A stretch of 28,704 nt of DNA from Octopus sinensis (taxonomy: Eukaryota). The DNA lies in contig NW_021827501.1 of the NCBI RefSeq assembly GCF_006345805.1, forward strand, positions 1 to 28,704, written 5' to 3'. Below are positions 1 through 28,704 of this stretch, piece after piece. The notes beneath the pieces were generated by a model. It was not told the origin of the DNA and ran no database searches. It worked only from the letters and a program-made list of their open reading frames with translations. Position numbers and translations under genes: made by a program. Numbering within the stretch: position 1 is the first letter of the stretch; each line of letters begins with the position of its first letter.

Positions 1-11
1 ATATATATATA

Positions 12-53
<42 letters not shown>

Positions 54-202
54 TATATATTATATATAGGAAAATATAATAGTTATAGATAATGTCGCTT
101 TCTTGCAGATCTAACAATTTTGTATTATGGAAACATATAATATCAAATAATGTACGATATTGACGCTAAAACCCCACAAAAATATTTAGAGTTATTCTAA
201 GC

Positions 203-242
<40 letters not shown>

Positions 243-270
243 TATATATATATAAGTGATATATATATCT
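1..270. repeat. (TA)n microsatellite tracts (1-68, ~205-270) with AT-rich spacer
   Basis: Direct TA dinucleotide runs. Confidence 0.95.
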
Positions 271-424
271 TATAGTGATAAATACGTATTTAAACTATGC
301 GCTAATAAATATCGTATGTTTTGCGACTGTCATCAAAAACAGATGCATCAATGAAGGCACATTTGTCTTATTGATTTTACCATATGCTGAGAAATGGCGT
401 TGTGAAGTTTATCACTCTTCTGTG

Positions 425-557
425 CGTAAGCAAGAAGGTGTGGTCAAGAATTTCGGTTAATTATTCACATGTTTCTGGATTCCTCCTCACTGCTGAGAAA
501 TCGTCTACTAATCCACCCACAGATTGAGCAATGTCCAATGAGGCAGATTTGTGTAGA
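425..557 (+). mobile_element. Highly decayed 5' part of a SINE-B copy
   Basis: GGTGTGGTCAAGAATTT...CACATGTTTCTGGATTC...CACTGC...GATTTGTGTAGA aligns by eye with the head of the SINE-B copy at 4927-5346 (reverse complement). Confidence 0.45.
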
Positions 558-598
558 TTTCCTTATTATTTCAAATAAATCAAGTTTACACGTACTGA

Positions 599-987
599 GT
601 ACCTATTTGTCTCGCGTAGTTAGCTTGCCTATGGCAAATTGGTCCTAAAGTACCTCGTTGGCTGGCTTGTGCTAATTTGAATTGTCTATGGCTATATGGC
701 TCACCTTTAATTTGTTGACCTCTCTGCATAAATTTGGTTCTTCGTGATTTTCTGGCTCGCCTGTGTAAAGTGGTTTGCTTGTGCATATTTCTTTCCTCTA
801 TAGAAGTTGCCTCATCTGTGTCAAACCGTCTCATCAGTGCATAGTTCGTCTACCCGTGAGAAATTATATCGTTTGTGCCTTGTCGTACCTGTACCAAGCT
901 GGTTCACTGTGCCAATTCGGCTCATTGCGTCAGTTCGGTTCCCTGTGCCCAATTGGATCGCACCTACCGAGTTGACTAACATGTGCC
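599..987. repeat. Degenerate 18-19 bp minisatellite, roughly 20 units, consensus ~GTGCCAAATTGGCTCACCT
   Basis: Adjacent units GTACCAAGCTGGTTCACT (891), GTGCCAATTCGGCTCATT (909), GCGTCAGTTCGGTTCCCT (927), GTGCCCAATTGGATCGCA (945); GTG-started units recur at 18-19 bp spacing (669, 744, 763, 781, 818, 837, 856). Confidence 0.7.
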
Positions 988-1163
988 TGCACTCTTCAGA
1001 GTTGATACACGTTCTGCTTGACGGATGTTTGTATTTTTTGTTGAAGATTTAGGGCCAGATCTGCTATGAAAGAAGTGATCTATAACGTGAATTATATATC
1101 CGAGCGTGTTCCTTTCAAATATAAAGACGACACGTAATTTGCGGGATATTTGGGGTGTTATTT

Positions 1164-1850
1164 CCAGAAGAAGATTTGATTTGATTTTTCTCAAACGAGA
1201 AAAACTTCGACCAAGATCAAAAAGTTAACAGACGAAATGACAGATGGTTATGTGCAGACCATTCTAAAGTTGCAAGTGTTATGCATACAAAATTTCCTGC
1301 AACTGTCATGGTTTTAGGGGTTGTCAGCAATGAATAACATGTGATGCCTCCTTATTTCTTTCCACAGAGCCTTAGCGTTAACTCTGCCGCTTTTATTGAG
1401 GCCCTGGAAAAAAACTGCTCAGCCCTGGATAGACGGTGTATGCAATGGAAGGCCATAGGGCTCTAGCACATGGCTCTAGTAACACAGGAATGGATGGCTA
1501 AAAATGTATATGATCTCATAACCCCTAACTTTTGGCCTCCGAATTCCCCAGATCTCAATCGATTGGACAATTAAATGTGGAGCGTTCTTGAGAGAGAGGT
1601 TAATAAACACACCTATAACACCAAAGATCCTTTAAAAGCTGCCATAATCAGAGTAATGTCCAAAATGAACCAGGATCACTTGATTCGAGCATGTAGATGA
1701 CTTAGATATCATATGGAAACAGCTGCATTGAATAACATCATACAAAAGGTTTCTTTTTATTCCCAAAGCATTTTTTGATAAATAAAGTTATTATTTGCTA
1801 TTATATATCTGTTTTTTTATAAATATAAATCAAATATCCTACGTACCCTG
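1164..1850 (+). mobile_element. Tc1/mariner-superfamily (maT/DD37D-like) transposon relic: 3' half of transposase pseudogene plus probable right end
   Basis: Translation with stops/frameshifts: FFSNEKNFDQDQKVNRRNDRWL...HTKFPATVMVLGVVSNE*HVMPPYFF...WPPNSPDLNRLD. The WPP.SPDLN.LD motif (D rather than E) is typical of maT/DD37D transposases. The second catalytic D region is deleted. The element ends ...ACCCTG followed by TA. Confidence 0.85.
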
Positions 1851-1852
1851 TA

Positions 1853-1884
1853 TACATATATTGTCATACATTTATGTATGTATG

Positions 1885-1927
<43 letters not shown>

Positions 1928-1957
1928 GCTGTAAGTATGTTTGTATACATACATACA

Positions 1958-1989
<32 letters not shown>
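1853..1989. repeat. Compound (TA)n/(TATG)n/(TACA)n microsatellite
   Basis: Direct repeats. Confidence 0.95.
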
Positions 1990-2109
1990 AAATCTGGTCT
2001 TGCTGGCCAAGAAAACATCATCCACCATTGTGTCTCTATGCAAATAGCAGTTATTCTTGGTTCGTTCCCCTTCAAAAATACTGCTTCTTATTGCTGTTGG
2101 TGTTATTGC

Positions 2110-3515
2110 TAAAATTACAATGTTCCTAGAAGAAAATGTCCTACTGAACAATATACAGCATGGCTTCCTTCCAGGAAGAAGCTCCCTCATACGGCTACTC
2201 CGTATGACTGGGTTTTGAGACGGCTGCTTGACCATTCGGATGTCAGCGTGATATATCTTGAGTTTGCAAAGGCATTTGATAAATAAGATCACAGCATGAA
2301 ATGTCATCAGCTATGAGAGCTTGTGGCATTGCTGGCAAACTGGGAGACTGGCTGCATGACTTCCTTAAAGACAGAAGTTAGGTAGTTATAGCCAATTGTG
2401 CCCTTTCTGAGGATACCCAAATCCTAAGTAGCGTCCGCCAGGGGACCGTTCTGGGGCCATTACTGTTCATAATAGCCCACTTAGACATGTCGATCGGACA
2501 GCCACTGTTACTAGCCATGACGATAATACAAAATTATTACAAGCAATAAAAAATCAAGATGACGTCGCAAGCTTACAGCGGGACCTGAATTTGATATACA
2601 AGTAAGCCGAAATAAACAACATGCAGTTTAACGCTGGGAAATTTCAAGCATTGCACTATTAACTCACGAATGCAGTACAGCCAGCATATTCAAGACTCGA
2701 AGACATTACAATCCCAGAGTCATAAGCATTAAGACATTTGGTGATCAATATGTGCAATGGTTCATCATTCTATATATGCACATTACCAAGATAGCAACAA
2801 AGTGCAGACAACTGGCAAGATGAATACTGAAGTCCTTCAAGATAAGAGACCAAGAAGTTGACCCTGTGAAGACACTTTCTTCTCATCCGCCTGGACTACT
2901 GCTACCAAGTATGGCCCCACATTATGCCAAACTAACAGTGGAGCTTGAAGCAGTCCAACGTCACTAAATTAAAAAAGAAAACGGAAATAGTGCAGCGGGT
3001 GAGTTAAAGGGATAGGCTGAGAAAACTGCAACTTTAGTCCCTGAAGCGAAGGCGCGACAGATACGCAATAATTTATATATGGAAAACTCTAGAGGGGCTG
3101 GTACCTAACGTCGGCATTGAGTGTTATACAAACGCCAGAACTGGCCGCCATTGTATTATACCAAAGGTACCATCCGCTCCATCAAAATTGAAGACCAGGT
3201 ACTGCAATAGCCTAGAGTTCAAAGGTCCACAGATTTTCAATGCCCTACTATAAATAGAAACTGCATAAGGTTGAAGAAGATGTCTTCAAAATGGAACTAG
3301 ACATCCTCCTCTCCACAATACCGGATGAACCAACTGCTCGACATGAGGTGCAAACGAAAGCGGCGGAATCGAACTCCTTTATACGCCAAATGGGTGAACA
3401 GCTGCGACAAAGGCACATACAGGAATGGTGATGTGAAATACTCCAGACTGAGGAAATCAAAAAGACCACGGTTGTGCTCCAGCATGGCCGCAGCATGGCC
3501 GAGTAAAAGAGTAAA
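2110..3515 (+). mobile_element. 5'-truncated CR1-group LINE: reverse transcriptase pseudogene and 3' end
   Basis: Broken translation QHGFLPGRSSL...VIYLEFAKAFDK*DH...GIAGKLGDWLHDFLKDR...SSVRQGTVLGPLLF...HDDNTKL (degenerate YADDTK)...LQRDLN...NNMQFNAGKF; ends in GTGCTCCAGCATGGCCGCAG...AGTAAAAGAGTAAA. Confidence 0.9.
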
Positions 3516-4167
3516 CATATATATATATATAATATAATATATATATATAATATATATATATATATATAATGCAGACATATACACACACATATACTCTACT
3601 CACACCACACATCCACGTGAACAAACTTATAGCATTACACAAATGAATGTGAAACTTATAAACCAACTTTCGTAAAACACATAGCCTGCTCTTTAAAATG
3701 AAATTTCCCTCAACTGAGGATTGAAACGCGAATGAGGATTTACGTTAATAGAAACTTTCTTGTTACACCGCAATCCTTTGTGTTTATATTGCTTTTTTCT
3801 GTTTTTTTCCTTCTTTTGTTTATCTTTCAGTTTTTGTTTTTTTATCATTTTCGAAATATCATGAGAATAATTATCTCCAATCTGTAACCCATTTATATTT
3901 CATGGCTATGCACACGTCTGAAATGTCAGATCGACTAGATATAATTCATCTTTAAATCATTTACATTGTACACATACATAATCGATAAGGGAGTATAGAC
4001 GCTAATGGCCCCGTTGTCTTTAGGACAGTTTATTGATTTTCTGGTTATGCAACTAATGTCCTTATAATTTGAGAAAAATGTATGAAAATCACAACCTCTC
4101 ATTTCGCCTCAAGTCAGAAATGTAACAATCTTTGTTATAAATTTTGTTGAAGTTTACCACATAAAAT

Positions 4168-4467
4168 TGACACTCCGTTGGTTGGTTACAACGACGGGGG
4201 TTCTTGTTGATCCTGTCAACGCAACAGTCTGCTCAACAGATTAGCGTGCAAGTCGATGAGCACTTGAGAGACACGCGTACCCTTAACGTAGCTCTCTTGG
4301 AGTTTCGGCGTGACACAAAATGTCAAGAGTGACTCTTTGAAACGGGTGTGTTATTCATTTTTGTCAACTGAGCACCGTGAAATAAAGTGTTTTGCTTGAG
4401 GACACAGCGCGCCGCCGGGAATTGAACCAAGTGCTGAATACCCAAACCACTCAGCCGCGTGCCTTCA
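4168..4467 (-). mobile_element. tRNA-derived SINE, family C
   Basis: Reverse complement begins TGAAGGCACGCGGCTGAGTGG (A-box-like), then GGTTCAATTCC (B-box-like) and GTGTCCTCAAGCAAAACACT; related copies at 23545-23696 and 24494-24618. Confidence 0.75.
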
Positions 4468-4617
4468 TGACACTAGATGATTAAAAATCATTGCATCCGA
4501 GACCACCTGGTTTTCTTTTTATCAATCACCGACATAATCAATCGATACTCGACAGACCACCTTATAAATTTTTTAAAATTATCTCTCCAGTCTTTCAACA
4601 ATCTACAGCAATTGCAA

Positions 4618-4828
4618 GGTGGCGAGCTGGCAGAAACGTTAGCACGGCGGGTGAAATGCTTAGAAATATTTCGTCTGTCTTTAAGTTCTGAGTTCAAATT
4701 CCGCCGAGGTCGACTTTGCCTTTCATCTTTAGGGGTCGATTAAATAAGTACCAGTTACACACTGGGGTCGATCTAATCGACTGGCCCCTTCCCCAAAGAT
4801 TTCGGACCTTGTGCCTAGAGTAGAAAAA
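4618..4828 (+). mobile_element. tRNA-derived SINE, family A, tail type 1
   Basis: GGTGGCGAGCTGGCAGAAACG...GAGTTCAAATTCCGCCGAGGTCGACTTTGCC, tail CCTTGTGCCTAGAGTAGAAAA; many related copies in the window. Confidence 0.9.
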
Positions 4829-4926
4829 ATCTGCTGCAATTACCATGAGGTTTCAGTTGGTATGTATGTATGTACATACGTATGTATGTACATACGTATG
4901 TATGTGCGTATGTATGTTTTTATGTA

Positions 4927-5141
4927 TTCTTTTCTTTTATTCTTTTACTTGTTTCAGTCATTTGACTGCGGCCATGCTGGAGCACCGCCTTTAGTCGAGC
5001 AAATCGACCCCGGGACTTATTCTTTGTAAGCCCAGTACTTATTCTATCGGTCGCTTTTTGCCGAACCGCTAAGTGACGGGGATGTAAACACACCAGCATC
5101 GGTTGTCAAGCAATGCTAGGGGGACAAACACAGACACACAA

Positions 5142-5179
<38 letters not shown>

Positions 5180-5346
5180 ATATATACGACAGGCTTCTTT
5201 CAGTTTCCGTCTACCAAATCCACTCACAAGGCATTGGTCGGCCCGGGGCTATAGCAGAAGACACTTGCCCAAGATGCCACGGACTGAACCCGGAACCATG
5301 TGGTTGGTTAGCAAGCTACTTACCACACAGCCACTCCTGCGCCTAT
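4927..5346 (-). mobile_element. tRNA-derived SINE, family B, near full length, with internal (TA)/(CA) tract and CR1-like tail
   Basis: Reverse complement head GGCGCAGGAGTGGCTGTGTGG (A-box-like)...GGTTCAGTCC (B-box-like)...CTTGGGCAAGTGTCTT; 3' end GGTGCTCCAGCATGGCCGCAGTC...AGTAAAAGAATAAAAGAA. Confidence 0.9.
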
Positions 5347-5351
5347 ATATT

Positions 5352-5757
5352 CTATTATTCTTTTTTCTTTTTGTTTCAGTCATTTAACTGCGGTTATGCT
5401 GGAGTACTTCCTTGAAGGGATTTTAGTCGAACAAATCGACCCTTGGGATTACTTTTTAAAGGCCAGTACTTATTTTGTTGGTCTATTTTGCCGAACCGCT
5501 AGGTTATGAGGACGTAAACACACCAACACTAGTTGTCAAGTGGTGATGGGGGGTGGGCAAACGCATACACACACATATATATGTGTGTATGTGTATATAT
5601 ATATATATGTACATATACATTCATATACATACAACAGGCTTCTTTCAGTTTCCGTCTACCAAATCCACGAAGCTTTGGTCGGTCCATGCTATAGTAGAAG
5701 ACACTCACCCAAAGTGCTATGTGATCGGGAACAAGCTTCTTGCCACACAGCCACGCT
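5352..5757 (-). mobile_element. Second, more diverged SINE-B copy directly adjacent to the first
   Basis: Colinear with 4927-5346 (TTGTTTCAGTCATT, GCCGAACCGCTA, ACAGGCTTCTTTCAGTTTCCGTCTACCAAATCCAC). Confidence 0.9.
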
Positions 5758-5789
5758 TTCGACTATGCTTGTGTGTATGTATTTATGTA

Positions 5790-6652
5790 GCATCGCAGAT
5801 GTGCGTGCAGCTGTGAGGGAAAATCGTCGAATTACCATCCGTGAGTTATCGGAGGATGAGCAGATTTGTTACAGTTCAGTCTATTATCACTGAAGATTTG
5901 GGTATAAGAGCGTATCAGCCTATTGCGTGTCAAAATGCTTTCAGCTGACCAAAACGACACCCGGATTTCAGTTGCACAAGATCTCCTTGATTGTGTTGCG
6001 AACTATAAAAACTTTTTGAAAACGGTCATAACGGGTGATGAATCGTGGGTTTATGGTTATGACCCCAACACAAAGGCTCAGTCTTCGCCGTGGAAGACCC
6101 CAATCTCTCCGAGACAGTAGAAATCACGAATGAATCGAAGCAATGTGAAGCCACTGTTTTCTTCGACCACAAGGGGATTGTTCATCATGAGTATGCTCCA
6201 CCTGGTCAGACAGTAAACAAGGATTACTACTGTGACGTTTGAGGCGTTTGTGGGATGCTATTCGTCGGAAAAGTCCACAATTACATACATCCGGTGAGTG
6301 GCAGTTGCACAATAACAACGTATCTGCTCATTCAGCGCAGCTTGTGCGGCAGATTTTGGCTAGGGAAAACATTCCCCAGGTTCCAACAGCCACCATAGTC
6401 CCCAAATCTCGCCCCTTGCGATTTTTTCCTCTTTCCAAAAATCAAATCCCGCTTGAAGGAAAGAATGCAACGAGGCAGCCGCTGATAATCCCAGGAAACG
6501 TGTTCCATGAATGCTTCCATCAATGGACACAAAACCGGATTAAGTGTGTGGCTTCCGAAAGGGACTGCTTTGGATGAGATTAAATCCCAAATTGGAAGTG
6601 TTGTAATTGTGCCTTTATAGCACCAGTCCTGATACTTATTGATCAGACCTCG
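5790..6652 (+). mobile_element. mariner (DD34D-type) transposon relic: transposase pseudogene plus probable right TIR
   Basis: VRENRRITIRELSE (HTH region), KTVITGDESWVYGYDP.TK.QS..W, LHNNNVSAH (degenerate LHHDNAPAH), QPP*SPNLAPCDFFLFPKIK (YSPDLAPCDF motif); ends GATCAGACCTCG followed by TA. Confidence 0.92.
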
Positions 6653-7374
6653 TACAAGTCTTCTCACCTAACACTGTTCTGTCGTAGTTACATAACGCTT
6701 AGTGCAGTTGACATATGACACATAACATCACGGAACATGATATGGTCAAATAGCTCATGGGCTTGCCCACATCGTATCGTAATACATAATCAGTTCTTCA
6801 CATCAATAAGATCCGATAACCATTAACTAAAGAATGAAAGAGAGAGATATCTAAGTTTTAATGCTCCGTCCCTGTCCTAGAACATTAGCAACATAAATGA
6901 AATGAAATAGCTTTGAGTGAAAAATTTAATCATCTTGCAATCTTTATTCTCTGACAACTTACAAATTCAACGAATCATTTTAACTATGCATTCAAGCAAT
7001 CTATTTTAAAGAAAAGTAATTAAATAGCATGACATTCACACCTTTCTGCTCAGGCACTATCGACATAAGTGAAGTGAAATTCGTTCAGCTACTGACTGAA
7101 ACTGCACTGTACTTCCCCTAACTTGCAGAAAACTTCTCTACAGCGCTCTGCTGCTGCAGCTATCTGAAAGCGCCAACAGCTAACCTTAATGTATCTATAT
7201 TAAGATGAACAGATGTGCGTGAATGTCCATTGAATATAAATTCTTTCTCCCCTAAAACGTCTATAATTACGCCATGTTTGTAGCAGAGAATCATTCATCG
7301 CACTTGTGCAGTGGTTTATTATAGCATTGAAATTAAACGGAATGCCTCACACTATCTTGAGTGTGTGTATGTAC

Positions 7375-7419
<45 letters not shown>

Positions 7420-7462
7420 TGTATGTATTTTATGTATGTATATATGTATAATATTATATATG

Positions 7463-7501
<39 letters not shown>

Positions 7502-7517
7502 GGAGAGAGAGAGAGAG

Positions 7518-7558
<41 letters not shown>

Positions 7559-7679
7559 CGTACATACATACATACATAAATACATACAAACATAGGCCAA
7601 TGATAATATTTATCTACACATATATATTATATGTACATATATGTATATGTCTGTATGTGTATGTATCTATATACATGTG

Positions 7680-7735
<56 letters not shown>

Positions 7736-7894
7736 CATGTATATTTATGTATATATATATATATATATGTATGTGCATATATGTATGTGTGTGTTTCATG
7801 TATGTGTCTGTATGTGTATGTGCGTGATTGCATGTGTGATGTGTGTTCGTGTGTGCATGTGTGCGTGCGCATGTGCATTTGTGTAAGCATGTTC

Positions 7895-9176
<1,282 letters not shown>

Positions 9177-9458
9177 ATACAATATATATATATGTGTGTG
9201 TATATATATATATATGTAGATATATATATATATATGTTGTTATAGCACTATAAAATAGGAATAAACATATTAGCTCTCTTTCTGGAAAGAGCATGGAAAT
9301 GTATTTTCAAACTGCAAGGAAGATAAACAACATGCAGCAGAGATTTGTTTATATTTTGTTGTTGCATCCATTATCATTATTATCCTAATCGTCATCACCA
9401 TCATCTCCATCGTTCTTTTTGCGTTTTCCAAATTCAAAGCAGCCTATAGAATTGTTTA

Positions 9459-9788
<330 letters not shown>

Positions 9789-10279
9789 TTAATAGCAACA
9801 GCATCTAAATGTCATCTAGACACTCAGTCATCTTTTGTTATCAATTTTTACATTGAATTGTAGTAGATGACTATTAACACACACACACACACACACACAA
9901 AAGAAAAAAAGAAAATCGTAGCGTGTATGTTTTGAAAACATCTGATAAAGGTATCTCAAACAGACACAATCTGTTAACAATACTCGTATTACCAATAGAT
10001 GCTGACTTGATACATATATCTTGGGAATATCAATAATACACTGATAGAGATCGACTAGAACGGTGAAAATGGCGTTCACATTGAATAACATACACATACT
10101 CACGCACGCACGTGTGTGTATATATATATATATGTAAGGCACTTATAAATGTTACTATCTATAGTTTCAGTATTTGCGTATTACATGTGTAAAATATATT
10201 GCTTTGTGTTGGCCACGTAAAACTGAGTAGCAATATGCCGTGCTTTTTCATTCAACATTATTATTAAGGTGTTTACATA

Positions 10280-10495
10280 GGCGGCTAGCTGGTAAAATCG
10301 CTAGCACGCCGGGCGAAATGCTTCGCGGTGTTTCACCTGTCGCTACATTCTGAGTTCAAATTCCGCCGTAGTCGATTTCGTCTGTCATCCTTTCGGGGTT
10401 ATTTAAATAAGTACCAGTTACGCACTTGGGGCGATGTAACCGACTTAATCCCCCTCCCCCAAACTTCCCTCTGGCAACAATTTGAAATCATTATT
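10280..10495 (+). mobile_element. SINE-A copy
   Basis: GGCGGCTAGCTGG...CTGAGTTCAAATTCCGCCG...AAATAAGTACCAGTTACGCAC. Confidence 0.85.
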
Positions 10496-10511
10496 AACAT
10501 CTTTGCTGTTG

Positions 10512-10888
10512 TTATATTTTTTAATGTTTGACTTTTGATTTACATTTGTACAAGTTGGCTCCAAGTCTCACCCAGAGACCTCAAGAGACAACAAGTTGGA
10601 AGTTCATGTTGGTGTTATGCCTAGCGTGCCATATATTTGGTTTTGTACATAGTGTTGTTCTAGACAATGTTTAATTATAAGAAAATTTGTTTTAAAAACT
10701 TGAGATTACATAGAATGTATTTTGTGTTGATATGGGCAGTTCCGATGAATAGTGTCTTTTGAATTTCTGCCATTTTGGGGTTCTCTAGTATGTGAGCCAG
10801 GTAGCAATCAGCCCCTTTTGCTATCATTCCCAGGGCACCTATGACAACAGGTATTGTTTTAGTCTTCAGGTTCCACATTATGCTAATT
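10512..10888 (-). mobile_element. R4/Dong-like non-LTR retrotransposon, short 3' fragment (C-terminus and 3' UTR) abutting (TAA)n
   Basis: MWNLKTKTIPVVIGALGMI...IQK...GTAHI is homologous to the C-terminus at 18586-19017; its 5' junction runs directly into the (ATT)n tract. Confidence 0.8.
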
Positions 10889-10898
10889 ATCATTATTA

Positions 10899-10958
<60 letters not shown>

Positions 10959-10987
10959 TATTATTATAATTATTATTATAATTATTA

Positions 10988-11037
<50 letters not shown>
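10886..11037. repeat. (ATT)n microsatellite
   Basis: Direct repeats. Confidence 0.95.
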
Positions 11038-11042
11038 GCTAA

Positions 11043-11263
11043 GGGGACGAGCTGGTAGAGTCGTTAGCACGCCGGGTAAAATGCTTAGCGGCATTAATAT
11101 GCTTTTACGCTCGACTTAATATGCCTTTACGCCGAGGTCGACTTTGCCGTTCATTCTTTCGGAGTGAATAAAATAAGTAGCAGTTGAACACTGGAGTCCA
11201 TGTAATCGACTTATCCCCACTCCGAAATTGCTGCTCTCGTGCCAAAACTTTGAGCAATTATTA
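11043..11263 (+). mobile_element. SINE-A copy with internal rearrangement
   Basis: GACGAGCTGGTAGAGTCGTTAGCACGCCGGG...GCCGAGGTCGACTTTGCC; short internal duplication of TTAATATGC(T/C)TTTACGC. Confidence 0.8.
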
Positions 11264-11429
11264 TTTATTTTCTGGTTCTTGCTTCTTGCGTTTAGTGTTC
11301 ATAACCCATAAGGTTAACTTTGCCATTCGTGTATCCGGGGTAGGCAAAAGAAAATACCAACGAAGTACAGGGAATCGATTTTATCTTCTAATTCTAATTC
11401 ACTTCCTCTCACTATTGTTCGTTTTGTAA

Positions 11430-11810
11430 GGCGGAGAGCTGGCAGAAACTTTAGCACACCGGACGAAATGCTTAGCGGTATTCCGTCTGCCGTTACGTTC
11501 TGAGTTCAAATTCCGCCGAGGTCGACTTTGCCTTTCATCCTTTCGGGGTCGATTAAATAAGTACCAGTTACGCACTGGGGTCGATATAATCGACTTAATC
11601 CCTTTATCTGTCCTTGTTTGTCCTCTTTGTGTTTAGCCCCTTCTGGGTAGTAAAGAAATAGGTATTCCGTCTGTCTTTACGTCCTGAGTTCAAATTCCAC
11701 CGAGGTCAACTTTACCTTTCATCCTTTCGGGGTTCGATAAATTAAGTACCATTTCCGTATTTGGAGTCCATCTAATATCGTACCTTGTGCCTGGAGTAGA
11801 AAAGAATATT
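11430..11810 (+). mobile_element. Host SINE-A copy (tail type 1) interrupted by a nested insertion
   Basis: Head 11430-11489, resumes at 11661-11810 with TCTTTACGTCCTGAG... and tail GTGCCTGGAGTAGAAAAG; GGTATTCCGTCTG is duplicated at 11477 and 11661. Confidence 0.8.
11490..11660 (+). mobile_element. Nested 5'-truncated SINE-A, tail type 2, with 13-bp TSD
   Basis: CCGTTACGTTCTGAG...GTGTTTAGCCCCTTCTGGGTAGTAAAGAAATA flanked by the GGTATTCCGTCTG direct repeat. Confidence 0.75.
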
Positions 11811-11855
11811 TTTGGTTTTGTGCCTAAATCGGAAATCATTATTTCTCGAGCGTCA

Positions 11856-12072
11856 GACGGCGAACTCGCAAAATCGTCAACACCCCGATAAAATGCTTAG
11901 CAGCATTTCGTCTGTCTTTATGTTCTGAGTTCAAATGATGCTGAGGTTGACTTTACATTTTATCCTGTTTGGATTGATGAAACAAGTACCGGTGGAACAT
12001 TGGGGTCAAAATAACTGAAAAGCTTCCCTAGTCATAATTTCAGGTCTTATGCCTATAACGTAAGGTATTATT
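11856..12072 (+). mobile_element. Diverged SINE-A copy
   Basis: AAAATGCTTAGCAGCATTTCGTCTGTCTTTATGTTCTGAGTTCAAAT...TTCAGGTCTTATGCCTATA. Confidence 0.8.
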
Positions 12073-12289
12073 TATCCAGTGTTTTCTGGGCGATAGCTAG
12101 ACACAGGCATATAGTCGGGCCGATGAGTGAAAAGGAGGTTTCACTTTTAAATGGAAACCAAACACTTCATTATAAACGACATTGATAAACTGTTAAAAAT
12201 TAAGTGTTACATGTTTCCAACAATGGCACAAGGCCAGAATTGAACCAACTTCATTGCTTATTTTACCATCCATCACTCCATTGGCAATT

Positions 12290-12500
12290 TCTACCTTTGG
12301 CACAAATTCACAAGTTTTCAGTCAGGAATGTGGTACGCATGACTAAGTCCGCTACAGTTCTTGGCTGATCTCTCTTTGATCGATACCGATCAATTGAAAT
12401 ACAAATTTGACCATTCTTGAGTTTGAATTCTGATTCTAACGGGGCGTAACTCAATACGGTAAGGTATTTGGGTGTAAAGTGTATCCATTCAGTGATCCAC
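12290..12500 (-). mobile_element. Old, decayed SINE-A copy (another fragment at ~13057-13185)
   Basis: Patchy reverse-complement similarity (TTTGGCACAA, GAGTTTGAATTCTGA; CTCGTCGGAATTTGGAACTC at ~13166). Confidence 0.45.
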
Positions 12501-13271
12501 CGCTATCTTAGCTAGTGTTGTAACAACAGAAAGTTGTTGAGGTTATCGTTGTTTTTCTTTTTGTTTACCTTAGACTCGGTTTGTTTGAGCTGACCTATAG
12601 CGGCCTGCCATTTATCAGAATAGACAATGAATCTTCAACTAGAAAGCTATTTTCCAGGGCGCATGACTTGCTGTTATTAATGTTGTAGTGAATCCCTCTC
12701 CCCACGTGTCCCCAGTGATGTTCAAAATAAAGGCAAGTACCACCCAGTTGGTACCAGCAATGTCACTGCACGTTGGCTGAGAGCATAAAAATCTGGGGTA
12801 AAACGCAGTCATACCATCTTGTCTTAACACATGAGATACTATGTAAATCCAACCCCTTAAACGATCTATAAACCAATATATTTCAACGATGAACATCATT
12901 TTTGTTTTCTAAACGTAGGACAATATTCTCCAACATATCCATTTTTTTTTTTAGATAAGAGTTTCATTTACTGGAGTATGGCTATTGTTTCTAGACAGCG
13001 ATCGACCACAAAGAGTTCCTTCGCTGGCTTGTAAAAATTGTGACAAATTATTAATAGGTGCACGGCCCAAAATTTTATTGTAAAGGAACAGTAAATTTTA
13101 ACACACCTAAAACTTGAATGGTTGTCATTTGATCGAACCCGCAAGATTGCAATTCAAAGCTAACCTCGTCGGAATTTGGAACTCTATATGATGCTAGCTG
13201 ATCTGTATGTGTGCATATGCCGATGCGTGTATAAGCAAAAAAAAACAGTAAACATGCAAACACGTGTAGTT

Positions 13272-13877
13272 AACATTATCAATACAACACAGTTAACGTA
13301 GGTGTGTTGTTCAAGCGCGAGAAGCAGTGGATTTTCGTCCTTTAAAATCTTTTTAAATACGTTAAATTCAAATTACGATGAACGTAAACAAACAAACGAA
13401 GTTTGCTTTAGAAGCATTGAAATATCTTAGAAAGTTAAAGAAGTGATTTTAAAATTCTCACACAGAATACACTTCAGAGCTAGGCTAAATGAAATCACCC
13501 CGGAAGTCATCAAGAGAGCGCCAGATACCGTATTTCACCTAATTGCAGCTTATCAATGCCGTATACGCGCGTCACTTCCGAAACGTAATCAGAATCGCTA
13601 GTCTGAAGTATAAATAGAGAGTGTGTAAACAATTTTCTGATTTGCAATCGCATCCCATAAGTAAATTAAATTCAGATAATTCTATAGAAGCAATTCTATA
13701 ACGTAAACATTATCAACACCAAATACAGAACGGTCGTGTATTGTTTAAACACCAGATGTTGTAGTTTCTCGTCTGGGGAAATTTCTTTAAAGTCATATAG
13801 TGTTATTAATCACAATATATCCCAGAACTAGGCGAAATGAAATCGCCTAGCAAGTGATCCTGAGAGCTGCAGATATA
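13272..13877. repeat. Diverged direct repeat pair (13272-13357 plus 13461-13528 vs 13706-13791 plus 13809-13877)
   Basis: AACATTATCAA...GTGT.TTGTT.AA...TCGTC...TTTAAA and CAGA.CTAGGC.AAATGAAATC.CC...AAGT.ATC..GAGAGC..CAGATA occur in both copies in ungapped alignment. Confidence 0.75.
13500..13650 (+). promoter_or_regulatory. Possible promoter-like motif cluster
   Basis: CCGGAAGT (13500), GCGTCACTTCCG (reverse complement CGGAAGTGACGC, ETS/half-CRE, ~13569), TATAAATAG (13609), GTAAACA (13625), TTGCAAT (~13642). Motif presence only. Confidence 0.3.
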
Positions 13878-14494
13878 TTTTAATTCTATGTTTTTAAAAC
13901 ACCCGTATACATTAAGTATGTGGTGTTCACAGATTTTACATTAAACAGAAACTTTTATTGCATAATCTGAACATGTAGTTCAATATATCTACAGATTTAA
14001 CATAGGAATAATCCTGTGACCTGATCTAGTAAAAAAAAGTAAAAAAAAAAAAAGACTTAAATGTTTAATATATATTGATATATATTGAGATGAGTGACAA
14101 TATTGCAACATTGTCGGTGTACAAGGGAGATTATTCGATCATGTAATTTCGGAAGCAAATATTTTTGCGGAGACGAGTTTTGAAGGATTTTCGATTTATA
14201 TATTATATTTCGTCGAATAAAATGCAAAAGTTGATTAGAAAATATTGCATTTTGACCCTTGACAGATGAATCTGACATTCTCCGAGAACGATGAAAGAAA
14301 GTAGATAATAAATAATCAATAAAACTGAAAGAGCCTCAGGACTTCTTACCTAATGAATGTGATTGAAATGGCGAACCGTGTTTGCCAGTTATGTCTGAAT
14401 GTGCATACTTGCATACCATGCAGATACACATGCGCGTACGCACAGACGTAAAATCGTCCGCTTACACATATACATTTGTGCGTGTGTGTTTTGC

Positions 14495-14502
14495 ATATAT
14501 AT

Positions 14503-14579
<77 letters not shown>

Positions 14580-14580
14580 T
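14495..14580. repeat. (TA)n microsatellite
   Basis: Direct repeats. Confidence 0.95.
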
Positions 14581-15256
14581 TACATGTAAGCATGCATGAA
14601 CGTATATAAACATGGATATATAAATGTATGCATATATATACCCACATATACTTACATATTTACATGTAGGTGAGTATTAGACGTGTTGCTGCATCTCCAT
14701 AAGCACAAGCAATTATCGACACATCATACATACACGTATTTAACAATTGCTTACGTGTTTACGAGGTATTTGTGAAATACATACGTGCCTGTGAATATAT
14801 GTGTTTTCGTGTATGTGTGTGTTCGGGCATGTGCGCGTGCATTTGGATGCTTATAATTATGTTTGTAAAAGTAGTTTTACTTGGATGTTGCCTAGATTTC
14901 AGCGAAAATCCAATCCATTTTTTATTCATGATTTATGGAGATAGGAAGCCAAGGGATTCGTGAATTTCTGTATGCCGTTATATAAATTTTAATGCATATA
15001 GCGCAGATACAAGAAGCTATTCTGCTAGAGAATGTGTGAATACATCATCAGCTTGAAATAAAATGTGACATGTTTGTTAAGCGTACAAGAGCTAACAAAA
15101 ATAGTTTACTTCATTCAAAATATTTAACTGTTATGTTAAGATATAATTTAAGAAAGATACCCATTGCCGGGTAGTCTGATAGATATTAAGCTTGCTTCAC
15201 GAGACATATCCTTCGGGCTTCTGTCAAGTAGACTCAGCAGCAAGCTCTCTTTTAAA

Positions 15257-15557
15257 TTGTTTGTTCCTTCTTGAGACATGCCTGGCTCATTAGGGCCGGT
15301 TTCCCGGTTTCCTTGGCGTATAGGTTCCCCACCTGTACGGGGCGCCGGTCCTTCGCAGGTGAGCTTCAAGATGCAGGAGGAAAGAGTGAGATGTTGTGGC
15401 GAAAGACTCAGCAGAGGTTCGCCATTACCCCCTGCCGAAGCCGCGTGGAGCTTAGGTTTTTCGCTCACAAACACAGACATCGCCCGGTCTGAGATTCGAA
15501 CCCGTGATCCCTCGACCGCGAGTCCGCTGCTCTAACCACTATGTGGTTAGAGCCTCT
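15257..15557 (-). mobile_element. tRNA-derived SINE, family D (GC-rich, CpG retained)
   Basis: Reverse complement AGTGGTTAGAGCAGCGGACTCGCGGTCGAGGGATCACGGGTTCGAATCTC (tRNA D- and T-arm boxes), then a ~230-bp body ending GGAAACCGGGAAACCGGCCC...GAAGGAACAAACAA. Confidence 0.85.
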
Positions 15558-15591
15558 ACTCTCTTTTATATAAAGCTTCACAATTTACTTA

Positions 15592-16215
15592 AAATATTTC
15601 ACTTAATCTTATTTCACTAAAACTGAGTTGGGTGGGAAAGGTTTGCAGACCAGGCTCATTAGAACGTGTCCGGCATGTCAGGAACCAGTAGGATATTATG
15701 GTGACCACAGAGGTCGAGAAGTAGCATCAAAGAAGCTGTGGATAAGCTGTGAGATCTCGTAGAAATAGCTGCAGTTGGAGTGGTGTTAAAAGGAAAGAAA
15801 CTGGGGTTTGATCAACCTTGGCTTGGTTGCTTGGTCTAAGGCGTCTGATGTTCAAACATTTAAAACTCTAAAAAGCTAAAACTAGAAACACAATAATTCA
15901 AGGAAATATTTCGCCTCATTATATTTCACTAAAATTGAGCTGGTTGGAAATGCTTTGCAAGCCTGTCTCTCTGAGCATGTCCAGCATCACATGAGCCAGT
16001 TTGCTAACATGTTGACCACGGAGGTAGAAACGTAGAGTCAAAGAGGCTGTGGATACGCTGTGAGATCCTGATGAGGTAGCCGTAGCTGGAGTGGTGCTTA
16101 AAGGAGAGAAAATGGAGTTTGATCAACATTGACTTGGTCGCTTGGTTTAGGGTATCTAATCTTCAAACATCTAAAACTCGAAAGATCTAAAACTTGAAAC
16201 CCAGTGGTTCCGAGT
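15592..16215. repeat. Diverged tandem pair of a ~312-bp unit
   Basis: AAATATTTC at 15592 and 15904; shared TATTTCACTAAAA.TGAG, GCTGTGGATA.GCTGTGAGATC, TGGAGTGGTG, GTTTGATCAAC, TTCAAACAT.TAAAACTC. Confidence 0.9.
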
Positions 16216-16361
16216 AATATTATCAAATGATATGTCCCGTTATATCACAGGGCAATGTAAGGAAAGGCGTTGACATATCTACAGTAAAACAAAATGAGAT
16301 TCAGGTAATTAAAAATCTTTAATTTTATGAAGTGATGAATATAAATTGGTCACAGTATTTC

Positions 16362-16591
16362 GGGTGCATGAATGGTTGTGCGATTAAGAATTTCGTATTG
16401 CAACCACGTGCTTTCAATTTCAATCCACTGCGCAGCACCTTGCAAAAGCCCCATACCGATTAATGTCTTGTGAGTGAACTTGACAGACAAAAACTGAGAA
16501 GACAGTACTAGGTGGAAAGAAATACAGAGAGAGTGAGGGAGGGAGAGACGGAAAGAGACAGAGACAAACAGAAAGACAGATAGATAGATAA

Positions 16592-16646
<55 letters not shown>

Positions 16647-16723
16647 TAGATAGATAGATAGATAGAAATATAGATAGATAGACAGCTAGATAGATATATA
16701 GACAGACAGACAGACAGACAGAC

Positions 16724-16764
<41 letters not shown>

Positions 16765-16857
16765 TAGATAGATAGATAGATAGATAGATAGACAGTTAGC
16801 TATATATATATATATATAGACAGACAGACAGACAGACAAATAGATAGATAGATAGAC

Positions 16858-16944
<87 letters not shown>

Positions 16945-17187
16945 AATATAGGTATACATACATAAACAGGCACACACACACAAGAACATATACACGCATA
17001 TGCATTCGTGTCTTTGTGTTTGCCCTCATCCCACTGCTTGACAGCCGGTGCTGGTTTGTTTAGGTTCCCGTAAATTATCGACTCAGAAAATGTCCGATTG
17101 AATAGATACCAAATCCCAAAGGAAAAAGATCAGCGATGATATGTTCAACAAATGCTTCAAGGCTGTACTCTAGAATCATCGCAGACT
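16362..17187 (+). mobile_element. Old SINE-B copy with its internal microsatellite expanded to ~480 bp of (GA)/(GATA)/(GACA)
   Basis: Head 16362-16509 (CAACCACGTG...CCACTGCGCAGCACCTTG...CTTGTGAGTGAA), tail from ~17005 (GTGTTTG...TGCTTGACAGCCGGTGCTGGTTTGTTTA...). Confidence 0.7.
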
Positions 17188-17260
17188 CCTCAAAATGTCA
17201 GGCCTTGTGCCTCTAGAACAAAAAATTATAATTATTATTCAATTGCTAGATGAATTTTTA

Positions 17261-17472
17261 AGGCAGGAAACTGAGAGAATCGTTAGCACGCCGGCAAAAA
17301 TGCTTACCAGTATTTCCTCTGCCACTATGTTATAAGTTCAAATTCCGCTGGTGTTTACTTTTCCTTTTACCCTTTCGGGGTAGATAATTTAAGTACCAGT
17401 GGGTCAATGTAATCGACCAGTCCCCACGAAAATTAAATTTTAGGCCTTGTGCCTATAATAGAAAGTGTTATT
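17261..17472 (+). mobile_element. SINE-A copy, tail type 1
   Basis: GAATCGTTAGCACGCCGG...AGTTCAAATTCCGC...GGCCTTGTGCCTATAATAGAAAG. Confidence 0.85.
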
Positions 17473-17874
17473 TGCTATATAAATCAACTGGGTGTTTTGA
17501 AAGTCCTGTTCGTAGTTAAAAATATAATATTCATTCCAGGTAGAATATTAACCTCCTGCAAAAATAAATTTCGAAATTAAAATATCAACTGAACATTACT
17601 TATCTATGAGGAAAATGAATACTAATACTATCCAATATAATTCCATTCTATAAGTCCTCGTATACCTTGGTCATTTCAATGAAAACTTAACGCAGTGGGA
17701 CTCTTTTCTATGCAAATAACAGAAAAGTGGGTACATCCTGGATGAGACAGAATAAGAACGTAGATATTAAACCACCTCGCAAAATTAGATTGTCCAATTA
17801 AGTAATCTGCAGGATGCTATTTGGCAAAATATGGTGATCATCAGGATACCGTTTGTAAAACGGTATTCGGTAAT

Positions 17875-18089
17875 GGCGGCGAGCTGGCAGAATCGTTAGC
17901 ACGCCGGGCGAAATGCGTAGCCGTATTTCGTCTGCCGTTACGTTCTCAGTTCAAATTCCGCCGAGGTCGACTTTGCCTTTCATCCTTTCGGGGTCGATTA
18001 AGTAAGTACCAGATGTAATCGACTTAATCCCTTTGTCTGTTCTTGTTTGTTCCCTCTGTGTTTAGCCCCTTGTGGGTAGTAAAGAAATA
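17875..18089 (+). mobile_element. SINE-A, tail type 2, intact 5' end, with 13-bp TSD
   Basis: GGCGGCGAGCTGGCAGAATCG...GTGTTTAGCCCCTTGTGGGTAGTAAAGAAATA; GGTATTCGGTAAT at 17862-17874 and 18090-18102. Confidence 0.92.
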
Positions 18090-18401
18090 GGTATTCGGTA
18101 ATAAGGAATGTTGGAAATTCTGTTCTGGTATATTTATATGTTCAGCTGCCCTGTACAGGCATATATAAATACAACATATGTGCATGTATGCATGTGTATG
18201 TGTGTGTGTGTGTGTGTGTGGTGTGTGTGTCCTTTTAGTTCGTTTATGGGTAACGTTTTGAATATGCATATAAAAGCTCCTTTTTTATTAAGTTGGCTAA
18301 AGCGTATTGATACCAACTGTCAATAACAGTTTTTGCGGCTTGCAGCGAGTTGTGTCGATAAAATGTACAATAAATATACAAACTACTACTAATAACAACC
18401 G

Positions 18402-18474
18402 TAATAATCCATGGATGGAAAAATGTGCGTAGCGATGCATTGAAATATTTATAACTTCCATCCATGGATTATTA
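18402..18474. repeat. Perfect 19-bp inverted repeat with 35-nt spacer
   Basis: TAATAATCCATGGATGGAA (18402-18420) / TTCCATCCATGGATTATTA (18456-18474). Confidence 0.9.
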
Positions 18475-18488
18475 TTATTATTATTATT

Positions 18489-19013
18489 CAGTAGTTTTAT
18501 TTTTATAGCGTTCTTTCACTTTACTACCGAGCACAGCTCTGTGTGCCTTGGGTATGTGCTGTGATTTGTTGTGATGCTCTGATGGTTATTGTATGGAAAG
18601 TGTTCTGCGTAGGATGTGTGCAGTGCCTAATAGTGCAATTTTCTGTATGTTATATGTGTTTGTAAGTCCTGGTGTTTTTGTTATGTATTTGTCTGAATAT
18701 TTTTTTATCATGCCTAATGCACCTACTATGATAGGAATTGTTTCTGTTTTCAGATTCCATATTCTAGTTACCTCTATTTCCAGGTCTTTGTATTTTGAGA
18801 GTTTCTCCATTTCTTTTAGAGACACGTTGTCATCAGCCGGTATTGATACATCAATTAGAAAGCATTTTTTTTCTTCATGATCTCTGACAACTATATCTGG
18901 TCTGTTGGCCTTAATTTCTCTATCTGTGTGTATCGGCATATCCCAGAGTATGGTTGATTTCTCGTTTTCTGTGACCTTTTCTGGTGTGTGCCTATACCAT
19001 CTTTTTTCTGTTG

Positions 19014-19017
<4 letters not shown>
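18489..19017 (-). mobile_element. 5'-truncated R4/Dong-like retrotransposon: uninterrupted restriction-like endonuclease C-terminus (stop at 18586) and 3' UTR, within (TAA)n
   Basis: WYRHTPEKV.EN...ILWD..IHTDR.I.ANRPDIVV...CFLIDVSIP.D.N...KE.EK.SKY.DL..E..R.W...IPII.GALG...IQK..LLGTAHILR matches the PD..D RLE domain of R4-clade elements; (ATT)n on both sides. Confidence 0.9.
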
Positions 19018-19095
<78 letters not shown>

Positions 19096-19175
19096 CATTA
19101 TTAATATGATATATGTATGTATGTATATATATATATATATATACTCATACATACATATATACATGTATACATATA
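19018..19175. repeat. (ATT)n then (TA)/(TATG) microsatellite
   Basis: Direct repeats. Confidence 0.95.
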
Positions 19176-19416
19176 AAAGAGATGAAGACGAGAAAATGGA
19201 TTGAACGATATTCTTCATTTCACATCACAATTGTTTGCACACATCTCTTCAATCCATTTTCCCCCTTATTCATCTCTTTATCTAAACTCGACGGATACTA
19301 TGGAATTCCAGATGTATATCCAATGACAGGTGTATTGACATCCGGTAGCTAATTAACGTGGACAAGATTTGTATAACATACGGCAAGTTTTCTACCCATT
19401 ATTATTCAACTCTTGA

Positions 19417-19622
19417 ACACACACGCACGCATACACACGAACGCACACGCACACACACACACATAATGTTTGTTTTATGTATCTGTGTGTTCACACAAAG
19501 ACAGACACACACAGACACGCGCACACACATGCATATATGTTTGTATGTATGTAATACACACACACATATATACATATATGTACATATATATACATATATA
19601 TCTATATATCTATCTATCTTTC

Positions 19623-19683
<61 letters not shown>
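19417..19683. repeat. (CA)n/(TA)n compound microsatellite
   Basis: Direct repeats. Confidence 0.9.
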
Positions 19684-19689
<6 letters not shown>

Positions 19690-20456
19690 GGCAATGGAGG
19701 GGATTCTCAGCTCCAAATGCATTGTACATTAGATATATTAAGTAATTTTTCGAAGGTATTTATGATCTAAAAATTTCTGCTTTTCTAATCGCCTAATTAT
19801 TTCCAGTTTGTTTGTTAATGGTCCCTGCATTAAATACGTTAACACTAATCTAACCATTGTTTCGTTTCTTATTAAAATGGCGCCTTTGTTTAATTTATTC
19901 TCTGAACAACAATCAAATTCTCAATTATCTCTGACGCTAACATTGATGGAGCAACTAGAAACGTATATGGGAAGCTAGACGAAATTAGTTATGCTCAATG
20001 ACTTTACGACATGCCATAAAGACAAGGTCGTACACCACGAGAAGCAAAACCGTATTAATGTGACATTTATAGCTAGAATAAATAATATTCTGATAATAGA
20101 CATCGCCATTTGGAAGTTATATGATAACCAATTACGTGTTCGACTTTCAAAGGTTTAGATATGAAATTCAGAGACAGATAAAATTGAAAATAGTGAAGTT
20201 TAGTAACAGGCATAGTTAATGTGGTTACAATAATATAGGGTTATATCTGAATTAAGGGATTAAATTAAGGGAATAGAATTAACTTTTGCTGCGTTTCTTT
20301 TTTTTTTTTTTTGCTTTTTTTTCTTTTCATGTATACGATATTGTAAATGCTTTTATAATCTCGCCATCCATTTATATTTCTGCGATAGATGAGTTTTAAA
20401 TGTTAGTGAATGCGAGCGTTGATATGGTTTACAAAATAAATACATGTGTAAGAAAT

Positions 20457-20650
20457 TATGTATAATAGATATATATATTATACATATATATGTGTGTGTG
20501 AGTGCGTGTGTATAGATATATATATATATGTTTGTATGTTTATATGTTCGTTTGTCTGTATGTATGCATGTATGCTTGCATTTATATATGTATGTATGTA
20601 CTTATGTATGTATGTATGTATGTATGTATGTATGTATGTATGCATGTATG
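20457..20650. repeat. (TA)/(TATG)n microsatellite
   Basis: Direct repeats. Confidence 0.9.
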
Positions 20651-20784
20651 GGTGTTAAAATGGCGATACCTTTATTGTCTTCTACTATGGCCACGTATTC
20701 AATAAAACATTCTGAAAAAAATTTATCGATGGAACTTGCGAGGTGTATGTTTTTGTGTGTATGTGTGCGTGTGTGTGTGCGCAC

Positions 20785-21200
20785 GCGTATATATCTTAGC
20801 TCTTACATCCTCCAGTGATACCAACACAATGACCCATGACCCTTCCCCAAGCAAACTAATTGCTGGATTTCTACTTAACACAGAACGTCACCCATCGCTA
20901 TCATGTTGTTCTGGAACGAACTGCGCGGCGTCTTCCTGCAGCTATACCTCCGACTTTTGTCTATTTCCCGCATCCACTCCATCGCGATAGTAAGATGGCC
21001 AGCAATTAGTATCCGCCGCTTAATCACCACGTCCTGCAAATGTCCCGTGCCAGCCCTTCTCATAACCTCTTGTTTCTTACTCTATTAAGGTAAGAGATGC
21101 CAAGAACTACTCGCAGACTGGGTTGATAGCACAAGTGCAGCCCCTTTAAGATCTTCGCTGTCTTCGTCCAGATATTACAGGCTGTTGTATGCAGAAGCAT
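20785..21200 (-). mobile_element. Decayed 3' end of an RTE-like LINE
   Basis: Frameshifted translation ACNIWTKTAKILKGL...LRVVLGISYLNRVRN/EVMRRAG...LQDVVIKRRILIAGHL..AMEW resembles the RTE C-terminal consensus (Y.CETW...CLR.ILGI...DRV.NEEV..R...RRLR..GH). Confidence 0.75.
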
Positions 21201-21261
21201 GTGTGCGTGTGTACGTTTGTGTGCTTGCAAACGCAAGGTCCCGGTTTTGATGAAGCTTCGT

Positions 21262-21480
21262 CACACCCAGTAAAAATTTCATTTTGTGTAACGTTAGGTC
21301 GAGCCTTACCTTATGAATGAAATTAGATGGAAACTGAACAGAAGCCCGTCTGAGAGATGGTAACTATAATTCAAAAGGTTCAGCCATGTTAAACTGATTC
21401 TATCTGAGAATCACATTGAGTGTACATTTAGTTGTAGAATGCACTTTAATTCGAGAGTAGATATTTCTGTTATTTCAACA
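21262..21480 (+). mobile_element. Decayed SINE fragments (B-like body followed by C-like tail)
   Basis: GATGGAAACTGAACAGAAGCCCGTC resembles the SINE-B core; CTGAGAATCACATTGAGTGTACAT resembles the reverse complement of the SINE-C tail near 4270-4300. Confidence 0.4.
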
Positions 21481-21745
21481 CTTGACTCGTCATTCCCGAT
21501 CTATGGAGATCCACCACTGTCAGCCACACACAAACCGCACACGCACACACGTATATATATATATATATATAATTTATAAATAAAGGTATCTAAAAGATAC
21601 CACATTGATAGATATAGCAGTCAAAACTTGACTCTAAAACAACATTAAATGTTCATACAGCACCATTAATAATTATTATTACTTATGAGGTTTTAATCCT
21701 ATGCTAGCCACTTGATATGATCGGTATTTTAAATAACGATCTTAT

Positions 21746-21747
<2 letters not shown>

Positions 21748-21787
<40 letters not shown>

Positions 21788-21900
21788 ATATAGATATATA
21801 GAGAGAGAGAGATAGAGAGAGAGAGGAGAGAGAAGAGAGAGAGAAGATAGATAGATAGATGATAGATAGATATAGATAGATAGATAGATAGATTAGATAT
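21748..21900. repeat. (TA)n-(GA)n-(GATA)n microsatellite
   Basis: Direct repeats. Confidence 0.95.
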
Positions 21901-22150
21901 AGGGAGAGTTCACAAAAAAAAAAAAAAAAACAAAGACGAAGACAGGTGGTGTAGACAACACACAGATGTATTAATATAACGCTCGGGAAGTGAAAAAGTC
22001 TTAAACGTTTCGAGCCTACGCTCTTCCACAGAAAGGAACACAGAAAGAAACAAGGAGAGAAAATAAAGAATGTGTAGTGGCTAGCGATCTATCATGGCTA
22101 ATGCCGAACAGAAGGGTCACACAGGACTGCTAGGAAGAAGGGGAGATAAT
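21900..22150 (-). mobile_element. Probable Penelope-like element terminal repeat fragment with degenerate minimal hammerhead motif
   Basis: Reverse complement of 22000-22036 is CCTTT-CTGTGGAA-GAGC GTAG GCTC-GAAACGTTTAAG: hammerhead-like core, 4-bp stem II and palindromic AAACGTTT, as in PLE pseudo-LTRs. No PLE ORF is visible. Confidence 0.6.
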
Positions 22151-23544
22151 ATATATATACACACACACGTGTATCGTGTGAGCCTAGGAATATGTATATA
22201 TTTTTAAAATAAACGTCTATAGCATAATAGCGTACTAAGGAGATTCGATTGCAATAAAATAAATGAAGATGACTCTTAGTTTTTTTTTTTGTTTTGTTGT
22301 TATGGCTGCACATATGTAATTAGCAAACCCGGAGCTAATAACGTATGTGTATGCCAAAGGAGTGGGCTTCACGGACACCGTTTGTAATTCCACTGTGGTG
22401 AATGTGTCGTGGCATTTATCAACCGGTGTCTCACTGCCCTGCAGTGGTAAAGAACTAGGGGCGAAGGAAAAAGATTTAGTTAGTATAGAACCCCTGTCCT
22501 TTACTACTGCCCGCGAATTTACGAAAATGTATCACGAAATGAAATTAAATAAAAGAATTGCATTATTTAACAGCACTCGATTTTATAAAAAATAATTCCA
22601 CAAAAAGAAAATGAAAGAAAATAAGAGATTAATACTTGAAGCTTTCTTAGTAACAGAAGAGAAACTAAAAATCAGAACGCTGATATATCACACATGAAAG
22701 AACTCATGAAATATCCCAGAATCTTTAAAGAAATCAGTTACTGAAGATTTTATCAGTTATAGCAGTATTTATCCTATGCATACATGCAAAACTACACACA
22801 TTGTTGTATGCGTGTGCGAGCGTGTGTATGTGTGTGCTCCCGCACATGTTCAATGTAAGTTATTTTTCTGTATATGTATTTTCAAAGAATTTGGTAATAC
22901 TCTGTACAAGAGCAAGAAAACCAAACTTCTAGAAACTGCTACCAATGAATCACCCTGGAGATAAAGTGATTCAAATCTTCTGGTCGAAGAATTTAATTTC
23001 ATGTTCTACCCTCGAATAAATTATAAATCTTTATATTCTTTGTTTATTTATCTCATTTATTTATTTATTTATCTGTCTCATTCCGGTTCGTCATTCTGCA
23101 AAATTTATTTACTTTATTTTGGGAGGAAGATAGATAGTAAAGTCGACAGTAATAAATGTTAAAATGATTTAGATAGCTGAAAATATCTCCACTGAGTTTA
23201 AACACCAAATACTGTGTATAAAATGAACATCTATAGATTAAATTCCTGGAAAGATATTTATTTTTAGATAGATTTTACACCACGAAAATATATCTTAAAA
23301 TAGTGGGCATCCTGCAAAGTATGATATATACTTTATTGATTAATCTAATTGAAAGTGAGATCGCAACGGCAGATTCGATATAGCATAAAAATTAGGAACC
23401 ATAGCTGTCAATCGCTATCGTGTACGCTTTAGTAAAATGTACCATACTCGAGTTAATTGTCTTATGCGTCTACAAAATGACGAACAGATGCAGACGTCCC
23501 TCCCAAACTTGAGCCAGTGGATTATAGAAAAAGTGACATTGCAC

Positions 23545-23696
23545 TAGACTGGCACTTTTTTTTCGGCCGAGTAGATTAGAATAATGTGAAGTGAAATATC
23601 TTGCTCAAAAACACAGCGTAGCCACGGTCTGATATCGAACCTATACCCTTACACTTGAGAACTCAATAACCTAAAGACTACGCCACACGCCTTCAC
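23545..23696 (-). mobile_element. SINE-C 5' fragment
   Basis: Reverse complement GTGAAGGCGTGTGGCGTAGT...GGTTCGATATC...TGTGTTTTTGAGCAAGATATTT. Confidence 0.7.
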
Positions 23697-23774
23697 AGTG
23701 CGAAAGAAAGCATAAAGAGAAGCATGGACAACACTGAAGCGTTGTTCATACTACTCTTTACACTTATTCGTCTC

Positions 23775-24205
23775 TGCTTAACTCTGATCCAGTAAATATA
23801 TGATCGAAGGTATTCCATATGTGATCATCCCGTCTTTTAGGGTGTATCTCTAGAACTGCATTGCAATTTGCAATCCATTATATAAGCTAAAAGACAGTGA
23901 TTTGAAGGAGATTTTGGCTGCTATTTTTACCAGTTCAAGTAACCGAGTAAATTCTTCGCTGTTATCTCGCAAATCAATTTCACTTAAAACTGTTGCAGCT
24001 ACTACTATAGTTATTGCCGAGTAGTCCCATGCTAGAGATCATTGTACATCTAACCACTGTCCCTCTTTTCCTCTTTTCCCTAAACAGTTTCAATAGGACA
24101 ATATTATTAAGAATATTTTTTTGGAAGATCGTAGGTTCTTACTTGATAGATATTTGGCTGCTATATTTAGCAGCTTTATTAATCATGTAAGCAGCTCTTT
24201 GTTGT
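23775..24205. repeat. Two decayed copies of an unclassified interspersed repeat (third at ~12900-13030)
   Basis: Shared GATTTTGGCTGCTATTTTTACCAG / GATATTTGGCTGCTATATTTAGCAG / TATGGCTATTGTTTCTAGACAG motif in similar context. Confidence 0.45.
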
Positions 24206-24493
24206 TCGCCGAACGGTGCATTTTGAATTAGCATATGTTTTAAATTGTGTTACTCAAACTTGAGAGATGGTGACACAGCTTCAGAATAATTCAAATGTAT
24301 CATTATTACATTTTTTTACGTTATACCTCCTTGCACCGCTTTTCTTTTGCGTAATCCCCTTTAACGGGGTCCAGTTTAGAGAACGAGAGAGGGAGAGAAG
24401 GGAGAGGAAGAAAGGGAGACAGAAAGAGGGAGAGAATGATAGGAAGTGTGTGTATGAGTGAATGAGAGAATGCGTTCGAATGATGGATTTGTC

Positions 24494-24618
24494 GTGTGAA
24501 GACGCGTGGCGTAGCTCTTAACGTGTTGCGTTCACGATCATTGATTCATGGTTTCAATTCTTAGACCGGCGGGTGAGTTCTGTCCCTGTTGCTCTAATCT
24601 GTTAGGCAAAAATGAGCC
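24494..24618 (+). mobile_element. SINE-C 5' fragment
   Basis: GTGAAGACGCGTGGCGTAG...GGTTTCAATTC...GGCAAAAATGAG. Confidence 0.6.
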
Positions 24619-24741
24619 CCAACTGAGTGTTTGTAAAACTCTCACTTCCTCCATCTATCATATTTGAACTGAGAATGCACAGCATTCTCTGACGTTTTAA
24701 AGATTCTAACAGATCGCCGCCCTCAGATTACATAAATAACG

Positions 24742-24950
24742 GTTTTTAATTTAGACACAAAGTCAGAAGTTTTTAGGGAATTGATTAAGCTGAGACTATC
24801 AACAACAGTACTTGACTGATACTTCATTTTATCAACTCTTGGAGATAGAGTGAACGACGAAGTTGACAAGAGTAGGATTCGAACACAGAACGTAAAACGC
24901 CGAAATTAATACTGCAGGACATTTTGCCACAACGTTTGTTAATCTACGGT
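24742..24950 (-). mobile_element. Old SINE-A copy
   Basis: CAGTACTTGACTGATACTTCATTTTATCAAC...AAGTTGAC...GGATTCGAACACAGAACGTAAA is the reverse complement of the SINE-A body. Confidence 0.65.
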
Positions 24951-25024
24951 TAAAAGATCAATTCAGCAGTTTCACTTTTTTCTTTTTAAAACTTGGTATC
25001 TGAAAATGTGTCTTTTGCCTAAAT

Positions 25025-25147
25025 GCTAAATTACGCGGACGTAAACGAAATAACACAGGTTAATAAGTGGTGTTATAAACAAAGAATGGCAAACACACAT
25101 CTAAATATGAGTGTATGTATGTATGTATGTATGTATGTATGTATGTA

Positions 25148-25180
<33 letters not shown>

Positions 25181-25283
25181 TAAGTGTATCTGTATGTATA
25201 CATATATATGTGTGTATATATACATACATATGTATGTATATATTTACATATGCATATATATGTGTATATATAAATATATATAT

Positions 25284-25326
<43 letters not shown>

Positions 25327-25512
25327 ATATATATATATATGATATTATATTATATGACAGGCTTCTACACAGTTTCCTTCTACAAAATGACATTGTTCTC
25401 GTCACGGGGTTATAACAGAAGATACTTCCACAAGAGACAGTGTTGTGGGATTGAACCCAAGACTACGTGGATATGAAGCGAACTTCTCAACCACAAACAC
25501 ATGCTCGCACCT
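25025..25512 (-). mobile_element. Old SINE-B copy with internal (TATG)/(TA) tract
   Basis: GGACGTAAAC...; ATGACAGGCTTCTACACAGTTTCC...GGGGTTATAACAGAAGATACTT...GGGATTGAACCC...ACCACAAAC, colinear with 4927-5346. Confidence 0.75.
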
Positions 25513-26029
25513 ATCCAATGCTTTGGGGTCGTTTCTCCGCATGTAAAATTTATCAAAAGCTAGTAAGAATAGTGTATTCCTACGTTTTTAAGAGAATAGC
25601 TTTTAGGTTTGAAGAATTCGCTACTAATTTTAGTAAATCAAGAGACAGCGTTGATGTTACTCAAAGATTATTTTAAAAGGATTTTACGACAATATTAATG
25701 CCTGCACCAGGCATTACAGAAACAACAATGTTCACCGAATCTAATTCCATTAAAAGATATTGGTATGGTTCTATGTGTGTACGTGTAAAAGAGAAACGAT
25801 AAGAGAGATAAAGAGTGAAAGAGAAAGTGAGTGGGAGAGACATAGAGAAAGGGAGAGGGAGAGACAAGGAGAGCGGAAGCGAGTATAACGATATTAACAA
25901 ATGTTTTAAATCACTCTGTTCCAACAAATTCCCTATAAAATTGAATTTTGTTGACGTAACTCAATTAGAGATTAAAGCGTGTGCAATATTTACGTACATA
26001 TATACATAACAGTAAGTCTACGTCATATA

Positions 26030-26857
26030 TTATATTATTAAATATTATATATATATATATATATAATATATATATAATATATATATATATATTTATCTAT
26101 GTATGTATATCTATAGATATAGATATATATATATTGTGTGGTGTATGTATATTTATGTATGTATGTATGTATGTATGTATGTATGTATGTATATATATAT
26201 ATATTTTATGTATTTATAATTATTTTATATATATATATATATCTATTATTTTATATATTTATGTATATATATATATATATATATATTATGTATTAATTAT
26301 TTATGTATGTATATATATGTATATATATATATTATATATATATATATATACTATATATATTATATATATATATATACTATACATACACACACATATATAC
26401 ATATTAATATCGTTATCGATATGGCTATTGATATATTGGTATGCATGTGCGTACGTATGTTTATTGGAGAATCACAGTTTCAATGCACATGCATAGACAC
26501 ACGCATCGATGTATGGATATGAATGTGTGCGTATGTTGTGTGTGTGCGTGTGTGTGTATGTGCTTGTGTGGGTGTGTGCTTGCGTGTCTGTGTTTGAGTG
26601 TGCGTGTGTGCGCACGTTAATAATTTTGATTTCTTTTCCTGTTTGATCTCAGATCTCGCCTTTCAAATTCTATACACATCAGTTTAAACATATTACTGCC
26701 TGTGTTAGTATATGTGTGTGTATACACACACGTATGCACACATATACAAATATACACATACGTGTATATTATATTATATTATATTATATCATATTATATT
26801 ATATTATATTATAATGTATTGTATATCATAATAATTTCTCATGGCATTATATATTGT

Positions 26858-26890
<33 letters not shown>

Positions 26891-26990
26891 TACATACATA
26901 CACACATACGCACATGCACACATACAAGTATACACATACACACAAACACATATACACGCGTACACATAAACACACGCATAAGCACATAAT
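26030..26990. repeat. Degenerate (TA)/(TATG)/(GT)/(ATATT)/(CA) microsatellite field
   Basis: Direct repeats with short unique spacers. Confidence 0.9.
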
Positions 26991-27109
26991 TTAATTTGTT
27001 AGGGAGCGATGCATCATACATTGCTTACCTAACTTTATCGTGTGTAAGGATTATTAAAAACAGCATTACATGTTATATCGATCTTGAAAACACTTAATAA
27101 CTTCATTGG

Positions 27110-27131
27110 ATTATTATTATTATCATTATTA

Positions 27132-27183
<52 letters not shown>

Positions 27184-27255
27184 TATTATTACTATTACTA
27201 TTATTACAATTATTATTATTAGAATGATTATTATCATTGCTGTTATTATTACTAC
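27110..27255. repeat. (ATT)n microsatellite
   Basis: Direct repeats. Confidence 0.95.
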
Positions 27256-27257
27256 AA

Positions 27258-27627
27258 TGAATAGGGAAGTGCTGTCTGGTAGCAAGTTTATTGAAAGGTA
27301 GGTGAATGTTGCAAGAATGGCCAGTATGAACGGACCAATTTTAAGGATACCCCTGTTAAAAATTAAAAGGAAATATAAAAGGAGAAAGGGGCTCTCTACC
27401 CCCCTTTTGACCAGGCTCCCGTGGCTCTTATGGGTTTTTCCACAAGTAACCTTTCGAAGCGCCTCCCCCCTTTCGGGAGTTTTAATTGTTACTTATATTT
27501 CGTTGTTATCCTGCTGTTGTACACAGACTTTTTTCAAACGAACAAAACCTTTGTAACTTTCGTCCTGTGTTTGTCCCTTTTGTGTTTTCAATTGATTTTT
27601 GTTAGCCCTTGTGGCCATATGAATGAA
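27258..27627 (+). mobile_element. Probable 3' end of an L1/Tx1-like LINE between two (ATT)n tracts
   Basis: REVLSGSKFIER*VNVARM (stop at the W of an F.ERW motif typical of L1/Tx1 ORF2 C-termini), then a T-rich 3' UTR ending GTTAGCCCTTGTGGCCATATGAATGAA. The clade call rests on one short motif. Confidence 0.5.
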
Positions 27628-27743
27628 TTATTATTATATATTATTATTATTATTTAGTATTATTATTATTATTATTATATTATATACTACTACTATTATT
27701 ATTATTATTATTATTATTATTAGTTTATTATATATATTATAGT

Positions 27744-27781
<38 letters not shown>

Positions 27782-27807
27782 TAGTAGTAGTGGTGGTGGT
27801 AGTAGTA
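27627..27807. repeat. (ATT)n-(AGT)n-(GGT)n compound microsatellite
   Basis: Direct repeats. Confidence 0.95.
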
Positions 27808-28367
27808 TTGAAATGGTTGATTGAATTACCACGTATAATAATCGAAGTAGTTTTTAACAATAGTTGTGTAGTGATTTAACGGATGTAAGGTTTAGATAAA
27901 TGCCTATAAGTATCGAGGTATGTGTTTACTTTGATGATGTGGATAGCGTAATATTCACGTCGATACATGATAGTAGAAGACGCTGATGTAGCGTTTCCCA
28001 CTTTAGACCAGCGTTCTATTTCAGGGGTGAATTACCTGTCGTCTGTTGAATGCTGTTGGAAGATTGAGAACTGCACCGGGTCTCATTGAATTTTGCATAT
28101 CAGAAAAGTATAATAATAGCTTGTGTTGACTAGTCTGTCAGTAAGATTTGTTTGTGGTTCTTACTAATAAAACGGATCATAGTTCAAGAGTGATTTAACA
28201 GGTATGATCAAAGGTGATTATATTTTTTACGTTTTCATTTAACAGATGTAATAAAAAGTAATAATATCTTCAAATACATTTACGACTACCTTGTAAAATC
28301 GCCCTTTTTAAGACGGCCCTCTTTTATTTTGAAACCTTTCCGAATTAGAAGGCGCAACACTTTATAA

Positions 28368-28621
28368 GAGTAGTTCTCAAATATTCTTTTACATATGGGC
28401 CCTTTGATTCCTATATTATTTGGATGGACCCTCACAGCCATTCGTTGTTTCAAAAGATCCTATTATATTCAGATATTATAAGAAAATGTTTAAAATAAGT
28501 GTTAAAATATTTTGTGCATTGTAGACGTATAACCAATTTATTGCACAACATTTTAACAGCAAGATTTTATATGTCCCCCCACCCGCCCAAGGATCTTATG
28601 GATCCTGGTTGGGAATCAGTG
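28368..28621. mobile_element. Old hAT (Charlie-like) MITE, ~254 bp
   Basis: Ends GAGTAGTTCTCAA...TTGGGAATCAGTG resemble CAGTGGTTCTCAA/TTGAGAACCACTG TIRs; 8-bp flanks CTTTATAA and CTCCGTAA match 5/8 and all differences are transitions. Confidence 0.65.
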
Positions 28622-28704
28622 CTCCGTAAGGACAGGTATTGTTGCATGTTTCCACGGCATGCAACAGACGACGGATAAGTCACCTCTATAACGACACACA
28701 GGCT

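What the first reader, a model, noticed from the sequence alone, without database searches (positions are those of the whole stretch)
11430..18102. Candidate sequence-specific SINE subfamily that inserts into the head of sister SINEs
Seen: both tail-type-2 SINE-A copies have exact 13-bp TSDs with a common start: GGTATTCCGTCTG (11477-11489 / 11661-11673) and GGTATTCGGTAAT (17862-17874 / 18090-18102), each preceded by C on the left. Shared target: C^GGTATTC(C/G)GT. The first target is the AGCGGTATT(T/C)CGTCTG motif in a SINE-A head, and both repeats carry the same TTCC variant (copies at 4618, 11856 and 17875 have TTTC), supporting a true TSD. The second target is a look-alike in unique DNA. Established: Tx1-clade LINEs have sequence-specific endonucleases aimed at multicopy targets (Tx1L into Tx1D, Keno into U2 snRNA). 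Inference from only two insertions: a Tx1-like enzyme recognises a site in an abundant SINE, and a SINE subfamily uses it.
Basis: partly seen in the sequence, partly recalled or inferred. Interest (0 to 1): 0.8.

Follow-up and report, generated by a model that had tools for sequence, protein, structure and literature searches.

The report
Retroposons that home into a SINE
In this genome (likely an octopus) a very abundant short repeat and a newly found family of full-length retrotransposons that shares its tail insert again and again at one exact base inside older copies of that same repeat, and the landing site is likely inherited from parent to daughter copy through run-on RNA rather than fixed by the cutting enzyme alone.

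Summary
Both 13-bp duplications are exact. Nesting is real genome-wide. The tail occurs 46,186 times; at least 12,551 run straight into the SINE's own internal site GGTATTTCGTC, and the interrupted hosts are older than the inserts. I found the predicted partner: a 5.3-kb L1/Tx1-type LINE with the same 3' hairpin tail. It sits at that SINE base in 30 of 30 and 29 of 30 sampled copies (overlapping samples). The flank follows lineage. The TAGT tail goes to GGTA and the CAAT tail to AGAA, a second SINE site (odds ratio above 140). A sister LINE family, 98-99% identical in ORF2, uses three unrelated recurrent targets. Best reading: loosely specific nicking plus pairing with read-through RNA, giving inherited targets (inferred, about 0.6). 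This is a new variant of the Tx1-Mar/SINEU kind.

The parts
11413..11427 (+). left copy of the outer, older target duplication around the whole composite
   Evidence: 13 of 15 alike to 11807-11821
11428..11476 (+). head of the host SINE up to the insertion point ('site 49' = 11477; the second site, 'site 16', = 11444)
11477..11489 (+). left inner 13-bp duplication GGTATTCCGTCTG
11490..11660 (+). body and TAGT-type tail of the younger inserted SINE; 3' hairpin and AAAGAAATA end at 11632-11660, homologous to the LINE 3' end
11661..11673 (+). right inner 13-bp duplication; start of the host remainder
11674..11806 (+). remainder of the older host SINE with a different, decayed tail (type 1); first TTTT after the inserted tail lies at +149
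11807..11821 (+). right copy of the outer duplication
17862..17874 (+). left 13-bp duplication in unique DNA (GGT-start class)
17875..18089 (+). monomeric TAGT-tail SINE with CGTAGCCG head and a short internal deletion
18090..18102 (+). right 13-bp duplication
4612..4782 (+). sister SINE copy (type-1 tail follows), not interrupted
10274..10452 (+). older sister SINE copy with another tail, not interrupted
11048..11217 (+). old sister SINE copy, about 76% identical
11858..12014 (+). old sister SINE copy, about 75% identical
17256..17434 (+). old sister SINE copy (type-1 tail follows)

Best explanation
A SINE that carries the 3' hairpin tail of a group of L1/Tx1-type LINEs inserts, like one of those LINE families, at a fixed base inside older copies of the same SINE, and the site is likely chosen by a loosely specific LINE endonuclease together with pairing between the nicked DNA and read-through RNA beyond the tail. 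Shown: the nesting, older hosts, 13-18-bp duplications, the SINE-targeted LINE, the shared tail, and lineage-linked flanks. Inferred steps: (1) The LINE protein binds the GCCC-N5-GGGY hairpin plus AATAAAGAAAT. (2) The RNA runs on into the parent's own flank; the SINE unit has no TTTT terminator. (3) Reverse transcription starts in register at the tail end where the primer pairs with that extension. A parent sitting at SINE site 49 therefore sends daughters to site 49, or to GGTA look-alikes in unique DNA; a parent at site 16 sends them to AGAA; a parent in TA repeats sends them to TATA. (4) In a SINE host the cDNA is homologous to the host head, so the left junction is resolved by homology. 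This often erases a clean duplication and leaves 184-bp tandem units.
For: Counts: TAGT tail 46,186; followed by GGTATTTCGTC 12,551, GGTA[ACG] 2,383, AGAA 590. CAAT tail 10,826; followed by AGAA 4,326, GGTA 776. Odds ratio at least 141. Nested 46 versus unique-GGT 15 elements, although site 49 is only 33 of 2,131 GGTA sites in 400 kb; odds ratio about 195. Hosts are older: 9.3 versus 4.9% (20 pairs, p=0.004) and 4.8 versus 3.6% (31 pairs, p=0.027); outer duplications mismatch 8.2% (43 chains) versus 3.3% (66 monomers). Target conservation lies only 3' of the nick. LINE49: APE, RT and CCHC domains; at site 49 in 30 of 30 and 29 of 30; 20 of 20 fetched are full length; base 49 is the same on both sides in 21 of 21. 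LINE16 family: 47 ends fall into recurrent targets of 16, 6, 3, 3 and 2 copies, plus 17 singles. Site-16 copies form a clade with a unique-site copy starting AGAAA; a copy whose 3' UTR is identical to two GGCATG-class copies sits at a unique site starting GGCA (101). ORF2 is 98-99% identical across three target classes, with 1-2 fixed endonuclease differences against the GGCATG class. Within the TAGT tail, the flank class is linked to head variants 180 nt away (15 of 16 versus 12 of 24, p=0.005). The SINE junction base is C in only 159 cases versus at least 12,551 G (71, 17), while the LINE has C in 16 of 29. No TTTT lies in the unit or within 140 nt after the tail in both window copies. Read-through pairing is established for R1Bm and R2Ol (passages of PMC7265360 and PMC6530143).
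Against: No direct RNA or biochemical evidence. Inside the young LINE49 clade both host bases occur (11 G, 5 C), and the label does not follow the tree significantly (5 changes versus 7.25 shuffled, p=0.07), so base 49 comes from the host there and strict memory is not needed. 17 of 47 LINE16-pattern ends are singletons (some belong to other families). The 16 GGCATG flanks are nearly identical, so travel inside a mobile host is not excluded. The third target class is one tandem locus. The endonuclease comparison rests on 2+4+3 copies, and residue 117 differs between two classes. LINE49 (about 1% divergence, 137 exact ends) is younger than most SINE copies (about 3%) and has the CAAT-like tail, so it is not itself shown to have made the TAGT burst. 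No LINE for the TAT class was found. Junction mismatches at +1 to +3 point in both directions.
Confidence: 0.6

Rival explanations
1. Classical Tx1 model (the first reader's, extended): each LINE family has a sequence-specific endonuclease (one for site 49, one for site 16, one for TA repeats). The SINE borrows several of them at different times, with relaxed precision in trans. RNA extension plays at most a helper role.
For: LINE49 is almost strictly at site 49 and tolerates either host base. A second LINE lineage and ORF1-only elements lie at site 16. Sister families sit in (TATC)n or directly before U1. CAAT copies are older than TAGT copies (6.0 versus 2.6-3.5%), so timing could link tail and flank. 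Tx1L endonuclease is sequence-specific in vitro (passages of PMC1950540). SINEU-1 and -2 show relaxed use of the Tx1-Mar target (PMC4494074). Where the SINE junction base is C, the left copy is C more often (16 of 33 versus 17 of 72, p=0.014).
Against: Unrelated 16-bp targets for ORF2s that are 98-99% identical. No conservation 5' of the nick. Unique-site copies begin with the first 4-5 bases of their own lineage's target. The SINE's G-only junction differs from LINE49. TAT and GGT classes share one tail and are of similar age.
Confidence: 0.3
2. The composites are not nested insertions. They are dimers retrotransposed whole from a few composite masters, products of template switching, or local tandem duplications.
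For: 5 of 17 type-1-ended composites have a donor-type head (G44/C49), while C49 is seen in 0 of 20 type-1 monomers. The +7 variant is shared in only 3 of 26 (18). Long arrays with shared private variants exist (L044, L071, L010).
Against: The downstream unit is older than the upstream unit and their ages are uncorrelated in type-1-ended chains (r about 0). Final tails are of at least three types. Outer duplications are older. Full-length LINEs interrupt hosts at the same base. This route probably explains a minority, mainly the long arrays.
Confidence: 0.08

Closest known systems
Tx1-Mar LINEs and SINEU in crocodilians (Kojima 2015, PMC4494074; passages and one fifth of the text read)
   Same: A SINE and Tx1 LINEs share a target inside another repeat. 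There are two preferred positions, tandem insertions, and weaker preference in some SINE families (90%, 23%, 13%).
   Different: There the target is a Mariner DNA transposon and the SINE heads come from snRNA. Here the target is the SINE family itself, so the SINE nests into its own sisters in tens of thousands of places, and targets differ between lineages with nearly the same ORF2.
Tx1L in Tx1D, Keno in U2 snRNA, Kibi/Koshi in microsatellites (as summarised in PMC4494074)
   Same: APE-type LINE with a CCHC ORF1 that is target-specific for a multicopy sequence. Sister families here sit in (TATC)n and before U1.
   Different: No SINE target is named in the passages read. Specificity is attributed mainly to the endonuclease.
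Read-through-assisted priming in R1Bm, SART1Bm and R2Ol (passages of PMC7265360 and PMC6530143; Anzai 2005 itself not held)
   Same: RNA that continues into target sequence pairs with the primer strand and improves accuracy or efficiency.
   Different: There it helps a fixed, enzyme-defined target. Here it is inferred to set the target and let it change by lineage.
Octopus tRNA-derived SINEs (Ohshima and Okada 1994; only cited in PMC4824008) and the tRNA-Core/tRNA-Deu SINEs of octopus genomes (passages of PMC8967140)
   Same: Very abundant SINE with a tRNA-like head in an octopod genome; the SINE family may well be one of these.
   Different: Identity not tested, as no reference sequence was available. 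No self-targeting or Tx1 partner appeared in the passages read.

Membership tests
Tx1 clade of L1-like LINEs (for LINE49) | ORF2 with APE endonuclease, RT and C-terminal CCHC finger | tested here: met
   Exo_endo_phos and RVT_1; best PDB hits are L1 endonucleases (53); CPRC...H...C motif in the 1133-aa ORF2 (63). The frameshifted C-terminal piece gave no Pfam hit (52).
Tx1 clade of L1-like LINEs (for LINE49) | ORF1 with CCHC zinc knuckle (feature recalled) | tested here: met
   zf-CCHC, E 4.5e-5; 509-aa ORF1 (63)
Tx1 clade of L1-like LINEs (for LINE49) | insertion at a fixed site of a multicopy sequence with a target duplication | tested here: met
   30 of 30 and 29 of 30 at site 49; base 49 concordant in 21 of 21
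Tx1 clade of L1-like LINEs (for LINE49) | RT tree groups with named Tx1 elements (Tx1L, Keno, Kibi) | not testable with these tools
   No named Tx1 reference among 120 listed homologues or 10 clusters; the tree holds unnamed relatives only
Tx1 clade of L1-like LINEs (for LINE49) | endonuclease itself cuts the target sequence-specifically | not testable with these tools
   needs in vitro nicking; argue against it for the sister family
tRNA-derived SINE with LINE-derived tail | 3' tail homologous to the 3' end of a LINE | tested here: met
   same hairpin and AATAAAGAAAT end in the SINE and five of six LINE-derived families shown; the sixth matches the upstream half of the tail
tRNA-derived SINE with LINE-derived tail | target duplications | tested here: met
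   called for 66 of 113 monomers, mostly 13-18 bp
tRNA-derived SINE with LINE-derived tail | tRNA-like head with A and B boxes | tested here: inconclusive
   box-like motifs judged by eye from recall; ARAGORN found 0 genes (22); Rfam gave no match on the SINE (23)
tRNA-derived SINE with LINE-derived tail | transcription by RNA polymerase III | not testable with these tools
   no raw RNA reads offered
SINEU/Tx1-Mar system | SINE and LINE share the target | tested here: met
SINEU/Tx1-Mar system | snRNA-derived head and Mariner target | tested here: not met
   no snRNA match (23); the target is the SINE itself (14, 54)
read-through-assisted TPRT (R1Bm/R2 type) | RNA extends past the 3' end into target sequence and pairs with the primer | tested here: inconclusive
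   indirect only: no terminator (108), one-sided target match (35), lineage-linked targets (25, 101); direct test not possible

The most novel reading that the evidence does not exclude
These octopod L1/Tx1-type LINEs and their SINE use their own read-through RNA as a guide, so each copy passes its insertion site on to its daughters. Target specificity is then a heritable, reprogrammable property of the RNA and not of the protein. One lineage that once landed in the genome's commonest SINE set off runaway self-nesting.
Probability: 0.5. Interest if true: 0.9.

Novelty: new variant of a known kind. Interest (0 to 1): 0.74.

Why it matters
It gives a LINE whose landing pad is a SINE that in turn uses the LINE's tail, a closed loop that has reshaped tens of thousands of loci and builds SINE tandem arrays. 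If the target is set by the RNA extension, it explains how Tx1-type elements switch targets so often, which is usually put down to endonuclease evolution. It would also point to an RNA-programmable, target-primed insertion enzyme. Copies with both ORFs open exist (L283, L286, L289), so the question can be tested directly in cell culture.

Tried and rejected
Rfam and ARAGORN on the SINE: nothing. Folding of the two window elements was no better than shuffles (z -0.55 and -0.98), so there is no support for a ribozyme or processed-RNA origin of the junction. Rolling-circle copying of a circular RNA was rejected because first units carry the head and last units carry other tails (24). Dong/R4 fragments as partner were rejected because they end differently (judged from L009, and window ORFs). 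A pattern meant to exclude SINE cores was mis-registered by one base and returned 40,906 ordinary copies (41); its 30 loci served as a second sample (7 of 28 with a tail nested). The shared-variant test (18) is confounded by mutations after insertion; 4 of 30 loci were dropped as truncated or misaligned, among them one false 'shared'. A rare host variant is enriched behind LINE49 (4 of 54 versus 6 of 564, p=0.007), but it is also a minor SINE subfamily, so it counts as weak. Sequencing runs: no RNA holder listed (105); contigs of four runs of guessed type include pieces across the LINE-SINE junction (106), not used as evidence. Literature searches listed no paper on this system (listings only, except the papers named). 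Repbase and subscription journals were not searchable and no supplements were read, so these families or their targets may be recorded there. Look-ups of earlier findings in this genome and by sequence were empty.
Full report
Observation. The four 13-mers are exact and at the stated places. The composite at 11428-11806 also has an older outer duplication, 13 of 15 alike. The genome G000 has 2.72 Gb. The best named homologue of the partner protein is from Argonauta hians, 61% identical, so I infer an octopod. I number SINE positions on a natural copy starting AAGGCGG: site 49 = window 11477, site 16 = 11444.

The SINE is only partly site-specific. The TAGT-type tail occurs 46,186 times exactly; 12,551 are followed by GGTATTTCGTC, a floor of 27%. 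In 90 loci taken in genome order on contig C1, 43 of 99 exact tails re-enter the SINE at site 49. Counted per element it is 46 of 107, with 27 TAT, 15 GGT, 4 AG and 15 other starts. A sample anchored mid-tail gave 7 of 28 nested at either site. Duplications were called for 66 of 113 monomers and 43 of 66 chains, mostly 13-18 bp. In 25 GGT-type duplications (many picked by a GGTA[ACG] pattern) positions +1 to +4 are G23, G24, T23, A20, but -6 to -1 show no consensus. Site 49 makes up 33 of 2,131 GGTA sites in 400 kb, yet takes 46 of 61 GGT-start insertions (odds ratio about 195). A four-base preference cannot explain that.

The nesting is real. In chains ending in a type-1 tail, the upstream unit differs from the column majority by 4.9% and the downstream unit by 9.3% (20 pairs, p=0.004, r about 0), the same as type-1 monomers (9.2%). 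In chains ending in the same tail type it is 3.6 versus 4.8% (31 pairs, p=0.027). Outer duplications of chains mismatch at 8.2% versus 3.3% for monomers (type-1 and type-3 ends were allowed a register shift, which may inflate this). The left side, though, is usually not a clean host copy. A rare variant at +7 is shared by both repeats in 3 of 26 informative loci (4 of 30 dropped). 5 of 17 type-1-ended chains carry a donor-type head, whose C49 is seen in 0 of 20 type-1 monomers. Heads are of intermediate age. I infer that the cDNA, being homologous to the host head, resolves the left junction by pairing. The window copy is one of the few that kept the host's variant on both sides.

The partner LINE. 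One tail in L012 lacked a SINE core upstream. It is the end of a 5.3-kb element with a CCHC ORF1 and an APE-RT-CCHC ORF2. Its end...TATGTTTGGCCCCCGGTGGGCAATAAAGAAATT, matches the SINE tail. A DNA search without SINE sequence gave 486 candidates, of which 40 were scored at 99-100%; all 30 loci fetched are followed by site 49, 18 with G and 12 with C. A pattern search gave 137 exact ends; of the first 30, 29 are at site 49 (26 over threshold, 2 with a 1-bp deletion, 1 after a short slip) and 1 is not (the samples overlap). All 20 copies fetched whole are full length, each behind a SINE head, and three have both ORFs open. Base 49 agrees left and right in 21 of 21. Clade membership by tree could not be tested.

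A radiation with one tail. zf-RVT has 24,042 first-look candidates. The 30 loci fetched show families that share AATAAAGAAAT, often with the hairpin, and have different flanks: U1 snRNA (Rfam 125 bits) and tandem arrays; two further relatives sit in (TATC)n. A second autonomous family, LINE16 (ORF2 about 71% identical to LINE49), and ORF1-only derivatives form arrays inside the SINE at site 16. Site 16 is where CAAT-tail SINEs re-enter.

The target follows lineage. Genome-wide, TAGT is followed by GGTA at least 14,934 times and by AGAA 590 times; CAAT by AGAA 4,326 times and by GGTA 776 times (odds ratio at least 141). Within TAGT, TAT-flank copies have the CGTAGCCG head in 15 of 16, GGT-flank copies in 12 of 24, and nested copies in 16 of 60. 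The SINE junction base is C in 159 cases against at least 12,551 G, unlike LINE49. Of 61 LINE16-pattern ends I held 47 (40 fetched, 7 already held): 16 share GGCATGGTTTGTCCGAT, 6 a site of a more diverged subfamily, 3 the site-16 type, 3 a site in the LINE's own ORF1, 2 another site, and 17 are single. The site-16 copies form a clade (support 0.997) with a unique-site copy starting AGAAA, and a copy identical in its 3' UTR to two GGCATG copies sits at a unique site starting GGCA. Full duplications of 16-17 bp flank the GGCATG copies checked. ORF2 is 98-99% identical across three classes; fixed endonuclease differences number 2, 1 and 6 on 2, 4 and 3 copies. The SINE unit has no TTTT, and the first one lies 144-149 nt past the tail in the window copies, so a polymerase III transcript would carry the flank (established pol III behaviour, recalled). 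Pairing of read-through RNA with the target is known to help R1Bm and R2Ol (passages).

Results against this reading. In the young LINE49 clade both G and C hosts are used, and the label does not significantly follow the tree (p=0.07). Where the SINE junction is C, the left base is C in 16 of 33 versus 17 of 72 otherwise, so some SINE insertions copy the host base as the LINE does. The GGCATG flanks are nearly identical, so hitchhiking in a mobile host is possible; the third class is a single locus. CAAT copies are older than TAGT copies, so timing could add to the linkage. LINE49 is younger than most SINE copies. No TATA-targeting LINE was found, and no RNA data could be used.

Verdict. Shown: a SINE-targeted L1/Tx1-type LINE, a SINE with its tail, massive nesting into older sister SINEs at two fixed sites, and lineage-linked targets. 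Inferred: read-through-guided, heritable targeting on top of loose nicking (0.6), against purely enzyme-defined targeting by several families (0.3) and whole-dimer or duplication origins (0.08). The closest known system is Tx1-Mar/SINEU. Ten literature searches listed no description of this system; Repbase, subscription papers and supplements were not seen. Two unchecked notes from other genomes in this scan also report SINE-targeted LINE fragments on 2-3 cases, so a SINE as landing pad may not be unique to this genome.

Noticed in passing
window 18586-19224 (-) and 10675-11115 (-): C-terminal fragments of a Dong/R4-like LINE (QKIALLGTAHILRR motif; label recalled, no Pfam hit for the one tested) next to (ATT)n runs.
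   Followed up: partly
L312:2228-2391: An L1/Tx1-type family ends directly before a U1 snRNA gene (Rfam 125 bits): a likely U1-targeting family; one copy seen.
   Followed up: partly
L082:6400-7400 and L074:6900-8100: Sister LINE family (about 50% identical at the C-terminus) inserted in (TATC)n, in tandem.
   Followed up: partly
L335, L337, L343, L344, L348, L329, L330, L326; arrays in L440-L446: At least three ORF1-only LINE derivatives of about 1.7 kb with the same 3' hairpin, in head-to-tail arrays with full LINEs inside a SINE at site 16; 36 exact hits for one family.
   Followed up: partly
L313-L318: A LINE family in tandem arrays with 5.3-5.7 kb spacing; the 3' flanks are shared and look like the next copy's 5' end.
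   Followed up: no
L293-L307, L447-L451: Another LINE family with mixed targets: a 50-bp satellite, two repeats each hit more than once, and unique sites; 30 exact ends, flanks not fetched.
   Followed up: partly
L044, L071, L085, L010: SINE tandem arrays of 184-188-bp units, up to 8-9 units, with shared private variants: possible seeds of SINE-derived satellites.
   Followed up: partly
L002, L103, L114, L129, L190: Inverted SINE-SINE junctions in which a tail or body abuts a reverse-strand copy.
   Followed up: no
L009, L054, L107, L391: Short duplications of the last 6-7 bases at the tail junction (GAAATA GAAATA), as if priming slipped.
   Followed up: no
window 7619-8543 / 8277-9179 and 15592-16221: Local tandem duplications of about 630-660 bp and 310 bp.
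   Followed up: no
TAGT monomers, SINE positions 44 and 49: The CGTAGCCG head variant is rarely hit by SINE insertions but is hit by the young LINE49 in about half of cases; possibly self-avoidance followed by catch-up.
   Followed up: partly
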